The translations under genes and the position numbers were made by a program. A stretch of 26,813 nt of DNA, taken from the UHGV virus genome UHGV-0083306; one strand, written 5' to 3'. This document shows positions 1 through 26,813 of this stretch, piece after piece (position 1 is the stretch's first letter; each line of letters starts with the position of its first letter). The notes beneath the pieces were generated by a model, which was not told where the DNA came from, made no database searches, and worked only from the letters and a program-made list of their open reading frames with translations. The DNA comes from a virus.

Positions 1-49
1 TTTCAAGGTCTTTTGCTAATTGGTTAGCCATGCTTAATGCTCCGATAGG

Positions 50-943
50 TTATTTTTTTGCCTTTTTAGCGGCGAAATACGGCGTCCAGTCACCAGTTTC
101 CAGCGCCTTGGCTTTCAATTTGACGAGGTTGTTGATTACTGCGCCGTTGCTCCCCTTAACTGTCGGGGTTGTGGCTGCCGTGGTTTTTGCTTTTGGCATG
201 ATTCTGGCCTTCGATTCGATACGTTCCAGCAGACGACCAATTGCTACGGGGTTGGTAGCTTCTGCCAGTTGCTTGCGCAGTTCATCGTTGCGACCGAGTG
301 CCAGAACAACGATTTCCGGCTTCTCTGACTCAAACAGGATCGCGTTTTGTGTCTCGATGGGGATTTCCTCGAGTACGGCCTGCTCAGCTTCCTGATAGCC
401 AGGAACTTTGAGAGCCTTAACACGTTGCTGATATTTGGATAATCGCTCTTGATAGGCAGCCTGAAGCTCCTGCTCCTTCTGCTTGCGAGCCATCTCCTGT
501 TGCTGGTACTTGCCGTTATCCTCTGCCCACTTAGCCATGCGTTGCTGGTAGATTTCTTCATCGAAACCGATGTCCTCATCATCCAGTTTTGGCATTCGCG
601 GTGGTTGAGTGATTACCGGCTGCTGCTCGACGGGTTTCTGAGACTGACGCATCAGCTCTTTCAGCTCACGGTCTTTCTCTTTAATCGTCTTGCGCAGGTG
701 TTTTACCAGTCCATGCTCTGCGCCATCTTCGCTGGTTGGCGAATCCAGCTTTTCGTCACCAAAGTAGAATTCCTGTTCTGATTCGTCGTCATCAGTTTCA
801 GTAGCTTCCTCTGCATCATTGCCGGAGGACTCACTGCCATCTTCTGTTTCGACTTCTTCAGCCAGTTCGACATCATCAGGAATCTGCTCTGACGCGTCGG
901 TTTCGATTTCAACTTCTGGTGTGTTTTCTGCCATCTGGTCCAT
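50..943 (-). CDS. putative scaffolding protein (P22 gp8 position)
   Basis: 297-aa ORF immediately downstream of the portal gene; acidic N-terminus, coiled-coil-like middle, basic C-terminus (…AAKKAKK). Call is by position in the P22 order 3-2-1-8, not strong sequence recall. Confidence 0.5.
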   Translation of the reverse strand: MDQMAENTPEVEIETDASEQIPDDVELAEEVETEDGSESSGNDAEEATETDDDESEQEFYFGDEKLDSPTSEDGAEHGLVKHLRKTIKEKDRELKELMRQSQKPVEQQPVITQPPRMPKLDDEDIGFDEEIYQQRMAKWAEDNGKYQQQEMARKQKEQELQAAYQERLSKYQQRVKALKVPGYQEAEQAVLEEIPIETQNAILFESEKPEIVVLALGRNDELRKQLAEATNPVAIGRLLERIESKARIMPKAKTTAATTPTVKGSNGAVINNLVKLKAKALETGDWTPYFAAKKAKK

Positions 944-1033
944 TTGTTACCCCTGTTTACTCGATGTTCAGCCCATCGGAAGGCAATAGGGTGCCAGGCC
1001 TCATAAAGACAGCCATTGCACGTTATGGGTTAA

Positions 1034-3235
1034 TTACTGCTGTGGTTGTTGCTGAGTTGATTTTTGCAGGATGCTGCTGATGTCCATGCGCTGCGCATGG
1101 CCCTGTGCCTGACTTTTCAGGACAAGCTCCGCATCAGCACGGGCATTGTCTCCTTGCTGTTGCTGGAACTGTCCGAGCAGTTTCAGAGCCTCGCGGATAT
1201 CAGATTTCTGCTGGCTATCGGCAGATGCGAGGATTTTCACAACATTTGCCGCTGCAACCTGAGCATCAGTCTGTGCCTGGAATGCTTTAACCTGAATGGC
1301 TGCCTGTTCGTTCTGCGCTTTCTGCAATTCAGCCTGACCAGCAAGAAGCTGACCTTGCGCAGCAACCATAGCCGGATCCGGCTGACTGGCCTGTTGTTGT
1401 TTCGCCTGCTCAACCATCTGCTGTTCTTCTGGTGTTCTCGGCTTAATAACGCCAGACAGAAGCAACTGATTGCGGTTGTATTCTTTAAGGTCGTCCATCC
1501 CTTCGCCGTCCATATTGTCGAGAATCATCGACGATACAAGGTCATGCTTCGGCGTTCCTGGCGGGATAAGTGCCAGCATGGAAAGCAACGACTTAACCGT
1601 TGCATCACGGCGAGTAGCGAACGACTGACCGACATCGACAGTCACTTCATAGTTACCCTGCGAAAGGTCGTTAAGCGCGATAACCTTCCCTGTCTGACGG
1701 TCAACCACTTCACCAGTCATCAGCGCCACGTCATCGCTGCCATCCTCATTAACGATGCGCATTGGCGTATCGCTGCCATAGACTTCACGAGCCATAGAAA
1801 GCCACACGACGCCAGCACGGCGCATGGATTTAGCCATGTTGTCCATGTAGATATAGGACTGCGTGTCCATCCGGTTAAAGATGCTATCAACGGTATCGGT
1901 AGCGACGTTGCTCGGCATGTTCTCAAGCTGCGACGCACCTGTAATTTGCTGAATAGCCGTTCCGGTGTACTGCAATAGCCCGGCAAGAGCAGGAGGCATT
2001 TGTGTCGGAGGTGTCCAGCCAGCAACCTGAGCCTCTGAAATGACCGTTCCGTTTTTGTCCTTCTTGCTGGTCATGGGAAGAACTGCAGGTCTTTTCTTAT
2101 TCCTCTCTGCCCAGTGATTCATTAATGGACCGGGAATGAAATCAACATCCACGATAGGAATGCCATCACCGCCAGCCTGAGTAGCATTATCTGCAATCAT
2201 GGAAACCATCAGGTTCTCAAGACGCTGTGCATCCATCGCTTTTGCTGCGTGGCCTTCGATTCGCTCCTGATTATCAACAAATGAACGACGCCCATATACC
2301 GGGATGAGAGGAATATGTTCGCCCGGAATACGCTTCGGTTCTTCCAGCCATTCAGCGCCAGACAGAAGACCGCAATAAACTCGGCGTTTCTTCACCGTTC
2401 GCTCGCCAATCAGTTCGAATGCACCATCGGTCAGCTCGTCGACAATATCTTTGATTTGCTCTTCATCATAGATTGCCGTTTCTCCGCTGACAGGGTTACG
2501 CCATGCTGTGAGCTTCACCTTCTCTATGCGGACTTCGTAGTAGCGTCCAACATAGATGGCATCTGGCGTTGACCAGTCATATTGAGTGCCAGTGTCATCA
2601 CGAGAAAGGCTTGCCGCGATGGAATCAGGGTATTCAGCCTCGAACGCTTTAGGCGTCATGGAGAACATTTCCATAGCCCACATAGCATCAGAACGGTCAT
2701 ATTGCTTGCTGTCCTGATCGAAGAAGACGCATGTCGCTGGGTCGTAAACAGGAAGAAGGCTGATGCGTCGCTGCTCGTTACTCGGATCCATTTCATCTTC
2801 GTAATCGGCACACATGCGGAAACAACCGAATCCGCCCGTTACAGCATCATCAAATGCGTTATCACACGCTTCGCCACCGGATGTTTCCTGATAGTCAGCG
2901 CGGAATTTGCCGTTCATCTTTTCGGCTAACGCTTCCGATGCCTTATCGTCCTTCGGCCTGAATTTAACGCTGATGCGATTCTGTCGATACTCGCCAATGA
3001 TGCGATCACATTCACGGGCAATCTTATTCAATTCAAAACGCGGATAATGCTCGAACCTGCCTTCATCAAATGAGTAACCAGCGTTTGTGCTGCCTTCCCA
3101 CTGTGCGCCGGACACCCGGACGAAACGTTGAGCCTCAATAATCTGCTCACGCATATCCTGCGTTGCTGACCAGGCATTATCAAAGTTGCACAGCACCTTG
3201 CGATGCCAGTCAGTCATCTTTCTATCATCAGCCAT
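1034..3235 (-). CDS. portal protein (P22 gp1-like)
   Basis: ~733-aa ORF; C-terminal region (PEEQQ…DPAMV…GQAEL.KAQN…RMDI..ILQ) resembles the P22 portal barrel. Start taken at MADDRK (3235), which overlaps the terminase stop by 1 nt; the ORF track begins at 3250. Confidence 0.8.
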   Translation of the reverse strand: MADDRKMTDWHRKVLCNFDNAWSATQDMREQIIEAQRFVRVSGAQWEGSTNAGYSFDEGRFEHYPRFELNKIARECDRIIGEYRQNRISVKFRPKDDKASEALAEKMNGKFRADYQETSGGEACDNAFDDAVTGGFGCFRMCADYEDEMDPSNEQRRISLLPVYDPATCVFFDQDSKQYDRSDAMWAMEMFSMTPKAFEAEYPDSIAASLSRDDTGTQYDWSTPDAIYVGRYYEVRIEKVKLTAWRNPVSGETAIYDEEQIKDIVDELTDGAFELIGERTVKKRRVYCGLLSGAEWLEEPKRIPGEHIPLIPVYGRRSFVDNQERIEGHAAKAMDAQRLENLMVSMIADNATQAGGDGIPIVDVDFIPGPLMNHWAERNKKRPAVLPMTSKKDKNGTVISEAQVAGWTPPTQMPPALAGLLQYTGTAIQQITGASQLENMPSNVATDTVDSIFNRMDTQSYIYMDNMAKSMRRAGVVWLSMAREVYGSDTPMRIVNEDGSDDVALMTGEVVDRQTGKVIALNDLSQGNYEVTVDVGQSFATRRDATVKSLLSMLALIPPGTPKHDLVSSMILDNMDGEGMDDLKEYNRNQLLLSGVIKPRTPEEQQMVEQAKQQQASQPDPAMVAAQGQLLAGQAELQKAQNEQAAIQVKAFQAQTDAQVAAANVVKILASADSQQKSDIREALKLLGQFQQQQGDNARADAELVLKSQAQGHAQRMDISSILQKSTQQQPQQ

Positions 3236-4731
3236 CATCCAACTCCGCAAGGTATGTTGTAGCTTGAGTAATCAATCTCTTTAGGATCTTTGATGTCTCG
3301 CATCTGTATTGCAAAACGCCTCATCATGTAGCCATAGCGAACAGCAGAAAGGATGTCGTCATTTAGCTTGACGATCTTCCCGTTCTCATCGCGGTGATAC
3401 AGGCGAAACTCTTCAAAGAATGGCTCGCAGGTGTTAAATACCTTGAAACGACCGTCGAGCATCATGTCGCGTATCTCTGCTATCCCGGGTTCGACCGCAT
3501 TACCTCCATCAGGCCATGTTGCATGATCTGGCAACATATCGAACCCAGCGTCGGCGTATTGTTCCTTGAGCTGAGCGCCGCCTCCCTTTTCGTGCTGATG
3601 CCCGTCATGAGGCCAAGCCGTAGGGGTGTTTTTGCTCCATGCTTTAACAGCACTCCATGCCTCTGTCGCCTTCTTCTGTTTGGCCTTCCAGACGCGAGAA
3701 AGATAAATCACGTCCTCGTCTTTATCCCACCAAAGCTGGATGTGTGCCTGTGGGTGATCCCATCCGAAGTCCATTGCATTGATGACGTAGAAGTGATCAG
3801 GACACTCGAACGGCTGACACTTAATAGTCTCTTCCGGTATCTGGAAGATTCGACCACTACCCATCGTAGGAATACCGCGAGCACGCGCCTCTCTCTCATG
3901 CTCAGGATAGGATGCGATGATTTGCTCTTTCTGCTCGTCGGTATAGTGCTCAGCGTCATAGATGGTCATGTTGACCACTTTCTGCGACTTGCTGGGATTC
4001 TTCAGGAACTTGGTAACAACGTCAGACATCCCCATCAGCGGGGTAAACGTCAGAATTGAGAATTGCCCGTATTTGTTGGTACGGGTAAGACCTTCGCCAT
4101 AAATGCTGTATGGTGGCTCTTCGTCAAACCACACGCCGTGGATTGTGTCACCCTGCCAGCGAGCGCGGCCTTGCGAGTATGGTTTGAAGTAGCAGATTGA
4201 AATGCCATCTTCAACGCCATCAGTCGTGTGATGCTTAACCAGAAGATGATCAACAAGGTTCGGAAAGAAAGGAGACTTCTTCCAGCTAATGATGTCCTCT
4301 TTCGGTATTGAACCGTAGCCCGGCTCATCATTCTCTTCAATACGACCGCACAGGATGCGTTGAGTCGTTTTGGTTACCGTCTCGTTTGTCTCGCCGCCAA
4401 TCCAGAAGACAACAGGCTCATAGAAACGCTTACCTTTCCACTCACCGCCATATTTACCATCAGCAGGATAGCCTTTTGTGCCCGGATAACGCCCGGTAAG
4501 GTGAAACGCGACTTCAGCAGCACCAGTAAATGACTTACCAAGCTGGTTACCAGCCATAAAACAGCGCTCTGGATAGTCATGTCCGGCGTCGATGAACTCA
4601 CGCTGTTTGCTGTATGGCGTAAATTCATATAGCAGGTGTGTGTTCCGGTAGTTCTCTTCTTCTTCGAGTAGCTCGAGCAACTCGATTTGCTCTTCGTCGC
4701 TCAGGTTATCAAGAATCGCGTCCAGTTCCAC
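3235..4731 (-). CDS. terminase large subunit (P22 gp2-like)
   Basis: 498-aa ORF; N-terminus [29 protein letters not shown] and overall length match remembered P22 gp2; position between small terminase and portal. Confidence 0.88.
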
Positions 4732-5197
4732 GGTTGAATAGCTCCTTGATACGAGAGCGCCGCTTATCGCGATCTCCCTTATCAGGTGTCACGTCTTCAA
4801 CTTGCGACTGCTCTTTGAGGCCCAAATCACGGGCGATGATGTTAGCGTTGAGAAGGTCAGCGGCTGCGCCAGAGAATTTCTGGTCGTAGATGATGTCTTC
4901 CGCTCGTGATGTGACGTCAGAAAAACCTTCCATTGACCGGAAGGTTCCCCATGTTTGCCTGGTGATATCAAGGAAGGTACACAATCCTGAAATAGTCATG
5001 GCTCGCATCTTAGGGACATTAGCCTTAATTATTTCTCCCTGATATGAAAATACCTTACCCTCCCATAGCGGGTTATCATCAGCCCACTCGAAGTATTCAC
5101 AACAAGCAGCCCACAGCGCCTCAGGCGATTCGAATTTAGGATTTCGCCCATGACTACTGCGGGCCTCCCAAAATCGGTTGCCCTTTGGTGCTGCCAT
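4709..5197 (-). CDS. terminase small subunit (P22 gp3-like)
   Basis: 162-aa ORF starting [40 protein letters not shown], matching remembered P22 gp3; overlaps the start of the large subunit. Confidence 0.85.
4905..4930 (-). other. candidate pac site inside the small-terminase gene
   Basis: Coding-strand GAAGGTTTTTCTGACGTCACATCACG at codons 90-98, resembling the P22 pac sequence, which lies mid-gene 3 in P22. Confidence 0.4.
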
Positions 5198-5276
5198 ATT
5201 GATTATTTCCCTTCTGCTTGCTTATCCCATTCATCGCGGAATTTGGATGGGTTGTCGAAACCTTGAGTTGCCATGT

Positions 5277-5519
5277 TTATGCTCCGGTAGTGAACAGGTC
5301 TAACGCTTCCTTCGATTTACGCACCGCTTCGATAGTGCGGGTCGTGATATCTGAATTAGCGCCGCCTGACTGGAAGTGAATTTTGAATAGCTCAAGCTTC
5401 AGCTCGTCAGTGCCAATGAACTGAAATGCTTCTTCTGCGGCTGCGTTCTGGTTCATGACCAGCTTGTAAATCTCTAACTGGAATTTCTGTTCTTCAGTCA
5501 TGGGAATAATCTCTGCCAT
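5277..5519 (-). CDS. hypothetical protein (80 aa) upstream of small terminase
   Basis: ORF with an SD-like ACGGAG upstream; sits where P22 has a small ORF between lysis genes and gene 3. Confidence 0.5.
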   Translation of the reverse strand: MAEIIPMTEEQKFQLEIYKLVMNQNAAAEEAFQFIGTDELKLELFKIHFQSGGANSDITTRTIEAVRKSKEALDLFTTGA

Positions 5520-5814
5520 TGTTGGCTCCGTTTATCCGTTAAAAGGGATATCAGTTAAGTTATCCCGTGTAGGGTATAAGCCATTGTCGAGACCACTCAT
5601 TGAATGGTCTCTGCAATAACCGATGTCTTTCCATCAGTCCGCCACCACAAAGAATCTTTTTTGCCATCAGGCAGGAGGTTCATCTTTCAGTGGCTGCCAG
5701 TGTTATTTCCCCACTTTCTGGCTTGGGTTGTTTCGCTGTACTGCCGTTAATTAGTGACCAGAAATTAACTCCGGTTTCATTATCAAGCCCACCCGTAGAT
5801 GGGCTTTGTAATGG

Positions 5815-6072
5815 CTACTTCGCTTTTGCTTCCGCTCGCTTACGCCGGCGCTCTTCTTTCCTCTCGGCTTTTGCCATGTCCATGAATGCCTGCATGATCG
5901 AGTTCCGCATCATGTAGCTAACAAAGTGATGATTGACACAGCCGTTGAGGCGCAGCTGCTCGCCAAACTCATCCACCGAGGCCAATGCTTCCATCATGCC
6001 CTTCTCGCCTTTCATGAACTCTGAGAAGTCGCGCCCCGCTCTGGAGGCGCATTCAATGACACGATCACTCAT
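5815..6072 (-). CDS. hypothetical protein (85 aa), basic C-terminus
   Basis: ORF whose ATG overlaps the stop of the upstream KilA-N gene (ATGA), suggesting translational coupling. Confidence 0.45.
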   Translation of the reverse strand: MSDRVIECASRAGRDFSEFMKGEKGMMEALASVDEFGEQLRLNGCVNHHFVSYMMRNSIMQAFMDMAKAERKEERRRKRAEAKAK

Positions 6073-6566
6073 CCCGGAAGCCCGGGGATCGTAATCTGCA
6101 GCTGGTTAGCCAGGGAGTTAATCTCAGCGACCAACACTGGCTTCGTATAGCGCCATGCTGCCAGCCCTTGTCCGCAGAAGCTCGCCATGTCTTTCTTCTG
6201 GTCAAACTCATGACATTTCATGTTGAGCTGCGCACTTAAGCTGTTGCGATGCTGAAGTTCTCCGGTGAAGTAGTCATCGAGGACTTTATAGGCCGCGTAC
6301 TTGAACCCGGGGTTTAACCAAGCCGCATAATCGTAAGCAACAAACTTCCCGCCATATGTTCCACCGTGTACACCGCGCTCAGTAAAAACCACAGATTCGT
6401 GGTTTTTCTCCAGCTCGGCTAAGAACTCTTTGGTCTGCTTGTTTCGCAGGTAGTGGTAAGGCGATTCAGATTCACTTTTACCACTGGCTTTCCACATATC
6501 AGTGAGGCAGATCATGCCATCTTCACCGATACGAATTGGTTGATTGAAGAGGGTTAATGATTTCAT
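6069..6566 (-). CDS. KilA-N domain protein
   Basis: 165-aa ORF with a KilA-N-like N-terminal motif (…GMICLTDMWKASGK…); common in lambdoid prophages. Confidence 0.6.
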   Translation of the reverse strand: MKSLTLFNQPIRIGEDGMICLTDMWKASGKSESESPYHYLRNKQTKEFLAELEKNHESVVFTERGVHGGTYGGKFVAYDYAAWLNPGFKYAAYKVLDDYFTGELQHRNSLSAQLNMKCHEFDQKKDMASFCGQGLAAWRYTKPVLVAEINSLANQLQITIPGLPG

Positions 6567-6704
6567 AGCGTGTACCTACTCTTTGAAATGAACCTTTGCC
6601 GCACAGGAAACCAGCCCACCGAGGCTCGCCAGCACTAACTGGTATCCTCAAAGGCCCATTCCAAAGGGGCAGGTTCGGTGTAAAAAACATGCGTTGCGGT
6701 ACGC

Positions 6705-6740
6705 ATTTATTGGAAAAAGCCCCGCATCGCGAGGCTCATT
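6705..6740 (-). terminator. possible intrinsic terminator downstream of Rz
   Basis: Minus-strand hairpin (GAGCCTCGC GAT GCGGGGCTT) followed by TTTTCC; a palindrome TGCGTTGCGGTACGCA lies beside it. Confidence 0.35.
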
Positions 6741-6767
6741 AAATGGACTTTGTGATTTGCAAAAAAA

Positions 6768-7205
6768 TTATTTCAGGCATTGCGTCCTGATGTACTCCTG
6801 CAGGTAGTTAACCTGCGCGGTTATCCTGTCGATTCCACTTCGTAGACGGTAATAATTGAGTTCAGCATCTGCTGTAAGTCTTGGGCTTTCTCCATCGCCC
6901 ATGCTGCTGGCTCCGGTCGTTGACTTTGCACAGGTGGCGGCGACTTGCATGCGCTTACGACCAGCAGAAACATCAGCACGGAGACTTTCGATAGTCGCGT
7001 TAGCATCAGCAAGCTCCTTTGTATATCTGGCGTCGAGTTCTGCTACATTGCGTTGACGTTTCTGCATGTCAGCGATAATGAATGCGGCCTTATCGCGCTG
7101 TTCTTTATAGGTAATGGCGTTATCACGGTAATGATTAACCGCCCATGACAGGCAGACGATGATGCAGATAACCAGAGCAGAGATAATCGCGGTTACTCTG
7201 CTCAT
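6768..7205 (-). CDS. Rz: Rz-like i-spanin
   Basis: 145-aa ORF; N-terminus [34 protein letters not shown] matches lambda Rz, the C-terminal half diverges; overlaps the R stop. Confidence 0.85.
6821..7012 (-). CDS. Rz1: Rz1-like o-spanin lipoprotein, embedded in Rz
   Basis: 63-aa ORF in the +1 frame inside Rz; signal peptide with lipobox LVVSAC, proline-rich mature region ([13 protein letters not shown]). Confidence 0.7.
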
Positions 7206-7678
7206 ACCTCAATCTCTCTGACCGCTCCGCCAGCCTCTTTGAATTTTGCAATCAGGCTGTCAGCCTTATGCTCGAACTGGCCATAACCAGCACCCGGCAG
7301 TGAAGCCCAGATATTGCTGCAACGGTCGATTGCCTGACGGATATCACCGCGATCAATCATCGGTAAAGCGCCACGCTCTTTAATCTGCTGCAATGCCACA
7401 GCGTCCTGGCTTTTCGGAGAGAAGTCTTTCAGGCCAAGCTGCTTGCGGTAGGCATCCCACCAACGGGAAAGAAGCTGGTAACGTCCGGCGGCTGTTGATT
7501 TGAGTTTGGGGTTTAGCGTGACAAGTTTGCGAGGGTGATCGGAGTAATCAGTGAATAGCTCTCCGCCAACAATGACGTCATAACCATGATTTCTGGTTTT
7601 CTGACGTCCGTTATCAGTTCCCTCTGACCACGCCAGCATATCGAGGAACGCCTTACGTTGATTATTGATTTCCACCAT
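7202..7678 (-). CDS. R: endolysin, lambda R-type lytic transglycosylase
   Basis: 158-aa [42 protein letters not shown]… matching lambda R. Confidence 0.9.
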
Positions 7679-7985
7679 CTTCTACTCCGGCTTTTTTAGC
7701 AGCGAAGCGTTTGATAAGCGAACCTATCGAGTCAGTACCGATGTAGCCGATGAACACGCTCGTTATATAAGCGAGATTGCTACTTAGTCCTGCGAAGTCG
7801 AGAAGGTCACGAATGAACCAGGCGATAATGGCGCACATCGTTGCGTCGATTACTGTTTTTGTAAACGCACCGCCATTATATCTGCCGCGAAGGTACGCCA
7901 TTGCAAACGCAAGGATTGCCCCGATGCCTTGTTCCTTTGCCGCAAGAATGGCGGCTAACAGGTCATGTTTTTCTGGCATCTTCAT
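7662..7985 (-). CDS. S: holin, lambda S-type
   Basis: 107-aa [46 protein letters not shown]… matching lambda S, including the Met1-Lys2-Met3 dual start. Confidence 0.9.
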
Positions 7986-8384
7986 GTCTTACCCCCAATA
8001 AGGGGATTTGCTCTATTTAATTAGGAATAAGGTCGATTACTGATAGAACAAATCCAGGCTACTGTGTTTAGTAATCAGATTTGTTCGTGACCGATATGCA
8101 CGGGCAAAACGGCAGGAGGTTGTTAGCGCAACCTCCTGCCACCCGCGTTCACGAAGGTCATGTGTAGAAGGCCGCAGCGTAACTATCACTGATGAATTCA
8201 GGATAGCCAGTGGCTACGGCTCAGTTTGGGTCGTGCTGTTGCTGGGCGGCGATGACGCCTGTACGCATTTGGTGATCCGGTTCTGCTTCCGGTATTCGCT
8301 TAATTCAGCACAACGGAAAGAGCACTGGCTAACCAGGCTCGCCGACTCTTCACGATTATCGACTCAATGCTCTTACCTGTTGTG

Positions 8385-8452
8385 CAGATATAAAAAATCC
8401 CGAAACCGTTATGCAGGCTCTAACTATTACCTGCGAACTGTTTCGGGATTGC
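8385..8452 (-). terminator. tR'-like intrinsic terminator (end of the 6S-type late leader)
   Basis: Minus-strand AATCCCGAAAC…GGTTTCGGGATTTTTTAT hairpin plus U-run, matching the remembered lambda tR'. Confidence 0.7.
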
Positions 8453-8580
8453 ATTTTGCAGACCTCTCTGCCTGCGATGGTTGGAGTTCCAGACGATACG
8501 TCGAAGTGACCAACTAGGCGGAATCGGTAGTAAGCGCCGCCTCTTTTCATCTCACTACCACAACGAGCGAATTAACCCAT

Positions 8581-9072
8581 CTATCCCATACTGGAGAATT
8601 CACCATGATATTTTATCCTGGCATTTTCCATTGCCTTTCTAGCCTCCTCGATATCGTCAAAACACCCTACATGAATCCTTTTACCATTGACTCTAATTCT
8701 TCCAACCCACTTGTTTGCAGCAGAATTAAAAGTCACCCCCTTCACACCAGATGAATTGTTTTTCCTCATCTTGCTGTTCCATGAGTTTTGAGTGTTAGTA
8801 ACAACACGAAGATTGGCTATCCGGTTATCAGACCTATCACCATTAATATGGTCAATCACATCGGTTGGCCAATCATTGTAAACCATCAGCCATGCAATTC
8901 TATGGACATATAGCCGCATTCCATAAAGTTTTACCTGCAGATATCCATTGGTTTTATAGCCAACAACAGCGCCATAGATAAATCTAGAGGACCGAGGTGG
9001 ATTCTTCCATGTAAGAATTCCAGTATCTGGATTGTAATTAAAAAGTCTCAATGCATCTTCACGTTTTAACAT
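8581..9072 (-). CDS. HNH endonuclease with AP2 domain (homing-endonuclease-like), inserted in the late leader
   Basis: 163-aa ORF with HNH motif DVIDHINGDRSDNRIANLRVVTNTQN and AP2-like C-terminus (SGVKGVTF…KWVGRIRVNGKRIHVGCFDDIEEA); visibly AT-rich; lies between pR' and tR'. Confidence 0.8.
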   Translation of the reverse strand: MLKREDALRLFNYNPDTGILTWKNPPRSSRFIYGAVVGYKTNGYLQVKLYGMRLYVHRIAWLMVYNDWPTDVIDHINGDRSDNRIANLRVVTNTQNSWNSKMRKNNSSGVKGVTFNSAANKWVGRIRVNGKRIHVGCFDDIEEARKAMENARIKYHGEFSSMG

Positions 9073-9272
9073 AGGCGAACCACATAGATATTAGAGCCTG
9101 CTGACATAGAAATATCACCACGAGAGAAGTCGCCAAAAGCGATATTTCTCAGGCTCTATTCCTATGTGCTCTCGAGTTTATGATGCGCATGTCAGTGCGC
9201 TTAGAACTTAAAGATGAGGTGGGTAAAAGCTTAAAGAATGTGAACGGATATAAATCTGCCATTCTTGGGTCA

Positions 9273-9300
9273 AATTTACCCAATTTTATTCAATAAGTCA
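9273..9300 (-). promoter_or_regulatory. pR' late promoter with qut-type initial transcribed region
   Basis: Minus strand: -35 TTGACT (9295-9300), 16-bp spacer, -10 TAAATT (9273-9278), just downstream of the Q stop; AAGAAT -10-like pause element follows. Confidence 0.6.
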
Positions 9301-9343
9301 ATATCATGCCGTTAATATGTTGCCATCCGTGGCAATCATGCTG

Positions 9344-9967
9344 CTAACGTGTGACCGCATTCAAAATGTTGTCTGCGATTGACTCTTCTTTGTGGCATTG
9401 CACCACCAGAGCGTCATACAGCGGCTTAACAGTGCGTGACCAGGTGGGTTGGGTAAGGTTTGGGATTAGCATCGTCACAGCGCGATATGCTGCGCTTGCT
9501 GGCATCCTTGAATAGCCGACGCCTTTGCATCTTCCGCACTCTTTCTCGACAACTCTCCCCCACAGCTCTGTTTTGGCAATATCAACCGCACGGCCTGTAC
9601 CGTGGCAATCTCTGCATCTTGCCCCCGGCGTCGCGGCACTACGGCAATAATCCGCATAAGCGAATGTTGCGAGCACTTGCAGTACCTTTGCCTTAGTATT
9701 TCCTTCAAGCTTTGCCACACCACGGTATTTCCCCGATACCTTGTGTGCAAATTGCATCAGATAGTTGATAGCCTTTTGTTTGTCGTTCTGGCTGAGTTCG
9801 TGCTTACCGCAGAATGCAGCCATACCGAATCCGGCTTGTGATTGCGCCATCCCCATAGCAGCCATCACATCAGTACCGGAAAGAGAGTCAGAAGCCGTGG
9901 CCCGTGGTGAGTCGCTCATCATCGGGCTTTTTGGCGAATGAAATTTAGCTACGCTTTCGAGTCTCAT
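9344..9967 (-). CDS. Q: late antiterminator Q (lambda-type)
   Basis: 207-aa ORF MRLESVAKFHSPKSPMMSDSPRATASDSLSGTDV… with the zinc-finger cysteines (CRDCHGTG…CGRCKG); matches lambda Q. Confidence 0.9.
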   Translation of the reverse strand: MRLESVAKFHSPKSPMMSDSPRATASDSLSGTDVMAAMGMAQSQAGFGMAAFCGKHELSQNDKQKAINYLMQFAHKVSGKYRGVAKLEGNTKAKVLQVLATFAYADYCRSAATPGARCRDCHGTGRAVDIAKTELWGRVVEKECGRCKGVGYSRMPASAAYRAVTMLIPNLTQPTWSRTVKPLYDALVVQCHKEESIADNILNAVTR

Positions 9968-10152
9968 GGCCTTCCCCTTTTTCCCTGTTTGACCATCAGG
10001 ACGCCGTTAACTATTACGTGACGCTCGCCTTTACTGTCTCGGTTGTACTTGAGCACTGTTCCTCTTGCGCAGGAAAGCATCCTTGCCACTTCGGTCTGAT
10101 TGCCTCGTGTCTGGATAAGAAGCTCTGGTATCGTTTGAATTGTGGCGTTCAT
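9964..10152 (-). CDS. ninH: NinH-like protein
   Basis: 62-aa ORF …GNQTEVARMLSCARGTVLKY… similar to lambda NinH (GNQTEVARRLKCSRGTVRKY); directly upstream of Q. Confidence 0.6.
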   Translation of the reverse strand: MNATIQTIPELLIQTRGNQTEVARMLSCARGTVLKYNRDSKGERHVIVNGVLMVKQGKRGRP

Positions 10153-10511
10153 ACGTTCTCCAGTTCGGTGATTTTTATTCCAAGCCGTCCGCCTGGTACT
10201 TTCACACCACGAATTACGCGAATGTCATCGAATTGCTCGTCGTCTTCCGCAAATCCGGCGTGGATAAGGGAGTCGAGTAAACCTTTCAGGATGTTATCGA
10301 GGTCGCGGCGGCGGGAGTCTGGAACGTCTGCGATGACTTTGATGCGGAGTCTTGATTTGGTGAAAATGTCTAACTTGAGTTGGCGGATGATTTGCTGAAC
10401 GTCTTTTCGGTATTTCTGGCCTTTATCGCTGATGTAGTATTGGCTTCCCCGTCTTCGCCAGTAGGTGTTCACCGACGGCGGGTAAGGAAGCACAAACTGA
10501 TATTCGTTCAT
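10149..10511 (-). CDS. rusA: Holliday-junction resolvase RusA
   Basis: 120-aa ORF with RusA motifs (…DVPDSRRRDLDNILKGLLDSLIHAGF…GGRLGIKITEL). Confidence 0.85.
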   Translation of the reverse strand: MNEYQFVLPYPPSVNTYWRRRGSQYYISDKGQKYRKDVQQIIRQLKLDIFTKSRLRIKVIADVPDSRRRDLDNILKGLLDSLIHAGFAEDDEQFDDIRVIRGVKVPGGRLGIKITELENV

Positions 10512-10798
10512 GGCTTAATCTTCCCCTCCTTCAGCAGGATCGCCTGCGTCCTGATCACGCCTTCGAGGTGATAAAGTCTGGCGTCTTTGTTGTCGAGATT
10601 ATGGGTGCGTCGGTCGATCTCCGCGTGGCAGTCACTACAAGCCCATGCACCGATCAGGTCGTCAGGCTTCATTCCCGTTCCGCAAATTCCAGCCATCCGG
10701 TAATGCGCCAGAACTGTAGTTTCAGGATTGCCATTGCATACGCCGTAAATACGTACCTGGCATTCTCTGCCACGTGCTTCTTTGCGTAGATTAGCCAT
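10508..10798 (-). CDS. YbcO-like protein (DUF1364, putative nuclease)
   Basis: 96-aa ORF MANLRKEARGRECQVRIYGVCNGNPETTVLAH…CSDCHAEIDRRTH, similar to E. coli prophage YbcO. Confidence 0.6.
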   Translation of the reverse strand: MANLRKEARGRECQVRIYGVCNGNPETTVLAHYRMAGICGTGMKPDDLIGAWACSDCHAEIDRRTHNLDNKDARLYHLEGVIRTQAILLKEGKIKP

Positions 10799-11003
10799 TT
10801 ACCTTCCCTCGCAATTGAAGAATTGACTGAAGGTCTTTTTTAATAAATATGCGAGTGCGAATTGAGCAGTAGTTTTCCTTCATTCTGGCGTAGTAATAGT
10901 CCTTTCTTTGCTTAAGTTTGTTGGCATCCGCTGTCATCCAGTCTTTTACAGCAAACTTAATTAACCAGCGGTAACAGAGATACCATTTCAGGTAATCACT
11001 CAT
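10791..11003 (-). CDS. hypothetical protein (70 aa), AT-rich
   Basis: ORF whose start overlaps the NinF stop; no recognisable motif. Confidence 0.4.
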   Translation of the reverse strand: MSDYLKWYLCYRWLIKFAVKDWMTADANKLKQRKDYYYARMKENYCSIRTRIFIKKDLQSILQLRGKVNG

Positions 11004-11166
11004 CGTCTTCTTCCTCGTACATTGAGCTATTCGGATCGCTCATCAGTTCTGCGCAGCAGTGCTCACACACGTGAACTTCCAGCACATGCAGCTTCTGACC
11101 GCAGTTAGCGCACGTTAAAGCTCGCTCGACGCTTTCTTGTTCGTAACTTCGATTTGGGTCAATCAC
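10996..11166 (-). CDS. ninF: NinF-like protein
   Basis: 56-aa ORF (GTG start) [47 protein letters not shown]…; below the 60-aa cutoff of the ORF track; SD GAGG upstream. Confidence 0.6.
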
Positions 11167-11345
11167 CTTGTTTTCCTCGCACGTTCTCTAAGCCACCGGA
11201 TATCCCACAGGTGAGCCGTGTAGTTGAAGGTTTTTACGTCAGATTCTTTTGGGATTGGCTTGCGTTTATTTCTGGAGCGTTTCGTTGGAAGGTATTTGCA
11301 GTTTTCACAGATGATGTCGGTGAAACTTCGTCGCTGTCTCGCCAT
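11163..11345 (-). CDS. ninE: NinE-like protein
   Basis: 60-aa [55 protein letters not shown]…; strong SD AGGAGG upstream. Confidence 0.55.
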
Positions 11346-11481
11346 ACGTCCTCCTTTTCCTGCGGTAGTGGTAAAACTCCTGTTGGTGTTCTTTCACACC
11401 GGAGACACCATCGATTCCAGTAAGGTTAATTTGGTCTGAAGCGGTTATCTTCTTTGCATTCACCGCACCGATCACATCGCA

Positions 11482-11903
11482 TCATGCAGCCCGATCTCCC
11501 CATCTCGCTTTCCACTCCAGAGCCAGTCGCGCTTCGTCTGACCACTTAACGCCACGCTCTGTACCGAATGCCTGTATAAGCTCTAATAACTCCGCAAATT
11601 CGCTTACACGCATCCTGCTGGTTGACTGGCCTATTACCACAAGCCATTCCCGGCAAGGTTAGGAACAACGTCCTGCTGCTTTAATGCTGCGGTAAACACA
11701 CACTTCCAGCTTTCTGCATCCAGCCAGCGACCATGCCATTCAACCTGACGAGAGACGTCACCAAGGCAAGCCCAAAGCTTTCGATTCTGGTCTAAGCTGC
11801 GGTTGCGCTGCTTAAACTCGACAATGATGTCTAAATCGCATGTCCTAAGATACTGAATGGCGTTATATCTTATAGATTCATTAGTAAGGTGTATTTGACA
11901 CAT
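11482..11903 (-). pseudogene. ninB: ninB (orf) 3' portion, frameshifted
   Basis: 11903-11634 encodes NinB-like …QRNRSLDQNRKLWACLGDVSRQVEWHGRWLDAESWKCVFTAALKQQDVVPNLAGNG then stops; the rest ([52 protein letters not shown]) continues in the -1 frame from 11640 to a stop at 11482-11484. Confidence 0.65.
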
Positions 11904-11909
11904 TTCATT

Positions 11910-12497
11910 TTAATACCTCGCAAATTCGCCGAAACATTCATCCGCTTTATTTGCATATACTTTATGAGCTTCCTTTGGGTCATCGTAAAACCCAAGATTA
12001 ACTTTCCTCTTGTTGATTACGATTTGCGCCCTCCATTTTCTTGATTTCTTATCCCATGAAACGCCTTTATATCCTGATTTGTTATTTGCCTTTTTGTTTA
12101 CGTTTTGGATGTTTTGAGATCGAGTTGCCAATCTAAGATTTGCTATACGATTGTCATCCCTAACGAGATTTATGTGGTCGATATCACTTTTTGGTAGACT
12201 GCCATTCATATAGAGCCACGCCAGCCTGTGTGCCTTATAAAGTTTTCCATCGACTTTTATTACCCAGTAGCCTTCGCTACTCTTATGCCCTGCGATATCC
12301 CCAGCATTCATTCTCTGGCATTTCTTTACTTTCCATGTGAATTTCCCTGTTAACTCATCGTAGAGAAGGACTTCTTTAAGTCTCTGCTGAGTTATTTGAT
12401 TGATTGGTTTGGTTGGGTCTGGAAGAATTTGCTGTATCGCGTGAATAACGTTTTGCTGATGAATGGGGCTTCTTAGTTCAAACGTTAGTTTCCTCAT
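11910..12497 (-). CDS. HNH-AP2 endonuclease fused in-frame to the first ~33 codons of ninB
   Basis: 195-aa ORF: residues 1-33 MRKLTFELRSPIHQQNVIHAIQQILPDPTKPI match the NinB N-terminus; the rest carries HNH (DIDHINLVRDDNRIANLRLATRSQN) and AP2 (SGYKGVSWDKKSRKWRAQIVINKRKVNLGFYDDPKEA); paralog of the 8581-9072 gene. Confidence 0.75.
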   Translation of the reverse strand: MRKLTFELRSPIHQQNVIHAIQQILPDPTKPINQITQQRLKEVLLYDELTGKFTWKVKKCQRMNAGDIAGHKSSEGYWVIKVDGKLYKAHRLAWLYMNGSLPKSDIDHINLVRDDNRIANLRLATRSQNIQNVNKKANNKSGYKGVSWDKKSRKWRAQIVINKRKVNLGFYDDPKEAHKVYANKADECFGEFARY

Positions 12498-12732
12498 TGC
12501 TCACCTTCTGCACGCATGGATTAATTAACGCCAAAATAGCTTCTGGTTTCTCAATAACATCGAACCGCTCACCACTTGCCATTCTTACAATCGTAATCCC
12601 GGCCTCAAATAGGGTTTCGATGTTGTCAGAGTTAACGTACAAGGGCTCATATGCACTTCTGGTGCTTTCTATCACGCCTGTGCTTGGTGGCTGATAGATG
12701 CTGCATTGCATGGTTAATTTTATAAATGGCAT
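12478..12732 (-). CDS. hypothetical nin-region protein (84 aa)
   Basis: ORF with strong SD GAAGGAG upstream of its ATG. Confidence 0.5.
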   Translation of the reverse strand: MPFIKLTMQCSIYQPPSTGVIESTRSAYEPLYVNSDNIETLFEAGITIVRMASGERFDVIEKPEAILALINPCVQKVSNEETNV

Positions 12733-12736
12733 ATAC

Positions 12737-13012
12737 TCACTCCTTCACTTTGACTCCAGCAGCGCGGATGTTTTCCTCATAAGCATCCATTGCATCACCG
12801 AAGCCATTGGAATAATCAACAGTAAACCCTTTGGCTAATGCTTCTCTGCTGTCGATAAACTTTGGCGCGGTTATTTCAATAGCTGCGCGAGATGCCTGCC
12901 ATGCCCTCCATGCCATTTCCGTTGATGAATAAACATACCCGCAATCACCATATGCAAGGCTTAAATTTTGCTTTTTCGCGAACTCCAAAAACTGCTTTCT
13001 TGATTCGTCCAT
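12737..13012 (-). CDS. hypothetical nin-region protein (91 aa)
   Basis: Start taken at internal ATG (MDESRKQFLEF…) adjacent to the upstream gene stop; the ORF track extends to 13036 from a GTG. Confidence 0.45.
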   Translation of the reverse strand: MDESRKQFLEFAKKQNLSLAYGDCGYVYSSTEMAWRAWQASRAAIEITAPKFIDSREALAKGFTVDYSNGFGDAMDAYEENIRAAGVKVKE

Positions 13013-13013
13013 A

Positions 13014-13229
13014 TCAATCCCCGTTAGTCGTTTCACTCACGAATCTGACAAAACCAGCCATGTTAATTTGCATGAGTTTTTTCAATACTTTGTCTCGTCG
13101 GCTACGTTTTGGTTTTGGCCTGTGGTTGAATCTTTCACAAACTGGAAGGCTTGATGATTTCCAGTACCTATTACGCCTTGCTCCATCTTCCGCCATATCG
13201 GCATGAATAAGGTCTGCGAGTGTGCTCAT
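13014..13229 (-). CDS. hypothetical protein (71 aa), basic
   Basis: ORF with SD GGAGAGG before the ATG at 13229. Confidence 0.45.
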   Translation of the reverse strand: MSTLADLIHADMAEDGARRNRYWKSSSLPVCERFNHRPKPKRSRRDKVLKKLMQINMAGFVRFVSETTNGD

Positions 13230-13243
13230 ATTCACCTCTCCAG

Positions 13244-13426
13244 TTACATTGGTTTTGTAATGTTGCTAGTCATCTTACGAATAAAAAGATGCGTACGTAG
13301 CTTTGCTTCCCACATGTAAATCTCCTCAAGGCGAGATAAATCTACGAATACCGGACCTTTGTAATCTGGTCTTGATGCCCTTATGTATGAGCTAATAGTT
13401 TGTGCATCTTGCTCGTCAAGATTCAT
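13244..13426 (-). CDS. hypothetical protein (60 aa)
   Basis: Start at MNLDEQ with SD GGAGAGGGAAG; lies just downstream of the terminator that follows the primase-helicase gene. Confidence 0.4.
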   Translation of the reverse strand: MNLDEQDAQTISSYIRASRPDYKGPVFVDLSRLEEIYMWEAKLRTHLFIRKMTSNITKPM

Positions 13427-13441
13427 GACTTCCCTCTCCCC

Positions 13442-13474
13442 CAAATAAAAAGGCCTGCGATTACCAGCAGGCCT
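13442..13474 (-). terminator. intrinsic terminator after the primase-helicase gene (tR2-like position)
   Basis: Minus-strand hairpin AGGCCTGCTGGTAATCGCAGGCCT followed by TTTTTATTT. Confidence 0.55.
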
Positions 13475-13503
13475 GTTATTAGCTCAGTGATGTAGATGGT
13501 CAT

Positions 13504-15384
13504 TTAATACTCCGTCACGTTTTCCTGTCGCCACGCCTCGTCATATTCCGATTTCGGCATATTGGCGATGTAGCTATATGGCGATCCTGATTCAAGTTGC
13601 AGGAACTGGTGCGATTGCTCGTCAAGGAACAACGGGACACCACCTTCCCAACCTTCGCCGTTACGTTGCTTTTCAAGCATCAAAACAGATGCCGGAGATG
13701 CCAGTAGCTGTTCGTCCTTCTCTGACATCCTTTCACCACTCTGAACTCTCTGTAACGCTCTCTCGCGAGCCTTGTTACGCCAGATGATAAAAAGGTTGTC
13801 TGTCAGGTCTGTTATCGCTCCAGAGCCTTTTACGTCCATTTTACCGGTTGGTTTTTCTTCGCTGTCTCCTTTTCTGGAGTGAGTAACGAGAATGACGTGG
13901 GAGTTTGTTTTGTTTTTGAAGTCACAAATCGAGTCAACAAATGCTTTCTGCCCGTTATAGTCATCGTCACCTATGCCGCATTTCATCAGGCTGTCGATGA
14001 TGAATAACTGGATGCCGTATCGGCGGCGAGCGTAGTCGAATATTTCGATCAGCCTGTCGGCTTTCGCCGTTCCGGTCAGGCCAAACACCCAGAGTCTTTC
14101 GTCATAAAATTTAAATGCAGAGTCAATTTCCAGCACTGGCGGCATCTTGCAGCACGTTGCCTGACGGGTAAGTCGCTTAAGGAGAATACCAGGCTTCAGC
14201 TCAAGTGACGCGATGCACGTCTTCACACCCTGACGCATTGCCTCAAGTGCCATATGCCCGACAACCTCCGTTTTTCCGTGACCGTTCACACCATTGACCA
14301 GCGTCAACTCTGCCTCACGGAACTGGAATTTATCTGCCAGAGATTCCCACGGTGGATTAAACAGATACTGCTGCTTGCCGTAGAAAGCGTTGATAGTGTC
14401 CTGGTAAAACTCTCGCGCGCTGTAGAGTTCTTCAGGGTCGAAGTAGGATGCCGTGCCGATGTACTGCCAGATTTCATCCTCGGTAACACCGTTCATCAGG
14501 CATTCGTTGATGTCTTTGTACGGCAGAGTAACAAGACGGCAACGATGTTCACCGAGTCGGCTTGCGATTTCCCTTGCGGCTTCACGACCAACATCATCAA
14601 CGTCCATCGAGATGAATATTTCCTCAAACCTGTCGAGGTTGTGATACTCAAACTCAATCCACTGTTGCTTAGCGCCTTTTCCTCCACCAAACGGCACGGA
14701 TAACGCCGAGATGCCGTATTGCGCATAGCTCATACAATCAATTTCGCCTTCGCAAAGCACAACCGCCCTCACGCCAGCGTCCAGAGCCTGCCATCCGAAC
14801 AGACAAGGTTCACAATCACCTTCTGCCATAATGACTTTCTTCCCGTCCGGGCGCTCAGTGCTGATTCGCTTGACCTGCAACAACTCACCATCGCGTTTGT
14901 ACGGAAGCACCAGTGCATCAAGTTCTCGTTCTCCATTCCACACCTTGCCGCTGACAACCTCGTAGCGCTTTACGACTTCTGGCGATATGCCACGCGATTG
15001 CAGGTACTCAAGATGGGATTCTGTTCTGGTAACGTAGCGGGCTATTTTCTTGCGATCAGGTCTGGAGAATTTCTTCTCACGTTTGGCATCGAAATGGTGA
15101 TCGTCATCCTTGATACCGAGAAATGCTTTCGCTTCCTGCATAGCCTGATGCAGGTTAATTCCACGACATTCCATCCACAAATCAAGCATGTCACCGCCGT
15201 CTCCCTCAGCGAAATCAGCCCATTTTTTCTTGCCGCTAAGATTGACCTTAAGGCTGTTTCCCTTGTCACCGTTGACGTTACCGGCAACCCACTCATGCCC
15301 CTCTTTCTTGCCGTTTGGCAACAGGTGCGGAGCCACCCTGTCAACCTGCGCCCAAAGCAGGTCGCTGAGTTCACTTGGCCTCAT
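13504..15384 (-). CDS. bifunctional DNA primase / replicative helicase
   Basis: 626-aa ORF: TOPRIM-like motif (VVLCEGEIDCMSYAQYG), then Walker A (NGVNGHGKT) and Walker B-like (LFIIDSLMKCG) of a DnaB/RecA-fold helicase. Confidence 0.8.
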   Translation of the reverse strand: MRPSELSDLLWAQVDRVAPHLLPNGKKEGHEWVAGNVNGDKGNSLKVNLSGKKKWADFAEGDGGDMLDLWMECRGINLHQAMQEAKAFLGIKDDDHHFDAKREKKFSRPDRKKIARYVTRTESHLEYLQSRGISPEVVKRYEVVSGKVWNGERELDALVLPYKRDGELLQVKRISTERPDGKKVIMAEGDCEPCLFGWQALDAGVRAVVLCEGEIDCMSYAQYGISALSVPFGGGKGAKQQWIEFEYHNLDRFEEIFISMDVDDVGREAAREIASRLGEHRCRLVTLPYKDINECLMNGVTEDEIWQYIGTASYFDPEELYSAREFYQDTINAFYGKQQYLFNPPWESLADKFQFREAELTLVNGVNGHGKTEVVGHMALEAMRQGVKTCIASLELKPGILLKRLTRQATCCKMPPVLEIDSAFKFYDERLWVFGLTGTAKADRLIEIFDYARRRYGIQLFIIDSLMKCGIGDDDYNGQKAFVDSICDFKNKTNSHVILVTHSRKGDSEEKPTGKMDVKGSGAITDLTDNLFIIWRNKARERALQRVQSGERMSEKDEQLLASPASVLMLEKQRNGEGWEGGVPLFLDEQSHQFLQLESGSPYSYIANMPKSEYDEAWRQENVTEY

Positions 15385-15491
15385 GATTCCCTCAGATTGA
15401 GATTTTTAAACCAGAAATCGACAAACGAAATACTTAACCAGCCGTGGTTATAACCAGCGACCAGTAGCGATTTGATTTTTGATTTCATGGT

Positions 15492-16352
15492 TCACCTGTC
15501 GAAAAACACGTAGCCAGTTTTCGATACGGTGATTGCGGATGATGGTTTGGATTGTGGTTGAATAGTTTCTGGCTTCTCGTCGTTCCAGCGTTGACCGTTC
15601 AGGTAGCTCGATGGTAACAACCTGTCGAATCCGAACTGCTTACCATTCCTGCATGCGATGTCTTCTGCCAGCATCGTGGCAAACTCGCTTGCCGTACCCC
15701 TGGTAGTTTTACGCCATTCCCTGAACTGTGTTCTGAATGCCGAAGCTGCGTTTTTCTTCCCGGCTTTCCGCATGCCTGCACACCAGAATATTTCCTCGAA
15801 TGCCTTGTCGGTTTCTTCGTGACGGTCATGTGATTTTTCACACTCCGTCCGAACACTTTCGGACATAGTGTTTTTATTATTTCTTTTTTCTTTTGTAATA
15901 GTTTCTTTTGTGTGTCCCTGTTTTGGTGACAGCGCTGTCACCGTTTTGGTGACACTTTTTGTCACCAATGCAGTGACATTATCACCAGAGTAGTGACACC
16001 CTTCGATTTGCCATTCTTCGATGTTCTTGTTAGGACCGATTTGCTGGCCTTCGCGAAGGATAACCTTCATCGCGATAAGCTCATTCTTGGCCTTGTTTAC
16101 CTTCTGTCTTGGCAGCCTGGTAATTTGAGCTAACTGACTATCAGAGATGCGATCCATCTTTTTACCGTAGCCGTATGTTTTACGGCATATGGCGTGGGCA
16201 ACCTTGCTCTGATTTTTCGTTAAATCTGCGCCGATAAGCTCTTCATACAGGGCATTTGCAAGACGGGTATAACCATCTTCAACTTCTGCCACACGACGCT
16301 CCACAGGCCGTTGTGAAGGCCTTAAATGTGTTACGGTTGCAAGATTACTCAT
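15492..16352 (-). CDS. replication initiator, lambda O-like
   Basis: 286-aa ORF; N-terminal domain ([56 protein letters not shown]…GPNKNIEEW) resembles lambda O; low-complexity linker encoded by the iteron block. Confidence 0.8.
15868..16001. repeat. candidate replication origin: iterons plus AT-rich tract inside the O-like gene
   Basis: Four GGTGACA/TGTCACC repeat units spaced ~20-24 bp (15921-16001), followed in the O coding direction by an AT-rich tract (15868-15915); same layout as lambda ori. Confidence 0.55.
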
Positions 16353-16491
16353 GACCTTTCTCCTTCTGCATCAGCTTCACTTTTTCCAACTCAGCCCGGA
16401 ATCGACCAGGCTGCTTGAAGCTGGACAGGAAGCGATCACGTAGTATGTGTTTGTGAATTTTGTCCTGGTAAGGACTGAGTGGTTTTGTCAT
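16345..16491 (-). CDS. small basic ORF (48 aa) coupled to O
   Basis: [48 protein letters not shown]; strong SD GAGGAGG; start overlaps the upstream stop (TAATG) and the end overlaps the O start. Below the ORF-track cutoff. Confidence 0.35.
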
Positions 16492-16895
16492 TAAGCCTCC
16501 TCTACTTCGTAATCAGCGAAGTAACCAGTAGACATTTTTAAAAACCTTGATTCGGTGACTGTGTAAGCCTTCCTTCCTTTCCTCTCCTTGCCTTCAGGCT
16601 CTATGAGGTGGCACGAATAAATGATTCTGCGCTGCCAGTTGCCTGGCATTTCCACCACTGCCAGAACCTCAAGAATTCTCTTTCCTTCAGCATCAGCGGT
16701 GTAAAAACACTGATCACCATAACCACAATCGGCTGGCTCATAATTTTTGTGACAACCGCCAATCCAGCGCTCATCGGTATGCACGTTGCCGTCATAAGAC
16801 TGATAATCTGTGCATACGAAGATAAATGGATATACGGTTTCGAACTTGTCACCGGCCTTTATGCCGGTGTTTACTTGCTTGGTTTGTCCTGGCAT
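16491..16895 (-). CDS. hypothetical protein (134 aa) between cII and O
   Basis: Start at MPGQTKQ with SD AGGAG 5 nt upstream; the longer track ORF overlaps cII in another frame. Cys/His-rich (…[18 protein letters not shown]…CHLIEPEG); no family recognised. Confidence 0.5.
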
Positions 16896-16929
16896 AATTA
16901 CTCCTGTTACTTGGCGTAACACAGTGTGC

Positions 16930-17208
16930 TTAAGCGTCCAGACTGCTACCAACAGCTGGGCGTTTTTCTTTTGTGAGAATCGATGCCACCTGCTGAGCAA
17001 GTCTCGCCATCTCATCATCAACAACTCCCCATTCAAGAACAGCCAGAAGCATGGCCATCTTTGGGATAAAGCTGTCTTTCCATCGCGAAATTTGCGATTC
17101 ATTAATCCCTAACGCGTCGGCAACCTTTCGCTGACCACGTACAGCAATTCGATTCAGGATGTTGCTTGTAATTGCATTCGCTTTCTTGCGAGTACTTGTA
17201 AGTTGCAT
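16930..17208 (-). CDS. cII: transcriptional activator CII
   Basis: 92-aa ORF; …VADALGINESQISRWKDSFIPKMAMLLAVLEWGVVDDEMARLAQQVASILTKEKRPA closely matches lambda CII; upstream leader matches the lambda cII leader. Confidence 0.85.
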   Translation of the reverse strand: MQLTSTRKKANAITSNILNRIAVRGQRKVADALGINESQISRWKDSFIPKMAMLLAVLEWGVVDDEMARLAQQVASILTKEKRPAVGSSLDA

Positions 17209-17287
17209 ATGTAAGTATTTCCTTAGATAACAATTGATTGAATGTATGCAAATAAATGCATACACCATAGGTGTGGTTTAATTTGAT

Positions 17288-17319
17288 GCCCTTTTTCAGG
17301 GCTGGAATGTGTAAGAGCG
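17288..17319 (-). promoter_or_regulatory. nutR (boxA and boxB)
   Basis: Minus strand reads CGCTCTTACACATTCCAGCCCTGAAAAAGGGC, i.e. lambda boxA plus the nutR boxB hairpin, between cro and cII. Confidence 0.8.
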
Positions 17320-17327
17320 TTGATAAC

Positions 17328-17558
17328 TTAAGCAGCCATTAATTCAGGCCAGATGCTTTCCCAATCAACCGGATGAAGGTCTTTGCGAGTCACTTCACCA
17401 TTGCTGAACTTCTCAATCAGAACACAAAGTGCTGCGCCCAATTCATGATTACGGCTAAGTGCTTTCCTCAAATAGCCGATAGAAGTTCCGCACTTGGTGG
17501 CAAATTCTCTCTGCTCTTCCAGTGAAAGGGAGTTCAGATACAAGCGGAGTTCTTCCAT
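17328..17558 (-). CDS. cro: Cro-like repressor (HTH)
   Basis: 76-aa ORF divergent from the repressor gene, with an HTH-like segment (EEQREFATKCGTSIGYLRKA); not lambda Cro in sequence. Confidence 0.65.
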   Translation of the reverse strand: MEELRLYLNSLSLEEQREFATKCGTSIGYLRKALSRNHELGAALCVLIEKFSNGEVTRKDLHPVDWESIWPELMAA

Positions 17559-17590
17559 TTGCTATCTCCTTCCCGTTGTTGAATAAGGTG

Positions 17591-17660
17591 AGTTTACCTG
17601 CAGGTAAAAAACAAATCAATACCCACAGGTTATTTACCGATAGGTAATCAAAGATAGAAT
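17591..17660. promoter_or_regulatory. right operator/promoter region: OR1-OR3, pR, pRM
   Basis: Operators TTACCTGCAGGTAA (17594-17607), ATACCCACAGGTTA (17619-17632), TTACCGATAGGTAA (17634-17647). pR on minus: -35 TTGATT 17614-17619, -10 TAAACT 17591-17596. pRM on plus: -10 TAGAAT 17655-17660, 6 nt before the cI ATG. Confidence 0.55.
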
Positions 17661-17666
17661 TAAATC

Positions 17667-18353
17667 ATGGATAAATACGAACAAAGACGACTAAGGCTGA
17701 TAGAGATAAGAGACCGATTCTGTAATGGAAAGGCCTCAGAGTTGGCTCGTCGAATAGAAAGGGAACCATCATACGTTTCCAGAATGCTGTATCCGGAAGG
17801 AAAAAGCGGAAAAAAACGCATTGCTGACGATATGATGGAACTAATTGAAAAATCTTTTAATCTCCCACGCGGATGGATGGACATGCTTGCAGATAGCAAA
17901 GTTGGATCTGCAGACCATCTTGAGTTTGCGGGTAACGTTCGTGCGGGTTTTGTTCCGGTAATTGGTGAAGCCGTTTTGGGAGTTGATGGCTCAGTGGATA
18001 TGATTGAATTCAGATCCGGTTGGTTAAGCATCTACAGTGGCGATAAAGATGCTTACGGTCTGAAGGTTAAGGGTGACAGCATGTGGCCAAGGATTCAGTC
18101 AGGAGAATATGTTGTTATTGAACCAAATACGCCAGTACATCCAGGTGATGAAGTCTTTGTAAGGACCAAAGATGGTCATAACATGATAAAGATCATGAAC
18201 AAAACAAGAGACGGAGACTATCAGTTTAGTAGTATAAACAGCGATCACCGTCCAATCACTCTTCCTGTTGAAGAAGTTGATAAAATGCATTTTGTTTCAG
18301 CTATTGTGAAACACACTAGGTACGTAGACCAGGACGATCTGCCAAAATTTTGA
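17667..18353 (+). CDS. cI: CI-like repressor (HTH + S24 LexA-type autopeptidase)
   Basis: 228-aa ORF; N-terminal HTH (ASELARRIEREPSYVSRML), Ala-Gly in the linker (EFAGNV), C-terminal S24 motifs (KVKGDSMWPRI, …MIKIMNK). Immunity specificity is not lambda's. Confidence 0.85.
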   Translation: MDKYEQRRLRLIEIRDRFCNGKASELARRIEREPSYVSRMLYPEGKSGKKRIADDMMELIEKSFNLPRGWMDMLADSKVGSADHLEFAGNVRAGFVPVIGEAVLGVDGSVDMIEFRSGWLSIYSGDKDAYGLKVKGDSMWPRIQSGEYVVIEPNTPVHPGDEVFVRTKDGHNMIKIMNKTRDGDYQFSSINSDHRPITLPVEEVDKMHFVSAIVKHTRYVDQDDLPKF

Positions 18354-18367
18354 GGATAAAGCAGCAA

Positions 18368-18664
18368 ATGTTTATACCAGGTATAGTGGTCGCTGTTGTA
18401 ATCATCTGCTTCATATGGGCAAAGTTATCTCCTGTAAGCTCTAAGCATACAGCTGAACTCATGAAGAAGAAGCATCTTATACATGAGGCAGAAACGATAA
18501 TTAAGAAGTTCAAAGGCATGTCATATGACGACATGTCATCAGATCAGATTGCTATGTATAAATGCGCCATTGAGCGTCTTGACTACTTAAACGGACTCAA
18601 ACCCAAACACACCCCGGTAGAATCAAAATTGCCGCAATGGCCAAGCAATCCAAATAGCTTCTGA
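18368..18664 (+). CDS. small membrane-anchored protein downstream of cI (rex position)
   Basis: 98 aa from ATG 18368 (SD GAGGA); N-terminal hydrophobic helix (MFIPGIVVAVVIICFIWA); same strand as cI and followed by a terminator. Confidence 0.5.
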   Translation: MFIPGIVVAVVIICFIWAKLSPVSSKHTAELMKKKHLIHEAETIIKKFKGMSYDDMSSDQIAMYKCAIERLDYLNGLKPKHTPVESKLPQWPSNPNSF

Positions 18665-18675
18665 CATCTCCTTTC

Positions 18676-18697
18676 AGCCCGCAAAGCGGGCTTTTTT
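18676..18697 (+). terminator. intrinsic terminator ending the cI operon
   Basis: AGCCCGC AAA GCGGGCT followed by TTTTT. Confidence 0.65.
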
Positions 18698-18717
18698 ATA
18701 TCAATCCAAAAAATTAA

Positions 18718-18802
18718 TTACCTGAAAATTCAAACAGGTAAACTCTCACACCAATTTTATTTACCTGCAGGTATAGACAACAGTTTTACCTGTAGGTATA
18801 TT
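18718..18802 (+). promoter_or_regulatory. left operator/promoter region: OL sites and pL
   Basis: TTACCTGCAGGTAT (18761-18774) and TTACCTGTAGGTAT (18786-18799), plus a wider inverted repeat TTACCTG-N10-CAGGTAA (18718-18741). pL: -35 TAGACA 18774-18779, 17-bp spacer, -10 TATATT 18797-18802; transcript then lambda-like (ATCAGCAGGACGCAC…). Confidence 0.55.
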
Positions 18803-18842
18803 TTAAGCCATCAGCAGGACGCACTAACCACCATGAAGGTGA

Positions 18843-18873
18843 GGCTCTTAAAAATTTAGCCCTGAAGAAGGGC
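18843..18873 (+). promoter_or_regulatory. nutL (boxA-like and boxB)
   Basis: GGCTCTTAAAAATTTAGCCCTGAAGAAGGGC: boxA with one mismatch, then the lambda nutL boxB hairpin GCCCTGAAGAAGGGC. Confidence 0.8.
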
Positions 18874-19141
18874 AGCATTCAAAGCAGAAGGCTTTGGGGT
18901 GTGGTGAAGCCAGCTAGTCACTGGCAAGTGCTTACCTACTGTTGAGCGGTGAAGCGCTCCCAACGCTAGCAATAGCGTGGACGAGATGGGGAGCCGCGGG
19001 CGATAAGGCCGCCATAACGCGCACGTTGTCGCATGGAAAAATCACTGGGGTGCCGGTTATACCCCTCCGAATGAGACTCAACAAGCTGGAGCTAGACTAC
19101 CAGCCACCACACCACCAAAGCTAACTGACAGGAGAATCCAG

Positions 19142-19474
19142 ATGGATGCACAAACACGCCGCCGCGAACGTCGCGCAGAGAAACAGGCTCAATGGAAAGC
19201 AGCAAATCCCCTGTTAGTTGGGGTAAGCGCCAAGCCAGACACCCGCAAAATTCTCTCGCTGACTCGAAAGCCTAAATCACGCGTAGAAAGCGCTCTGAAC
19301 CCGATTGATTTAACGGTGCTGGCTGAGTATCGGGAAGAGATGGAAAAACGCGCTGAAGCTGTTGAGCGCAAGAATCATCGCACATGGTACAGCAAGCCAC
19401 GCAGTGAAATGGGGGTGACTTGTGTTGGTCGCCAGAAAATGAAATTAGGCAGTAAGCTACTGTATGAGGGGTGA
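19142..19474 (+). CDS. N: antiterminator N (lambda-type arginine-rich motif)
   Basis: 110-aa ORF; MDAQTRRRERRAEKQAQWKAANPLLVGVSAKP… matches the lambda N N-terminus; C-terminus diverges. Confidence 0.85.
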   Translation: MDAQTRRRERRAEKQAQWKAANPLLVGVSAKPDTRKILSLTRKPKSRVESALNPIDLTVLAEYREEMEKRAEAVERKNHRTWYSKPRSEMGVTCVGRQKMKLGSKLLYEG

Positions 19475-19477
19475 GAT

Positions 19478-19666
19478 ATGCATAAATGTCAGTTCTGTGG
19501 ATACATGTTTGAATCAAATGAAATGCAACGTATTTCGTTAAACCTTATCGGTAGGCCATACAACATTTGCCTAGGATGTAGCGAGAAATACAAAAACAAA
19601 GACATGTGGGACGACAATAAAAACGATATCGACTGGAATAAAGTGCCATGTATTGATGATAGTTAA
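19478..19666 (+). CDS. small zinc-ribbon protein (62 aa)
   Basis: Two CxxC pairs (CQFCG…CLGCS); good SD GAGGGGTGAG; immediately after N. Confidence 0.5.
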   Translation: MHKCQFCGYMFESNEMQRISLNLIGRPYNICLGCSEKYKNKDMWDDNKNDIDWNKVPCIDDS

Positions 19667-19676
19667 AAATAATTAT

Positions 19677-19728
19677 GCCGCATAGTCGGCCTTCTTTTGG
19701 CATAAACAACAGAATAAACACTGCACTG
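19677..19728 (+). repeat. direct repeat copy 1 (hairpin + GGCATAAACAACAGAATAAACAC)
   Basis: About 52 bp nearly identical to 19915-19969; begins with a short GCCG…CGGC hairpin and a T-run. Confidence 0.6.
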
Positions 19729-19746
19729 AATTATTTGAGGTGAAAT

Positions 19747-19914
19747 ATGGAAATTGAAATACCAGACAGCTTCGACCCTGAATGGCAAGCAATGATGCTT
19801 CGCCAGTTAGCTGGGAACATTGAGGCACTTAAAAATCGAGAAGATGAACCTGACGAACTACTTATCGACTGCGAGGAAATTATCGAATCTCTTCGCGAAT
19901 ATTCAGGATTTTAA
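19747..19914 (+). CDS. small acidic ORF (55 aa) flanked by the direct repeats
   Basis: MEIEIPDSFDPEWQAMMLRQLAGNIEALKNREDEPDELLIDCEEIIESLREYSGF; SD GAGGTGA 7 nt upstream; below the ORF-track cutoff. Confidence 0.4.
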   Translation: MEIEIPDSFDPEWQAMMLRQLAGNIEALKNREDEPDELLIDCEEIIESLREYSGF

Positions 19915-19969
19915 GGCCGAATAGTCGGCCTTTATTTTTGGCATAAACAACAGAATAAACACAGCACTG
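19915..19969 (+). repeat. direct repeat copy 2, with terminator-like hairpin
   Basis: GGCCGA ATAG TCGGCC + TTTATTTTTGG, then GCATAAACAACAGAATAAACACAGCACTG; an 8-bp inverted repeat (TGTATTCA…TGAATACA) follows at 19970-19995. Confidence 0.6.
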
Positions 19970-20058
19970 TGTATTCATTCCAACGAGTGAATACACGGAG
20001 CAATGTCGCTCGTAACTAAACAGGAGCCGACTTGTTCTGATTATTGGAAATCTTCTTT

Positions 20059-20084
20059 GCCCTCCGATGTGAGGGCCTTTTTAT
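20059..20084 (+). terminator. intrinsic terminator within the early-left operon
   Basis: GCCCTC CGATGT GAGGGC followed by CTTTTTAT. Confidence 0.6.
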
Positions 20085-20148
20085 ATGCATATCAATAACG
20101 CTTCACTTGAGGCGTTTTCGTTATGCAATCAAACAGAAGGAGCATCCT

Positions 20149-20319
20149 ATGCAACAGTTCGCTATTGCAGGGGCGGCATCGGTTCGCCCTTTCAACCCGA
20201 TTTTATCGGTACAGCATTCACGAAAAAATATTTTAACCGGAGCAGACTTTAAACAACCAAGAATGAAAAGTTTGCTCGAAAAGCTTTGGGATATTTTGAA
20301 ACAACAAGGCCGTCCATGA
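20149..20319 (+). CDS. cIII: CIII-like protein (putative FtsH inhibitor)
   Basis: 56 aa from ATG 20149 (SD AAGGAG, 6-nt spacing): MQQFAIAGAASV…KSLLEKLWDILKQQGRP, resembling lambda CIII (MQYAIAG…ESLLERI…LIDILNQPG). Confidence 0.5.
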   Translation: MQQFAIAGAASVRPFNPILSVQHSRKNILTGADFKQPRMKSLLEKLWDILKQQGRP

Positions 20320-20394
20320 GTTTTACAGATAACTGGTCAGACGAAGAATTCATTCGTCAGATGAAAGAATTAATCGGTAACGAAGGAGATATTC

Positions 20395-20583
20395 ATGTCA
20401 CTTGCAACCACAGTGAAGGAGAGCAAGTTACAGAGGCGCATGTACACGCAGCAGGCGTTAATGTATCGCCAGAAGGGAGATCGTGAAGGTGTTCGCGTAT
20501 TTTTAAATGCGGCAAAGACTGAAGTATTAAATCAGCGTTATTTCCTTGGGCCATGTCCATTCTTAGAACAAACATATGAGTAA
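20395..20583 (+). CDS. small protein coupled to erf (Arf/Kil position)
   Basis: 62-aa ORF with strong SD AAGGAGAT; its 3' end overlaps the erf start by 8 nt. Confidence 0.45.
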   Translation: MSLATTVKESKLQRRMYTQQALMYRQKGDREGVRVFLNAAKTEVLNQRYFLGPCPFLEQTYE

Positions 20584-21181
20584 AGAATTTTACGCAAGAC
20601 TGGCAGCTATTCAGGAGAATCTGAACGCGCCAAAGAATCAGTACAACTCATTCGGTAAATATAAATACAGAAGCTGCGAAGACATTCTTGAAGGCGTTAA
20701 GCCGTTACTGAATGGTCTGTTTTTATCAATCAGCGATGAAGTTGTGTTGATTGGTGATCGGTATTACGTGAAAGCCACGGCAACTATTACTGATGGCGAA
20801 AACAGTCATACGGCAACCGCTCTTGCACGAGAGGAAGAAAGCAAGAAAGGAATGGATTCTGCACAAGTTACGGGAGCTACAAGCTCTTATGCACGCAAGT
20901 ATTGCCTCAATGGTTTGTTCGGCATTGATGATGCGAAAGATGCAGATACAGACGAGCATAAACATCAGCAGAACGCAGTAGCAAAGCAATCAAAACCATC
21001 ACCTACACCTGAACAGGTTCTAAAAGCATTCACTGACGCAGCAATGCAGAAAAACACCGTGGAAGAGCTTAAACAGGCGTTCGCCAAAGCGTGGAAGATG
21101 CTCGAAGGCACACCGGAGCAGCACAAAGCGCAGGACGTTTACAACATCAGACGAGACGAATTAGAAGGAGCGGCTGCTTAA
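20576..21181 (+). CDS. erf: Erf single-strand annealing recombinase (P22 Erf-like)
   Basis: 201-aa ORF; MSKEFYARLAAIQENLNAPKNQYNSFGKYKYRSCEDILEGVKPLL… matches remembered P22 Erf. Confidence 0.85.
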   Translation: MSKEFYARLAAIQENLNAPKNQYNSFGKYKYRSCEDILEGVKPLLNGLFLSISDEVVLIGDRYYVKATATITDGENSHTATALAREEESKKGMDSAQVTGATSSYARKYCLNGLFGIDDAKDADTDEHKHQQNAVAKQSKPSPTPEQVLKAFTDAAMQKNTVEELKQAFAKAWKMLEGTPEQHKAQDVYNIRRDELEGAAA

Positions 21182-21564
21182 TGGCACATTCGATTACTGT
21201 AAGACTAAACAAGCCCGCAAGAGAGTTTCAGGCCGGGGAAAATATCGGATTCAACATCCGTGCTGGCGTTCAGTATTACGATCGCCAGACAAAAAAGAAA
21301 GAATGGACAAACTACAGCGCCGTTGTATTTGCCAAGCCGGGAGCGCAAGCGGATTACTACCGTAGCGTTCTGGATGAAGGAGGCATTGTGGAAATTACCG
21401 GAGAAAACATCAGGGTTGATGTTTATCAGGGGCAAAATGGTCAATCAATCACTCTTGAATTACTGAATGCAAAGATTGGATTTGCAGCTTCAGGAAATGG
21501 CCCGCAGCAGCAAAGTAGTAACCAGCAGAACACTCCTGTATACGACGATTCCATCCCATTCTGA
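21181..21564 (+). CDS. SSB-like protein with C-terminal DDSIPF tail
   Basis: 127 aa from ATG 21181 (SD AGGAG; overlaps erf stop TAATG); Gly/Gln-rich linker ending …YDDSIPF, like the SSB acidic tip DDDIPF. Confidence 0.6.
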   Translation: MAHSITVRLNKPAREFQAGENIGFNIRAGVQYYDRQTKKKEWTNYSAVVFAKPGAQADYYRSVLDEGGIVEITGENIRVDVYQGQNGQSITLELLNAKIGFAASGNGPQQQSSNQQNTPVYDDSIPF

Positions 21565-21587
21565 TTCAGAAAAATAAGGATTTAATC

Positions 21588-21884
21588 ATGCCAGCGCCTC
21601 AGTATGGTGCGGATGACCCGCGCCGCTGTTCCGGCAATTCCGTATCGGAGGTGCTGGATAAATTCAGAAAAAACTACGACCTGATAATGTCGCTACCGCA
21701 GGAAACGAAAGAGGAAAAGGAATTTCGCCATTGTATATGGCTTGCAGAGAAAGAAGAACGAGAGCGAATTTACCAGACATCAATCCGACCATTCCGTAAA
21801 GCCACATATACCCACTTCCCTGAATATATCGACCCGCGCCTGCGTAATTACCGCTCACGCTATGGCGCTATCAGTAATGACTGA
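21588..21884 (+). CDS. hypothetical protein (98 aa), possible Abc2-like anti-RecBCD
   Basis: Size and position after erf/ssb fit P22 Abc2; not confirmed by sequence recall. Confidence 0.35.
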
Positions 21885-21894
21885 GGAATTTACC

Positions 21895-22062
21895 ATGAGA
21901 GGACTTGCATACAATCCCGGCATTCTTCCGGCAGAAATGATTATTCGCCAACGCGTAAAGCCAATGCCATCGAGAGAGGAATTGCTTAAGAGAAATAGTT
22001 TCGGTTCTGTTAATGACAACAAATATCTGAATGCGATGTGGCGCAAAGGAGGCAACCAGTGA
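21895..22062 (+). CDS. small hypothetical protein (55 aa)
   Basis: ATG 21895 preceded by SD GAGGAA; in frame with the longer track ORF 21742-22062, which overlaps the upstream gene. Confidence 0.35.
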
Positions 22063-22670
22063 GCAAGATTGACTATCAGGTACTGCGTGAGGCAGCAGTA
22101 GCAATTGAAACAGTAGCAACGCCTCAAAAATTGCTGGCATTTCGTATGAAAGTAACACCTCAGGTTGTGCTGGCTCTACTGGATGAACGAGATGCATTAA
22201 ATGAACGCCTAGCCGAACTGGAGGCTGATTTAGCAGGGCTGGCCGAAGACCACCAGAAAGCGACTGAGTCAATTAAGCAGGCTGATGCAGCTGTTAAGTT
22301 GGCACACGAGAAGTTTTCGGCGCTGGCGGCGGAGAATGCGATGTTGAAGCAACGGACACAGCAACTTATCGACATCATTAGTAATACTGACAATGACTAC
22401 TGCATGTGTGGTTCTGCTATGAAAGACCACGTGCACAGCGGATGTGGTTATCCTACTGGCATGTTCGATTATTACTACAACCAGTGGCTGGAGTCAGATA
22501 ACAAAACCCCAGCCACCGATGCTTTTCTGGCTGAAGTGCGGGCGCAGGGTGTGGATTCAGCGATTAACACAGTCATTGCGATGATGAACCATCAGCATCC
22601 TGTCACATCGAAGGCAATCGACATAATGCGCGTCCATGCCTACCAAATTCGCAAAGGAGTGCAGTCATGA
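22059..22670 (+). CDS. Ead/Ea22-like protein, paralog 1 (Cys/His-rich C-terminus)
   Basis: GTG start with SD AAAGGAGG; N-terminus [14 protein letters not shown]… and coiled coil ([18 protein letters not shown]) shared with 22936-23472; C-terminus …[18 protein letters not shown]…. Confidence 0.55.
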
Positions 22671-22939
22671 GAAAATCATACATCGTTATTCAGCAGTACT
22701 GGTGGTGCAACGAGAAAGGCCATGGAGTTGAATACACGACAGACGGCGTTGACTTCGATAAGCGCGATAAGGCAATCAAGCATGGTCTGAAAACACAAGG
22801 TAGTGATGATTTCAACATCGGCGTTATCGAAGGCGGTAAGCTTGTTTCCTTCGACTGGATGAATGAGCCAGTGGGTGAAAGTGCAGAGACACTTGCTGAA
22901 ATTGCAGAAGCCATCGGTTACGAAGGAACCGCCCAATGA
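22667..22939 (+). CDS. hypothetical protein (90 aa)
   Basis: ORF coupled by ATGA overlap at both ends. Confidence 0.5.
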   Translation: MRKSYIVIQQYWWCNEKGHGVEYTTDGVDFDKRDKAIKHGLKTQGSDDFNIGVIEGGKLVSFDWMNEPVGESAETLAEIAEAIGYEGTAQ

Positions 22940-23472
22940 GCAACATCGACAAACAGGCGCTGCGTGAAATCGCAGCGGCAGCAGTTGGCGCACATGAGCG
23001 CCTTAGTGTTATGCCGCCTGATGACATTTTCGATATCTCACTGGCAGAAGGAACTCAGCTTGATGCAGATATCACTGCCTTGAACGCGCTGAACTCCGCA
23101 GCAAACCCCACTACCGTGCTGGCGATGCTGGATGAGTTGGAAGCCGCAGAGAAGCGCATAGCAGAACTGGAGGGGGGCGCATTCAATCCCGCAATTCTTG
23201 ATGTGGTAGCAGAACGCCAGCGGCAACAGTCGGTTGAAGGATGGACTCCTGAACATGACAACGCATATCAAAATAGCGAATTAGCAGATGCAGCGGCTTG
23301 TTACGCAATTCATGCGCACAACCAAGGTTTCTCCACTCCAGCACATTGGCCGTGGTCTCCTGACTGGTGGAAGCAATCAGGAGCACGCCGCGACTTAGTA
23401 AAAGCTGGCGCTCTTATTCTGGCTGAAATCGAACGCATAGACCGCGCCGCTGGCATCGGTAAGGGGGAGTGA
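22936..23472 (+). CDS. Ead/Ea22-like protein, paralog 2 (possible DUF550-type C-terminus)
   Basis: N-terminus MSNIDKQALREIAAAAV… and VLAMLDELEAAEKRIAELE parallel 22059-22670; distinct C-terminus (EGWTPEHDNAYQNSELADAAACYAIHAHN…WPWSPDWWK). Confidence 0.55.
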   Translation: MSNIDKQALREIAAAAVGAHERLSVMPPDDIFDISLAEGTQLDADITALNALNSAANPTTVLAMLDELEAAEKRIAELEGGAFNPAILDVVAERQRQQSVEGWTPEHDNAYQNSELADAAACYAIHAHNQGFSTPAHWPWSPDWWKQSGARRDLVKAGALILAEIERIDRAAGIGKGE

Positions 23473-23903
23473 TGCTTCAACATCAAATGCAGCCAACATT
23501 TAACACCTGCATGGCTACCTGCGTTGCAATGGTTGCCGGTCAACCTGTCGATGAGGTAGTGGAACGCTGGCATCAGAAATTCCACGACAAAACAGACTGG
23601 CTCGACGACGCGCTGGATTATTACAAAATCCCGTATTTTTACGGAAGCCAGCGCAAGGCCGAATTGCTTTACGGGTTTATTTACTTCCTGACCGTTCCGT
23701 CACTGAACATCAAAGGCGGCCTGCATCAGATTCTGATGTCGTTAACGGCAGAACGCGGCATAGAAGTATTTGACCCGGCAATGGGTCGGCCAGGATCAAA
23801 ATATTACGTTTGGGGTGAAGCGCAGAACGATGATCAATTCGGCGTTATCTCCTGGTGCGTCGATTTATCGGTTCCGGTAGTGCAACAGAAAGGTGAGGAC
23901 TAA
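23469..23903 (+). CDS. hypothetical protein (144 aa), possible cysteine-peptidase-like fold
   Basis: N-terminal Q…NTC…TC…G motif, later His (GGLHQILMS); weak resemblance to C39-type peptidases; speculative. Confidence 0.4.
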   Translation: MMLQHQMQPTFNTCMATCVAMVAGQPVDEVVERWHQKFHDKTDWLDDALDYYKIPYFYGSQRKAELLYGFIYFLTVPSLNIKGGLHQILMSLTAERGIEVFDPAMGRPGSKYYVWGEAQNDDQFGVISWCVDLSVPVVQQKGED

Positions 23904-23906
23904 CCC

Positions 23907-24758
23907 ATGAGCACTATTACCAAAGAACGTATTGAATTGTTCATTAAAAATCCGCTTGAAAACGGGCTTACCCGTGGTGAACAAATGGAACTGGCACGGA
24001 TTGCGCTGGCATCGCTCGAAGCGGAGCCGGTGGCGTGGTTGCTGTCAGGAGGCGGGGAAAAAAACAACGTCAGCTTCGATAGTGGCAATGCTTATGCCGA
24101 CCCGCTGCGAGAAGTAACGCCGCTTTACGCCTCCCCGCCAGCGCCGGTATCTGTGCCTGATTTGAAACCAGTTGGCTTTTTATTCGTGTCCGATGATGGC
24201 TCAGTTGCTTATTCTCCTGCTGGCTGGCCCATGAAAGGATTTAATCTAATCGGTCCGATTTACGGTGATGTGAACGCCTGCCGCGCCGCCATGCTTCAGT
24301 CCGATGGTACCCTCACCAATGAAGGTACCATGCAGTTGTCCGGTAATTCCGAACAAATCGAACCCGTAAGTAATCGTGATGAGTTGCCGTTGGACTATCT
24401 GCAAGGTCACAAAGACGGCCTTGAATGGGCGGCGCAACTGGCAGAGGCCAATCATCCGCAAACAGGTGACTGGTTATACGACGACCCAATCGATCTTGCC
24501 AGGGCGATTCGCAAAGGTCCGGATATGCCTACTGTTCAGGCTGGCAACTCTCCGGTAACTCCGGATGGTTGGATTCCGGTAAGCAAAAGGATGCCGGAGC
24601 CTTATGAATACGTTCTTGTAACTGATGGTTTTGATGGCTGTGAGGTTATGCGTGTTAATACAGATGGCTACTGGGGGCCGACAAAGAGTTTATATCCAGG
24701 TGGTATTACCCACTGGATGCCACTACCGGAACCACCGCAGGAGGTTAACCGTGGCTAA
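23907..24758 (+). CDS. DUF551 domain protein
   Basis: 283-aa ORF ending …DGFDGCEVMRVNTDGYWGPTKSLYPGGITHWMPLPEPP, a C-terminal signature recalled from DUF551 prophage proteins. Confidence 0.55.
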   Translation: MSTITKERIELFIKNPLENGLTRGEQMELARIALASLEAEPVAWLLSGGGEKNNVSFDSGNAYADPLREVTPLYASPPAPVSVPDLKPVGFLFVSDDGSVAYSPAGWPMKGFNLIGPIYGDVNACRAAMLQSDGTLTNEGTMQLSGNSEQIEPVSNRDELPLDYLQGHKDGLEWAAQLAEANHPQTGDWLYDDPIDLARAIRKGPDMPTVQAGNSPVTPDGWIPVSKRMPEPYEYVLVTDGFDGCEVMRVNTDGYWGPTKSLYPGGITHWMPLPEPPQEVNRG

Positions 24759-25035
24759 CCTGCAACTAGCCGTTAAAGGTGAATACTTCGATGCCATCAT
24801 TCGCGGAGAGAAAACGGAAGAGTATCGCCTGTGTAATGACTACTGGAATAAGCGAATTATGTTCAGGGAGTATGACCGCCTGATTATCACAAAGGGATAT
24901 CCGAAGCGCGACGATTCCAGCCGCAGAATTGATGTTCCGTATGACGGATATGAAATCAAGACAATCACACATCCGCACTTCGGCGATAAACCGGTAAAGG
25001 TGTTCGCGATAAAGGTGAATATCGGCAATGAATAA
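24751..25035 (+). CDS. small protein (94 aa), possibly ASCH/PUA-like
   Basis: GTG start with SD AGGAGG; …LAVKGEYFDAIIRGEKTEEYR… resembles the N-terminal ASCH motif; weak. Confidence 0.4.
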   Translation: MANLQLAVKGEYFDAIIRGEKTEEYRLCNDYWNKRIMFREYDRLIITKGYPKRDDSSRRIDVPYDGYEIKTITHPHFGDKPVKVFAIKVNIGNE

Positions 25036-25094
25036 CAATCCTCGAACTCGCGGGGATTTCTTTTATCTGAACTCGCTACGGCGGGTTTTGTTTT

Positions 25095-25406
25095 ATGGAG
25101 ATGATTATGGTCTGTTCAACATTCAACCCTCTAACGTTACAGAAATACCAGCCAGACCCTGAAGATTTATGCTCACTGTGTGGCGGAAATCATGGAAAAG
25201 CCGCCATGATCGAATGTAAGGACAAAATCCACATATGCCTTAATTGCGTTGATGTCCTCGTTGATATCAAAAATGAAAGAGAAGATAAAAAGCGTAGCGA
25301 GGCTATTCGCGCCTTAGATTCATGGATGCGAGATGGGTATAGTGCTGCGCAAATTTATGACTTAGCAATATCAAAAGGCGAAATACCAGGAGTGCGTATC
25401 GAATAA
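25095..25406 (+). CDS. hypothetical zinc-ribbon protein (Ea8.5 position)
   Basis: 103-aa ORF with CSLCGG…CLNC; immediately upstream of xis. Confidence 0.5.
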   Translation: MEMIMVCSTFNPLTLQKYQPDPEDLCSLCGGNHGKAAMIECKDKIHICLNCVDVLVDIKNEREDKKRSEAIRALDSWMRDGYSAAQIYDLAISKGEIPGVRIE

Positions 25407-25447
25407 GACGTAACCAATATTCGATTTGAAGAACTGAAAGAACACCA

Positions 25448-25470
25448 AGCCGCCTGATGGCGGTTTTTTC
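25448..25470 (+). terminator. intrinsic terminator upstream of xis
   Basis: CCGCC TGAT GGCGG followed by TTTTTTC. Confidence 0.55.
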
Positions 25471-25496
25471 TTGCGTGTAATTGCGGAGACTTTGCG

Positions 25497-25715
25497 ATGT
25501 ACTTGACACTTCAGGAGTGGAACGCACGCCAGCGACGCCCAAGAAGCCTTGAAACAGTTCGTCGATGGGTACGCGAGTGCAGGATATTCCCTCCTCCGGT
25601 TAAGGATGGAAGAGAGTATCTGTTCCACGAATCAGCGGTAAAGGTTGACTTAAATCGACCAGTAACAGGTAGCCTTTTGAAGAGGATCAGAAATGGGAAG
25701 AAGGCGAAGTCATGA
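25497..25715 (+). CDS. xis: excisionase Xis (lambda)
   Basis: 72-aa ORF MYLTLQEWNARQRRPRSLETVRRWVRECRIFPPPVKDGREYLFHESAVKVDLNRPVTG… matches lambda Xis; overlaps int. Confidence 0.92.
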   Translation: MYLTLQEWNARQRRPRSLETVRRWVRECRIFPPPVKDGREYLFHESAVKVDLNRPVTGSLLKRIRNGKKAKS

Positions 25716-26763
25716 GCGCCGGGATTTACCCCCTAACCTTTATATAAGAAACAATGGATATTACTGCTACAGGGACCCAAGGACGGGTAAAGAGTTTGGA
25801 TTAGGCAGAGACAGGAGGATAGCAATTACTGAAGCAATACAGGCAAACATTGAGTTATTTTCAGGACACAAACACAAGCCTCTGACAGCGAGAATCAACA
25901 GTGATAATTCTGTTACGTTACATTCATGGCTTGATCGCTACGAAAAAATCCTCGCCAGCAGAGGAATCAAGCAGAAGACACTCATAAATTACATGAGCAA
26001 AATTAAAGCAATAAGGAGGGGTCTGCCTGATGCTCCACTTGAAGACATCACCACAAAAGAAATTGCGGCAATGCTCAATGGATACATAGACGAGGGCAAG
26101 GCGGCATCAGCCAAGTTAATCAGATCAACACTGAGCGATGCATTCCGAGAGGCAATAGCTGAAGGCCATATAACAACAAACCCGGTCGCTGCCACTCGCG
26201 CAGCAAAATCAGAGGTAAGGAGATCAAGGCTTACGGCTGACGAATACCTGAAAATTTATCAAGCAGCAGAATCATCACCATGTTGGCTCAGACTTGCAAT
26301 GGAACTGGCTGTTGTTACCGGGCAGCGAGTTGGTGATTTATGCGAAATGAAGTGGTCTGATATCGTAGATGGATATCTTTATGTCGAGCAAAGCAAAACG
26401 GGCGTAAAAATTGCCATACCTACAACATTGCATGTTGATGCTCTCGGGATATCAATGAAGGAAACACTTGATAAATGCAAAGAGATTCTTGGCGGAGAAA
26501 CCATAATTGCATCTACTCGTCGTGAACCGCTTTCATCCGGCACAGTATCAAGGTATTTTATGCGCGCACGAAAAGCATCAGGTCTTTCCTTCGAAGGGGA
26601 TCCGCCTACCTTTCACGAGTTGCGCAGTTTGTCTGCAAGACTCTATGAGAAGCAGATAAGCGATAAGTTTGCTCAACATCTTCTCGGGCATAAGTCGGAC
26701 ACCATGGCATCACAGTATCGTGATGACAGAGGCAGGGAGTGGGACAAAATTGAAATCAAATAA
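25693..26763 (+). CDS. int: integrase (lambda Int, tyrosine recombinase)
   Basis: 356-aa ORF MGRRRSHERRDLPPNLYIRNNGYYCYRDPRTGKEFGLGRDRR… matching lambda Int throughout. Confidence 0.95.
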   Translation: MGRRRSHERRDLPPNLYIRNNGYYCYRDPRTGKEFGLGRDRRIAITEAIQANIELFSGHKHKPLTARINSDNSVTLHSWLDRYEKILASRGIKQKTLINYMSKIKAIRRGLPDAPLEDITTKEIAAMLNGYIDEGKAASAKLIRSTLSDAFREAIAEGHITTNPVAATRAAKSEVRRSRLTADEYLKIYQAAESSPCWLRLAMELAVVTGQRVGDLCEMKWSDIVDGYLYVEQSKTGVKIAIPTTLHVDALGISMKETLDKCKEILGGETIIASTRREPLSSGTVSRYFMRARKASGLSFEGDPPTFHELRSLSARLYEKQISDKFAQHLLGHKSDTMASQYRDDRGREWDKIEIK

Positions 26764-26813
26764 TGATTTTATTTTGACTGATAGTGACCTGTTCGTTGCA
26801 ACAAATTGATAAG
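26760..26813. mobile_element. attP P' arm (arm-type Int sites and IHF H'-like site); core lies beyond the window
   Basis: Just after the int stop: ATAGTGACCT (26781-26790), ATTTTGACTG (26771-26780) and TAATGATTTT (26761-26770) are reverse complements of arm-type sites; ACAAATTGATAAG fits the IHF consensus. Confidence 0.6.

Follow-up and report, generated by a model that had tools for sequence, protein, structure and literature searches.

A structured leader RNA and an HNH-AP2 endonuclease gene between pR' and tR' of a lambda-like late operon

The closest described counterparts of the locus reported here are the lambda 6S leader and the StxS RNA of Stx phages (PMC7547250), with which it shares Q, pR', the Q-binding element, the 6S body from +5, and tR'. 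It differs from lambda 6S in that the first 4 nt of the leader are replaced, and in that the predicted RNA is ~874 nt long with a translatable gene, whereas the lambda RNA is ~0.2 kb and non-coding. The gene itself resembles those of the free-standing phage HNH-AP2 homing endonucleases, both in the domain architecture, size, and H...N...N motif of its product and in its intergenic position between conserved phage genes and patchy occurrence among close relatives; to our knowledge, neither a position within a pR'-tR' leader nor fusion to a structured RNA is known for this family. Lambdoid morons are similar in being variable, dispensable genes between conserved late genes, often bounded by terminators, but classical morons have their own promoter and a downstream terminator, whereas the cassettes described here have the terminator upstream, a promoter scan is negative, and what stays constant among them is a structured RNA leader joined to the start codon.

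Structured RNAs that lead antirepressor-type genes and act at the ribosome-binding site, as predicted for our leader, include the P1/P7 c4 RNA (Rfam C4, c4-a1b1), P22 sar, and Salmonella IsrK. Our leader has no Rfam match and differs from these in being cis, sense, and a single compact double pseudoknot, rather than an antisense or a processed, trans-acting RNA. It has in common with translational riboswitches a covarying, multihelix, aptamer-like fold with the Shine-Dalgarno (SD) sequence within the closing helix, but there is no likeness to any family in Rfam, and the genes downstream are functionally unrelated, which is unusual for a metabolite sensor. The HK022 put RNA, which consists of two plain stem-loops, is likewise a cis-acting structured RNA of a lambdoid operon located near terminators. 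The leader fold differs from that of put, and our leader model R1 has one match in HK022, at 38556-38689 after the lysis genes, and none in the early operons that contain the put sites.

The locus is part of a 26,813-nucleotide stretch of the virus genome UHGV-0083306 (the window). We consider it probable that positions 9258..8581 are a representative of a widespread modular cassette, a structured leader followed by a variable open reading frame (ORF), here coding for an HNH-AP2 protein and unusually located between pR' and tR'. The HNH-AP2 gene, a rare and dispensable cassette within the pR'-tR' leader, is a variant of known things. The RNA family is the more important result, as it is very widespread, absent from Rfam 15, and apparently undescribed.

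The pR'-tR' interval and its HNH-AP2 gene

Q, pR', the cassette, tR', and the lysis genes are all on the minus strand, and are organized as follows.

9967..9344, minus strand: Q antiterminator gene, lambda type, 207 aa (Pfam Antiterm, 6e-58)
9301..9273, minus strand: pR' late promoter, -35 TTGACT, 17-nt spacer, -10 TAAATT (promoter scan; identical to lambda in alignment)
9266..9259, minus strand: inferred +1 and -10-like pause element AAGAAT, then GG (lambda alignment)
9258..9201, minus strand: replacement initial transcribed region, GC 33%, no terminator, absent from lambda
9200..9072, minus strand: structured leader RNA copy 1, 129 nt (model R1, 106 bits, E ~1e-23; covariation; minimum free energy [MFE])
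9072..8581, minus strand: HNH_3 + AP2 endonuclease gene, 163 aa, stop TAG at 8583-8581 (Pfam, PHROG)
8580..8392, minus strand: lambda 6S-RNA body from +5 (ATGGGTTAATTCG...) through tR' (identical to lambda; fold)
8448..8398 and 8397..8392, minus strand: tR' hairpin and its U run, both intact
7985..7662, 7678..7202, and 7205..6768, minus strand: lysis genes S, R, and Rz (ORF list; annotation of the near-identical locus L001)

The Q gene, the pR' hexamers, and the Q-binding element in the 17-nt spacer between them are all present; the queried part of the Q region is 99.8% identical to lambda, and identity extends from the Q stop codon to -4. The element at 9266..9259 presumably acts as the promoter-proximal pause site, as we know it from lambda qut; it reads AAGAAT in the window and AACGAT in lambda, with four and three matches, respectively, to the six positions of TATAAT. 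From +9 onward, the window leader is unrelated to lambda in the alignment. A sequence scan found no terminator-like site between pR' and the HNH gene.

Of 50,697 phage records, 141 match a megablast query of 9450..8300, and each of them leaves its central part uncovered. Lambda (J02459) has the flanks as one uninterrupted stretch of 469 bp (44403-44871, 99.8% identity), in which they overlap by 4 bp, ATGG. The segment additional to lambda is 9258..8581, which at 678 bp and 40.1% GC (47.5% for the whole window) agrees well with the original prediction of ~680 bp of AT-rich DNA between lambda-like flanks, as does the predicted growth of the pR'-tR' distance from ~0.2 to ~0.9 kb, which is 194 nt in lambda and ~874 nt here (with +1 at ~9266 by lambda homology). 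The proposed breakpoints stand only in part: lambda sequence does resume at 8580 and the flanks are contiguous in lambda, but homology on the left stops upstream of ATGG rather than at it, with CCCAAGAATGG in the window and CTCAACGATGG in lambda. At this position AAGAATGG is present in the window and in every cassette-bearing copy, and lambda has AACGATGG. The ATGG reported at both junctions is indeed common to the two flanks, but it is the tail of each leader's own pause element, as indicated by AAGAAT followed by GG in one and AACGAT followed by GG in the other, and we therefore rejected it as a target-site duplication.

The product of the gene matches Pfam HNH_3 (5.7e-17, 61.5 bits, cut-off 24.8) and, marginally, AP2 (5e-08, 33.6 bits against a cut-off of 33.3), as well as PHROG 99, 'HNH endonuclease' (4.7e-76), and its AP2 region aligns to the AP2 repeats of plant WRI1. 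Fifteen homologues (39-86% identity) all retain residues H57, D74, H75, N77, N87, and N99, and N96 is nearly invariant; with both domains above their gathering scores and the D-H...N...N motif intact throughout, the prediction of an intact HNH-AP2 gene is borne out. An identical protein (WP_000919140.1) is named 'HNH endonuclease' in PGAP annotation. A search of NCBIfam gave no match and PADLOC gave only a weak 'HEase' match, and we dropped assignment to a defense system. Its protein family suggests that the gene may be capable of homing. We found no target site or conversion tract for the nuclease, and the junction substitutions (CCCAAGAATGG versus CTCAACGATGG) fit co-conversion and also a different leader allele.

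Comparison with relatives lacking the insert reveals a rare presence/absence polymorphism. The segment is carried by 16 of 5,426 complete Escherichia coli genomes, always between a lambda-type pR' and tR', and by 17 IMG/VR contigs, but by none of the 50,697 phage records; in E. coli LR-64-1 and JNE131328, for example, the insert is 100% identical to that of the window. The flanks match in 1,275 E. coli genomes, 1,259 of them without the segment, and they are contiguous in lambda and in all 24 of the 24 insert-less E. coli genomes among the matches listed. In the E. coli copies, PGAP places an 'HNH endonuclease' between an antitermination protein and a holin. Homology downstream stops just past tR' in several E. 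coli genomes, indicating that the block from pR' to tR' travels in one piece among different lysis modules.

When the insert by itself is used as a sensitive query, three further E. coli genomes match over its first 109 nt and no more. At loci L002 and L003, the stretch that starts at pR' and ends with ...ATAGGAATAGAGCCTG is joined directly to the tR' 3' arm (CATAACGGTTTCGGGATTTTTTAT), and tRNA genes come next. The 9-bp TAGAGCCTG occurs twice in the window, at 9158..9150 and 8422..8414, and this pair flanks the HNH gene and the 6S body as well as ATGG does. The three genomes are therefore deletion derivatives, in which recombination of the 9-bp repeats has removed the HNH gene together with the 6S body. 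We rejected L002 and L003 as examples of an empty site, since all that remains of the RNA is its 5' half, joined at TAGAGCCTG to the 3' arm of tR', which marks them as deletion scars.

By its makeup, the 9258..8581 segment is a composite of a replacement initial transcribed region, a structured RNA, and an ORF. The first of these (9258..9201) is common to the 16 HNH-bearing and 3 scar-bearing E. coli genomes and has a diverged homologue in L005. HNH-AP2 homologues at 86, 74, 66, 62, and 56% identity are all encoded ~250-270 nt downstream of a Q-type gene, although those Q genes vary in length (207-276 aa), and lysis genes follow wherever the contig reaches far enough. The ~130 nt upstream of the HNH start codon are better conserved in alignment than the coding sequence. 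At loci L005 and L006, pR', leader, RNA, HNH gene, and terminator are colinear with the window and ~15-25% diverged, and there, as in the window, a terminator follows the HNH gene and none precedes it; a 6S-like body, also diverged, is present in L005. The Xenorhabdus-type loci L043 and L044 have a terminator ahead of the cassette. The divergence in L005 and L006 is block-wide, so the layout is an old allele and not a recent insertion into lambda, and the simple 680-bp insertion originally proposed does not hold for a composite segment whose layout recurs in this diverged form. The copy 1 leader is nearer to Xenorhabdus-type leaders (72-77% identity) than to the E. coli types (51-59%), which, together with the AT-rich insert, suggests that the cassette was imported from an AT-rich, Morganellaceae/Xenorhabdus-type phage lineage.

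Fold and covariation of the leader RNA

The helices of copy 1 are positioned as follows.

9200-9185, minus strand: P0 hairpin
9174-9169 with 9126-9121, minus strand: P1 (pseudoknot)
9168-9162 with 9087-9081, minus strand: P2 outer
9158-9150 with 9100-9092, minus strand: P2 inner
9149-9140 with 9117-9108, minus strand: P3
9195-9189 with 9107-9101, minus strand: P0-loop pseudoknot

The 5'-to-3' order is P0, the 5' strands of P1, P2 outer, P2 inner, and P3, the P3 loop (often GGUGGCGACC), the 3' strands of P1 and P3, a 6-7-nt partner of the P0 loop, the 3' strands of P2 inner and P2 outer, SD, and AUG. The P1 3' strand is inside the P3 loop, giving the first pseudoknot, and the 6-7-nt strand pairs with the P0 loop to give the second. 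The inverted repeat AGAGCCTG...CAGGCTCT noted originally is present as claimed (9157..9150 and 9100..9093), but it is one helix of a five-helix, doubly pseudoknotted, covarying RNA, and we rejected a plain hairpin ahead of the gene. Thermodynamic folding of copy 1 recovers P2 and P3, with an MFE z-score of -3.6.

Judged by its covariation, the RNA family is real. We collected 165 leader instances with 89 distinct sequences, and a MAFFT alignment of 75 distinct sequences has 87.5% of cells paired, compared to 79.3% in column shuffles and 33-49% here (30-53% at the widest) when the partners are slid; changes on both sides occur at 22 of the 43 pairs, a count reached by none of 500 shuffles. A second alignment was built with a covariance model containing the nested helices only, and it is thus an unbiased test of the pseudoknots. 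Here, 32 of 43 pairs have both-side changes (17.0 ± 1.6 in shuffles; 0/500), and there are 73 pair types compared to 57.4 in shuffles (0/500). The pseudoknot helices have both-side changes at 7/7 and 6/6 pairs. A register-free script distinguished nine or more P0-loop sequences, every one of them perfectly complementary to its partner, such as UCUCAC/GUGAGA, UCGCA/UGCGA, CUGACAU/AUGUCAG, CUGACGU/ACGUCAG, CUAGCAU/AUGCUAG, UCGUAC/GUACGA, UCACAC/GUGUGA, and CCGCA/UGCGG. In the MAFFT and the covariance-model alignments alike, both pseudoknots of the commonest subtype are shifted by one column, so that per-helix paired percentages of 67-83% are underestimates.

Read on the sense strand, G-U occurs at 20 of 30 nested pair positions and A-C at 6; 71 of the 76 A-C cells are at two fixed sites, and two C-A mismatches are fixed in the commonest subtype. 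The spread of G-U pairs and the constant orientation favor an RNA from the sense strand, and an antisense-strand RNA was rejected on the G-U distribution and the context. Indels and frame changes between subtypes led us to reject the leader as coding sequence. The collection patterns forced TGGCGAC, TTTCT, and CAGRCTC, so that these blocks are invariant by ascertainment; TGGCGAC is missing or changed in four diverged members found with the model.

Distribution of the leader and the genes behind it

The window has a second copy of the leader, located beyond the lysis genes in the order Rz, terminator, leader, and KilA-N/ORF11CD3 gene. The features are as follows.

6735..6714, minus strand: intrinsic terminator after Rz, GCCTCGC GAT GCGGGGC TTTTT (read from the sequence)
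6704..6571, minus strand: structured leader RNA copy 2 (model R1, 47 bits, E 7.5e-10 with filters off; sequence)
6566..6069, minus strand: KilA-N + ORF11CD3 gene, abutted by copy 2 (Pfam, 1.3e-15 and 2.4e-13)

Copy 2 is only 36.7% identical to copy 1, with all helices kept through compensatory changes.

Related leaders are widespread. Degenerate-pattern scans of IMG/VR show at least 120 contigs with the leader, and blastn with one common subtype matches 157 phage records, 77 of which are Stx-converting phages, and 956 of the 5,426 complete E. coli genomes (~18%). Among the phages are phi80 (where the leader is before rha), HK620, HK106 (where it precedes a GIY-YIG-type gene), HK639, Sf101, CUS-3, P22-like phages, and HK022, and there are two copies each in phi80 and an Stx2a phage. 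Xenorhabdus beddingii has the leader sequence three times, ahead of non-HNH genes; blastn of a Xenorhabdus-type leader against the phage collection gave no match. When genome and metagenome collections were scanned with a 19-mer, most matches were chance ones in a Firmicutes gene, and true ones were limited to X. beddingii and E. coli-like contigs; two matches to a looser pattern (L054 and L055) are false positives. A search of Rfam 15 (4,227 families) gave no relevant match to window positions 8300-9400 at E values up to 10, nor to 10 diverse loci at E values up to 1. The leader is not annotated as an RNA in any record that we met, and we found in the literature no account of an RNA that precedes rha, KilA, or HNH genes, although a prior description is possible.

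The leader always ends 6-12 nt before the start codon of an accessory gene. Of 59 distinct tails, 58 have an SD-like tetramer whose first base falls within the closing helix, on its 3' strand; these motifs are weak (AAGG, TAGG, GTGG) and are separated from the start codon by 6-12 nt. The ORFs that follow are mutually unrelated, and include those for Rha (93 instances), HNH-AP2 (29), and T5orf172/MUG113 (13) proteins, together with P22_AR_N, KilA-N, ANT, and Acb2/Tad1 proteins, a membrane protein, and proteins of unassigned family. Most family members precede non-nuclease genes, and the RNA is thus not tied to homing. The slots occupied by the cassettes are located downstream of Q/pR', in the interval from the endolysin gene R to Rz, and beyond Rz. 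We observe that the contents of these slots include antirepressor-type regulators, nucleases, and the anti-CBASS/Thoeris sponge Acb2, in phi80, HK022, P22-like, and Stx2a-converting phages. A conserved terminator of the 6735..6714 type, annotated as such in phi80, precedes most members; a crude pattern finds a terminator-like hairpin upstream in 123 of 168 leader instances and none before copy 1. A promoter scan of copy 1 found no sigma-70-like promoter in its conserved part.

Proposed working and alternatives

PR' is described as 'always active' in lysogens, with transcription terminated just downstream (PMC7547250). As there is no terminator before 9072, a constitutive HNH message extending up to tR' is expected, and lysogens would then contain an RNA of ~0.87 kb that includes this message and ends at tR'. 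After Q loading, the same ~0.87 kb would form the 5' end of the late transcript. We infer constitutive transcription of the HNH gene, Q loading at AAGAAT, and Rho independence of the 0.87-kb RNA. From the position of the SD, the leader may be a cis-acting switch that occludes the ribosome-binding site, with the folded RNA gating translation of a DNA-binding protein or nuclease that is probably toxic; this gate could be opened or stabilized by a ligand, a protein, or cotranscriptional kinetics. If the HNH message is constitutive, then the RNA fold would be the main brake on nuclease translation. The endonuclease would presumably cut the DNA of related phages without the cassette, resulting in homing or interphage competition, and the cassettes may move between late-operon intergenic sites by recombination at the conserved leader and terminator. 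More tentatively, the leader could be a new doubly pseudoknotted riboswitch, protein-responsive switch, or ribozyme, serving as the shared control and mobility module of a hypervariable late-operon slot in lambdoid phages of the Enterobacterales, with the gated nuclease here permanently arming the lysogen; we regard this fuller proposal as possible rather than probable.

Among other interpretations of the locus, a recent homing event, in which a 680-bp HNH cassette with a plain stabilizing hairpin upstream was pasted into the lambda leader at ATGG, would account for flanks that are contiguous in lambda and both carry ATGG, for the AT-rich composition, and for a protein family that includes homing endonucleases. 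The lambda target would then be AACGATGGGTTAATT, but lambda homology ends upstream of ATGG (AAGAATGG versus AACGATGG), the hybrid AAGAATGGGTTAATTCG expected after precise excision at ATGG is absent from IMG/VR, and the supposed hairpin belongs to a covarying double-pseudoknot family serving many unrelated genes. L005 moreover has the whole block, including the 6S-like body and terminator, at ~15-20% divergence, consistent with an old layout, and this explanation is both unlikely and largely refuted. It is very improbable that the HNH protein has a housekeeping function, neither selfish nor competitive, such as that of a terminase-associated packaging HNH protein. In HK97-like phages, cos cleavage depends on HNH proteins encoded beside terminase genes, but here the terminase genes (4709..5197 and 3235..4731) are at a distance of 3.4 kb and ten ORFs, and the HNH gene is missing from the 1,259 E. 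coli genomes that match the Q/pR'/6S flanks; its product has the HNH_3+AP2 architecture, and the same slot elsewhere holds Rha, KilA-N, and other genes.

The remaining alternatives concern how the leader acts. It could function as DNA, either as a recombination boundary or linker between mosaic modules or as a protein-binding or promoter element. The concept of linker sequences is well established for lambdoid phages, the leader is located exactly at the mosaic junctions where the downstream gene changes, and it is a site of the deletion between TAGAGCCTG repeats. Recombination anchors, however, need identity and not pairing, whereas members as little as 37% identical keep all five helices; G-U pairs are found at 20 pair positions, and solely when the sense strand is read, the orientation and the distance to the start codon are fixed, and copy 1 has no sigma-70-like promoter, all of which make a DNA role decidedly unlikely. 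A self-cleaving ribozyme, or a processing or stability element that frees or protects the accessory message rather than gating its translation, is unlikely. Compact double-pseudoknot folds of ~110-130 nt are typical of small ribozymes, several classes of which are common in phages, and the leader follows a terminator and opens each cassette. Against this, there is no match to an Rfam ribozyme family at E values up to 10, the helix order is unlike those of the HDV, twister, hatchet, and pistol ribozymes, and the coupling of the SD to the closing helix is better explained by translational control, although the two roles may coexist.

The pR'-6S-tR' region is a textbook regulatory unit, and an allele bearing a nuclease gene changes the gene expression expected in lysogens; its altered leader is also a natural test of the sequences that Q loading tolerates after +8. 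Annotation should benefit as well, as the start codons of rha-type genes are now called inside the leader element. More generally, the leader marks the 5' edge of exchangeable cassettes coding for regulators, nucleases, and an anti-defense sponge. If it is a true switch, it would provide a handle on when temperate phages deploy conflict genes, and if it is mainly an adaptor for recombination or expression, it would explain how promoterless accessory genes are shuffled among late operons.

A second structured leader RNA and terminators near it

The window holds a second copy of the structured leader RNA, located 3' of Rz and immediately 5' of a KilA-N/ORF11CD3 gene, with a terminator upstream:

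6714-6735, - strand, terminator upstream of copy 2
6571-6704, - strand, leader RNA copy 2
6069-6566, - strand, KilA-N/ORF11CD3 gene, directly downstream of copy 2

Although copy 2 is only 37% identical to copy 1 (the element before the HNH-AP2 gene), compensatory changes preserve every helix. A GUUUUUU tract follows its P0 hairpin (window 6689-6706, - strand) and the site was picked up by a terminator scan; P0 of this copy might have a second role as a weak terminator. The lambda late-leader terminator tR' (GAGCCTGCATAACGGTTTCGGGATTTTTTATATCTG; window 8392-8450) is similar to the conserved terminator lying 5' of most leader elements (GAGCCTCGC...GCGGGGCTTTTTTATATCTG; e.g., window 6714-6740), and the two may share a common origin, but a search with the family covariance model found no leader element 3' of tR' in lambda.

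Variation in the fold across the family

Pairs 44-131 and 52-123 in the alignment of family members (A5) are Watson-Crick in some subtypes; in the E. coli/Salmonella subtypes that occur most often, each is a fixed C-A mismatch (51 and 20 distinct sequences). The fixed mismatches may be A+-C wobbles or functional noncanonical sites. Two diverged members (L123:343-459 and L058:8515-8622) wholly lack the P3-loop segment GGUGGCGACC and retain P1, P2, P3, and the P0-loop pseudoknot, so this block is dispensable for the fold.

Cassettes in other phages and their contents

Phage phi80 and an Stx2a-converting phage each carry two elements:

L178 2501-2626 and 4095-4204, leader elements of phi80 (NC_021190)
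L179 1147-1276 and 2513-2643, leader elements of the Stx2a phage (LC645409)

The phi80 rha coding sequence is annotated from position 2593, within the first element, which indicates that its start codon is miscalled; several PGAP "Rha family" features overlap the element as well. The commonest subtype has an in-frame GTG in its pseudoknot strand that invites such miscalls. In the Stx2a-converting phages, one cassette separates the endolysin gene from Rz, and there the element precedes a P22_AR_N-type antirepressor, and the other lies after Rz, where it precedes Rha; the LC645409 record is without annotation at both.

Cassettes can also be lost, as in two E. coli strains:

L002:2990-3125, cassette-loss scar, RMDEC465
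L003:2990-3165, cassette-loss scar, FDAARGOS_943

In each scar the RNA element is reduced to its 5' half, which is joined at TAGAGCCTG to the lambda tR' 3' arm; in L003, 8 bp of the tR' arm are also missing and a GC-rich hairpin of 46 bp (GTGACTGCTCCCCGCCCTGTCGGGCGAGGG...) has been inserted. Genes for tRNA-Asn and tRNA-Thr lie downstream of both scars. A tRNA gene is also present in Xenorhabdus bovienii (L043:1940-2012; Rfam tRNA, 57.6 bits), overlapping the 3' end of an HNH-AP2 ORF (1385-1954), and together these show that the post-Q region is also a tRNA slot.

Acb2/Tad1-type proteins are sponges for cyclic-nucleotide defense signals. The family member in Xenorhabdus beddingii (L028:1147-1517) serves an 80-aa protein of this type (Pfam Acb2_Tad1_hairpin, 4e-14), and antidefense genes are thus also among the slot contents.

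Follow-up and report, generated by a model that had tools for sequence, protein, structure and literature searches.

The two endonuclease genes

The window, which is the whole 26,813-nucleotide stretch of viral DNA analysed here, carries two HNH endonuclease genes on its minus strand. A check against the list of open reading frames (ORFs) places HNH1 at 8581-9072 (163 amino acids) and HNH2 at 11910-12497 (195 amino acids), and tblastn searches with both proteins as queries found no further copies in the window. Both proteins match the Pfam profile HNH_3 above its cut-off of 24.8 bits (61.5 bits for HNH1 and 60.9 bits for HNH2, with 44-45 of the 46 profile positions covered), and PHROG 99, annotated as HNH endonuclease, takes in both. 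The AP2 profile, with a cut-off of 33.3 bits, is matched marginally above that value by HNH1 (33.6 bits) and below it by HNH2 (29.4 bits); HNH_3 and AP2 were the only domains found in a Pfam search of the two proteins. A preliminary description had assigned both genes the same architecture and an identity of 'roughly 40% identical by eye', and both statements are borne out: 59 of 149 aligned residues are identical by BLASTP (40%, E=5e-34). The conserved blocks that it quoted are present approximately, with its 'AHR.AWL' reading VHRIAWL in HNH1 and its 'G.FDD' reading GFYDD in HNH2.

Residues H57, D74, H75, N77, N83, N87 and N99 (HNH1 numbering) are invariant in an alignment of 32 homologues that includes both window proteins. 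From this conservation, D74, H75, N77, N83, N87 and N99 probably represent the catalytic and metal-binding set of the beta-beta-alpha-metal motif. The fold of the HNH part resembles that of a solved HNH homing endonuclease, and the AP2 part consists of a three-stranded sheet and a helix, like plant AP2/ERF domains. The endonucleases themselves are ordinary; the points of interest are the architecture at ninB and the leader RNA. Several HNH-AP2 genes per phage are common in general, with matches in about 3,800 phage records and at up to 5 places per record among the matches listed. The nin regions of other lambdoid phages hold one or two HNH_3 genes.

When lambda and HK022 are used as references, each gene proves to be a clean insertion with defined junctions and shows presence/absence polymorphism at one precise site, HNH1 by comparison with lambda and HNH2 by comparison with HK022.

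HNH1 at the late promoter

The features at the HNH1 site are:

9261-9301, minus strand: lambda-type late promoter pR' and qut region, with -35 TTGACT at 9301-9296 and -10 TAAATT at 9278-9273 (promoter scan, lambda alignment)
9273-9268 and 9266-9261, minus strand: in the pR' region, TTGACC and the -10-like AAGAAT, the latter in place of lambda AACGAT (lambda alignment)
8581-9258, minus strand: complete HNH1 insert by comparison with lambda (about 678 bp), made up of leader, structured RNA and ORF and flanked by a left ATGG at 9262-9259 and a right ATGG at 8580-8577 (BLASTN, junctions)
8581-9072, minus strand: HNH1 gene, HNH_3 and AP2, 163 amino acids; its stop TAG (8581-8583) abuts the right junction
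8390-8580, minus strand: remnant of the lambda-type 6S leader, from lambda +5 (ATGGGTTAATTC) via orf-64 (8356-8550) to the tR' T-run (8407-8390), now downstream of HNH1 (lambda alignment)

By BLASTN, window positions 7900-8581 align collinearly with lambda 45271-44590, and positions 9259-9500 with lambda 44594-44353. The insertion point lies at about +5 of the lambda-type pR' and upstream of tR', with the +1 and the pause element assigned after published work on lambda pR', and the junctions are identical in 17 other loci. The opening bases of the element, AAGAAT, stand where lambda has the pause-inducing -10-like AACGAT, and the original 6S leader and tR' now follow the HNH1 gene. This arrangement suggests that transcription of HNH1 may start at pR', which is constitutive, and end at tR' even when Q is absent. 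A crude scan of the sense strand found no terminator-like site between pR' and the HNH1 ORF, but it also missed lambda tR', so an undetected terminator in the leader is possible. Translation of HNH1 may in turn be gated by a conserved double-pseudoknot leader RNA, the basal helix of which would overlap the Shine-Dalgarno region.

Relatives of HNH1 with 86, 74, 66 and 62% identity are found 248-272 nt beyond Q genes that belong to another family, on contigs that include Xenorhabdus. Some HNH1 copies have decayed, through a frameshift or an internal deletion, which is the behaviour expected of a selfish homing endonuclease gene. Diversity within the HNH1 element is 0-0.026 versus 0.01-0.066 in the Q gene, and this contrast between element and flank is weak because the whole Q-pR'-6S module is conserved (0.01-0.07).

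The leader RNA

The RNA ahead of HNH1 has a second, divergent copy in the window:

9081-9200, minus strand: leader RNA copy A, with the P1 hairpin at 9200-9185 and a long interrupted hairpin, P2-P4, at 9168-9081 (RNAalifold)
9174-9169 with 9126-9121, minus strand: pseudoknot PK-A of copy A
9195-9190 (P1 loop) with 9106-9101 (bulge), minus strand: pseudoknot PK-B of copy A
6563-6724, minus strand: leader RNA copy B, divergent, ending at the ATG (6566) of a KilA-N and ORF11CD3 gene at 6069-6566, just downstream of Rz (covariance model, Pfam)

Copy A is a double-pseudoknot RNA of about 120 nt in the 5' UTR of HNH1, which ends 9 nt ahead of the HNH1 ATG and has a single-sequence fold z of -3.1. 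All six helices are kept, with different sequences, in nine divergent representatives of the leader. In the covariation count, 97.3% of the cells are paired and 7 pairs show compensatory changes. A covariance model finds copy A at 9065-9218 with 152 bits and, with filters off, copy B with 26.9 bits (E=2e-5) and six of six helices; a terminator-like hairpin with a T-run (6735-6714) precedes copy B. No Rfam 15 family matched the leader at gathering thresholds in a search of the whole window, and the sole match at E<=5 was a chance lncRNA (E=3.2). The same leader is found 19-22 nt ahead of the start codons of HNH-AP2, P22_AR_N/ORF11CD3, Rha and Acb2/Tad1-like genes in Xenorhabdus prophages, before Rha or KilA-N genes in E. 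coli, P22 and Stx phages (rha in P22, kilA in Stx phages) and before a homing endonuclease of Klebsiella phage RothD.

HNH2 within ninB

The locus of the recombination gene ninB is divided as follows:

12402-12497, minus strand: start codon and first 32 codons of the resident ninB, joined in frame to HNH2 (HK022 ninB alignment; phmmer to lambda NinB)
11910-12401, minus strand: HNH2 endonuclease core, 163 amino acids, HNH_3 and AP2, read through from the ninB start (BLASTP, Pfam, HK022 alignment)
11808-11908, minus strand: replacement ninB 5' end (ninB'), homologous to the usual ninB codons 1-39 and highly divergent, reading MKCVKYHLTNESIRYNAIQYLRTCDLDIIVEFKQ in relatives (alignments)
11482-11807, minus strand: ordinary 3' part of ninB, with about 97% identity to HK022 (alignment)

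Residues 1-32 of the HNH2 ORF are the N-terminus of NinB and not endonuclease (phmmer to lambda NinB, PDB 1PC6, residues 1-41, E=5.7e-13); once they are removed, the endonuclease portion is also about 163 amino acids long. The insertion into ninB is precise in the HK022 alignment, and its junction, CCAATC/AATCAA, is identical in 15 loci from E. coli, Salmonella and IMG/VR, in all 15 of which the 195-amino-acid NinB-HNH2 fusion ORF is unbroken. In these same loci the ninB 5' alleles differ and the upstream genes are unrelated. Pairwise diversity is 0-0.026 (about 0.01) within the element, falls from 0.142 to 0.051 across the 5' ninB fragment, as in a co-conversion gradient, and is 0.11-0.16 in the ninB 3' part. 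A nearly invariant element between variable ninB flanks (about 0.14) fits homing.

The HNH2 stop codon is followed 1 nt on by a new ninB' start with its own Shine-Dalgarno sequence, GAGG, which sits within the final HNH2 codons. The ninB' segment is homologous to NinB N-termini, is present in exactly the 8 E. coli genomes that have HNH2, occurring only alongside it, and is intact in 13 other loci (134-142 amino acids). In the window copy, one nucleotide is missing between 11892 and 11891, a private deletion that moves the usable start to 11903, and the ninB 3' part has lost another (TTT to TT, 11642-11641), leaving ORFs at 11634-11903 and 11482-11640. Preservation of the host-gene function by ninB' thus appears to hold for the relatives, and not necessarily for this twice-frameshifted phage copy. 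A relative of HNH2 with 69% identity likewise begins with a NinB N-terminus, joined at the same position, but this N-terminus is a different, Cronobacter-like one. The sites of the two genes had been called unusual in the preliminary description, a label that has to be qualified: each lineage habitually occupies its own site, with the nearest HNH1 relatives all just downstream of a Q antiterminator gene and the 69% HNH2 relative also NinB-fused.

The HNH2 element (12401-11808), placed after ninB codon 32, borrows the ninB ribosome-binding site and start codon, so that its product would be a NinB(1-32)-HNH fusion. The ninB' segment comes with the element as a substitute, divergent 5' end, so that a full-length NinB of 141-142 amino acids is still encoded, apart from the two private deletions in the window copy. 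In the mechanism proposed for HNH2, the enzyme would nick or cut ninB genes lacking the element near codons 32-39, a stretch that is destroyed or replaced on insertion, and repair would then copy the element, with the retained 96-nt ninB 5' fragment and the ninB 3' part as homology arms. The recognition sites of both enzymes are predicted solely from where each insert interrupts the sequence.

Origin of the two insertions

The window is probably best read, and we hold this with good confidence, as a lambdoid phage (HK97/HK022/mEp043-like nin and late regions, minus strand) that was invaded independently by two free-standing lineages of HNH-AP2 homing endonuclease, HNH2 specialised on ninB and HNH1 on the late-operon leader just downstream of Q. 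Each protein would combine an I-HmuI-like His-Me nuclease domain with an AP2 DNA-binding domain. Among 5,426 complete E. coli genomes, the HNH1 insert occurs in 16 and the HNH2 insert in 8; in IMG/VR, 17 and 12 contigs, respectively, carry them. No record in these two collections has both. A single HNH-AP2 gene could have spread within this phage to a second site, the copies then diverging, and the shared architecture and strand and the distance of only 3 kb would suit such an event. It is nevertheless highly improbable, as the two are only 40% identical and have closer relatives elsewhere (HNH1 at 86, 74, 66, 62 and 56% identity; the HNH2 core at 69% in one case and at 45-59% in more than 100), each insert is found at >98% DNA identity in prophages without the other, and each lineage has kept its own site over a long divergence. 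HNH1 and HNH2 are not duplicates of one another; their independence is supported by the many relatives that stand closer to each of them than the other copy does, and by their disjoint distributions. The preliminary description had offered repeated invasion or intragenomic spread, and the same data favour the former and lend no support to the latter.

A more serious possibility, although still the less likely one, is that HNH1 was not moved by its own nuclease but is one interchangeable cargo of a late-operon cassette defined by the leader RNA and passed from one lambdoid phage to another through ordinary recombination, either homologous or illegitimate. The same leader does head unrelated cargo genes (HNH-AP2, P22_AR_N/ORF11CD3, Rha, KilA-N and Acb2/Tad1-like), and different genes follow a leader that is 95% identical in P22 and the window. 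On the other hand, the close, copy-A-like leader occurs in E. coli genomes only with HNH1 or apparent deletion derivatives, the HNH1 clade has held the post-Q position across 62-86% protein divergence, and the HNH1 nuclease motif is intact. Cassette exchange and homing are compatible: the conserved leader could serve as a homology arm for a homing endonuclease gene. Domestication, by which the nucleases would serve the phage, for example in excluding competing lambdoid phages from the lysogen or in DNA packaging, seems unlikely. The position of HNH1 between the constitutive pR' and tR' makes prophage expression conceivable, and in HK97-like phages cos cleavage requires HNH genes that adjoin the terminase genes. 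Here, neither gene adjoins packaging genes (a gp3-like small terminase lies at 4709-5197), both are rare and presence/absence polymorphic, and decayed HNH1 copies are found, all features typical of selfish elements. A terminase-associated HNH of the HK97 gp74 packaging-nuclease type was rejected on gene position, the genes lying between Q and S and inside ninB and not beside terminase or portal genes. An intron- or intein-encoded class was rejected for both genes, which show no Rfam intron match, have stop-terminated ORFs and match only HNH_3 and AP2 in Pfam. For HNH2, which lies within a protein-coding gene in frame with the upstream 'exon', excision of a group I intron or intein by splicing is very doubtful: no Rfam intron family matched at gathering or at E<=5, the ORF closes and translation can restart as described above, only about 100 nt of the 594-nt element lie outside the endonuclease coding sequence and these encode the replacement N-terminus, and full-length NinB' is obtainable without splicing.

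Comparison with known systems

The HNH-AP2 homing endonuclease family is attributed to Magnani et al. 2004 as cited in PMC10448857, and examples include the 'IPA-HNH' genes of vibriophage ICP1 and multiple HNH-AP2 genes in Xanthomonas phage Xop411 (PMC2248197). HNH1 and HNH2 resemble this family in having an N-terminal HNH and a C-terminal AP2 domain and in being free-standing, often several per phage, at boundaries of genetic exchange. The known examples are mostly from virulent phages and lie between genes, whereas here HNH2 has taken over the start of the gene that it targets, and HNH1 lies in the late leader, which depends on Q, of a temperate phage. I-HmuI of Bacillus phage SPO1 (PDB 1U3E) is an intron-encoded HNH nicking homing endonuclease; its gene is part of a group I intron and its C-terminus forms a helix-turn-helix, whereas the window genes are intron-less and have AP2 instead.

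The Seg and Mob endonucleases of T4-like phages are free-standing and undergo 'intronless homing' (review PMC2988022). HNH2 is similar to these in its presence/absence polymorphism at a fixed site, in apparent co-conversion of the flanks and in the putatively resistant target variant beside the endonuclease gene, but the T4 genes are intergenic and HNH2 lies within a coding sequence, translated from the start of the host gene. Insertion of mobE splits nrdA in Aeromonas phage Aeh1 (PMC3045599), and 'ShiLan' has a hidden HNH within a mycobacteriophage methylase gene (PMC11855218); like HNH2, both are HNH homing endonuclease genes in a coding gene, without intron or intein and with host function apparently retained. 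In Aeh1 function comes from assembly of two gene fragments and in ShiLan an in-frame loop is read through, whereas HNH2 keeps a 32-codon stub as the front of its own ORF and provides an entire replacement for the 5' end, and NinB' is therefore a single polypeptide.

In Allomyces atp6, Paquin et al. are said to have described in 1994 a mobile endonuclease ORF with a replacement gene terminus in fungal mitochondria. As in that case, HNH2 carries along a foreign copy of one end of the gene that it targets, while the resident end stays behind as a remnant, although in Allomyces this is the 3' end of a mitochondrial gene and the enzyme is of the GIY-YIG type, while for HNH2 it is the 5' end of a phage gene and the enzyme is HNH. 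HNH1 occupies the same Q-to-holin interval as the cargo of Stx phages (stx genes and tRNAs) between Q and S, and its pR' -35/-10 and Q are lambda-type. The stx genes are located downstream of tR', whereas HNH1 lies upstream of it, starting at about +5, with AAGAAT in place of the pause-inducing hexamer.

Genomic setting

The nin and late regions of the window phage, which is lambdoid, lie on the minus strand. Megablast of the window returned mosaic matches of 96-98% identity to mEp043, HK022, HK97 and lambda, and no phage record spanning both HNH regions. The preliminary description reported two paralogous HNH-AP2 genes in this stretch, and their presence is confirmed.

Features of the nin and late regions, in gene order
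13504-15384, primase/helicase; small genes and then ninB follow
11910-12497 (-), HNH2, a 195-aa ORF made of a ninB stub and an endonuclease core
Between ninB and Q: ninE/F-like genes, a DUF1364 gene, rusA and ninH, in that order
9344-9967, lambda-type Q, after ninH
9081-9200 (-), leader RNA copy A, before HNH1
8581-9072 (-), HNH1, a 163-aa HNH_3+AP2 gene
7985-6768, lambda-type S, R and Rz, after Q; accessory and packaging genes follow
6563-6724 (-), leader RNA copy B (covariance model, 27 bits), just past Rz and before a KilA-N/ORF11CD3 gene (6069-6566)

HNH2 captures the start of ninB and supplies a replacement

Alignment with HK022 places HNH2 inside ninB. The ORF opens with 96 nt (12497-12402) that correspond to ninB codons 1-32 (phmmer to lambda NinB 1PC6, E=5.7e-13), and the endonuclease follows this stub in frame, ending at 11910. 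One nucleotide past the HNH2 stop codon TAA a new ATG opens a second reading frame, ninB', with GAGG 8 nt upstream, within the final HNH2 codons. In relatives the frame reads MKCVKYHLTNESIRYNAIQYLRTCDLDIIVEFKQ and passes into ordinary NinB at RNRSLDQ, giving a product of 141-142 aa that NCBI annotates as NinB. The replacement N-terminus is very divergent, but aligns with other NinB N-termini and retains N16, which is invariant, and A17 and I18, which are nearly so. In the window, ninB' carries two private 1-base deletions on the minus strand (11892/11891 and 11642/11641), which are absent from 14 related loci and reflect either sequencing error or gene decay; at the first deletion the frame is rescued by another ATG, at 11903, and the second cuts NinB short at residue 89.

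The divergent ninB' segment is present in exactly the eight E. coli genomes with HNH2. The left junction, CCAATC followed by AATCAAATAACT, is identical in 15 instances from E. coli, Salmonella and IMG/VR, among which the 96-nt stub alleles differ (lambda-type or HK022-type) and the genes upstream of the stub are unrelated. Pairwise diversity is 0.36-0.66 upstream of the stub, 0.142 and then 0.051 across it, 0-0.026 through the element, and 0.11-0.16 in the ninB 3' part, rising to 0.37-0.49 farther on. Such a uniform element with a common junction and variable stub and flanks is the signature of a single, nearly clonal HNH2 element that entered many ninB backgrounds, with co-conversion near the junction. 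All 15 loci have an undisrupted 195-aa fusion ORF, and ninB' is intact in all 13 other loci having a complete copy. The start-capture design is old, since a 69%-identical HNH2 relative (P0237) is fused at the same position to a Cronobacter-like NinB N-terminus.

In E. coli AVS0578 (2562-3149 of the locus) the NinB(1-32)-HNH2 fusion is split by NCBI into a 161-aa HNH endonuclease plus a pseudogene labelled 'partial HNH endonuclease'; the 195-aa ORF is uninterrupted there too. Other E. coli prophage nin regions (L006-L009) contain one or two further HNH_3 genes, some with AP2 or NUMOD4, adjoining a further mosaic ninB allele whose N-terminus is divergent (P0018). ninB looks like a recurrent homing endonuclease target.

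HNH1 at the late promoter

Relative to lambda, the HNH1 insert is 8581-9258, with ATGG at either end, and the lambda-type Q and the pR' -35 and -10 hexamers are kept. Lambda TTGACTCAACGATGGGTTAATT has become TTGAC[C/T]CAAGAATGG, the insert and ATGGGTTAATT. Through this sequence change at the insert junction AACGAT, the -10-like hexamer responsible for sigma-dependent pausing in lambda, is replaced by AAGAAT, with position-2 A and position-6 T retained. The original 6S leader, orf-64 and the terminator tR' now lie downstream of the HNH1 stop codon. The junctions are identical in 17/17 other loci, in which two HNH1 copies are frameshifted and two have an in-frame deletion to 54 aa. These decayed copies belong to the locus pairs L051/L059 (IMG/VR 2684622670_000001 and 2690315922_000002) and L055/L070; one form is a 54-aa protein that has lost the HNH domain by internal deletion, the other is frameshifted past residue 40, and all of them retain an intact leader RNA.

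Diversity is low across Q, the element and the 6S leader and increases only past tR', so that the population signature of homing is weaker for HNH1 than for HNH2. Each of the four nearest protein relatives, at 86, 74, 66 and 62% identity, is encoded 248-272 nt downstream of a Q gene; the 62% relative comes from Xenorhabdus bovienii. In the three contigs for which a family is recorded, this Q is of the Antiterm type (PF03589) and not of the lambda Q family. A holin gene is next wherever the contig reaches that far.

The AAGAAT leader also occurs without HNH1 in three E. coli genomes. In RMDEC465 (L043, 2458-2569) and FDAARGOS_943 (L044, 2465-2569), the tR' tail directly follows a lambda-type Q, pR' and some 143 nt from the start of the HNH1 leader, and there is no HNH1 gene. 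An ancestral empty site with a 'type-B leader' was considered for these two genomes and dropped, as deletion explains them better: the HNH1-less leaders of all three genomes would have arisen by deletion between TAGAGCCTG in the HNH1 leader and TAGAGCCTG in lambda tR'. Such a deletion would take out HNH1 and most of the 6S leader, together with the 5' arm of the tR' hairpin.

A structured leader RNA before HNH1

In the aligned Q-to-HNH intergenic regions of HNH1 relatives, the ~130 nt before the start codon are conserved above the protein level. RNAalifold predicts that ~120 nt of this region (9200-9081) fold into a small hairpin (P1) and a long interrupted hairpin, with a single-sequence z of -3.1. 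Two pseudoknots are added, PK-A between a stretch 5' of the long hairpin and the apical loop of that hairpin, and PK-B between the P1 loop and a 7-nt bulge. Among 18 distinct sequences, standard pairs fill 97.3% of cells, compared with 93.9 +/- 0.4 in shuffles (0/500 reach the observed value), and seven pairs have changed on both sides; with one strand slid, pairing falls to only 30-49%. All six helices are found at equivalent positions with differing sequences in nine representatives, which include seven PK-A variants and the PK-B variants CUGACA:UGUCAG, CUGACG:CGUCAG, UCUCAC:GUGAGA, UCGCA:UGCGA and CCGCA:UGCGG. G-U pairs on the sense strand indicate an RNA read in the gene direction. No convincing conserved -35/-10 pair of a sigma-70 promoter was seen in the aligned leader sequences, and the leader matched no Rfam family.

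A pattern scan returned 25 stretches in IMG/VR and 20 in GTDB representative genomes, the latter all from Xenorhabdus with up to three per genome. A relaxed hairpin scan of metagenomes gave 73 stretches and was set aside, the covariance model accepting three as true homologues and the rest being unrelated hairpins. A covariance model also picked up divergent members of the family: ahead of Rha genes in prophages of E. coli (53-67 bits), ahead of P22 rha (28 bits) and, in Klebsiella phage RothD, ahead of a homing endonuclease gene (37 bits). The cargo ORF starts 19-22 nt past the scanned pattern, about 9-12 nt past the end of the basal helix, and varies between HNH-AP2, P22_AR_N+ORF11CD3, Rha and an Acb2/Tad1-hairpin protein. 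In Xenorhabdus a terminator-like hairpin comes before the leader cassette, which lies between the endolysin and Rz genes.

A terminator-like hairpin, here with a T-run (6735-6714), also stands before the window's copy B, which is divergent and ends at the start of the KilA-N+ORF11CD3 gene. In a 171-nt query spanning copy B, nt 51-169 match the sequence upstream of P22 rha (ORF201) at 95% identity, and near-identical copies are found upstream of kilA in Stx phages. In P22 (AF217253, L170, 1151-1317) the annotated start of ORF201, at locus position 1246, falls inside the predicted leader RNA, and the motif ends at an ATG (1315-1317); the true rha start may therefore be 69 nt further downstream. 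In RothD (L169, 1446-2104), the copy-B form of the leader precedes a homing endonuclease gene between Q (with tRNAs) and the holin gene, so the link between leader and homing endonuclease in the Q-to-holin slot recurs outside E. coli. One cargo ORF, downstream of 1189-1255 in Xenorhabdus beddingii (L085), encodes 80 aa with an Acb2/Tad1 hairpin domain (Pfam E=4e-14). The protein is a candidate sponge against CBASS or Thoeris, so the leader may mark anti-defence genes too.

Origin and mobility of the two genes

The 90% cluster that contains HNH1 has 131 sequences, and relatives of HNH1 are found at 86, 74, 66, 62 and 56% identity. The cluster holding the HNH2 core comprises 592 sequences, with one relative at 69% and more than 100 at 45-59%. 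Of 5,426 complete E. coli genomes, 16 carry the HNH1 insert and 8 the HNH2 insert at >98% DNA identity; the two occur together in none of these genomes and in no IMG/VR contig. Recent duplication was rejected on the identity between the two proteins and to their relatives, and on distribution. The preliminary description, which proposed repeated invasion or intragenomic spread, was partly right; the closer relatives that each gene has elsewhere and the separate distributions support the former but not the latter. A target motif common to both flanks was also sought, and GAC[C/T]CAA is present in the lambda flank (TTGACTCAACG before ATGG) and in the ninB flank (CAGACCCAAC...CCAATC before the junction). 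Its distance to the junction is unequal (1-5 nt in lambda vs 10 nt in ninB), the chance of one common 7-mer in two 40-nt windows is an estimated 1/5 or so, and the match was treated as not significant. A group I intron or intein was rejected for either gene; the HNH2/ninB region has no intron family match.

Both genes are most likely selfish homing endonuclease genes (HEGs). HNH2 would be expressed from the delayed-early nin transcript with ninB's own translation signals, and would probably nick or cut HNH2-less ninB near codons 32-39. The element would then be copied in, with the ninB stub and ninB body as arms, and NinB would be restored via its built-in substitute 5' end. HNH1 would probably be transcribed from pR' up to tR', with or without Q and under control of the leader RNA, and its target is presumably the lambda-type +1 region broken by the insertion. 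HNH1 may move additionally, or instead, in the role of cargo, sharing with several other genes the place behind the conserved leader, which could serve as a homology arm for cargo swaps, HEGs included.

With its 3' strand the basal helix overlaps the Shine-Dalgarno region, so the leader would control whether the cargo is translated, or would act as a site of processing; our best guess is that one or the other applies to cargo that is potentially toxic. The leader would head interchangeable, often toxic or selfish late-operon cargo (HNH, Rha, KilA-N, P22_AR_N antirepressor-like and Acb2/Tad1-like) in lambdoid phages of Escherichia, Salmonella (including the P22 rha leader), Klebsiella and Xenorhabdus. 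We give an even chance to the combined proposal, in which the leader is an undescribed class of structured cis-acting RNA that acts as cargo gate or processing site and as swap arm, and the ninB element exemplifies HEGs with repair parts.

Significance and comparison with known systems

If the combined proposal is true, lambdoid phages host HEGs with built-in repair parts for the function they interrupt. The ninB element illustrates HEG life inside a coding gene without intron or intein, taking the start signals and supplying a substitute front end. This design explains puzzling 'pseudo' and fused prophage annotations, such as the PGAP partial 'HNH endonuclease' fragment, and predicts a target in ninB. 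The leader RNA, which has no Rfam family, is present even in classic phages, before rha and kilA-type genes of P22 and Stx phages. Should it control toxic late-operon cargo, phages that are among the best studied would contain a new regulatory element, which would also be a handle to find accessory and anti-defence genes.

The endonucleases themselves are ordinary members of a known, very common selfish phage nuclease family, covered by Magnani et al. 2004, as cited in PMC10448857, and by PMC2248197 and PMC2988022. In the phage collection this family is present in ~3,800 records, with up to five places each among the records listed; the best matches to either window gene are 44-51% identical and come from virulent siphoviruses and myoviruses. 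In the literature on lambdoid homing endonucleases, ninB-HNH and rha/IHF, we found no description of either architecture or of the leader RNA, which appears undescribed. The ninB start-capture with replacement is a new variant beside known split or hidden-HEG cases, namely Aeh1 mobE/nrdA (PMC3045599) and ShiLan (PMC11855218). It differs from the Orf-HNH fusions (PMC4118853), in which the HNH domain is C-terminal on a full Orf domain (DUF968).

Follow-up and report, generated by a model that had tools for sequence, protein, structure and literature searches.

An HNH-AP2 endonuclease fused to the start of phage ninB is linked to a divergent replacement of the ninB 5′ end

The window, that is, the whole stretch of 26,813 nucleotides of the virus genome UHGV-0083306 that was analysed, carries ninB on its minus strand. 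An HNH-AP2 endonuclease gene lies in the 5′ part of this ninB, in frame with its first codons, and a second, divergent ninB 5′ end follows immediately behind it. The features of the locus are as follows.

12402..12497, minus strand: displaced native 5′ end of ninB, codons 1-32, recognised by its identity to uninterrupted ninB.
11910..12497, minus strand: fusion ORF of 195 aa, native NinB codons 1-32 followed in frame by the HNH_3/AP2 endonuclease.
11910..12401, minus strand: endonuclease proper, codons 33-195 plus stop, assigned by its Pfam domains.
11916..11919, minus strand: GAGG Shine-Dalgarno sequence for the rebuilt ninB, read from the sequence.
11808..11908, minus strand: cassette-borne replacement 5′ end of ninB (the module), 34 codons in relatives, MKCVKYHLTNESIRYNAIQYLRTCDLDIIVEFKQ.
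11482..11807, minus strand: resident ninB body from the RNRSLDQ motif onward, assigned by Pfam NinB matches in both of its pieces and by alignment to Sf6 and E. coli.
11808..12401, minus strand: putative mobile block, endonuclease plus module, 594 nt in the window, delimited by a low-diversity pattern.

The initial annotation had read the 195-aa ORF as a NinB N-terminus that passes into an HNH-AP2 endonuclease without a new start codon, and this was borne out. The lambda-type NinB N-terminus at residues 1-32, MRKLTFELRSPIHQQNVIHAIQQILPDPTKPI, is genuine. The alignment to NinB that had been proposed as a check on the insertion point gave a sharp boundary: across 12402-12520 the DNA matches the 5′ ends of uninterrupted, annotated E. 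coli ninB genes at 92-99% identity, and the identity ends exactly at 12402. The ATG of the remnant (12495-12497) overlaps the end of an upstream FlbD-like ORF (12478..12732) by 20 nt, and the same type of 20-nt overlap is found at the uninterrupted ninB of phage Sf6. Codons 2 to 62 of the fusion ORF contain no in-frame ATG, GTG or TTG. The junction of remnant and endonuclease coincides with the Met position of free-standing relatives such as P0171 (MKLTQQRLKEV...), where the fusion has an Asn codon (AAT). Relatives of the endonuclease at 34-50% identity are mostly ordinary free-standing genes, whose own Met stands 11-17 residues before the conserved motif. Because the endonuclease has no start of its own, it would be translated from the ninB start site, coupled to the upstream gene; the remnant may thus now serve as translation start and leader of the endonuclease, and also as a left homology arm. 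The in-frame fusion was present in all 20 lineage-1 loci examined, and the protein cluster P0121 comprises 592 member sequences.

Pfam searches placed HNH_3 at residues 87-129 of the fusion ORF (E 9.2e-17, 60.9 bits against a cut-off of 24.8) and AP2 at residues 141-181 (E 1e-6), where the 29.4 bits fall slightly short of the cut-off of 33.3. The other endonuclease of the window (8581..9072) scores above the AP2 cut-off, with 33.6 bits, and the two are 40% identical in an alignment over the AP2 region. The motif DIDHIN..DNR..NLR..QN is kept in both lineages of the ninB-borne endonuclease. The insert is AT-rich, as had been noted, with a GC content of 0.355-0.425 across 11800-12499 versus 0.51-0.525 in the ninB body. 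A scan for promoter and terminator signals inside the cassette returned none above shuffled expectation. Annotation pipelines call the remnant a partial 'HNH endonuclease' pseudogene and give the enzyme ATA or ATC starts, labels that conceal the design of the cassette.

The TAA stop of the fusion ORF lies at 11910-11912, and NinB homology restarts one base past it, in a divergent but homologous 34-codon 5′ end that has its own Shine-Dalgarno sequence and ATG. The GAGG is embedded in the final endonuclease codons (..GCG AGG TAT TAA), and the ATG at 11906-11908 follows 7 nt after it. NinB similarity had been thought to resume only at QRNRSLDQ. This did not hold up, as the Pfam NinB match to the ORF 11634..11903 (E 6.5e-28) already begins at ORF residue 3, which corresponds to profile position 4; the approximately 27 codons before RNRSLDQ therefore represent a divergent NinB N-terminus. 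Between the module and the native 5′ end, identity is 29% at the protein level and 40-47% at the DNA level. The NinB N-termini sampled were 17-37% identical to the module, none of these natural alleles being close to it.

In all 20 lineage-1 loci (E. coli, Salmonella and IMG/VR), translation showed that the rebuilt protein, NinB′, starts right behind the endonuclease. NinB′ is full length wherever the contig allows, with 141 or 142 aa, or 134 aa in the hybrid locus L092; the exception is a pair of near-identical Salmonella contigs, L005 and L006, with 170 aa and an altered C-terminus. In relatives, the downstream ORF alone spans the NinB profile from position 4 to its end, and the PGAP annotation of five E. 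coli chromosomes places a 142-aa 'recombination protein NinB' right after the endonuclease. The AlphaFold model of NinB′ has a mean pLDDT of 84, with moderate confidence (70-83) in the module region, and its best PDB match is NinB itself (1pc6) over all 141 alignment columns (E 5.7e-14; TM ~0.54, rmsd 8.5 Å). Judged from these reading frames, insertion of the endonuclease alone does not inactivate ninB. The full-length ORFs in relatives, the purifying selection described below and the conserved Shine-Dalgarno-ATG pair give indirect support to the view that the rebuilt ninB is an expressed, functional copy.

The copy in the window departs from this picture. Alignment to Sf6 and E. coli relatives revealed two single-base deletions in the window relative to all of them. 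One T is missing within the module, between 11892 and 11891; because of this loss, the ORF from the first ATG (11908) ends after 12 codons and it is the second ATG (11903) that is in frame. Another T is lost from the T-run at 11641-11642. This loss breaks the NinB frame, and NinB′ therefore ends after 89 aa at the stop 11634-11636; the last 52 NinB codons lie in a separate ORF, 11482..11640, which has its own Pfam NinB match (E 1.2e-10). Neither deletion was seen in the 20 other lineage-1 loci. The rebuilt ninB of the window is thus probably inactive, and the cause would be the one-base deletion at 11641-11642 and not the endonuclease insertion. The frameshift appears to have been acquired later, either as real decay or as a sequencing error. 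In a search for a close relative of the whole window, coverage of 10100-13600 by complete E. coli genomes did not exceed 65%.

We compared the diversity of the locus among nine carriers from E. coli and Salmonella. Variable columns amounted to 99% in the upstream flank, 26% in the remnant, 1.4% in the endonuclease, 3.8% in the module, 17-31% in the ninB body and 97% in the downstream flank. The remnant is thus as polymorphic as ordinary ninB alleles are, and the genes neighbouring the cassette vary from carrier to carrier. The low-diversity block runs from nt 74 to nt 711, counted from the fusion ATG, with polymorphic ninB and then unrelated neighbour genes on either side. The block is near-invariant while the adjoining ninB differs by up to 25% between carriers, which points to recent spread across phages of E. 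coli and Salmonella and into at least three ninB allele types. The third of these, in L092, has a lambda-type N-terminus and a very divergent body, and its endonuclease-free counterpart is L116. Junctions in the Salmonella and IMG/VR loci are identical to those in E. coli.

Module and endonuclease were strictly linked. The module occurred in 8 of 5426 complete E. coli genomes, all eight of which also carried the endonuclease, and the same was true of all 13 IMG/VR contigs that matched either of two degenerate module patterns, the second pattern returning the same 13 contigs again. A module without the endonuclease was never found in the 5426 genomes or among the IMG/VR pattern matches. The cassette is rare: uninterrupted lambda-type ninB was present in 1279 E. 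coli genomes, versus eight with the cassette at the same codon. This rarity is consistent with a homing cycle, and also with a weakly active or inactive element. The cassette was seen in prophages and metagenomes and not in phage GenBank records, none of which (0 of 50,697) covered 80% of a 1401-nt insert-spanning query by megablast; among the matches listed, only the flanking ninB and upstream genes were matched. GTDB species-representative genomes gave zero matches to the protein pattern and zero to the degenerate module DNA pattern. A metagenome scan for further lineages of the ninB cassette recovered mostly endonuclease-free ninB.

A second lineage (P0122, L007 and L028) carries the same arrangement in a different ninB. 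Its remnant is of the Cronobacter type, its endonuclease is 69% identical in protein to that of lineage 1, its module is likewise 69% identical, and its ninB body shows 93% DNA identity to local alleles that lack the endonuclease. The junction lies 5 codons upstream of the lineage 1 junction, and an in-frame GTG near the endonuclease N-terminus could be an alternative start. Between the lineages pN was 0.21 and pS 0.75 for the endonuclease, and 0.18 and 0.71 for the module, values from which dN/dS can be read only approximately because synonymous differences are saturated. By this comparison, the module has diverged in step with its endonuclease and under purifying selection. The same cassette design was found in ninG and in the N6-adenine methyltransferase gene of the nin region, and GCGAGG precedes the downstream ATG both in lineage 2 and in the methyltransferase example.

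The sequence lost at the junction offers a candidate for the cleavage target of the enzyme. The 12-mer ACCATTCAGGAA encodes the TIQE part of a conserved VTIQE motif, and in the two endonuclease-free allele types no other stretch near the junction is as strongly conserved. It was present in 39 of 48 non-carrier loci (mostly ninB loci, with a few fetched via other endonuclease matches), but neither in the window nor in any of the 23 carrier loci. Its conservation together with this absence suggests that it may be the site at which the endonuclease cuts.

Taken together, these observations make it quite likely, in our judgement, that ninB is invaded in its 5′ part, but not destroyed, by a free-standing HNH-AP2 homing-endonuclease cassette whose mobile unit consists of the endonuclease and the recoded codons 1-34. 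The insertion would push the native 32 codons upstream, where they would become the leader of the endonuclease ORF. The Shine-Dalgarno sequence in the endonuclease 3′ end and the new ATG would open the recoded module, which runs into the resident body at RNRSLDQ; with the module joined to the body behind this new start, full-length NinB would therefore be made without splicing. The enzyme is predicted to cut uninterrupted ninB alleles near ACCATTCAGGAA. The break would be repaired from a cassette-bearing phage, homology being supplied on the left by ninB codons 1-32 and on the right by the ninB body, and the repair would copy endonuclease and module together. The cassette-bearing allele would itself be immune, since the remnant has lost the core and the module carries it rewritten as GTC GAG TTT AAG CAG. 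The earlier view of a homing endonuclease that splits ninB is thereby kept in one part and changed in the other. An HNH-AP2 gene has entered ninB and is fused to it in frame, but ninB is not simply split, as a recoded 5′ end rebuilds it.

The initial annotation had also left the choice between an intron-like, an intein-like and a simply inactivating interruption, and none of the three is supported. We regard it as next to impossible that the endonuclease sits inside a self-splicing group I intron or an intein, with ninB restored by RNA or protein splicing. Such a reading would suit an AT-rich insert that breaks up a conserved gene while continuing the frame of the ninB codons upstream of it. 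However, Rfam detected no group I or group II intron: the whole window gave zero matches of any family at gathering thresholds, and 11600-12700 gave no intron family at E ≤ 10, the matches at that level being chance ones only (CRISPR repeat, miRNA, snoRNA). Excision of endonuclease and module as an intron would join ..KPI to RNRS.. at the cost of six codons, VVTIQE, that uninterrupted alleles have. Whatever boundaries are chosen, ..KPIVVTIQERNRS.. is not recreated, and the VVTIQE codons are found nowhere in the locus. As for an intein, the Pfam domains are HNH_3 and AP2 only, neither a Hint nor an intein domain being detected, and the TAA stop at 11910-11912 means that there is no continuous polyprotein. 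An intein was rejected because of this stop and the domain content; in relatives, the downstream gene lies in a different frame. Either form of splicing would also have to accommodate a complete alternative ninB start, Shine-Dalgarno sequence and ATG, that lies downstream and is conserved across two lineages. ninB is dispensable for lambda growth, and the NinB′ of the window is broken by its two one-base deletions and yields an 89-aa product only, as might be expected if the insertion were plainly disruptive, ninB being dead wherever the endonuclease sits and the 'new 5′ end' mere filler. This we consider very improbable, since the two deletions are absent from the 20 other lineage-1 loci, NinB′ is of full length in E. 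coli and Salmonella wherever the contig allows, bar L005 and L006, and the module aligns to the NinB profile from position 4, follows a conserved Shine-Dalgarno-ATG pair and evolves under purifying selection (pN 0.18 versus pS 0.71).

A static mosaic, in which one old illegitimate recombination put an endonuclease gene and a foreign ninB 5′ end behind a fragment of ninB, ordinary homologous recombination among lambdoid phages alone now spreads the block and the endonuclease is inactive or otherwise used, is more plausible than either of these but still unlikely. Lambdoid nin regions are highly mosaic, P0018 being an example of a natural N-terminal swap in NinB, and the scarcity of the cassette (8 versus 1279 genomes) fits as well. 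Both lineages, however, have kept the endonuclease ORF intact and under strong purifying selection (pN 0.21, pS 0.75), and its HNH_3 score is well above the cut-off. A near-invariant block beside divergent ninB speaks for recent spread, every carrier lacks the conserved core beside the junction, and independent endonucleases show the same design in ninG and the methyltransferase gene. An arrangement of the genes-in-pieces type was rejected, since in relatives a single ORF, the downstream one, suffices to span the NinB profile from position 4 to its end.

We lean slightly towards the view that lambdoid phages harbour a general class of such elements, 'start-capturing, self-complementing' homing-endonuclease cassettes, apparently undescribed in the literature searched. 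A member of this class would enter a gene a few to a few dozen codons after its start, seize the translation-initiation site for the endonuclease, and restore the gene downstream of itself, supplying a 5′ end that is recoded and immune to cleavage, along with a built-in Shine-Dalgarno sequence. If so, homing endonucleases could colonise packed, translationally coupled operons without introns or inteins, and the cassettes would drive N-terminal allele replacement, or mosaicism, in ninB, ninG, the nin-region methyltransferase gene and possibly other genes. An active element of this kind would explain the abrupt N-terminal allele switches and the short 'orphan' gene fragments of lambdoid nin regions. 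It would also be a natural example of a recoded rescue cassette, whose logic is shared with engineered gene drives.

Endonucleases inside coding sequences are usually explained by introns, inteins or tolerated gene splitting. The ninB locus may represent a fourth solution in phages, in which a rewritten spare of the displaced part is carried along and the gene's own start is borrowed. SegF, SegG and MobE are free-standing endonucleases of T4-like phages that take part in intronless homing. The same process has been described for SegB (PMC2330249). In these systems the endonuclease cuts the endonuclease-free allele of a neighbour gene and is copied in with flanks whose polymorphisms protect the donor, much as we infer for the ninB cassette. 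The T4 genes, in contrast, are intergenic, have their own starts and carry no fused remnant of the target, and their protection comes from scattered polymorphisms, whereas that of the cassette would reside in one separate, recoded 5′ module that follows a duplication of the gene start. Friedrich et al. in 2007 reportedly described 'genes in pieces' in Aeromonas phage Aeh1, whose nrdA is split by mobE. There, too, an endonuclease gene lies in a coding sequence without an intron or intein and the host function survives, but the Aeh1 halves are made separately and assemble into one enzyme, whereas at ninB the downstream gene encodes a complete NinB without requiring the upstream fragment.

In our literature search, no paper combining ninB with a homing endonuclease in this sense was found, and searches for phage examples of the cassette design yielded only a remark on phage epsilon34 and a paper on ShiLan. 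Gene 31 of the P22-like Salmonella phage epsilon34 has been described as an in-frame fusion of an eaE-like N-terminus to a presumed HNH homing endonuclease (PMC2629481). It is a single published case of the same kind of fusion, a resident-gene N-terminus joined to an HNH endonuclease; that paper notes the fusion only and describes no replacement 5′ end, linkage or mechanism. In ShiLan, an HNH homing gene lies inside a phage coding sequence without splicing (2025, PMC11855218). The ShiLan insert is retained as an additional loop of the host protein and uses another reading frame, whereas ninB is restarted and its endonuclease is read in the original ninB frame.

The closest analogue is provided by the 'gene hybrids' created by mobile ORFs (mORFs) of fungal mitochondria, mirrored from the 3′ to the 5′ end; they are known from atp6 of Allomyces macrogynus and from atp6, atp9, cox2 and nad3 of Glomus (Beaudet et al. 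2013, PMC3630166, citing Paquin et al. 1994). In both systems a free-standing endonuclease ORF is linked to a foreign, divergent terminal copy of its target gene, the copy replaces, or at ninB would replace, the native end in the expressed gene, and the native end stays adjacent as a remnant; an mORF, too, can be in phase with the host gene. The linkage seen at ninB is of this kind, with a module 29% identical to the native end in protein, a remnant 92-99% identical to native alleles in DNA, and no separation of module and endonuclease. The ninB cassette differs in that it replaces the 5′ end and not the 3′ end, and in that the displaced end is not idle and would give the endonuclease its start codon and leader. 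Its enzyme is of the HNH-AP2 type, in contrast to the LAGLIDADG or GIY-YIG enzymes of mORFs, its host is a temperate enterobacterial phage and not a mitochondrion, and ninB would be restarted via a Shine-Dalgarno sequence embedded in the 3′ end of the endonuclease gene. This mirror-image relation to the mORF gene hybrids suggests convergent evolution.

The relevant genes of the interrupted ninB locus all lie on the minus strand, and the ORF list places among them:

11910..12497, minus strand: fusion ORF, 195 aa

Pfam located an HNH_3 domain at residues 87-129 of this ORF (E 9.2e-17) and an AP2 domain at residues 141-181 (E 1e-6; 29.4 bits, slightly under the 33.3-bit cut-off). Residues 1-32 constitute a genuine NinB N-terminus. 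The DNA at 12402-12520 is 92-99% identical to the 5' ends of annotated uninterrupted ninB genes from numerous E. coli genomes, the identity stops precisely at 12402, and the ATG of the fusion ORF overlaps the end of an upstream FlbD-like ORF by 20 nt, an arrangement shared with phage Sf6. The insert is rich in AT; its GC content is 0.36-0.42, versus 0.51-0.53 in the ninB body, the resident gene from RNRSLDQ onward. This confirms the initial annotation, which had described an AT-rich insert and a NinB N-terminus that passes into an HNH-AP2 endonuclease. At two other loci (L002:2501-3088 and L003:2465-3052), PGAP breaks the continuous 195-aa ORF up into a pair of RefSeq features, a 117-nt 'HNH endonuclease' pseudogene that is actually the ninB remnant, and an endonuclease CDS with an ATA or ATC start. 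This annotation conceals the ninB-endonuclease fusion.

The initial annotation regarded ninB as split by the endonuclease. The insertion was borne out, but the split was not. Alignment with the ninB genes of Sf6 and two E. coli prophages revealed a second ninB start, divergent yet homologous, immediately 3' of the endonuclease stop. In relatives, the stretch from the endonuclease end to the restart reads ..GCG AGG TAT TAA A ATG AAA TGT GTC... A GAGG Shine-Dalgarno sequence is located 7 nt 5' of the new ATG, within the last endonuclease codons. The replacement 5' end, or module, of the relatives encodes MKCVKYHLTNESIRYNAIQYLRTCDLDIIVEFKQ|RNRSLDQNRKLW..., compared with MRKRTFELRSPIHQQNAIQAIQQILPDPIKPIVVTIQE|RNRSLDQ... 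in native NinB, and is therefore 4 codons shorter than the native end. Its identity to that end is 29% at the protein level and 40-47% at the DNA level. Downstream, PGAP annotates an intact 142-aa 'recombination protein NinB' in five complete E. coli chromosomes. The second start, its Shine-Dalgarno sequence and the annotated protein demonstrate that ninB is not left split but is rebuilt behind the endonuclease, giving a product termed here NinB'. For a 141-aa NinB' (P0004), the AlphaFold model had a mean pLDDT of 84, and the best match in the PDB was lambda NinB (1pc6), aligned across all 141 columns at a modest TM of ~0.54. Similarity to NinB had been thought to resume only after about 27 codons. 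This did not hold, since the Pfam match in ORF 11634..11903 begins already at ORF residue 3, corresponding to profile position 4.

The rebuilt gene of the window has two single-T deletions that are present in none of the other carriers. One T, found in all relatives, is missing between 11892 and 11891, and the ORF that would start at ATG 11908, the first of two, is lost; because the second ATG (11903) is in frame, 'in-frame codons' were initially perceived here. Another T is missing in the run at 11641-11642, so that NinB' ends after 89 aa and the last 52 ninB codons fall in ORF 11482..11640. The deletions may be real pseudogene decay in this prophage or homopolymer sequencing errors; a search of complete E. 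coli genomes gave no near-identical sequence for comparison, none covering more than 65% of 10100-13600. The remaining long genes of the window appear intact. In two near-identical Salmonella carriers (L005/L006:4001-4595), NinB' has 170 aa with a longer, different C-terminus after ..LALEWK, which may reflect a further frameshift or a deletion that reaches into the following gene. In the window, 136 nt separate the ninB stop from ninE (11346-11481, minus strand; coding part within ORF 11426-11545). This stretch is likewise found after ninB in IMG/VR contigs L095 and L101 and may be a ninD-like remnant.

Whether the interruption was spliced or simply inactivating had been left undecided. No RNA family was detected across the whole window at Rfam gathering thresholds, and no Rfam intron family in 11600-12700 even at E<=10. 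The endonuclease ORF closes with a stop codon, and no Hint domain was found by Pfam. When excision of an intron or intein was considered, no boundary pair restored the native junction ..KPIVVTIQERNRS.., because the VVTIQE codons are missing from the locus. On these results, the interruption is neither an intron nor an intein.

The extent of the inserted unit was examined by aligning nine lineage-1 carriers, namely the window, five E. coli chromosomes and three Salmonella contigs.

Variable columns by region in the nine carriers
150 nt upstream: 99%
Native remnant: 26%
Endonuclease: 1.4%
Replacement module: 3.8%
ninB body: 17-31%
Downstream: 97%

Low diversity extends over nt 74-711 counted from the fusion ATG, and this distribution points to a single mobile block made up of endonuclease and replacement 5' end. 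Neighbouring genes vary among carriers, with primase-helicase, DnaB or an IS element upstream, and PAPS reductase, N6-methyltransferase, an MT-A70 enzyme or NinE downstream. All 12 further IMG/VR contigs have the same remnant-endonuclease fusion with NinB' immediately behind. Of 5426 complete E. coli genomes, 8 contain the module, and each of these also has the endonuclease (8/8), as do 13 of 13 IMG/VR contigs matching either of two degenerate module patterns; no module without endonuclease was found in either set. For comparison, uninterrupted lambda-type ninB is present in 1279 E. coli genomes. The identical cassette was also found in a third ninB allele with a very different body, ..QRNRS|IRQNARLHAMLSEISKK.. 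(L092:~5800-6900, one of the 12 further IMG/VR contigs), of which L116:1501-1917 is a cassette-free version. In both contigs this allele combines a lambda-type N-terminus with a very divergent body (..RNRS|IRQNARLHAMLSEISKKATYHG..). Given its occurrence with and without the cassette, ninB appears to have a recombination joint at the conserved RNRS / R-S-x-x-Q-N region.

A second lineage resides in Cronobacter-type ninB. Its protein P0122 (192 aa) begins with a NinB N-terminus of this type, MRKQTFEIRTPLVQQNAIRTIQQLYPD, and continues into an endonuclease 69% identical to that of the window. The endonuclease stop abuts an ATG (TGA ATG), the intact 142-aa NinB' opens with MKTIRYHLISESVRYNAIQFIRTCNLDLIVEVKQRTRSLDQ, and the module is 69% identical to the window type. 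The first 27 residues of the remnant match local cassette-free alleles, to which the ninB body is 93% identical in DNA. Between the lineages, pN and pS were 0.21 and 0.75 for the endonuclease and 0.18 and 0.71 for the module, the ratios being only approximate because synonymous sites are saturated. As pN is far below pS in both, the endonuclease and the module have been kept protein-coding while diverging together. This old second lineage indicates that the rebuild design has been maintained.

The two cassette-free allele types differ strongly near the insertion point. Common to both is the 12-mer ACCATTCAGGAA, which encodes TIQE within the conserved VTIQE motif and lies 1-6 codons 3' of the left junctions. 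Of the 48 non-carrier loci (mostly ninB, with a few fetched via other endonuclease matches), 39 contain it; it is absent from the window and from 23 of 23 carrier loci. The 12-mer is removed from the remnant, and is rewritten as GTC GAG TTT AAG CAG in the window-type module and as GTT GAG GTG AAG CAG in that of lineage 2. The 12-mer and its rewritten form would fit an expected homing site, or putative target, and an immune allele.

From the ninB start to codon 62 of the fusion ORF, no in-frame ATG, GTG or TTG is present, in agreement with the initial observation that the switch to the endonuclease brings no new start codon. The junction coincides with the position of the own Met in free-standing relatives (MKLTQQRLKEV.. 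in the protein P0171, ..KPI-NQITQQRLKEV.. in the window), and the fusion is in frame in all carriers of both lineages. The endonuclease thus seems to depend on the captured ninB start, and in lineage 2 an in-frame GTG close by may be an alternative start. Promoter or terminator signals inside the cassette did not exceed chance level, and hence the cassette and the nin operon presumably share a transcript.

The rebuild design recurs in at least three genes. In E. coli TUM1880 (NZ_CP135706.1, L003:4345-5488), whose prophage has the ninB and ninG cassettes together, a 188-aa HNH endonuclease ORF opens with the NinG N-terminus MAKPARRRC, and the ninG behind it overlaps this ORF by 26 nt with its first ~30 residues recoded. 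On a food metagenome contig (UOZL01000370.1, L108:1375-2429), a 175-aa HNH endonuclease is joined to MTIKSNTPA, the native start of a nin-region N6-adenine methyltransferase; following GCGAGGGTTGAATG, the methyltransferase begins anew as recoded MIKHKSETPKEVRDCWQTP.. and from there is near-identical to the native one, with one later substitution. Among more distant endonuclease relatives, ordinary free-standing genes predominate, so the rebuild design is a specialised subset.

Other endonucleases were observed in these regions. The window itself has a first HNH_3 plus AP2 endonuclease (8581-9072, minus strand; 163 aa, 40% identical to the ninB-associated one), free-standing with its own ATG and no fused remnant; it is flanked on one side by the antiterminator Q gene (9344-9967) and on the other by a holin-like ORF (7662-7985). 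On metagenome contig OOAW01002597.1 (L107:1293-2041), ninF contains an HNH-AP2 endonuclease that has a separate start; the NinF N-part runs into a new tail and the native C-end lies downstream in another ORF, which may be a 3'-end-replacement version like the mitochondrial mobile ORFs. In a further prophage with the cassette (E. coli APEC20/16, L088:4548-5057), ninF is followed by an endonuclease of another type, NUMOD4-HNH. Endonucleases of several families appear to concentrate in lambdoid nin regions.

A homing-endonuclease cassette that rebuilds its own target gene is the best explanation of the ninB locus, and we consider it quite probable; the mechanism is elegant and directly testable. 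In the literature searched, whose coverage is incomplete and leaves absence unproven, no paper on such a design for ninB or for phages generally was found. Phage Aeh1 reportedly has a split nrdA, unlike the ninB cassette. 'Intronless homing' by T4 Seg and Mob involves co-transfer of protective flanking sequence (for SegB, PMC2330249). The ninB cassette would be alike in this respect. The ShiLan HNH insertion, unlike the ninB cassette, is out-of-frame (PMC11855218), and an in-frame fusion of the eaE N-terminus to an HNH endonuclease in phage epsilon34 is the subject of a single published remark (PMC2629481). Among described systems, the mobile endonuclease ORFs known from fungal mitochondria come closest; on insertion they bring along a foreign C-terminal part of atp6, atp9, cox2 or nad3, leaving the native C-terminus downstream as a remnant (PMC3630166). 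The cassette design has a clear precedent in mitochondria; homing activity of the ninB cassette is putative. The arrangement of the ninB cassette is mirrored, the 5' end being replaced, and it adds a Shine-Dalgarno sequence within the endonuclease 3' end and, apparently, capture of the host-gene start by the endonuclease.

Follow-up and report, generated by a model that had tools for sequence, protein, structure and literature searches.

NinB in Lambda and in the Present Phage

Lambda nin5 deletion phages, which are without ninB, are viable, and HNH homing genes that insert into a host gene and rebuild or split it are exemplified by mobE in nrdA of Aeromonas phage Aeh1. The ninB product of lambda, Orf, is a dimeric ring whose dimer interface is formed by the elements beta1-alpha1-beta2 and alpha3-beta3-beta4; the substitution R103E abolishes DNA binding and V106E impairs it, the C-terminal helix (R132, W137, R140, W141) contributes to DNA binding, and the protein is described as a substitute for host RecFOR (PMC4118853).

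The ninB locus of UHGV virus genome UHGV-0083306 (the window, that is, the whole analyzed stretch of 26,813 nucleotides) resembles that of lambda Orf (PF05772; PDB 1PC6) in its nin-region position between the replication genes and ninD/ninE/rusA/Q, in a repaired protein sequence that is near-identical from residue 39 onward, and in the conserved channel residues (RNRSLDQNRKLW). In contrast to lambda Orf, the ninB of the window is distributed over three frames by two 1-nt deletions and yields no intact product by standard translation; its first ~34 residues derive from a divergent NinB N-terminus brought in by an HNH cassette. It is likely, with a probability of roughly 0.7, that this gene represents a real, inherited loss-of-function allele in a temperate phage or prophage of E. 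coli, a case of tolerated accessory-gene decay. With its 1-nt indels and its nonsense codon in early genes that are not essential, the window resembles pseudogenes of prophage accessory genes; the sole unusual point, compared to other nin-region pseudogenes, is the occurrence of the identical TTT to TT deletion on several haplotypes. The ninB of the window is an ordinary, rare pseudogene of a dispensable gene, without a new mechanism.

The window phage combines P22-like head genes with a lambda-type integrase. The integrase protein (25693-26763, plus strand) is identical to a lambda-type Int that many genomes of E. coli encode, that of O157:H7 EC4115 among them, next to a pectinesterase-family gene, namely ybhC at the lambda attachment site; the position of Int beside this gene indicates E. 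coli as the host, despite the P22-like head genes.

The Divided ninB Gene

Every gene around ninB is encoded on the minus strand. The N-terminal fragment of ninB (89 aa, MCQIHLTNES...AGNGLW*) occupies positions 11634-11903 on the minus strand; it runs from a rescue ATG at 11903 to a TAA stop at 11634-11636 and ends with the residues ...PNLAGNGLW*. The C-terminal fragment (52 aa, VVIGQSTSRMRV...KARWGDRAA*) occupies positions 11482-11640 on the same strand; it begins with a GTG at 11638-11640, overlaps the 89-aa ORF, and lies in the -1 frame relative to it in the ORF list. Both coordinates and sequences are exactly those given in the original prediction. Each fragment exceeds the Pfam cutoff for NinB (PF05772, 23.8 bits); the 89-aa ORF covers profile positions 4-96 of 131 (E=6.5e-28) and the 52-aa ORF, which also aligns with 1PC6, covers positions 99-131 of 131 (E=1.2e-10). 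Since consecutive segments of the NinB profile are matched, the two ORFs are two pieces of one gene and not a chance pair.

The reading frame breaks at 11641-11642 (minus strand), where the window has TT and its relatives have TTT (GGCTTTGTGG changed to GGCTTGTGG). The site was defined by pattern scans, by alignment of ninB DNA with phage Sf6 and eight E. coli prophages of the same arrangement, and by blastn against 14 relatives; all 11 of 11 aligned relatives have TTT, and one T is absent from the window. The loss of one T from GGCTTTGTGG, for which the original prediction had named alignment to ninB homologs as a check, is thereby borne out, as the homologs show TTT throughout. The NinB proteins of the relatives comprise 142-146 aa encoded in a single frame, and an intact 35-mer that contains the TTT is present on at least 120 IMG/VR contigs. 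The 1476 ninB copies that a query of 101 nt centered on the site found among 1303 complete genomes of E. coli matched it at 99.0% at best, equivalent to the single gap, and therefore no complete-genome E. coli copy carries TT. Exact-pattern scans for TT also gave no matches in GTDB representative genomes, IMG/VR, and JGI metagenomes. By these sequence counts, TT is a rare allele.

A second deletion, again of a single T and overlooked in the original prediction, is located near the 5' end of ninB at 11891-11892 (minus strand; AAATATCACC changed to AAATACACC); it was found by alignment with Sf6 and the E. coli prophages and by blastn, and the extra T is kept in eight of eight cassette-bearing relatives. 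In the relatives, the ninB reading frame (MKCVKYHLTNES...) opens directly behind the HNH stop codon, at an ATG equivalent to 11906-11908. The deletion places this native ATG out of frame in the window, where it opens a dead-end ORF of 12 codons (MKCVKYTLLMNL*; 11870-11908, minus strand) with the better-spaced Shine-Dalgarno sequence GAGG; the rescue ATG at 11903 lies 5 nt downstream of the native ATG and farther from the GAGG. In place of an uninterrupted, full-domain NinB ORF (~136-147 aa), the window contains a 12-aa stub, an 89-aa ORF, and a 52-aa ORF in three frames. With both T's put back, the gene encodes a NinB of 142 aa that is identical in sequence to WP_047667601.1 (locus L002); this repaired protein matches lambda Orf (PDB 1PC6) with E=1.7e-73. 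The 5' deletion by itself is not clearly inactivating, because it occurs alone in the E. coli isolate assembly GCA_031702725.1, where a 140-aa NinB (WP_311021751.1) is annotated from the rescue ATG.

The HNH Cassette

The ORF that precedes ninB (195 aa; 11910-12497, minus strand) encodes an HNH_3 and AP2 homing-type endonuclease; the HNH_3 domain is recognized in Pfam with E=9.2e-17, and the AP2 match is weak (E=1e-06; 29.4 bits, under Pfam's 33.3-bit cutoff). Codons 1-32 of this ORF (12402-12497; MRKLTFELRSPIHQQN...PTKPI) constitute the original 5' end of a lambda-type ninB. The remainder of the HNH ORF, together with a divergent replacement for the ninB 5' end, forms an inserted cassette of 586 bp (11816-12401, minus strand); in blastn, the homology to Sf6 ninB ends at 12402 and is picked up again at 11815, and these positions mark the two junctions. 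The replacement N-terminus of NinB is divergent but homologous (MKCVKYHLTNESIRYNAIQYLRTCDLDIIVEFKQ...). The cassette is present, with the same junctions, in 8 of 1359 E. coli genomes that have a ninB match, and is missing from most lambda-type ninB genes; like a homing cassette, it combines an HNH domain with variable presence at one fixed position of a gene that is otherwise conserved.

The original prediction had counted the endonuclease insertion as a disruption of ninB, and had on these grounds described the gene as doubly disrupted. Two lesions do exist, but the second one is the deletion at 11891/11892 and not the insertion; a full ninB of 429 nt (142 aa) with its own ATG after the HNH stop codon is annotated as NinB in all eight complete cassette-bearing E. 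coli genomes, and the 142-aa cassette-type NinB was seen on 284 contigs. As judged from these gene arrangements, the HNH cassette rebuilds ninB rather than destroying it. The allele encoding WP_047667601.1 (AVS0578, NZ_CP124374.1) has the same order as the window, with a ninB 5' remnant, the HNH_3/AP2 ORF, and then ninB, and this type of HNH-ninB segment shares 98.5% DNA identity with window positions 11481-12497; the two T's that the window lacks are present in the eight cassette-bearing E. coli genomes, and these encode NinB at full length. For annotation, ninB is best marked as a pseudogene (two frameshifts) and ninD as truncated, and the HNH gene upstream is not to be taken for an insertional disruption of ninB.

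Free-standing HNH homing endonuclease genes share several features with this cassette: an HNH_3 ORF with a weak AP2-type match, polymorphic presence in a conserved phage gene, and diverged sequence at the insertion point. The cassette differs from them in that the host gene is re-created downstream, unsplit, and in that the endonuclease takes over the old start and 32 codons of its host gene. No ATG, GTG, or TTG start is found in the ninB-linked endonuclease where the N-terminus of a 163-aa paralog aligns (residue ~33-35 of the fusion), and thus the endonuclease is probably translated from the old ninB start codon. The diverged junction sequence (ATCATTGTCGAGTTTAAGCAG vs. ATCGTAGTAACCATTCAGGAA) may protect the cassette from self-cleavage. 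The 163-aa paralog itself, a second HNH_3 and AP2 endonuclease at 8581-9072 (minus strand), is 40% identical to the ninB-linked one, and both of its domains exceed the Pfam cutoff; its position, with the gene for the Q antiterminator (9344-9967) on one side and that for the holin (7662-7985) on the other, is taken by tRNA genes or by nothing in relatives.

A different arrangement was observed in E. coli MS 115-1 (NZ_CP146665.1; locus L010, 12110-13121), where an ORF for a NUMOD4 endonuclease follows a ninB with a divergent C-terminus; the NUMOD4 ORF terminates in ...KARWGDRAA, the final residues of lambda-type NinB, and constitutes a mirror image of the window cassette. On comparison of the two loci, ninB seems to be targeted at both ends by homing-type genes. 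A literature search on endonuclease insertions in ninB returned nothing relevant. The cassette design, together with the recurrent TT deletion, provides small leads for the field of homing endonucleases and phage recombination.

Consequences for NinB Function and ninD

The channel residues (lambda R41, Q45, N46, K48, W50) and the DNA-binding residues (R103, V106, W137) of lambda Orf are all encoded in the window, on separate chains. The 89-aa piece keeps the conserved channel residues along with the region that corresponds to beta1-alpha1-beta2 (the RAGNYA motif); the counterparts of R103 and of V106 belong to the out-of-frame 52-aa piece, as does the C-terminal helix involved in DNA binding. 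Since the DNA-binding residues are confined to the out-of-frame piece, the 89-aa piece is expected to be inactive, and NinB activity is most likely lost in this genome. The inactivation of ninB put forward in the original prediction is upheld in this respect: the frameshift splits the NinB domain across ORFs that are out of frame with each other. The same prediction had tentatively attributed the dispensability of NinB to compensation by Erf, an SSB-like protein, and RusA. The genes for Erf (20576-21181) and RusA (10149-10511) are indeed present, as is the gene for the anti-RecBCD protein Abc2 (21588-21884); the "SSB-like" ORF (21091-21564) was without a Pfam match. Compensation by any of these proteins is an unnecessary idea, because Orf substitutes for RecFOR and nin5 phages without ninB are viable.

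Immediately downstream, ninD (11426-11485, minus strand) is truncated to 19 aa by an in-frame TAA at 11426-11428, at a codon for which the nearest intact alleles, those of E. coli PM7 and AVS0578, have CAA; this change is the sole mismatch to E. coli PM7 in 101 nt, and an exact match to the window at this site was absent from all 223 complete genomes of E. coli in which the segment occurs. The ninD start codon overlaps the ninB stop codon; together with this overlap, the nonsense codon fits the decay of a ninB-ninD segment that is no longer translated. Within 470 bp (11426-11892), three lineage-specific changes have accumulated, two frameshifts and one nonsense codon, all of which alter or break a frame; this is more than simple neutral drift predicts, and counts against plain decay. 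Hypermutation of the ninB-ninD stretch was considered and rejected: the comparison picked out just a single private substitution between 11172 and 12497, and without enrichment of private substitutions a general mutational hotspot is unsupported.

The preferred reading, a tolerated loss of function, takes the following course. The parent allele is a 142-aa ninB directly downstream of the HNH homing-endonuclease cassette; two single-T deletions have cut it into the 12-codon stub, the 89-aa piece, and the 52-aa piece, and the 89-aa piece is readable only from the poorly spaced rescue ATG at 11903. The phage presumably tolerates this loss because NinB/Orf is accessory and overlaps in function with host RecFOR. 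The ninB-ninD segment, no longer translated, would decay further, and the nonsense codon in ninD would be part of this decay. The locus thereby shows that natural prophages of E. coli lose lambda Orf/NinB now and then, with no damage visible in the remaining genome; its biological significance at large is little.

Recurrence of the TT Deletion and Alternative Explanations

Lambda-type ninB genes that lack the HNH cassette show the change from TTT to TT as well, on four further contigs (L017-L020; Logan SRR13674868 and ERR12183104, ENA ERZ27299359 and ERZ28644800) that differ in SNP haplotype and in neighboring genes and that correspond to seven samples by per-contig counts. With the window included, the deletion occurs on at least five SNP backgrounds, and this recurrence hints at a process beyond random decay, for example a mutational hotspot, (short-patch) recombination, or selection. 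The unrelated ninB lesions of other prophages (L142, L147, L148, L144, L145) consist of a CAG to TAG nonsense change, 1-nt deletions at other sites, and 5' truncations. Damaged ninB accounts for 2 of 115 complete IMG/VR copies (loci L083 and L140) and ~98% are intact; on this tally, ninB is normally maintained and occasionally lost.

A selected loss of ninB and ninD, for example as an escape from a NinB-sensing host defense, or alternatively a scar of error-prone repair beside the homing cassette, would account for the three frame-altering or frame-breaking changes that flank or lie inside the HNH cassette against a low background of private substitutions, and for the recurrence of the TT deletion in unrelated prophages. 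Both variants are unlikely: the TT deletion is found in ninB genes without a cassette as well, the 5' deletion is not clearly inactivating, given the 140-aa product annotated elsewhere, and the ~98% of intact ninB copies imply that its loss is not generally favored. A search of the literature for a link between NinB and a host defense system found none, which also speaks against an escape allele.

The possibility that the deletions are artefacts, that the true sequence reads TTT (and ATATC at the 5' site), and that ninB is intact, is quite unlikely. It draws on the position of the deletion in a short homopolymer, on the name of one carrier contig (NODE_118..._cov_2.97), which indicates a coverage of only ~3x, and on the absence of TT from the complete-genome E. 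coli copies, IMG/VR, GTDB representatives, and JGI metagenomes mentioned above. Runs of three bases, however, are not typical error sites of Illumina sequencing. The 89-aa product is encoded, in exactly this form, on 5-6 contigs that come from Logan and from two assemblies in ENA; the ENA contigs (ERZ27229439 and ERZ1742766) match the window with 100% identity over 10.3 kb and 7.4 kb, and their names, "k115_" in one case and "NODE_..._cov" in the other, suggest that they were made by different assemblers. As a caveat, the carriers that are identical to the window may represent one strain sampled repeatedly and not independent lineages. The further TT contigs with different neighbors and SNPs, and the independent occurrence of the 5' deletion in an NCBI isolate assembly, also argue against an artefact, and a one-off sequencing error at TT is unlikely. 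The concern over a homopolymer error that accompanied the original prediction is in this way largely answered, as the truncated product has been found in several assemblies.

The frequency of indels in the rest of the window points in the same direction. The window was compared with 14-19 relatives and all indels not divisible by three were listed; the comparison covered ~14.4 kb shared with at least three relatives and ~20 kb shared with at least one. Within these ~14-20 kb, the two ninB deletions were the only uncompensated 1-nt indels by which the window differs from all aligned relatives, and the alignment was gap-free over a 5.2-kb block of head, portal, and terminase genes and over a 3.8-kb primase block. 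General sequencing noise was rejected as an explanation, since no indels but the two ninB deletions are uncompensated and also set the window apart from every aligned relative.

Another alternative holds that NinB remains functional in two pieces, with termination and re-initiation producing residues 1-93 and 95-146 as chains that reassemble. The sequence around the TT deletion lends itself to such coupling; the deletion yields GTGGTAA, with the TAA a single base behind a GTG that is in frame, so that start and stop overlap, and this GTG has a weak Shine-Dalgarno sequence with a predicted -4.9 kcal/mol, vs. -4.7 kcal/mol for the lambda-type ninB start (12497). The 52-aa ORF is repeatedly predicted by gene callers, the C-terminal ORF is free of further lesions in every TT allele, and the presence of an identical deletion on at least five SNP backgrounds would be explained. 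The split appears to fall within a Gly-rich AGNG segment between two short strands, a placement that combines the element order alpha3-beta3-beta4 (PMC4118853) with a low-confidence model; this single-sequence AlphaFold model of the repaired NinB reaches a pLDDT of 53, too weak for placing the split site reliably. In the window, the 5' deletion diverts ribosomes from the well-placed native ATG, and thus little translation may reach the GTGGTAA coupling site; the knockout of ninD suggests that the segment is not under selection; and since the TT alleles look recent, their intact C-terminal ORFs carry little information. A functional two-piece NinB is therefore very unlikely.

The recurrence of TT on at least five backgrounds, taken together with the near-seamless GTGGTAA at an apparent surface turn of NinB, may nevertheless mean that TT is not plain decay. 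It would then represent a tolerated or selected conversion to a translationally coupled, two-chain NinB, or a recurrent escape allele from a NinB-sensing defense; for the TT allele as such, either origin is decidedly improbable, and in the case of the window, both the 5' deletion and the nonsense codon of ninD argue that the ninB-ninD segment is simply dead. Programmed -1 frameshifting by the ribosome, or transcriptional slippage, as a route back to full-length NinB would agree with the overlap of the 89-aa and 52-aa ORFs and with the -1 position of the downstream frame, but can practically be dismissed: the window for fusion spans just ~24 nt (11634-11658) and this overlap contains neither a slippery heptamer (X XXY YYZ) nor a homopolymer of at least 4 bases, homologs encode NinB in a single frame, and the two-frame arrangement is not conserved, with TT in 0 of 1476 E. 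coli copies and TTT in at least 120 IMG/VR copies.

Partial NinB Sequences in Databases

Partial NinB proteins in 90% clusters were considered as candidate frameshift alleles and rejected; the ones inspected all lack the GLW ending in their sequence and look as if they were cut at contig ends. Many NCBI draft genomes break their contigs within ninB, and dozens of entries named "partial NinB" (in clusters P0049, P0063, and others) are cut at various points; ninB behaves as a repeat that co-resident prophages have in common.

Follow-up and report, generated by a model that had tools for sequence, protein, structure and literature searches.

The 26,813-nt window, the whole stretch of DNA analysed here (UHGV virus genome UHGV-0083306), is 100% identical to a prophage of E. 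coli MS 115-1 and contains two small genes, here referred to as X and Y, between a cII gene and a gene for an O-like replication initiator. We identified this region as a variable slot already known from lambdoid phages, which separates cII/oop from the gene for the replication initiator. Our comparisons support that X and Y are two independent in-line cassettes and not a two-gene system, and that the locus reflects ordinary phage mosaicism and no new system. In the reading that we favor, and to which we assign a probability of roughly 0.45, the slot holds two independent cassettes within a coupled chain expressed from pR, with X encoding an early accessory binding protein and Y a coupling peptide.

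All genes discussed here are on the minus strand in the order cII, X, Y, and the O-like initiator gene, and the RefSeq CDS annotation contains the same four genes. The cII gene (16930 to 17208; 92 aa in RefSeq) matches Pfam Phage_CII (5e-43), is annotated in RefSeq as encoding a "lambda phage CII family protein," and is the upstream neighbor of the variable slot. X (16491 to 16895; 134 codons) extends from an ATG at 16893 to 16895 to a TAA stop codon at 16491 to 16493 and is preceded by the Shine-Dalgarno (SD) sequence AGGAG at 16901 to 16905, which is part of the conserved linker AGGAGTAATTATG. Y (16345 to 16491; 48 codons) starts with an ATG at 16489 to 16491; as read from the sequence, its SD GAGGAGG (16496 to 16502) lies within the final codons of X and is followed by a TAATG stop/start junction, in which a single base is common to both genes. 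The O-like gene (15492 to 16352; Pfam Phage_rep_O, 1.1e-37; PHROG "replication initiation O-like") has the SD AAGGAG inside Y at 16360 to 16365 and begins in the 8-nt overlap ATGAGTAA with the end of Y, and each gene has an SD site of its own. In the cII-to-O interval, no consensus terminator was detected on that strand. The original prediction of two distinct genes that overlap in series and run in the direction of the rightward early operon, with these SD sites for X and Y and with Y overlapping both of its neighbors, is borne out by the coordinates, the RefSeq annotation, and the two junctions. A cII-oop-"orf"-O organization has been described previously (PMC3349717).

Based on their conservation, X and Y are real genes and not chance open reading frames (ORFs). 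Y matches the DUF2740 family (PF10872) over positions 1 to 43 of the 43 in the profile with 99.4 bits (cutoff, 27; E 9e-29), and by this match it is an uncharacterized member of the family that includes P22 Orf48 and HK620 HkaW. Its basic product (48 aa, pI 10.1) is 83% identical to P22 Orf48 and 98% identical to the copies in HK620 (HkaW), HK022, and Stx phages, and identity is 58% out to an Erwinia phage; length is constant at 48 codons, and dN/dS is ~0.3 relative to the P22 and Erwinia homologs. Y is found in the cII/O slot in 127 phage records and ~400 E. coli genomes, with lambda being the exception, and it always overlaps the initiator start in these phage records, in P22, HK620, and the Erwinia phage alike. 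In P22 and HK620, the gene likewise lies between cII/oop and an O-like gene, with the same 8-nt overlap ATGAGTAA. In the window, one residue of Y beside the junction is different (Q4P), and Y receives a new SD from X and, in contrast to orf48 and hkaW, is no longer located directly after oop/pO because X is inserted ahead of it. The label "tail protein" that PHROGs and RefSeq attach to this family is not credible, since Y is a 48-aa early-operon gene, and with the assignment to P22 Orf48/DUF2740 this database label can be flagged as incorrect. Literature searches returned no functional data on hkaW, DUF2740, orf48, HK639, MS 115-1, or exact peptides; the "orf48" of Silas et al. follows their own numbering and is unrelated to Y, and X and Y are absent from their supplements.

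Alignment with 720R6, HK620, and lambda delimits a 404-nt insert that is bounded by ...AGGAGTAATTATG and ...TAATGA. The linker AGGAGTAATTATG serves O in lambda and hkaW in HK620 and 720R6 and is seen in most slot-type loci. As judged from this alignment, X is a rare cassette (present in 2 of 5,426 complete E. coli genomes) whose insertion point coincides with the conserved SD-plus-start linker; it uses the ribosome site and ATG that serve Y in 720R6 and HK620, its 3' end gives Y the new GAGGAGG and TAATG, and Y carries the SD and the ATGAGTAA restart for O. The idea that both genes are wedged between cII and O consequently holds for X, which is inserted at the linker, but not for Y, which represents the usual state of the slot. 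The locus provides a worked example of gene addition in a lambdoid phage without operon breakage, in which a cassette lands on an SD-ATG linker, borrows the resident ribosome site, brings a replacement, and preserves an antisense promoter on the opposite strand.

While cII-X-Y-O-type loci were found in related genomes, in agreement with the expectation that the arrangement is conserved, the view of the two genes as a unit did not hold up. Y occurs without X in the ~400 E. coli genomes and 127 phage records, and X occurs mostly without Y and before several unrelated initiator types, which argues against X and Y as a fixed pair. Most of the 46 slot-type loci from IMG/VR have X immediately ahead of the initiator gene; a 48-aa ORF follows X in 7 loci and an unrelated 54-aa ORF in 3. 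The gene upstream of X is of the Phage_CII type in 22 and of the YdaT type in 3 of 29 representative slot-type loci, and the downstream gene matches Phage_rep_O in 12 of 30, with the remainder matching other "replication initiation" and DnaD-like PHROGs. In one locus (L007), the gene after an identical X+Y pair encodes an unrelated initiator of 299 aa. A role for Y as the partner of one particular initiator type was rejected because the same Y stands before two unrelated initiators. In 30 Klebsiella-phage loci, X lacks its first 11 codons and is located in a different early region, of the Ead/Ea22 type. The X stop codon overlaps the next start codon (TAATG or ATGA) in all slot-type loci but two, and an SD plus such a junction is found at the 3' end of X homologs whichever gene comes next. 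In phage HK639, gp53 (HK639_53, YP_004934083; phrog_30464) is a homolog of equal length with 91% identity to X, and it occupies the same slot downstream of a cII-like gene; its annotation is hypothetical only. HK639 also has the same 21-nt antisense RNA start upstream of the X homolog (annotated as "M3-like RNA") and the same TAATG junction, but differs in having a YdaT-type CII-like gene upstream and another initiator downstream, with no DUF2740 ORF in between.

On the plus strand, a promoter scan predicted a pO-like, TG-extended antisense promoter (TTTACT-17 nt-CATAAT) at 16870 to 16898. Its −10 element is complementary to ATTATG, in which the X start codon lies, and its −35 element is the complement of X codons 7 to 9; in alignments, its position matches that of pO in lambda and of an annotated P22 promoter (cf. 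PMC3349717). Similarly, in lambda oop/pO the −10 element lies over the start of the post-cII gene, the −35 element in the first codons of that gene, and the terminator in the 3' end of cII (PMC3349717), except that the gene hosting the −35 element here is X and not O or orf48. The −35/−10 pair is retained in 26 of 27 distinct slot-type loci, and the DNA of the N-terminal X codons keeps GTAAA, the complement of the −35 element, even though the surrounding peptide varies. The predicted oop-like antisense RNA of ~65 nt (16906 to 16970, plus strand), the start of which was placed by analogy with lambda oop (PMC3349717), overlaps the final ~13 codons of cII and folds at −21.9 kcal/mol with both hairpins, i.e., a 5' hairpin GUUAC-N5-GUAAC and then a terminator hairpin with a U run (~16932 to 16973). 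Compared to lambda oop, this RNA is predicted to be shorter and to have a different 5' hairpin, and it resembles the M3-like RNA of HK639; no Rfam family was matched. On sequence grounds, the region has the features of a lambda-type oop/pO module, with a sigma-70 promoter over the start of the next gene and a terminator in the 3' end of cII.

The X protein is strongly constrained, with a dN/dS of 0.05 to 0.07 relative to the HK639 and Hafnia homologs, for which synonymous sites are near saturation. X matches phrog_30464 over positions 1 to 134 of 134 (E 2.7e-95), and 98 of 102 members of the wider family match the same PHROG. The family comprises 188 clusters at 50% identity (E ≤ 1e-3) and ranges from enterics to rhizobia and marine metagenomes. 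In alignments, X has the core motifs YPF, W-x-x-G-C, ADxEG, MP-x-x-x-Q/x-R-x-x-Y, DP-x-G, and a C-terminal Y-x-Y-E; P23 and G71 are invariant, and F24, W44, G47, P84, R90, P100, G102, and F118 are conserved at ≥90%. The residues conserved family-wide are P, G, W, and F plus one Arg, and from these residue types X looks nonenzymatic. Both genes are uncharacterized, as originally described: X has no match in Pfam, NCBIfam, or PADLOC (the latter at E ≤ 1), and Y has no PADLOC match at E ≤ 1 and only a DUF match in Pfam. Pfam searches with 102 X-family members and 10 longer relatives returned one DUF3850/ASCH fusion and nothing else, a search of PDB sequences with the X profile nothing beyond a match to ribosomal protein S17 at chance level (E 0.47), and Foldseek against BFVD one unnamed probable family member. 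The possibility that X is an extension or domain of O was rejected, as X is in a different frame and has its own stop codon, with Y and two stop codons between it and O, and gave no Phage_rep_O signal. A role of X as a lysogenic-conversion moron was likewise rejected, since neither a promoter nor a terminator dedicated to X was detected on its strand.

A structural model of X (pLDDT 93.9, pTM 0.80) is a beta-barrel-type domain and not a knuckle or ribbon. Its best partial structural matches are Tudor/SH3-like (CarD and the C-terminal domain of PcrA/UvrD) and cover ~50 to 65 residues. X has a confidently predicted fold, without a solved relative. As a class, Tudor/SH3-like small beta-barrels are protein- or nucleic acid-binding modules. 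The X family is strongly constrained and widely distributed and lacks both a Pfam model and a structural relative, and its members are always found in early DNA-metabolism regions.

Based on the gene order and junctions, cII, X, Y, O, and the primase-helicase gene downstream would be cotranscribed from pR early in lytic growth and translated as a coupled chain. X would be a compact, all-beta, noncatalytic binding protein with a Tudor/SH3-like core. Its most likely ligand would be a component of DNA metabolism that is broadly conserved, either DNA or a host replication or recombination protein, in support of early phage DNA transactions and independently of any particular phage initiator. Y would be a basic peptide folded as a helical hairpin, and its chief demonstrable function would be to pass translation on to the initiator gene. 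X is in several respects comparable to lambda ren and genes of the nin region and of the Ead/Ea22 type in that it is patchy in occurrence, putatively nonessential, and has overlapping stop and start codons and boundary exchange; its likely cotranscription with replication genes is also shared with accessory genes of lambdoid early operons. However, X is related to none of these genes in sequence or structure. The assignment of X to DNA metabolism as the most likely role builds on the fold class, the conservation pattern, and the gene neighborhood. Among distant relatives, for a subgroup of which only 2 viral and 6 metagenome loci were retrieved, we observed the orders methyltransferase-X-initiator-DnaB (L087) and ERF-X-SSB (L103) as well as X upstream of DnaB (L090 and L094). 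Early regions of temperate phages hold most nonstructural genes, and the neighborhood signal is weak for that reason. Moreover, X is mildly acidic (pI 5.2; family median, ~6), which is atypical for a DNA binder, and the methyltransferase and Lar-type genes that frequently neighbor distant relatives fit anti-restriction at least equally well.

It is possible, although doubtful, that X instead functions in anti-defense, most plausibly in anti-restriction, as an early protein that binds a host nuclease or immunity protein. As might be expected for such a protein, X is small, apparently noncatalytic, and mildly acidic, and its gene is an accessory early-operon gene in a minority of related phages that moves between the cII/O slot and the Ead/Ea22 region as accessory hot spots. 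Moreover, a DNA methyltransferase gene lies immediately upstream of the distant relatives in L087, L096, and L097 and no more than 2 kb away in L094, L100, L101, and L102. The neighborhood also includes Lar_restr_allev genes in L094 and L105 and a gene of the Acb2/Tad1 type in L098. Yet, methyltransferases are common in early regions anyway, and X matched no described family in Pfam, NCBIfam, or PADLOC and none in the literature. The low dN/dS and the spread of the family over enterics, rhizobia, and marine metagenomes speak for a universal target and against one particular defense system. In a further reading, which is in our view rather unlikely, X founds an uncurated protein family and acts early as a novel type of inhibitor or modulator, with a universal target in DNA metabolism or restriction; its disordered N-terminal tail appears to be retained for the −35 element that its DNA encodes, which would be a small instance of dual coding. 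Finding the target of X could uncover a new way in which phages act on host replication, recombination, or restriction.

The direct position upstream of an initiator gene, to which X and Y are predicted to be translationally chained, would also agree with X and Y being dedicated accessory subunits of the O-like initiator that act at the origin together with O and the primase-helicase. Y always overlaps the initiator start in the 127 phage records, and X precedes an initiator in the 46 IMG/VR loci and in the distant locus L087. We consider this improbable: the two genes occur independently, X precedes at least three unrelated initiator types, the identical pair in L007 is followed by an unrelated initiator, and X is away from replication genes in the 30 Klebsiella-phage loci. 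Also, lambda and many of its relatives replicate with O alone. The position of X and Y is explained by recombination because of the shared linker sequences.

There is similarly little likelihood that Y, and perhaps the N-terminal tail of X, act mainly as sequence, i.e., as translated leaders that set, through coupling, how much initiator is made, and as carriers of the pO/oop antisense control element. The C-terminal codons of Y do hold the SD and start of the initiator gene, so that its HE-stop ending is set by the overlap, and the low-confidence residues 1 to 9 of X are missing in the Klebsiella form, with GTAAA being kept in the N-terminal DNA although the peptide changes. On the other hand, Y is conserved as a protein over its full length (dN/dS ~0.3; 58% identity to the Erwinia phage), and purifying selection along its whole length suggests that coupling is not the only function of Y. 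Since X has a well-folded and strongly constrained body, a leader function cannot explain the whole of X. Finally, X was originally described as Cys/His-rich, and although it does contain five Cys and three His in 134 aa, the description is weak, and a zinc finger-like, metal-binding regulator or nucleic acid binder is very improbable: only C48 is invariant among close homologs, no Cys or His reaches 90% conservation among 102 family members, no CxxC/HxxH pattern and no conserved three- or four-ligand set were detected, no zinc-finger Pfam model was matched, and the structural model is of the beta-barrel type, so that the metal-binding reading is unsupported.

Inside the O-like gene, four ~19-nt iterons (TGTCACC-N5-GGTGACA) are located at 15913 to 15998 and adjoin an A/T-rich stretch at 15868 to 15912 (repeat families D1, D2, I1, I2, and I4, direct and inverted). 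By analogy with the annotated ori in HK620 O and in P22 gene 18, this region (15868 to 15998) is the probable origin. The next replication gene of the operon after the O-like gene (13504 to 15384, minus strand) encodes a 626-aa primase-helicase fusion with matches to Pfam Toprim_2, AAA_25, and DnaB_C and to phrog_239 "DNA primase/helicase" (2e-171).

E. coli MS 115-1, an isolate from the human gut, carries a lambdoid prophage (NZ_CP146665.1, at ~3.24 Mb) that matches the window at 100% identity. The early-right operon lies on the minus strand and contains, in this order, a cro-like gene, cII (16930-17208; Pfam Phage_CII, 5e-43), a gene of 134 codons (16491-16895; here X) with an ATG at 16893-16895 and AGGAG five bases before it, a gene of 48 codons (16345-16491; here Y) with GAGGAGG four bases 5' of its start, a gene for an O-like initiator (15492-16352; Phage_rep_O, 1e-37) with its Shine-Dalgarno sequence AAGGAG inside Y, and a gene for a 626-aa primase-helicase fusion of the Toprim-DnaB type (13504-15384). 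The X stop and the Y start share one base (TAATG), while the Y stop overlaps the start of the initiator gene by eight bases (ATGAGTAA). The RefSeq CDSs match the calls in the window, and a consensus scan of the minus strand from cII to O detected no terminator. Thus, the ORFs, their overlapping junctions, the ribosome sites, the RefSeq CDSs and the lack of a consensus terminator between cII and O bear out the original prediction of two genes between cII and the O-like initiator. In the leftward early region of the MS 115-1 prophage (locus L001, 3598-3869), RefSeq annotates a frameshifted pseudogene.

X has a dN/dS of 0.05-0.07 (dS 0.86-1.9, dN 0.04-0.14) compared with its HK639 and Hafnia-phage homologues; for Y, which is constant in length at 48 codons, dN/dS is ~0.3 compared with P22 and an Erwinia phage. 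Both are genuine genes under purifying selection. That X is an extension of the O-like protein was ruled out by its separate frame, the two intervening stops and the lack of similarity to Phage_rep_O. Early after infection or induction, the pR transcript would run through cII-X-Y-O-primase/helicase, and ribosomes that finish X could reinitiate on Y and those that finish Y on O. Such reinitiation would leave initiator synthesis intact despite both inserts, and possibly tune it. We note that the replication module pairs the O-like initiator with the 626-aa Toprim-DnaB-type primase-helicase instead of a lambda P-type loader; in other X carriers, P-like loaders or DnaB-type helicases are the partners of the initiator. 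Four ~19-nt iterons (TGTCACC-N5-GGTGACA) and an adjoining A/T-rich stretch are located inside the O-like gene (15868-15998) and probably mark the replication origin of the phage, in keeping with lambda, P22 and HK620.

Phage vB_EcoP-720R6 has flanks that are 99.7% identical to the window but only the arrangement cII-Y-O. In the alignment, 720R6 and HK620 have AACAGGAGTAATTATG directly followed by ACAAAAC, while the window has AGGAGTAATTATG as in these two phages, then X, which ends in GAGGAGGCTTAATG directly followed by ACAAAAC. Therefore, X uses what were the ribosome site and start codon of Y and has supplied new ones. Of 5,426 complete E. coli genomes, only two gave a hit to X even by sensitive blastn; the Y-O junction is present in ~400 E. 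coli genomes. As judged from these sequences, X is a separate, rare cassette, inserted with base precision. Between cII/oop and O, lambdoid phages have a known variable slot; in the window, this slot contains the common DUF2740 gene and a rare homologue of HK639 gp53, and the arrangement is largely ordinary.

Y matches Pfam DUF2740 (99 bits; cut-off, 27). Its identity is 83% with P22 Orf48 and 98% with HK620 HkaW and with its counterparts in HK022, mEp and Stx phages. In each of 127 phage records with Y, it overlaps the initiator start. Our search of the literature on the DUF2740 family found no function. Y is a basic (pI 10.1) helical-hairpin peptide for which the only demonstrable role is to carry the Shine-Dalgarno sequence and start of the initiator; its conservation suggests an additional activity. 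PHROGs (phrog_1913) and RefSeq label DUF2740/Orf48, including HK620 hkaW (L005, 931-1077), as a "tail protein," which for a 48-aa gene in an early replication operon is almost certainly a propagated mis-annotation.

Close homologues of X (51-100% identity) are present in HK639 (gp53, 91%), a Hafnia phage, Klebsiella phages and 77 IMG/VR contigs, of which 46 have the slot arrangement. Among representative slot-type loci, the gene upstream of X encodes Phage_CII in 22 of 29 and a YdaT-type "CII-like" protein in 3. In most slot-type loci, the initiator gene directly follows X; in seven, the two are separated by a DUF2740-type 48-aa ORF, and in three by an unrelated ORF of 54 aa. The X stop overlaps the next start (TAATG or ATGA) in all except two. 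The initiators belong to several types that are unrelated to one another: Phage_rep_O makes up 12 of 30, and the remainder match further "replication initiation" PHROGs or DnaD-like ones. In locus L007 (4405-5443), copies of X and Y identical to those of the window precede an unrelated 299-aa DnaD-like initiator, which begins with MSNLA as does the O-like protein; comparison with 15492-16491 of the window points to a recombination boundary inside codons 1-5 of the initiator gene. In thirty Klebsiella-phage loci, X is located downstream of the replication genes, surrounded by genes of the Ead/Ea22 type. Based on this distribution across loci and initiator types, X and Y are independent modules, neither of which is bound to one initiator; the idea that they form a unit did not hold, as they occur separately and with several unrelated initiator types.

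A profile search with X at E ≤ 1e-3 identified 188 clusters (50% identity), 41 of which also pass E ≤ 1e-10; almost all of the hits are single-domain proteins of 115-180 aa. Among 102 family members, none contains a Pfam domain and 98 match phrog_30464, a group without functional annotation. P23 and G71 are invariant, and F24, W44, G47, P84, R90, P100, G102 and F118 are at least 90% conserved, a pattern that looks structural and does not include an obvious set of catalytic residues. X, which is mildly acidic (pI 5.2), had been described as Cys/His-rich, but its Cys and His residues are not conserved in the family. An AlphaFold model based on 102 sequences (pLDDT 93.9, pTM 0.80) has seven or eight strands and a C-terminal helix, with residues 1-9 poorly defined. 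A structure search of BFVD returned only one unnamed probable relative, and the modeled fold appears to be without a solved relative. What modest interest remains lies in this family, which is broadly distributed, under strong constraint and uncurated, and lacks structural relatives.

In all fourteen distant loci (metagenomes, prophages and a Rhizobium genome), the X-family gene belongs to the early region of an element resembling a temperate phage. It lies between a DNA methyltransferase gene and those for an initiator and DnaB (L087, 3088-4367), upstream of DnaB (L090 and L094) or, in a metagenomic phage, directly between the gene for the single-strand annealing protein ERF and that for SSB, with stops and starts that overlap or abut (L103, 3180-4773). 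It directly follows an N6/N4 methyltransferase gene in L096 (4230-5378) and L097 (3312-4478); L094, L100, L101 and L102 have a methyltransferase gene within 2 kb, and L094 and L105 have Lar-type restriction-alleviation genes nearby. In raw counts, a methyltransferase gene is directly upstream in three loci and within 2 kb in four more. The only informative domain fusion found is a 280-aa DUF3850(ASCH/PUA-like)-X protein (P0072; L106, 4001-4843) on a 748-kb contig, in a region resembling a prophage. These contexts and the fusion support that X is an early, DNA-metabolism-associated accessory gene. Our favored but tentative reading is that X is a non-catalytic binding protein; early in lytic growth, and without dependence on the phage initiator, it would act on a widely conserved factor in DNA metabolism, either a host replication/recombination protein or DNA itself. 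The main rival, which we consider only slightly less probable, is that X is an anti-restriction or other anti-defence inhibitor; the neighbors of its relatives fit countering restriction as well as aiding replication/recombination and do not discriminate between the two. To the explanation as a whole, i.e., the near-certain anatomy together with a DNA-metabolism binding function of X, we assign a probability of roughly 0.45.

The start of X overlaps a pO-like promoter sequence on the plus strand (TTTACT-17 nt-CATAAT; 16870-16898). Its −10 is complementary to ATTATG, which includes the X start codon, and its −35 to codons 7-9 of X. A predicted RNA of ~65 nt (16906 to ~16970, plus strand) begins seven bases downstream of the promoter and has a 5' hairpin followed by a terminator hairpin and U run that overlap the cII end. 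In lambda, the antisense promoter pO and its oop RNA are at the same position (PMC3349717), as are an annotated promoter and terminator in P22; HK639 has an annotated "M3-like RNA" here, of which the first 21 nt are the same as in the predicted RNA. Rfam contained no family matching the predicted RNA. The pO-like sequence in X would drive an oop-type RNA against the cII end. In 26 of 27 distinct slot-type sequences, a TTTAC(T/A/C) −35 is spaced 17-18 nt from an A-and-T-anchored −10, and GTAAA is constant even where the N-terminal peptide of X differs. The first 11 codons are absent from the Klebsiella form, which does not adjoin cII. We infer that the flexible N-terminal tail of X persists mainly on account of the antisense promoter in its DNA. 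That the first codons of X apparently double as a promoter adds to the interest of this gene. A GC-rich hairpin (CACCGGCC-TTTA-TGCCGGTG; 16850-16869, plus strand) is located directly upstream of the −35, within codons 9-16 of X; the closest relatives share it, and in HK639 it is degraded.

Follow-up and report, generated by a model that had tools for sequence, protein, structure and literature searches.

A probable mEp043-type immunity region with conserved 14-bp operator palindromes and a split palindrome upstream of pL

The stretch of viral DNA described here (the window, 26.8 kb in full) very probably carries the lysis/lysogeny switch of a lambda-like prophage, which belongs to the mEp043 immunity type and has recombined between lambda-type nut and leader sequences. 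The present analysis establishes the identity of its genes, the positions and conservation of its operators, 14-bp palindromes of the form TTACC-N4-GGTAA, and their co-variation with the DNA-binding domain of the repressor. Upstream of pL the same half-sites recur in a wider, split palindrome, most likely a putative third left site for the repressor and/or Cro that replaces the missing canonical OL3. The immunity type itself is known, as it has been sequenced in mEp043; what is added here is the assignment of operators, promoters and likely regulatory logic. Apart from the conserved split site upstream of pL, the region is ordinary.

Extent and gene content of the module

The non-lambda immunity module occupies positions 17320-18808 and contains cro, OR, cI, a small ORF, a terminator and OL/pL, in this order (Table 1). 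The layout is that of a lambdoid switch: cro and cI are divergently oriented around three operator sites, and two further sites stand at pL. Over 1,551 bp the module has 96.9% nucleotide identity with mEp043, and it was found in 52 of 5,426 complete E. coli genomes (about 1%), so the region is already represented in databases. A literature search found no publication with an operator analysis or operator map of the mEp043 immunity type. The operator sequences of the module had no match in the searched papers, where mEp043 operators are not discussed either, and the same literature yielded no binding, transcription-start or cleavage data for this type.

Table 1. Features of the immunity region and its flanks (positions are those of the window)
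Feature	Position	Strand	Evidence and remarks
cII homologue, 92 aa	16930-17208	-	Pfam Phage_CII, E = 4.5e-43; flank, outside the immunity substitution
Block identical to lambda: nutR, tR1 region, cII leader	17206-17319	-	114/114 identical in alignment
nutR boxB	17288-17302	-	within the lambda-identical block
nutR boxA	17312-17319	-	within the lambda-identical block
cro-like gene, 76 aa, helix-turn-helix	17328-17558	-	phrog_35 transcriptional repressor, E = 7.5e-16
pR, TTGATT-17-TAAACT	17591-17619	-	by eye; -35 at 17619-17614, -10 at 17596-17591
OR1, TTACCTGCAGGTAA	17594-17607		exact consensus match; half-sites invariant in 10 relatives
OR2, ATACCCACAGGTTA	17619-17632		two deviations from consensus, both recurring in relatives
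pRM, TTTACC-16-TAGAAT	17633-17660	+	consensus scan
OR3, TTACCGATAGGTAA	17634-17647		1 bp from OR2; covers pRM -35 and spacer
cI repressor, 228 aa	17667-18353	+	Pfam Peptidase_S24 (PF00717), E = 1.4e-17
orf98, small protein, hydrophobic N-terminus	18368-18664	+	phrog_10450 (function unknown), E = 1e-55
Intrinsic terminator closing the cI-orf98 operon	18676-18700	+	7-bp stem with 6 GC pairs, then T run
Split palindrome, TTACCTG-N10-CAGGTAA	18718-18741		sole match in the window; about -92 to -69 from pL +1
OL2, TTACCTGCAGGTAT	18761-18774		pattern match, conserved in relatives
pL, TAGACA-17-TATATT	18774-18802	+	consensus scan, 10/12; best promoter match in the region
OL1, TTACCTGTAGGTAT	18786-18799		pattern match, conserved in relatives
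Lambda-like pL leader with nutL	18809-18903	+	92/95 identical to lambda (96.8%), pL +1 through nutL
nutL boxA	18842-18849	+	within the pL leader block
nutL boxB	18858-18872	+	within the pL leader block
N antiterminator homologue	19142-19474	+	Pfam N36, E = 9e-23; flank

A first-pass annotation, made from the letters of the DNA, had described the region as a sharply bounded mosaic replacement between flanks identical to lambda. Alignments bear out the boundaries: the module is set between identical or near-identical nut and leader DNA, with the lambda recombination joints at the pL start and directly after the cro stop codon. The identity of the flanks holds for the nut sites and leaders but not for the coding sequences, since CII and N share only 65% and 79% of their amino acids with the lambda proteins. 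The block identical to lambda runs from the cII ATG (17208 in the ORF list) to nutR boxA, and mEp043 itself differs from lambda within it. On the other side, nutL boxA carries one substitution relative to lambda, and within the N leader positions 18904-19094 form a non-lambda insert of 190 bp that is also present in mEp043. Residues 1-32 of N are identical to those of lambda N and the lambda arginine-rich motif is present. N/nut antitermination signals thus stand directly downstream of both pL and pR, nutR being identical to that of lambda and nutL 97% identical. A pRE-like TTGC-N6-TTGT motif was spotted by eye in the cII flank (17186-17199, plus strand). An Rfam search of positions 16900-19500 with E up to 1 returned only two sub-threshold chance matches, and neither the N-leader insert nor the split palindrome is explained by a known RNA.

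The helix-turn-helix of CI is not recognised by Pfam and is visible only in the structure model. This AlphaFold model (pLDDT 79) comprises an N-terminal four-helix domain with the recognition helix at about residues 34-40, a disordered linker (residues 75-93) and a C-terminal S24 autopeptidase domain with Ser138 and Lys175. A sequence search of the PDB with CI gave no match and a fold search was required instead; Foldseek matched the model to LexA and to the C-terminal domain of lambda CI. G136-D137-S138-M139 and K175 are invariant, S138 and K175 among 52 CI homologues. Motif alignment to LexA (VGRVAAG-EP) would place the predicted cleavage site at L104-G105 (VIGEAVLG-VDG), with A88-G89 and A93-G94 as alternatives. 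The 933W repressor is reportedly cleaved at Leu-Gly.

The repressor and Cro had been recognised from the outset as a non-lambda pair, and the comparisons agree: CI matches lambda CI only at 31% over 55 aa of the S24 domain, and comparison of Cro with lambda Cro revealed no similarity. Alignment of the repressor to known lambdoid immunity types, the check proposed earlier, identified mEp043 CI (98% amino acid identity), with H-19B and 933W CI (49%) as the nearest characterised relatives. Cro gives a weak YdaS-type helix-turn-helix match in Pfam and is co-inherited with the operators in relatives, at 63-100% identity. The product of orf98 had no match in Pfam and, like CI, none in PADLOC; the gene lies in the position of rexAB and is probably co-transcribed with cI.

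Operators, promoters and proposed regulatory logic

Over all 26.8 kb of the window, TTACCNNNNGGTAA has two exact matches (17594-17607 and 17634-17647), against 0.02 expected. When up to two mismatches are allowed, 15 matches are found against 6.9 expected, five of them within OR (starting at 17594, 17619 and 17634) or OL (18761 and 18786). The palindromes had been proposed to follow the lambda arrangement at pR, pRM and pL, and all five sites were recovered at the positions given for them. OR1 overlaps the -10 box and spacer of pR; OR2 adjoins the pR -35 just upstream of the pRM -35, its centre at -41.5 from the inferred pRM start. OL2 contacts the pL -35, and OL1 is placed between the pL -35 and -10. 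OL holds two 14-mers only, with no canonical OL3; the third position is taken by the split palindrome. A repeat search found no further motif common to OR and OL.

In relatives with 54-98% CI identity the geometry is constant: the OR sites stand at -74, -49 and -34 relative to the cI ATG, and the two OL sites are 25 bp from each other. Relatives with 54-100% CI identity keep 27 of 30 half-site columns invariant in OR and 19 of 20 in OL, and none of the central N4 columns (0/12 and 0/8, respectively). Operator differences between the window and mEp043 are likewise confined to the central N4. The relatives with 70-85% identity were obtained by exact-protein look-up, the species-representative genome scan being devoid of them. 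The 14-mers are thus conserved at the same positions beside homologous repressors in other phages, the point on which the first-pass annotation had made its reading depend. In one lineage, represented by Yersinia and Rahnella, the half-sites change together with the recognition helix: where the helix reads AESVISRMLY, OR and OL as well as the far-left half-site use TTACT/AGTA. The same palindrome overlaps pR, pRM and pL, and its sequence, position, conservation and co-variation fit a putative operator shared by CI and Cro.

Promoter-like matches in the region are no more numerous than expected from shuffled sequence, and the promoter calls therefore rest on position and conservation. The pL start is placed near 18810, at the base that aligns with pL +1 of lambda, and an mEp043 record annotates this promoter as putative PL. 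The score of pR (8/12) is under the scanner threshold; its -10 box is kept in relatives, where it reads AGTTTA on the plus strand. The -10 box of pRM ends at 17660 and the cI ATG begins at 17667, in agreement with the 6 nt first counted between them. A TAnnAT box 6-7 nt before the cI ATG, without a Shine-Dalgarno sequence, occurs in all ten relatives examined and points to a probably leaderless cI mRNA, as had been suggested.

From these positions and alignments we infer the transcription starts, the cleavage site, binding, activation and cooperativity, together with any binding to the split element, in the following scheme. In the lysogen, CI would be made from the probably leaderless pRM transcript, together with the small membrane-type ORF, and its dimers would bind the 14-bp palindromes. 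pR would be covered by OR1 and, at a distance of 25 bp, the weaker OR2, as pL would be by OL1 and OL2 with the same spacing. OR2, at about -41.5 from the pRM start, would be placed where lambda CI acts as an activator of pRM. OR3, a perfect site, covers the pRM -35 and should therefore stop cI synthesis when repressor is abundant. Since OR2 and OR3 are only 15 bp apart centre to centre, their simultaneous occupancy and lambda-style activation from OR2 are assumptions. Upon DNA damage, the S24 domain (Ser138/Lys175) would cleave the repressor, allowing pR and pL to fire; Cro would then be made and bind the same sites, and N would act at the lambda-type nutL and nutR. The split palindrome would complete the left operator as its third repressor and/or Cro site.

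The split palindrome upstream of pL

The wide TTACCTG-N10-CAGGTAA element had been listed as unexplained. Its presence and its uniqueness in the window are confirmed, and it proved to be a conserved part of the operator set: operator half-sites set one helical turn further apart around an A/T-rich spacer, always 19 nt upstream of OL2. Relatives that share the operator type and lack a canonical OL3 (type A) can be set apart from those with a canonical OL3 and a lone far-left half-site (type B). The split element is present in all eight type-A relatives, picked by protein similarity, with 10/10 half-site columns invariant versus 4/14 in the spacer. It is present also in 19 distinct sequences from 21 loci, again picked by protein similarity, whose CI combines the same N-terminal domain with a lambda-like C-terminal domain. 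Loci were chosen in this way because an initial pattern scan of viral contigs was biased by construction (94 of its 120 matches were unrelated chance occurrences), and the test was therefore repeated on them. The split element accompanies the DNA-binding domain of CI, whichever of three different C-terminal domains is attached. Not all relatives have the split form, since four of them (from Ewingella, Yersinia and Rahnella) are of type B. No clear equivalent was found in 933W, H-19B or those Erwinia/Pantoea relatives that have N5 operators; this comparison gave only a degenerate AATC-N5-GATA, located about 32 bp before OL2, and, in Erwinia, one aTATC-N15-tATAA.

An RNA hairpin or terminator was considered for the wide element and rejected: with the cI-operon terminator before it and pL after it, the element is not expected to be transcribed. 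That TTACC-N14-GGTAA is a true "split" OL3, bound by one CI dimer or by two cooperating dimers straddling the extra helical turn, can be put forward only tentatively, at rather less than even chances. Half-sites 19 bp apart are beyond the reach of a rigid dimer, which counts against binding of the repressor. The A/T-rich spacer DNA of such a site might be bent by IHF.

Because TCA is invariant in the spacer, which resembles a weak IHF core at one or two mismatches, a host protein could be the real ligand of the element. It would then be architectural, an IHF site or UP-like A/T tract as in lambda, and its operator-like half-sites would be incidental or secondary. IHF sites upstream of lambda pL are documented, and lambda DNA at -100 to -66 from pL +1 is identical at 23 of 34 positions; the spacer is A/T-rich, an A6 tract lies ahead of the element, and many relatives read (A/T)ATCAAT-N3-GTA, one or two mismatches from WATCAANNNNTTR. 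We nevertheless regard this as unlikely, since IHF cannot explain why the ten half-site positions never vary although most of the spacer does, why the half-sites match the operator half-sites exactly, or why the far-left half-site turns to TTACT in the very lineage with TTACT operators. Moreover, the window is two mismatches from the IHF core, and the lambda equivalent has no match within one mismatch. Still considerably less probable is a promoter, either secondary, rightward and comparable to lambda pL2 (TAAACT after CAGG) or leftward (TTTACC-16-TAATTA on the minus strand). CAGGTAAACTC at 18735-18745 indeed repeats the pR -10 region (17590-17600) exactly, in inverted orientation, and most relatives have TAAACT, TAATCT or TAATTT after GG. 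Yet TAAACT is not preceded at 16-18 nt by any acceptable -35 box, AATTAC and ATTACC being the candidates; the scanner finds no promoter at the element on either strand, and the arrangement fails in type-B relatives.

Least credible of all is that the 14-mers themselves are Cro-specific sites or structural palindromes and that the S24 protein represses through other sequences. CI binding to the 14-mers is deduced from sequence, and Cro, 63-100% identical among relatives, tracks the operators at least as well as CI does, with an identity of about 80% even in cases where that of the entire CI falls to about 40%. In those cases, however, the N-terminal domain of CI is conserved and only the C-terminal domain is exchanged, so the operators track the CI DNA-binding domain too. 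No other repeated motif is common to OR and OL, and to our knowledge every lambdoid phage characterised so far has operators common to CI and Cro.

The comparison of relatives also reveals mosaicism within the module: a single DNA-binding domain is inherited with its Cro and its operator set, and the C-terminal domain of CI is swapped among a 933W-like, a lambda-like and a third type. If the split palindrome is a true OL3, it would tune pL or long-range OL-OR communication across an enterobacterial prophage family, regardless of the C-terminal domain of the repressor. Should repressors of this class indeed be able to use half-sites one helical turn further apart, this would bear on how phages without a canonical OL3, such as 933W, set their repressor levels.

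Relation to known immunity systems

The closest known system is that of Aguilavirus mEp043 (JQ182734 / NC_019706 / PV340537), 96.9% identical in nucleotide sequence from cro through OL/pL, with CI 98% and Cro 100% identical. It has identical half-sites, the same operators, the same split element and the same N-leader insert. Its records annotate cI, cro (in one record as "prophage antirepressor") and a putative PL, and no operators. The flanks differ: the window has the lambda-identical nutR/cII leader, another cII allele and one additional ORF of 134 aa, and the rest of it is a different mosaic with P22-like head genes.

Repressors of 933W and H-19B are the nearest characterised ones, with about 49% identity over residues 11/20-221, mostly in the C-terminal (S24) domain; their N-terminal domains differ from that of the window. 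In 933W, OR is made up of three sites and OL of only two canonical ones (PMC3317979; PMC5977221), and the phage is reported to be without OL3 (PMC5977221). Operators of these phages are 15 bp long and symmetrical about a central base pair, CGTAC-N5-GTACG and TTATC-N5-GATAA (PMC3317979), in contrast to the TTACC/GGTAA operators of the window, which have 14 bp and an even N4 centre. OR2 and OR3 of H-19B are also 1 bp apart, as in the window, and its Cro is weakly related; unlike the window, neither 933W nor H-19B has a clear split site upstream of OL2.

As for spacing, the C repressor of Rhizobium phage 16-3 accepts operators with 4-bp and 6-bp spacers. There too half-sites of one specificity occur at two spacings within one regulatory region, although the extra spacing in the window is a full 10 bp, and the parallel to the split element is an analogy only.

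With lambda the window shares gene order, divergent promoters, an accessory gene downstream of cI, and identical or near-identical nut sites and leaders. The cI mRNA of lambda is leaderless with the pRM -10 adjoining the ATG, and the pRM -10 of the window adjoins its cI ATG in the same manner. Lambda CI and Cro are unrelated to those of the window apart from the S24 fold, and lambda operators are 17 bp long and of a different, TATCACCGCCAGTGGTA-type sequence; the window has neither these proteins nor such operators and is therefore distinct from imm-lambda. Both have a tripartite OR with a weaker OR2 at a similar distance from OR1 (25 bp in the window, about 24 bp in lambda), and OR2 and OR3 are spaced by 15 bp in the window as opposed to 23 bp in lambda. 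Three canonical OL operators are present in lambda, 434 and P22, compared with two in the window, where OR and OL are about 1.2 kb apart versus 2.4 kb in lambda.

Organisation and boundaries of the region

The immunity region, orientated opposite to the standard lambda map, is summarised in the table. The first-pass annotation had described a sharply bounded replacement carrying a non-lambda repressor and Cro between lambda-identical modules. BLAST and alignments against lambda found no similarity in 17320-18808, and matching blocks flank it: 17206-17319 (cII ATG through nutR boxA) is identical at 114 of 114 positions, and 18809-18903 (starting one base ahead of the lambda pL start and extending through nutL) at 92 of 95, with one substitution in nutL boxA. 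The replacement is thus sharply bounded, as described: one joint follows the cro stop codon by 8 bp and the other falls where pL transcription starts. The only match to lambda CI is short and restricted to the S24 region, and Cro has none. Identity of the flanks holds for the nutR/cII leader and fails for the proteins, CII and N sharing 65% and 79% identity with lambda.

Downstream of nutL, about 190 nt of non-lambda DNA replace the interior of the long lambda N-leader stem. The insert is predicted to fold into a branched structure closed by the GGGGTGTGGTG...CACCACACCAC stem (z = -3.0); phage mEp043 has it too, a Yersinia relative (L092; L-numbers denote individual loci gathered for comparison) has a different version, and it matched no Rfam family. 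At the position of the lambda CII-binding site in pRE, TTGC-N6-TTGT is followed by a lambda-identical AAGTAT -10, and a second, perfect repeat lies 24 bp further inside cII. The 98-aa ORF, which follows cI directly and precedes the terminator, occupies the position of lambda rexAB; it has a hydrophobic N-terminus, had no match in Pfam or PADLOC and was not called by PGAP in an identical prophage of strain ECONIH4. Since relatives have other genes here, or none, the slot appears to be a variable accessory-gene site. The 134-aa ORF between cII and the DUF2740/O genes is absent from mEp043. In Pfam, the Cro-like protein gave a weak YdaS-type helix-turn-helix match and nothing else.

Features of the immunity region and related elements in the window
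Feature	Position	Strand	Remarks
Operator-like 14-mer	8931-8944		TTACCTGCAGATAT; two mismatches
ORF, 134 aa	16491-16895	-	good Shine-Dalgarno sequence; phrog_30464 (function unknown)
cII homologue	16930-17208	-	
TTGC-N6-TTGC	17162-17175	+	
TTGC-N6-TTGT	17186-17199	+	
nutR, tR1, cII leader			between cII homologue and cro-like gene
cro-like gene	17328-17558	-	76 aa; phage transcriptional-repressor family in PHROGs
cro-cI intergenic region			108 bp
pR	-35 17619-17614; -10 17596-17591	-	TTGATT-17-TAAACT; read from sequence
OR1, OR2, OR3 (putative)	at 17594, 17619, 17634		14-mers
pRM	17633-17660		TTTACC-16-TAGAAT; consensus scan
cI	17667-18353	+	228 aa; Peptidase_S24 domain
ORF, 98 aa	18368-18664	+	phrog_10450 (function unknown)
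Intrinsic terminator	18676-18700		
pL region, nutL, long N leader			in this order downstream of terminator
Wide element	18718-18741		TTACCTG-N10-CAGGTAA
OL2, OL1 (putative)	at 18761, 18786		14-mers
pL	18774-18802		TAGACA-17-TATATT; consensus scan
N-leader insert	18904-19094	+	
N homologue	19142-19474		

Putative operators, promoters and repressor

The window contains two exact matches to TTACC-N4-GGTAA, where 0.02 would be expected, and 15 matches when up to two mismatches are allowed, five of them clustered as OR1-OR3 between cro and cI and OL1-OL2 at pL. Another 14-mer, distant from the immunity region, is probably a chance match. The operator layout proposed earlier is borne out: OR1 overlaps the pR -10, OR2 abuts the pR -35 just upstream of the pRM -35, and OR3 lies over the pRM -35 and spacer; at pL, OL2 touches the -35 and OL1 fills the spacer. 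The pRM -10 does end 6 nt before the cI ATG, as had been noted. Judged from its sequence, the region works as a standard lambdoid switch, in which OR1 and OR2 would repress pR, OR2 (about -41.5 from pRM) would activate pRM and OR3 would mediate autorepression.

The earlier reading had been staked on conservation of the 14-mers beside homologous repressors, and both half-sites and geometry proved conserved. Loci from Enterobacter, Klebsiella, Cronobacter, Pantoea, Hafnia, Ewingella, Yersinia and Rahnella, with CI homologues at 54-98% identity, all carry three sites at -74, -49 and -34 relative to the cI ATG, plus two more at pL with a spacing of 25 bp. In ungapped alignments, 27 of 30 half-site columns are invariant in OR and 19 of 20 in OL, compared with 0/12 and 0/8 central N4 columns and 2/12 and 5/11 columns between operators. 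The same two OR2 deviations (ATACC...GGTTA) recur in almost all relatives, and within the operators the window differs from mEp043 at N4 positions only. Yersinia and Rahnella relatives, whose recognition helix reads AESVISRMLY instead of EPSYVSRMLY, have TTACT/AGTA half-sites throughout. This conservation, together with the co-variation with the recognition helix, points to the 14-mers as putative operators. Every relative also has a TAnnAT -10 located 6-7 nt before the cI ATG, with no Shine-Dalgarno sequence, the geometry of a probably leaderless cI mRNA.

In the predicted CI structure (pLDDT 79), the N-terminal domain has four helices, including a helix-turn-helix (residues 23-29 and 34-40). 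Residues 75-93 form a disordered linker, and the C-terminal domain matches LexA and its counterpart in lambda CI; G136-D137-S138-M139 and K175 are invariant across 52 homologues.

The wide element upstream of OL2

The wide palindrome reported by the first-pass annotation is present and occurs once in the window. In all eight relatives of the same operator type that lack a canonical OL3 (type A, chosen by protein similarity), TTACCTG-N10-C(A/G)GGTAA lies exactly 19 nt upstream of OL2; all 10 half-site columns are invariant, as against 4 of 14 spacer columns and 3 of the next 19. In the four type-B relatives (Ewingella-like, Yersinia, Rahnella), the far-left half-site stays in place and a canonical or degenerate 14-mer OL3 lies about 19-20 bp downstream of it; this half-site is TTACT wherever the operators are TTACT.

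A pattern scan over viral contigs gave 120 loci. This N-terminal domain and Cro are encoded at 26 of them, the others being chance matches, and the 26 include 22 distinct sequences confirmed to have OL2 at +19 and OL1 at +44. Ten of these loci code for chimeric repressors, in which the window-type N-terminal domain is followed by a C-terminal domain that is lambda-like or, at one locus, of a third type. As the scan is biased by construction, the survey was repeated on loci chosen by similarity to a chimeric protein, and the element stood at the same place in all 19 distinct sequences (21 loci) with a locatable OL pair. In the chimeric loci (L106, L107, L110, L114, L122, L162, L178, L215, L160, L218-L237, all viral contigs), Cro is about 80% identical, with no change in OR, OL or the split element; their lambda-CI-like domain reads FPLISWVSAGQW...FWLTVKGDSMTSP...LKPLNPHYP, L160 having the third type. 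These comparisons provide evidence that N-terminal domain, Cro and operators move together and that repressor C-terminal domains are exchanged. From its conservation in type-A relatives, the type-B half-site and the chimeric loci, the element is therefore assigned to the putative operator set; it tracks the DNA-binding domain together with Cro, whichever C-terminal domain the repressor has.

The most likely reading, to which we give slightly less than an even chance, is a split third left operator. Its half-sites are centred 19 bp from each other, compared with 9 bp in the 14-mers; this is one extra helical turn, so the half-sites lie on the same side of the DNA. A single CI dimer could span them through the predicted 19-residue disordered linker, a reach that is physically conceivable in the model; alternatively, two dimers could each place one DNA-binding domain on the element. 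The main rival, a host architectural (IHF) site, draws on the A/T-rich spacer with its invariant TCA, 1-2 mismatches from the IHF core and preceded by an A tract, and on lambda DNA at the same distance from pL, identical at 23 of 34 positions, but it cannot account for invariant, co-varying half-sites. A split operator and an IHF site are compatible with each other. A promoter is a weak candidate: CAGGTAAACTC repeats the pR -10 region exactly in inverted orientation, yet no usable -35 accompanies it and a promoter scanner reported nothing there.

In many relatives, though not in the window, a lone TTTACCT half-site lies downstream of the pR start and ahead of the cro ribosome-binding site, about 21 bp (two helical turns) from OR1 (L088, L090, L106, L107, L110, L160). 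Together with the far-left OL half-site, it suggests that lone half-sites some 19-21 bp from an operator recur among relatives of this repressor type.

Spread of the module and comparison with known systems

By sequence, the region belongs to the immunity type of Escherichia phage mEp043, which belongs to a Mexican collection of lambdoid phages assembled to represent a variety of immunity groups. Over the 1,551 bp spanning cro to pL, identity to mEp043 is 96.9% (CI 98%, Cro identical); outside this module the window is a different mosaic, its head genes being P22-like. The E. coli ECONIH4 prophage carries the module at 100% identity, and 52 of 5,426 complete E. coli genomes carry it at about 97% or better. 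Records of mEp043 annotate cI, cro and a putative PL, without operators, and a literature search found no published description of mEp043-type operators. The region is a textbook mosaic immunity substitution, its sequence already public, and the original observation is correct but ordinary; the modest new content lies in the operator map, the conserved split site, and the evidence that the operators stay with the N-terminal domain and Cro through exchanges of the C-terminal domain.

The immunity is not imm-lambda. OR2 and OR3 are separated by 1 bp both in this family (17619-17647 in the window) and in H-19B (L095, 1912-1942), compared with 6-7 bp in lambda, so that two dimers would sit on nearly opposite helix faces. 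A perfect OR3 is a family trait common to the window and Shiga-toxin phages, and a canonical OL3 is missing as in 933W (PMC5977221). The window CI has its nearest characterised relatives in the repressors of H-19B and 933W, with about 49% identity that lies chiefly in the C-terminal domain. Those repressors have 15-bp operators centred on a base pair (PMC3317979); the 14-bp operators of the window therefore fall outside that class and represent a different specificity on a related scaffold.

What the first reader, a model, noticed from the sequence alone, without database searches (positions are those of the whole stretch)
18368..18697. Lysogen-expressed small membrane protein downstream of cI, in the rexAB position
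A 98-aa single-pass membrane protein lies on the cI strand between cI and an intrinsic terminator, so it should be co-transcribed from pRM in lysogens. In lambda this slot holds the rexA/rexB exclusion system, so the gene is a candidate superinfection-exclusion or lysogenic-conversion factor.
Basis: inference. Interest (0 to 1): 0.55.

Follow-up and report, generated by a model that had tools for sequence, protein, structure and literature searches.

The report
Small membrane gene in repressor operon
A real but uncharacterised 98-residue membrane-anchored protein is encoded just after the prophage repressor gene, and because its distant relatives sit in the slot where phage P22 keeps its exclusion gene sieA, it is a good untested candidate for a protein that shields the lysogen from other phages.

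Summary
A 98-codon ORF (18368-18664, +) starts 14 nt after the S24-type cI repressor (17667-18353). It has a GAGGA ribosome-binding site. A conserved intrinsic terminator (18676-18698) follows it, just before OL/PL and a lambda-type N gene.

It is a real gene:
- It is intact in all 31 copies examined.
- pN/pS is 0.18 in its frame.
- Relatives at 30-43% identity share one architecture: an uncharged N-terminal membrane helix, then a basic helical hairpin with invariant L37, I38, E40, A41, M56, C66, A67 and L71.

The family is phrog_10450 (unknown function). It has no Pfam, NCBIfam, PADLOC, PDB or fold match, and it is not homologous to RexA/B, P22 SieA or 434 Hex.

New here: the family occupies two prophage slots. 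One lies downstream of a cI lineage, in three anciently diverged immunity types. The other is the sieA slot of P22-like prophages, convergent with ejection gene 16 and downstream of mnt.

The protein evolves about five times faster than cI or Cro. Predicted topology is N-out, C-in.

Best reading: a prophage-encoded inner-membrane protection factor. Expression and function are inferred, not shown. Moderate interest.

The parts
17162..17175 (+). CII-box TTGCTTGTAATTGC (PRE -35 region), pointing towards cI and the small ORF
   Evidence: Pattern search. The same feature is annotated in mEp043. A role as PRE is inferred by analogy with lambda.
17594..17647 (.). OR operators: TTACCTGCAGGTAA (17594), ATACCCACAGGTTA (17619), TTACCGATAGGTAA (17634)
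   Evidence: 15 matches to TTACC-N4-GGTAA in the window against 6.9 expected. The exact and near-exact ones cluster at OR and OL. Sequence read.
17633..17660 (+). PRM-like promoter (TTTACC, 16 nt, TAGAAT). The -10 hexamer ends 6 nt before the cI ATG, which implies a leaderless cI mRNA as in lambda.
   Evidence: Promoter scan and sequence. Consensus match only; activity not shown.
17667..18353 (+). cI repressor, 228 aa, S24 autocleavage domain
   Evidence: PF00717, E 1.4e-17; phrog_4. 97% identical to the mEp043 repressor region.
18352..18356 (+). Shine-Dalgarno GAGGA overlapping the cI stop codon, 11 nt before the ATG
   Evidence: Read from sequence. The 14-nt gap between cI and the ORF is invariant in 22 haplotypes.
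18368..18664 (+). 98-aa ORF (stop included), member of phrog_10450
18368..18427 (+). N-terminal membrane anchor (residues 1-20, MFIPGIVVAVVIICFIWAKL)
   Evidence: Hydropathy. AlphaFold2 helix at residues 5-20. All 11 family members have 17-32 uncharged N-terminal residues; in 10 of them the next 20 residues are net positive, and in P0024 they are +5/-5.
18428..18661 (+). Basic C-terminal domain (pI about 9), predicted cytoplasmic. Helices at residues 23-47 and 58-75, with invariant L37, I38, E40, A41, M56, C66, A67 and L71 and near-invariant S52, R70, L74, H81, W91 and P92.
   Evidence: Alignments A1 and A2. AlphaFold2 model: mean pLDDT 77, and 84-89 over residues 31-70. Charge analysis.
18676..18698 (+). 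Intrinsic terminator placed like lambda's post-rexB terminator: AGCCCGC-AAA-GCGGGCT plus T6
   Evidence: No variable site in 22 haplotypes.
18761..18802 (.). OL operators (18761-18774 and 18786-18799) and a PL-like promoter (TAGACA, 17 nt, TATATT; 18774-18802)
   Evidence: Annotated as putative PL in mEp043.
19142..19474 (+). N antiterminator, the first PL gene. It marks the end of the immunity region.
   Evidence: (PF11438, E 9e-23).

Best explanation
The ORF is a genuine gene and the last cistron of the prophage's repressor operon: PRM/PRE, then cI, then the ORF, then a terminator.

It encodes a small inner-membrane protein. The protein is anchored by an uncharged N-terminal helix, with about 78 basic, mostly helical residues predicted to face the cytoplasm (N-out, C-in).

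Its most likely role is to protect the lysogen against incoming phages at the inner membrane. It would interfere with the step that carries phage DNA across that membrane, by binding either the incoming phage's membrane conduit or a host inner-membrane factor that the conduit needs.

Shown here: the gene is real, its placement, its conservation, its family, and the second slot.

Inferred: expression in lysogens, topology, and the protective function and its mechanism.
For: Gene reality
- The ORF is intact in 31/31 copies, and 12 of 19 variable sites are at codon position 3 (p = 0.007).
- pN/pS is 0.18, against 0.10 for cI.
- Homologues at 30-43% identity keep the length, the N-terminal helix and a conserved core. 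All fall in phrog_10450.

Operon placement
- The gap after cI is 14 nt, with a GAGGA ribosome-binding site and no intervening promoter or terminator.
- A conserved terminator lies 12 nt after the stop codon.
- PRM, OR, OL and PL are arranged as in lambda.

Linkage to the repressor
- Exactly the same number of complete E. coli genomes, 52 of 5426, carry the ORF and this cI allele.
- The module rides in siphovirus genomes (mEp043, ECONIH4) and in P22-like genomes (the window, LR-25).
- Two further immunity types have cI and Cro 82-90% identical to the window's. Each keeps a family member directly after cI, although synonymous sites are saturated.

Second slot
- In P22-like prophages of E. coli, Salmonella and E. 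fergusonii, and in phages N7 and HZ41, family members lie immediately convergent with ejection gene 16 and downstream of the mnt/arc/ant region. This is where P22 has sieA.
- This clade is present in 62 of 5426 E. coli genomes.
- No type-A SieA is detected in those loci.

Fast protein evolution
- dN is 0.58-0.66 for the ORF against 0.09-0.13 for cI and cro over the same divergence. This fits an antagonistic interface.

Topology
- All 11 members lack any charge before the helix.
- In 10 of them the 20 residues that follow are net positive; in P0024 they are +5/-5.
- Most have only one conserved cysteine in the soluble domain.
Against: - No expression or phenotype data exist for any member, and no paper mentions the gene.
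- There is no sequence or fold similarity to any characterised exclusion or defence protein. The functional call therefore rests on position alone.
- Slot cargo is not always an exclusion factor. 434 Hex, in the same slot, protects the repressor from RecA-stimulated cleavage (PMC3564112). A Hex homologue also turns up in a sieA slot.
- Rapid protein divergence could reflect weak constraint rather than an arms race.
- One copy, from Cronobacter turicensis (L040), has a frameshifted C-terminus.
- NCBI's PGAP pipeline leaves the ORF unannotated in nearly all RefSeq genomes listed.
- A cytoplasmic domain is unusual for exclusion proteins that act on periplasmic phage parts.
Confidence: 0.45

Rival explanations
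1. The protein is a modulator of lysogeny rather than a defence factor. Co-expressed with cI, it would tune prophage stability or induction. It might dampen RecA-stimulated repressor cleavage, as 434 Hex does, or help the lysogenic-to-lytic transition, as recently proposed for RexA and RexB.
For: - It has the same operon position as hex in phage 434, which is annotated downstream of cI on the PRM transcript.
- It is strictly linked to one cI lineage across three immunity types.
- In the sieA-slot clade it lies downstream of another lysogeny-maintenance repressor, Mnt, with no promoter-like site of its own found in N7 or L046.
- The soluble domain is predicted to be cytoplasmic, where cI and RecA are.
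- A preprint assigns Rex proteins a switch-related role (10.1101/2021.04.19.439022, listed).
Against: - It is not homologous to Hex (hhalign probability 0.6%).
- The sieA-slot relatives accompany quite different repressor systems, so a cI-specific partner is unlikely.
- The protein diverges about five times faster than cI and Cro, which is unexpected for a partner co-adapted to a conserved repressor.
- Membrane anchoring has no obvious role in this model.
Confidence: 0.15
2. The protein is an abortive-infection effector. The single-pass protein would oligomerise in the inner membrane and, when an infection cue reaches its cytoplasmic domain, depolarise or permeabilise the cell. It would act like RexB without a separate sensor.
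For: - It is in the rex position.
- It has a small membrane anchor plus a conserved cytoplasmic helical hairpin that could serve as a sensor or oligomerisation domain.
- It evolves fast.
- A membrane-anchored, prophage-encoded abortive-infection protein is known in Staphylococcus aureus (PMC10127798, abstract seen).
Against: - There is no partner gene.
- It has one short hydrophobic helix with no polar face.
- It has no similarity to RexB, SieB or any PADLOC model.
- Constitutive expression of a pore-former from PRM would need tight control, and no such control is visible.
Confidence: 0.12
3. The gene is a lysogenic-conversion factor unrelated to phages. As a small inner-membrane regulator, it would alter a host transporter, protease or envelope function and so change host fitness, for example in nutrient uptake or stress tolerance.
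For: - Its size, single helix and cytoplasmic tail resemble small membrane-protein regulators.
- Prophage small proteins that act on inner-membrane transporters exist, for example DicB acting on ManYZ (PMC6832061, abstract seen).
- About 2% of complete E. coli genomes carry a family member, many of them human isolates.
Against: - Both slots are best known for phage-directed cargo (Rex, SieA).
- The family is confined to lambdoid and P22-like prophages, and only 10 cluster representatives score E <= 0.001 among 1.84 billion.
- Fast sequence divergence argues against a conserved host target, although DicB shows that the two roles can coincide.
Confidence: 0.15
4. The ORF is a non-functional or decaying open reading frame, kept open by chance or by constraints on the DNA or RNA between cI and the terminator.
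For: - PGAP does not call it in most RefSeq genomes.
- G+C is low at 41%.
- One antisense frame gives an equally low pN/pS.
- One relative is frameshifted.
Against: - Homologues at 30-43% identity are conserved at the protein level, in two unrelated genomic contexts and several genera.
- There are invariant residues, the length is conserved, and the ORF is intact in 31/31 copies.
- The antisense frame is open for only 72 codons.
Confidence: 0.03

Closest known systems
Lambda rexA-rexB (Rex exclusion system)
   Same: Same slot and same logic. It lies downstream of cI on the cI strand, upstream of OL/PL, and is closed by a terminator, so it would be expressed with the repressor from PRM and PRE. 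Position tested. The lambda side is established knowledge.
   Different: Rex is two genes: a cytoplasmic sensor, RexA, and a four-helix membrane protein, RexB. Here there is one 98-aa protein with one helix. No sequence similarity was found (Pfam scan to E = 1).
P22 SieA (types A-C; Leavitt et al. 2024, PMC10883804)
   Same: SieA is a prophage-expressed inner-membrane protein. Distant relatives of the window protein occupy exactly its slot, convergent with gene 16 and between gene 16 and the tailspike gene. SieA's best-conserved motif is also predicted to be on the cytoplasmic side.
   Different: SieA is 162-164 aa or longer with three or four membrane helices and the motif FxRYPxEAxxFNK. This family is about 100 aa with one helix and lacks the motif. 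hhalign probability is 0.9%. The window copy is in the immunity region, not the sieA slot.
Phage 434 Hex
   Same: It is a single gene directly after cI on the PRM transcript. Like this family, Hex has a relative in the sieA slot of a P22-like prophage (27% identity, E 3e-11).
   Different: It is unrelated in sequence. Hex has a signal-peptide-like N-terminus with a basic n-region, whereas this protein has an uncharged anchor. Hex is reported to protect the repressor from RecA-stimulated cleavage.
Single-pass or small membrane exclusion proteins of other phages (HK97 gp15, T4 Imm and Sp, lactococcal Sie2009)
   Same: These are small, membrane-anchored proteins made by the resident phage that block DNA entry. 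Several are encoded next to the repressor. This comparison rests on recalled knowledge and was not tested here.
   Different: No homology was detected in the Pfam, PHROG or PADLOC scans. Several of these proteins expose their functional domain to the periplasm or exterior, whereas this one is predicted to face the cytoplasm.
phrog_10450
   Same: Full-length match (E 1e-55, residues 1-98 against a 98-position profile). All relatives tested fall in the same family.
   Different: The family has no assigned function, so membership gives a name and no function.

Membership tests
phrog_10450 (unknown function) | Full-length match to the family HMM | tested here: met
   E 1e-55, residues 1-98 against profile positions 1-98 of 98. 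Five divergent relatives match with E 1e-24 to 1e-52.
Lambda RexA/RexB | Located downstream of cI in the PRM operon and closed by a terminator before OL/PL | tested here: met
   This tests position only; transcription was not measured.
Lambda RexA/RexB | Two-component system: a RexA sensor plus a four-helix RexB membrane protein | tested here: not met
   A single ORF with one hydrophobic segment. Only 14 nt separate it from cI, and only 12 nt separate it from the terminator.
Lambda RexA/RexB | Sequence homology to RexA or RexB | tested here: not met
   No Rex family among Pfam hits up to E = 1. No PADLOC hit up to E = 10.
P22 SieA | Sequence homology, including the motif FxRYPxEAxxFNK | tested here: not met
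   hhalign probability 0.9%. The motif was confirmed in P22 SieA and is not in the window protein sequence. Only type A was compared directly.
P22 SieA | Three or more membrane helices and about 162 aa or more | tested here: not met
   98 aa with one helix. SieA description taken from PMC10883804.
P22 SieA | Gene lies between gene 16 and gene 9 of a P22-like prophage | tested here: inconclusive
   Met by the distant homologues. Not met by the window copy, which is in the immunity region of a P22-like prophage.
P22 SieA | Blocks DNA injection by P22-like phages | not testable with these tools
   Needs plating and K+ efflux assays.
434 Hex | Sequence homology to Hex | tested here: not met
   hhalign probability 0.6%.
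Secreted or lipoprotein exclusion factors (Cor, Llp, Ltp type) | Sec signal peptide with a basic n-region, or a lipobox cysteine | tested here: not met
   No charged residue precedes the hydrophobic segment in any of 11 members, and there is no L-[AS]-[GA]-C lipobox (by sequence inspection). No dedicated predictor such as SignalP was available.
Known anti-phage defence systems (PADLOC-DB v2) | Match to any component model | tested here: not met
   No family matched at E <= 10, for both the 98-aa and the 104-aa versions.

The most novel reading that the evidence does not exclude
phrog_10450 would be a previously unrecognised family of inner-membrane superinfection-exclusion proteins. It would substitute for SieA in P22-like prophages and for Rex in one lineage of lambdoid immunity regions.

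Its cytoplasm-facing helical hairpin would block the inner-membrane end of the phage DNA-delivery conduit (gp16/gp20-type ejection proteins), or a host factor that the conduit needs, such as YajC. Its rapid divergence would track variation in those phage proteins.

A corollary is that the rex slot and the sieA slot are interchangeable docking sites for the same pool of lysogen-expressed cargo. The Hex homologue found in a sieA slot also suggests this.
Probability: 0.3. Interest if true: 0.6.

Novelty: new variant of a known kind. Interest (0 to 1): 0.45.

Why it matters
Prophage genes expressed with the repressor decide which other phages can infect a lysogen. They therefore shape phage host range, prophage competition and the outcome of phage therapy.

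This family is present in about 2% of complete E. coli genomes (52 plus 62 of 5426). It is usually annotated as hypothetical or not annotated at all.

Its presence in both the rex slot and the sieA slot gives a concrete, cheap hypothesis to test. Phage mEp043 is a cultured K-12 phage that carries the gene, and phage N7 carries the other clade.

If it is protective, it adds a new minimal type of inner-membrane exclusion protein, with one helix and a cytoplasmic domain. It would also give a handle on the poorly understood inner-membrane step of DNA delivery.

If it instead tunes lysogeny, it extends the Hex and Rex story of repressor-operon passengers.

Tried and rejected
Searches with no informative result
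- Pfam, NCBIfam and PADLOC scans gave no significant match.
- The weak PHROG hits phrog_1077 'transcriptional regulator' (E 0.003) and phrog_10423 were not pursued. They are far weaker than phrog_10450, and the five relatives tested did not hit them at E <= 0.01.
- A PDB sequence-profile search gave only designed helical filaments at E > 1.
- Foldseek against BFVD gave nothing at E <= 0.001.
- The afdb50 library was unavailable.
- Rfam found no RNA family in 17200-20200. The only hit scored 29 bits against a gathering threshold of 51.

Searches that failed or found little
- The search for related loci with the alignment failed because the alignment had no stretch conserved enough.
- The genome-contig scan with P0006 returned only a 17-residue fragment.
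- P0009 gave nothing in viral contigs.
- P0008's locus (L033) is a rearranged prophage remnant next to type VI secretion genes and was not used as evidence.

Ideas rejected
- That the window comes from E. coli ECONIH4. The immunity region is 100% identical, but that prophage is a lambda-like siphovirus, whereas the window has a P22-type portal and terminase.
- The TTG start at 18350, because relatives begin at the position equivalent to 18368.
- A cleavable signal peptide or lipoprotein.
- Similarity to the YobH-family protein in the LR-25 sieA slot.
- A YajC-mimic idea rests only on similar size and topology, recalled from memory. Nothing tested supports it beyond the absence of a YajC family among the Pfam hits.

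Literature
- Searches for mEp043, the protein accession, the locus tag and the PHROG number found nothing about this gene.

Full report
**What is there**

The window is a lambdoid prophage whose + strand corresponds to lambda's leftward direction. Around the finding the order is:
- CII (16930-17268, -; PF05269) and Cro (17328-17558, -)
- an operator/promoter region
- a 228-aa S24-peptidase repressor, cI (17667-18353, +; PF00717, E 1.4e-17)
- the small ORF (18368-18664, +)
- a hairpin followed by a T-run (18676-18698)
- a second operator/promoter region
- a lambda-type N gene (19142-19474, +; PF11438, E 9e-23)

The ORF is 98 codons from ATG 18368. A GAGGA sits 11 nt upstream and overlaps the cI stop codon.

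The terminator is a 7-bp stem with 6 G-C pairs plus U6, at -12.6 kcal/mol (z = -3.6).

Operators of the form TTACC-N4-GGTAA cluster at 17594, 17619 and 17634 (OR) and at 18761 and 18786 (OL).

A promoter-like site (TTTACC, 16 nt, TAGAAT) ends 6 nt before the cI ATG and overlaps the operator nearest cI. This is the lambda PRM arrangement, including a leaderless cI message. A CII box at 17162-17175 marks a PRE-like promoter that points the same way.

Nothing resembling a promoter or a terminator lies between cI and the ORF.

**Is it a gene?**

The immunity region is that of coliphage mEp043 (97.3% identity). There the ORF is mEp043_049, 'hypothetical protein'.

Among 5426 complete E. coli genomes, 52 carry the ORF and 52 carry this cI allele at full length. 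PGAP annotates the ORF in almost none of the genomes listed.

I collected 31 copies (the window, mEp043 and 29 IMG/VR contigs), which fall into 22 haplotypes.
- The ORF is intact in every copy.
- Of its 19 variable sites, 12 are at codon position 3 (binomial p = 0.007).
- Amino-acid changes are mostly conservative: K/R, D/E, T/S, M/I.
- pN/pS is 0.18, against 0.10 for cI and 8.6 and 1.2 for the other two forward frames.
- The 14-nt gap after cI and the terminator show no variation at all, whereas OL is the most variable stretch.

One antisense frame shares the wobble positions and gives the same low ratio, but it is open for only 72 codons.

Eight copies have GTG instead of ATG at 18368. All distant relatives begin M/V-[YFW]-I-[PS], so 18368 is the start, and the upstream TTG used in record PV340537 is not.

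**Family**

A word-indexed search of 5.8 billion proteins found only near-identical sequences. An exhaustive HMMER scan of 1.84 billion cluster representatives found ten hits at E <= 0.001, seven of them convincing at 31-43% identity. A profile search added more.

All share one design:
- roughly 100 residues (97-114)
- an uncharged N-terminal hydrophobic helix
- a basic soluble part with invariant L37, I38, E40, A41, M56, C66, A67 and L71
- near-invariant S52, R70, L74, H81, W91 and P92

Every member tested falls in phrog_10450, which has no known function.

Nothing matched in Pfam, NCBIfam, PADLOC or PDB sequences.

None of the 11 members has a charged residue before the hydrophobic segment. 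In 10 of them the following 20 residues are net positive, and in P0024 they are +5/-5. The soluble domain has a pI of about 9 and usually a single conserved cysteine. By the positive-inside rule this predicts N-out, C-in, and it argues against a cleaved signal peptide or a lipoprotein. This is a prediction; no dedicated topology tool was available.

**Two slots**

The informative result is where the relatives sit.

(i) Two further immunity types have a family member directly after a cI that is 83% identical to the window's. They are L037-L040, from E. coli and Cronobacter contigs, and L052, from an IMG/VR contig. In both, an N-like gene follows.

Synonymous sites are saturated between all three types in cI, cro and the ORF alike. 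The gene has therefore stayed with this repressor lineage through deep divergence. Over that same divergence its dN is 0.58-0.66, against 0.09-0.13 for cI and cro.

(ii) The other clade lies in P22-like prophages of E. coli, Salmonella and E. fergusonii and in phages N7 and HZ41. It is immediately convergent with ejection-protein gene 16 and downstream of the mnt/arc/ant immunity-I region. That is exactly where P22 carries sieA.

This clade is in 62 of 5426 E. coli genomes. In N7 and L046 no promoter-like site was found directly upstream of the gene. In N7 the only promoter-like site upstream precedes the mnt-like gene, so there it may be the last cistron of another lysogeny-maintenance operon.

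The family is not SieA:
- hhalign probability is 0.9%.
- It has one helix rather than three, and no FxRYPxEAxxFNK motif.
- No type-A SieA is present in those loci.

**Mosaicism**

The window's virion genes are P22-type: portal PF16510, gp3, and a T4-type large terminase. In contrast, mEp043 and the ECONIH4 prophage, which carry the same immunity region, are siphoviruses. The gene therefore travels with the immunity module and not with a virion type.

In E. coli LR-25, a P22-like prophage shares 60% of the window at 97% identity and carries the same immunity region. Its sieA slot holds other small genes, one of them a homologue of 434 Hex (27% identity, E 3e-11). Hex is the gene that follows cI in phage 434. 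This is a second, independent case of cargo shared between the two slots.

**Interpretation**

What is shown:
- The gene is real and under purifying selection.
- It is embedded in the repressor operon's architecture.
- It belongs to a small, enterobacterial, prophage-restricted family.
- That family has been placed repeatedly in two positions known for lysogen-expressed functions directed at other phages.

What is inferred: expression from PRM and PRE, membrane topology, and function.

I consider protection of the lysogen at the inner membrane the most likely function (about 0.45). A block to DNA entry is favoured over abortive infection, for four reasons:
- the slot-mates Rex and SieA
- membrane anchoring
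- a conserved cytoplasm-facing domain, reminiscent of SieA's cytoplasmic motif
- protein evolution about five times faster than that of the neighbouring regulators

The main rival is a lysogeny-tuning role like that of Hex (PMC3564112). It is made credible by the strict linkage to repressor genes. It is weakened by the family's association with two unrelated repressor systems and by its fast divergence.

A host-physiology role, as a small membrane-protein regulator, and abortive infection remain open. A spurious ORF is very unlikely.

**Comparison and novelty**

By position the gene works like rexAB, sieA and hex. By sequence and architecture it is a member of none of them (see the membership table). 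It is a member of phrog_10450.

It is therefore an uncharacterised family within a well-known kind of element, the repressor-operon passenger or moron. I found no publication that mentions it.

Interest is moderate. Nothing here overturns expectations. However, the two-slot distribution, and the existence of cultured phages that carry each clade, turn a 'hypothetical protein' into a directly testable candidate.

Noticed in passing
L045:9996-10364 (E. coli LR-25, sieA slot) and L053:1680-2084 (phage 434 hex): 434 Hex, the gene after cI in phage 434, has a 27%-identical homologue (BLASTP E 3e-11) in the sieA slot of a P22-like prophage. That prophage also carries the window's immunity region. 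This is a second example of the same cargo appearing in both the rex slot and the sieA slot.
   Followed up: partly
window 19677-19728 and 19916-19969: A 52-nt direct repeat made of a GC-rich hairpin, a T-run and a conserved TTTTGGCATAAACAACAGAATAAACAC. The two copies bracket a 55-aa ORF (19747-19914) in the PL operon, which looks like a small terminator-flanked cassette.
   Followed up: no
window 18719-18742: An inverted repeat, TTACCTG-N10-CAGGTAA, built from the operator half-sites but with a 10-nt spacer. It lies between the terminator and OL2. It is conserved in the diverged L037 immunity type as TTACCTGAAAATTCAATCAGGTAA. It could be a third OL site with unusual spacing or another regulatory element.
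   Followed up: no
window 18859-18873: GCCCTGAAGAAGGGC matches, from memory, the lambda nutL boxB hairpin. The scan reported it as a minus-strand terminator-like site. This fits the lambda-type N gene at 19142.
   Followed up: no
window 1034-5197 (-): The virion genes in the window are P22-type: a 738-aa portal (PF16510), a 498-aa large terminase and a 162-aa gp3 small terminase. Phage mEp043 and the ECONIH4 prophage, which carry the same immunity region, are lambda- or HK022-like siphoviruses. The immunity module is mosaic cargo.
   Followed up: yes
window 16491-17102 (-): An ORF lies between cII and the DUF2740 and O-like replication genes. It is listed as 203 aa, but its 5' part overlaps cII, so the real start is probably internal. 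It has no counterpart in the mEp043 map and no Pfam hit, and may be an inserted moron in the PR operon.
   Followed up: no
window 25471-25484: A second CII box, TTGCGTGTAATTGC, lies about 200 nt upstream of the integrase gene (25693-26763). This is consistent with a PI-type, CII-activated int promoter.
   Followed up: no
window 18368-18664 as found in RefSeq E. coli genomes (hits H31-H70): PGAP leaves the 98-aa ORF unannotated in nearly all of the genomes listed; only the neighbouring 'S24 family peptidase' appears under the match. The sieA-slot clade, by contrast, is annotated as 'hypothetical protein'.
   Followed up: partly
L040:4001-4210 (Cronobacter turicensis contig): This copy of the family gene after cI has a frameshifted C-terminus (...KKHSLRQKATRLAVKSSS...), which suggests decay in at least one lineage.
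   Followed up: no
L035:2196-2886 and L041:1530-2367: In some P22-like prophages, two other small genes lie between mnt and the family gene. In L035 these are a CxxC...CxxC zinc-ribbon-like protein and a protein with a C-terminal hydrophobic tail. The set varies between loci, so it does not look like an obligate partnership.
   Followed up: partly

Follow-up and report, generated by a model that had tools for sequence, protein, structure and literature searches.

The modular theory of Susskind and Botstein reportedly places conserved linkers at the junctions between lambdoid modules, and the genome surveys of HK97/HK022 and HK620 are likewise said to have located mosaicism at gene boundaries. 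Morons, as Hendrix, Juhala and colleagues are said to have defined them, are extra genes, each equipped with a promoter and a terminator of its own, that sit between conserved phage genes. In the pL operon of lambda, N antitermination reads through a series of terminators (tL1, the tL2a-d cluster and tL3), of which tL2a has been equated with the own terminator of the PreS sRNA (bioRxiv 10.1101/2024.10.31.621285). As to the exchange of DNA itself, Red-beta requires a minimal pairing segment of 23-27 bp and RecA one of 31-34 bp (PMC3945230), and homeologous recombination by recombinases of the Red-beta/Erf type has been described (PMC2327257, PMC3945230).

Here we consider a pair of repeats in a virus genome (UHGV-0083306), which we analysed as a stretch of 26,813 nt, referred to below as the window. 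The two-copy arrangement is ordinary phage mosaicism at a variable slot just upstream of PreS. Judging from comparative sequence, we think it likely that the repeat unit is a mosaic joint specific to this locus which doubles as a predicted N-suppressible terminator module, and that it became stacked here by recombination of accessory genes. The window holds a lambdoid pL operon on the plus strand, in the order nutL, N, Zn-ribbon gene, unit A, ORF55, unit B, 14-bp hairpin, PreS/LPR1 homolog and cIII, with a pL-like promoter and operators at about 18764-18802, upstream of the nutL boxB. Its features are the following:

18859-18873, plus strand: nutL boxB GCCCTGAAGAAGGGC, preceded by a boxA-like GGCTCTTAA, as read from the sequence
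19142-19474, plus strand: N antiterminator gene, 110 aa, an ORF with 83% DNA identity to lambda N
19478-19666, plus strand: Zn-ribbon-like accessory gene, 62 aa (phrog_19863, E = 5.6e-47)
19677-19728, plus strand: unit A, made up of the hairpin GCCG-CATAGT-CGGC (19677-19690), CTTCTTTT (19691-19698), the core GGCATAAACAACAGAATAAACAC (19699-19721) and the tail TGCACTG (19722-19728)
19731-19746, plus strand: translation-initiation flank TTATTTGAGGTGAAAT with the Shine-Dalgarno sequence GAGGTGA (19737-19743), from breakpoint mapping
19747-19914, plus strand: ORF55, 55 aa (phrog_7393, E = 5e-24), the cassette cargo
19913-19969, plus strand: unit B including its full hairpin, made up of an 8-bp hairpin (19913-19932), TTTATTTTT (19931-19939), the core (19940-19962) and the tail AGCACTG (19963-19969)
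19967-19998, plus strand: 14-bp hairpin with loop CAAC and perfect arms (19967-19980 and 19985-19998), abutting the 5' end of the PreS homolog
19998-20085, plus strand: homolog of PreS (LPR1), an sRNA that is Hfq-dependent in lambda; 83 of 88 nt equal lambda 34011-33924
20097-20116, plus strand: terminator-like hairpin upstream of cIII (-9.9 kcal/mol, terminator scan)
20149-20319, plus strand: cIII-like gene, 56 aa (phrog_550 'CIII anti-termination', E = 1e-22), the downstream anchor of the conserved block

The boxB sequence is one that we take to match lambda nutL; the promoter and hairpin scan placed the boxB hairpin on the minus strand. The N gene, whose counterparts in related records bear the annotation antitermination protein N, lies on the plus strand and thereby gives the direction of pL transcription through the repeat region. 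The Zn-ribbon gene is annotated as a CDS in Louie and mEp213.

The first-pass annotation had proposed direct repeats of about 52 bp, and these are real. Unit A (19677-19728) and unit B (19916-19969 in this comparison) agree in 49 of 54 aligned columns, or 91%, with 3 substitutions and a 2-nt gap between them, and lie 241 nt apart in direct orientation. The longest exact run common to both is 27 nt (19695-19721 and 19936-19962), and the window has exactly two occurrences of the 23-mer GGCATAAACAACAGAATAAACAC, to which 0 of 100 dinucleotide-preserving shuffles gave a match at up to 3 mismatches. The placement of the units after the zinc-ribbon gene and after the 55-aa ORF is confirmed by the coordinates, as unit A starts 10 nt 3' of the Zn-ribbon stop and the ORF55 stop codon runs into the unit B hairpin. 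The first two T of the T-run in unit B are at the same time stem bases, and the repeat takes in the tail [T/A]GCACTG, which forms the 5' base of the 14-bp hairpin after copy B.

The small acidic ORF noted between the repeats is likewise a real gene: beside its phrog_7393 membership, it has a pI of 4.05 (16 acidic against 4 basic residues) and 18 homologs with 71-100% identity in prophages of E. coli, Salmonella, Kluyvera and Leclercia. Its AlphaFold2 model is a two-helix hairpin with a mean pLDDT of 74, for which a Foldseek search of BFVD gave no match better than E = 1.7. Pfam returned no families for the six slot proteins and no match for the Zn-ribbon gene product. In phage records the sole match to the ORF55 protein is in Salmonella phage TS6 (43% identity); the cassette DNA had no match in the phage collection and was found in 1 of 5426 E. 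coli genomes, that of strain 873.10, in a differing context. The TTATTTGAGGTGAAAT flank in front of ORF55 stems from the N 3' end (..CCA CTT ATT TGA) together with the ribosome-binding site downstream of it; in locus L216 ORF55 adjoins N, and loci L220 and L125 retain remnants of the N 3' end.

How does this locus compare with lambda? By alignment, the sequence from unit B through the 14-bp hairpin and a further 88 nt is the ral-ea10 intergenic region of lambda, a homology that had been overlooked in the earlier annotation. Positions 19921-20086 are 95% identical to lambda just 3' of the ral stop, and unit B, hairpin and PreS are collinear with lambda 34087-33923 at about 95% identity, so that unit, hairpin and sRNA follow one another as they do at the lambda PreS (LPR1) locus. 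The PreS homolog, the ends of which we set from primers P810, P1103, P1104 and P969 (bioRxiv 10.1101/2024.10.31.621285, supplement), departs from lambda in just two places, the U-run tail and the terminator hairpin, where loop and stem base are affected; this hairpin (20059-20076) corresponds to tL2a. The repeat units, however, lie outside the sRNA, 5' of PreS, and none falls within the 88-nt RNA. What had been described as an 8-bp inverted repeat after copy B is actually a perfect 14-bp stem with a 4-nt loop; its 58-nt context folds at -23 kcal/mol (z = -5.8), and it is kept in 112 of 119 PreS-anchored loci, the other 7 having an unrelated 11-bp hairpin. Our scan found no promoter belonging to the PreS homolog itself, and PreS is therefore probably processed from the pL transcript. 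The Pas sRNAs, considered as a further link, were rejected, being located elsewhere, near Q.

Like the pL terminators of lambda, the unit is a GC-rich hairpin followed by a U-run on the pL-transcribed strand, 3' of nutL and N and at the end of an accessory gene, and it adjoins the tL2a/PreS terminator. It is not tL2a itself, because in lambda the unit hairpin comes just after the ral stop, whereas tL2a lies further downstream. The likeness is also uneven between copies. In the unit B hairpin 5 of the 8 stem pairs are G-C; it folds at -12.5 kcal/mol, precedes TTTATTTTT and alone of the two was picked up by the terminator scan; the unit A hairpin is a 4-bp GCCG/CGGC stem (-5.0 kcal/mol), below the terminator stem criterion of about 5-6 bp, and the 71-nt context of unit A folds no better than shuffles (z = -0.55). 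RNA structure prediction thus returned a terminator-grade fold for unit B, a strong one for the 14-bp hairpin and nothing beyond background for unit A, and the suggestion of terminator-like hairpins on both units holds for unit B but not for unit A. In both, a U-rich tract follows the stem directly on the transcribed strand (TTTATTTTT in unit B, CTTCTTTT in unit A); on the minus strand there is no T-run after the unit hairpin.

Among related loci, three hairpin sequence types occupy the same position, each followed by a T-run, variants of type 2 replace wobble with Watson-Crick pairs, and there is one double-compensated variant (L198). Degraded hairpins are found as well: the lambda type (26 copies; -4.3 kcal/mol in lambda's own copy), the Zn-ribbon type that includes unit A, and variants with a GGTCG/CGTCC stem mismatch. 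In the Salmonella and Leclercia homologs of ORF55 a differing hairpin follows the stop directly, with a T-run in Salmonella and none in Leclercia. The decay of the hairpin in many copies indicates that selection for a terminator is weak or lineage-specific, and its degeneration in lambda that the terminator function is evidently dispensable. Unit B is nevertheless probably an intrinsic terminator, as predicted from its fold, and a lambda-type nutL boxB and N in the operon would make terminators of this kind N-suppressible. The earlier idea of N-dependent terminators accordingly suits unit B, but the degenerate hairpin of unit A departs from it; any termination at the units is a prediction, in which they differ from the lambda pL terminators.

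The DNA between the Zn-ribbon stop and PreS forms a slot with six alleles among the loci compared:

Louie: empty, 92 nt
The window: ORF55, 331 nt
mEp213: genes of 92 aa and 53 aa, 523 nt
ECONIH5: genes of 95 aa and 62 aa, 566 nt
Loci L053 and L095: ORF156, 594 nt
Locus L071: ORF149 and ORF156 with two full units, 1120 nt

In Louie the Zn-ribbon gene is followed by a single unit and then by the downstream sequence of the window, without an intervening ORF. Variants with and without the cassette, which the first-pass annotation had suggested looking for, thus both exist, and its description of an ORF flanked like a cassette is borne out by the empty slot of Louie and five other fillings among phages. 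The unit itself occurs in 140 phage records at 140 places, once per genome and at a single locus, and the copies that we fetched all lie inside the N-to-PreS interval. It does not behave like a dispersed repeat of the REP or MITE kind, with many copies at unrelated loci, and in the window its two copies are adjacent, with no recurrence at other module boundaries. The search of other lambdoid genomes that had been suggested earlier does find the unit, but only at the N-to-cIII locus, and the notion of a general linker of module boundaries has to be given up. Two units in one genome are rare, being seen in none of the 140 phage records and at 2 of the 120 IMG/VR loci; one of the latter (L099) is possibly mis-assembled, with N bases and a partly repeated ORF156, and was left out of the evidence.

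The neighbours of the unit vary widely. About 12-14 unrelated upstream gene ends abut it (14 DNA clusters over 117 copies), and its downstream continuations fall into 5 classes. The core is present in 404 of 5426 complete E. coli genomes; in most of these carriers homology ends exactly at 19728|19729, and 48 run on into the cassette junction of ribosome-binding-site type. The exact arrangement of the window had 0 matches in phage records, complete E. coli genomes, GTDB representative genomes and JGI metagenomes, and the exact left-junction pattern had 0 in the latter two collections. With the exact arrangement found nowhere else, we infer rather than observe the direction of change, that is, gain as opposed to replacement.

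The window can be partitioned by its closest relatives. Positions 19440-19749 are 99.7% identical to L053, 19731-19954 are 99.6% identical to strain 873.10, and 19916-20082 are 97.6% identical to Louie; locus L095 matches both flanks (19116-19749 and 19963-21206) and carries ORF156 in place of ORF55. Unit A and its upstream flank are identical in loci with Zn-ribbon gene, unit and ORF156 (L053, L108), and each unit is nearer to the copies of other phages than to its partner. Homology breaks at 19911-19936 (the left edge of the unit), at 19952-19964 (inside it or at its right edge) and at 19728|19729. The left crossover maps to 19731-19743, 13 bp in the ribosome-binding site, and the right one to 19916-19954, 39 bp in the hairpin and unit. 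At some cassette junctions the unit is interrupted, either after ..AACAGA or at GAATAA-GCACTG, where only 2-6 nt are shared; several slot junctions of this kind imply that not all exchange is driven by homology, and by their sequence they would fit illegitimate recombination with selection as well as they fit homologous exchange. The 27 bp of exact identity between the units compare with the pairing minima given above for Red-beta (23-27 bp) and RecA (31-34 bp).

The locus thus resembles the boundary linkers of lambdoid phages in that a short sequence is kept between unrelated neighbours, breakpoints fall at or within it, relatives have alternative genes at the same position, and the phage encodes the Rad52-like annealing protein Erf. 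It differs from them in that the unit is confined to the N-to-cIII region, upstream of PreS, rather than spread over many boundaries, and in the rare presence of two units in one genome. The earlier reading of the repeats as recombination linkers is upheld by the mosaic junction and the breakpoints at or inside the unit, but not for the left crossover, which lies in a shared ribosome-binding site.

How might the two copies have come together? The repeats are copies of one conserved module from the gene ends and intergenic stretches of the N-to-cIII region, in which a terminator-type hairpin is followed by a U-run and then by the A-rich spacer GGCAUAAACAACAGAAUAAACAC[U/A]GCACUG; in lambda its place is after the ral stop codon and before the hairpin that precedes PreS. 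Stacking of two accessory genes, the Zn-ribbon gene and ORF55, each bringing or keeping its 3' module, would leave two copies. Three parental types probably contributed: an L053/L095-like phage with ORF156 for the left part (N, Zn-ribbon gene, unit A and ribosome-binding site), a phage like that of E. coli 873.10 or L216 for ORF55 and the start of unit B, and common lambda-type sequence for the right part (unit B, PreS and cIII), with crossovers in the 13-bp ribosome-binding site and the 39-bp hairpin/unit. On the pL transcript the hairpin and U-run of unit B might act as an intrinsic terminator or as a stabiliser of the 3' end; as a terminator, unit B would halt RNA polymerase not yet modified by N downstream of ORF55, and polymerase would pass it after N has acted at nutL. 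The unit A hairpin appears too weak to terminate, so that one transcript would carry N, the Zn-ribbon gene and ORF55. Being conserved among unrelated neighbours, the module could serve as a passive patch of homology as well, which host or phage recombinases, such as the Erf encoded here, might use to swap, add or delete accessory genes. A corollary is that ORF55 might be lost to give a Louie-like empty slot, the 27-bp identity being at the lower limit for recombination. In 52 of 119 PreS-anchored loci no full unit stands directly upstream of PreS, and the A-rich core may simply hitch-hike.

Alternatively, the unit may be a functional RNA element, either a signal for processing of a PreS precursor or for Hfq loading or an sRNA from a 3' UTR made up of terminator hairpin, U-run and ARN-like A-rich tract, in which case duplication would supply a second copy and recombination would be incidental. 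Beside PreS and its 5' hairpin the core is very well conserved, being present at 67 of the 119 PreS-anchored loci and as a short variant at another 10. The tail GCACUG takes part in the base pairing at the foot of the 14-bp hairpin, and PreS is Hfq-bound with no obvious promoter of its own. We also counted in favour the sequence AACAACAGAAUAAAC, which in our assumption resembles the (A-R-N)n motifs of the Hfq distal face. Yet 42 of the 119 loci have no unit or a 12-nt remnant only next to PreS, unit A is set apart from PreS and followed by a ribosome-binding site, and the hairpin has decayed in lambda. The Rfam scan of 17000-22000 at E <= 1 returned a single weak and unrelated match outside the feature (AaHKsRNA82, 18668-18758; 29 bits against a gathering threshold of 51 bits). 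Moreover, the Hfq peak and chimeras are reported on LPR1 itself, and the full lpr1 deletion design retains the unit flank, which is thus intact in the deletion mutant (bioRxiv 10.1101/2024.10.31.621285). We consider such a role improbable. Similarly doubtful is the broader proposal of a selected cis-element in place of a passive remnant, acting as a docking site for the exchangeable slot or as an Hfq/RNase signal for the PreS precursor and upstream mRNAs: if true, the stacked copies here would create extra processing or termination points, and a docking site would keep a hypervariable, possibly anti-defence, accessory slot exchangeable just upstream of PreS.

ORF55 with unit B might instead be a classical moron, expressed in the prophage from its own promoter and ended by its own terminator. 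ORF55 is indeed a small accessory gene between genes that are adjacent in Louie, with a terminator-type hairpin directly after it, but it lacks a detected promoter: a scan between 19666 and 19747 and inspection of 19677-19746 gave no sigma-70-like sequence, leaving the promoter scan blank in and near the units, and the gene has nothing but a ribosome-binding site, which stems from the 3' end of N. It runs in the same direction as pL, and its predicted expression would be from the pL operon through that shared site. We therefore rejected this reading, which is quite improbable. Even less credit is due to a recent duplication in situ, by slippage or unequal crossing-over with no exchange between phages. 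Such an event would explain direct copies 241 nt apart with 91% identity, but the DNA between them is unrelated to that upstream, so that the repetition is confined to about 52 bp. L053-type loci have the very sequence of copy A and its flank, while strain 873.10, which has no upstream copy, agrees with copy B plus ORF55 at 99.6% identity, and 3 substitutions and an indel separate the two copies. Target sites of a site-specific cassette system, whether integron attC-like or a mini-element with terminal repeats, are just as hard to credit, since an ORF between direct repeats holding an imperfect palindrome and alternative cassettes in one slot are outweighed by breakpoints without a fixed crossover (19713/19954, 19728, 19749, 19916-19927 and 19962), a junction in the ribosome-binding site outside the repeat, neighbouring genes (N, cIII, erf, ssb) none of which is a site-specific recombinase, a unit found at a single locus once per phage genome, and a lack of terminal inverted repeats and target-site duplications.

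Our preferred reading, a mosaic joint that is also a predicted terminator module, adds a new instance to known lambdoid mosaicism and introduces no new mechanism. It resolves the swapping of accessory genes in a lambdoid early operon to the base pair, with six alleles and crossover zones of 13 bp and 39 bp. The slot adjoins the recently described PreS and thus bears on how the PreS precursor is made and on the annotation of PreS in prophages. It also draws attention to uncharacterised genes at the ral position, namely ORF55, the Zn-ribbon protein gene, ORF149, ORF156 and the MKEFKG.. pair, which, standing where lambda has its anti-restriction gene ral, would be reasonable candidates for anti-defence or exclusion screens.

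Sequence reading of 19200-20500 and a repeat finder confirm the two direct copies of about 52 bp that the first-pass annotation had described. Pairwise alignment of these copies, unit A and unit B, gives 49 identical columns out of 54, the differences being three substitutions and, in the T-run, a gap of 2 nt; the longest exact run in common is 27 nt. In the 26.8-kb window the 23-mer GGCATAAACAACAGAATAAACAC is found exactly twice; with three mismatches allowed, it has no match in 100 dinucleotide-preserving shuffles. Unit A comes after a 62-aa zinc-ribbon ORF and unit B after a 55-aa acidic one (ORF55), in a lambdoid early-left (pL) operon on the + strand:

Features of the pL region
17667-18353, CI-like repressor
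about 18764-18802, operator-like palindromes and a promoter-like site
18859-18873, boxB GCCCTGAAGAAGGGC, preceded by a boxA-like GGCTCTTAA
19142-19474, +, N gene, 83% DNA identity to lambda N
19478-19666, +, zinc-ribbon gene, phrog_19863
19677-19728, +, unit A, direct repeat copy
19747-19914, +, ORF55, phrog_7393, E = 5e-24
19916-19969, +, unit B, direct repeat copy
19967-19998, +, 14-bp hairpin 3' of unit B
19998-20085, +, unannotated PreS (LPR1) sRNA homolog, 83/88 nt identical to lambda 34011-33924
20059-20076 and 20097-20116, +, two more terminator-like hairpins
20149-20319, +, cIII-like gene, phrog_550, E = 1e-22
downstream of the cIII-like gene, recombination genes including an Erf-type protein

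We take GCCCTGAAGAAGGGC at 18859-18873 to be the lambda boxB of nutL. A weak Rfam match to AaHKsRNA82 at 18668-18758 (+; 29 bits against a gathering score of 51 bits, E = 0.15) overlaps a strong terminator (18676-18692) 3' of a 104-aa ORF adjoining the repressor gene, and is probably a terminator-driven chance hit.

What adjoins the unit in other genomes? An exact-pattern scan of IMG/VR places the 23-mer at at least 120 loci, and BLAST of unit B against 50,697 phage records returns 140 records and 140 places, with one copy per genome and always in this region. When the 300 nt preceding the hairpin were clustered as DNA for 117 copies, 14 clusters and about 12 distinct gene ends emerged, including those of ral, a 149-aa membrane-like protein, the zinc-ribbon gene, ORF156 and ORF55; in several clusters the hairpin contains the stop codon. 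Downstream, fetched copies continue in five ways: the majority run into the PreS hairpin; three classes carry, after GCACTG, the flank AATTATTTGAGGTGA[A/G]ATATG and then ORF156, ORF149 or ORF55; and the fifth carries, after ..AACAGA, GGTG[G/A]ATATG and a two-gene cassette (MKEFKG...). The core is present in 404 of 5,426 complete E. coli genomes, in most of which homology to the window ends exactly at 19728/19729; in 48 E. coli genomes it runs on into the ribosome-binding-site junction.

Upstream of the unit, ral and several other unrelated genes end in Ala-Ala-stop (IMG/VR loci L005, L007, L054, L082, L041 and others); these codons (GCC GCA TAG or GCT GCC TGA) lie in the hairpin arm and loop, so that the hairpin provides the last codons and the stop of those genes. 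A second recurrent joint, CGAATAAGCACTG, equals the unit tail minus ACAC[T/A] and lies just upstream of the PreS hairpin in L043-type and many L126-L211 loci; at least five unrelated genes have it as their 3' junction, and some of them use its TAA as the stop codon. L099 (both strands, about 11399-11667), an IMG/VR contig with two units, was left out of the evidence as a probable scaffolding artefact: it includes N bases, and the ORF156 5' end is repeated in part.

Where the zinc-ribbon gene is present, six forms of the stretch between its stop and the 5' end of PreS are seen:

Forms of the interval between the zinc-ribbon stop and PreS
Empty, phage Louie, 92 nt
ORF55, window, 331 nt
92-aa and 53-aa genes, mEp213, 523 nt
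95-aa and 62-aa genes, E. coli ECONIH5, 566 nt
ORF156, L053 and L095, 594 nt
ORF149 and ORF156, with two full units flanking and separating them, L071, 1120 nt

Because the first unit keeps a constant offset from the zinc-ribbon stop in all six and one form is empty, the variants with and without the cassette that the annotation had called for do exist, and L071 is a second case of a gene flanked by units. The annotation of mEp213 (L217) also lists two different N antiterminator genes in tandem (943-1275 and 2428-2700) in one leftward operon, the second being HK620-like and downstream of the PreS region.

ORF55 (pI 4.05) is a real, conserved small protein. Its homologs form 18 clusters (71-100% identity), from E. 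coli, Salmonella, Kluyvera and Leclercia; all stand in an early-left operon and have, directly 3', a hairpin whose sequence differs between genera. An AlphaFold2 model gives a two-helix hairpin (mean pLDDT 74); a fold search with it returned no informative match, and Pfam has no family for ORF55 or the other proteins of the interval. Its position, which is that of lambda ral, suggests a possible anti-defence or exclusion role. On one metagenomic contig (L220, 227-445) the ORF55 stop is mutated from TAA to TCA, giving a 72-aa product that reads through hairpin and unit.

How might the present arrangement have arisen? Pairwise mapping relates window 19440-19749 to L053 (99.7% identity; zinc-ribbon gene, unit, ribosome-binding site, ORF156), with homology stopping at the ATG; 19731-19954 to E. 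coli 873.10 (99.6%), where ORF55 stands behind a different gene without an upstream unit, and a hairpin, a truncated unit and the two-gene cassette come after it; and 19916-20082 to Louie and lambda (97.6%). In L095 both flanks match (19116-19749 and 19963-21206) and ORF156 occupies the slot. The overlaps of these segments point to two crossover intervals, 19731-19743 (TTATTTGAGGTGA) and 19916-19954, the latter covering the hairpin, the T-run and 15 nt at the start of the core. The former is a shared ribosome-binding site derived from the N 3' end: on a metagenomic contig ORF55 lies directly 3' of N (...CCA CTT ATT TGA GGTGAAATATG), and in L220 and 873.10 its 5' flank is an N 3'-end remnant of about 20 nt. 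This flank, TTATTTGAGGTGAAATATG (window 19731-19746), consists of the N 3' end (..PLI-stop) and the downstream Shine-Dalgarno, as seen at L216 230-250, L220 200-226 and L125 2990-3016; the remnant moves with ORF55 when it stands behind other genes, and ORF156 and ORF149 have the same flank. Since either unit resembles copies from other phages more than it does the other unit, recent in-situ duplication is excluded. Searches of phage records, complete E. coli genomes, GTDB representative genomes and JGI metagenomes did not recover the exact arrangement of the window.

We envision that the module, being conserved, would offer a homology patch for recombination, and that the shared ribosome-binding site and the GCACTG or GAATAA-GCACTG tail might serve likewise. 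Minimal efficient pairing segments are 23-27 bp for Red-beta and 31-34 bp for RecA (PMC3945230); by these figures the 27-bp identity between the units is at the Red-beta minimum and just below that of RecA, so loss of the cassette appears possible but should be infrequent. The homology model has its limits: some junctions in the slot have only 2-6 nt in common, for example after ..AACAGA, or the CACT that GCACTG has in common with the 3' end of N. Presumably a part must also be played by illegitimate recombination, with functional gene boundaries then being selected.

The claim of terminator-like hairpins in both units holds for one of them. A terminator-grade hairpin is present in unit B alone (8 bp, -12.5 kcal/mol, with TTTATTTTT after it), where a consensus terminator scan detects it; the hairpin of unit A is reduced to GCCG/CGGC (-5.0 kcal/mol), in a context that shows no stronger folding than shuffles do (z = -0.55). 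In fetched copies the A-rich core is usually preceded by a hairpin of variable sequence and a T-run: type 1, AGGCCGCATAGTCGGCCT (-9.7 kcal/mol); type 2, AAGGCTGCCTGATGGTGGCCTT (-13.9 kcal/mol), with variants in which G-U pairs are changed to A-U or G-C; or a third type, CCGCTCAGGCGG. A few copies have no hairpin, and degraded ones are common, including lambda's own (-4.3 kcal/mol) and the zinc-ribbon type of unit A. The inverted repeat after unit B, previously put at 8 bp, is a perfect 14-bp stem (19967-19980/19985-19998; -23 kcal/mol and z = -5.8 in a 58-nt context), whose outer base is the unit tail GCACTG. Sequence conservation, junction diversity, breakpoints, hairpin energies and N/nutL context are directly observed. 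The hairpin and U-run of unit B probably serve pL transcripts as an intrinsic terminator or a stabiliser of the 3' end, which N-modified polymerase would read through, in the role that tL1 has in lambda. Unit A would not terminate efficiently, and the zinc-ribbon gene and ORF55 would thus lie on an N-independent immediate-early transcript.

Window 19921-20086 shows 95% identity to lambda between the ral stop (34087) and position 33923, immediately ahead of ea10. Between ral and ea10, lambda encodes the Hfq-dependent sRNA LPR1/PreS, about 88 nt, processed to about 68 nt, with terminator tL2a as its 3' end (2024 preprint, bioRxiv 10.1101/2024.10.31.621285). The supplement primers P810, P1103, P1104 and P969 of that work set its ends (GAGCAATGTCGCTCG... 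and ...GAGGGCGATTTTTTA), spanning exactly 88 nt in lambda (34011-33924). Since this span maps to 19998-20085, with seed region and tL2a-type terminator (20059-20076) included, unit B and the 14-bp hairpin are, by this mapping, the immediate 5' flank of the PreS homolog. The unit adjoins the sRNA and lies outside it, so that it is no part of PreS, and the full lpr1 deletion design keeps it (bioRxiv 10.1101/2024.10.31.621285). When PreS rather than the unit served as anchor, 119 loci were usable: 67 have a full unit beside PreS, 10 a shortened variant, 34 a GAATAA-GCAC remnant only and 8 something else. The absence of the core next to PreS in 42 of the 119 argues against an essential role in making the sRNA. 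We consider it quite unlikely that selection maintains the unit for PreS, as a docking site or as an RNA-processing element. In 7 of the 119 loci (among them L129, L158, L169, L203 and L206) an unrelated 11-bp hairpin (AUAGCAGAUUU/GAGUCUGCUAU) replaces the one abutting the PreS 5' end, between unchanged flanks (GC.C ... G.GC), which suggests that a hairpin at the 5' end is functionally required, perhaps to process or protect the sRNA precursor.

The conserved boundary sequences of lambdoid mosaicism, a topic of long standing, are the closest match. The reading as a recombination linker agrees with them in that the same sequence stands beside unrelated genes and breakpoints coincide with the unit, but the unit occupies a single locus and does not recur at many boundaries. 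The alternative proposal of an N-dependent terminator fits the hairpin, T-run and N/nutL context of unit B, but not the weak hairpin of unit A; unit B would in addition be an N-suppressible intrinsic terminator. Both proposals are right in part. A moron is rejected because a promoter scan found no promoter, a site-specific cassette system because breakpoints vary and no recombinase is present, and a dispersed repeat because of the single locus. The feature is best classed as a well-resolved example of an already known lambdoid boundary type.
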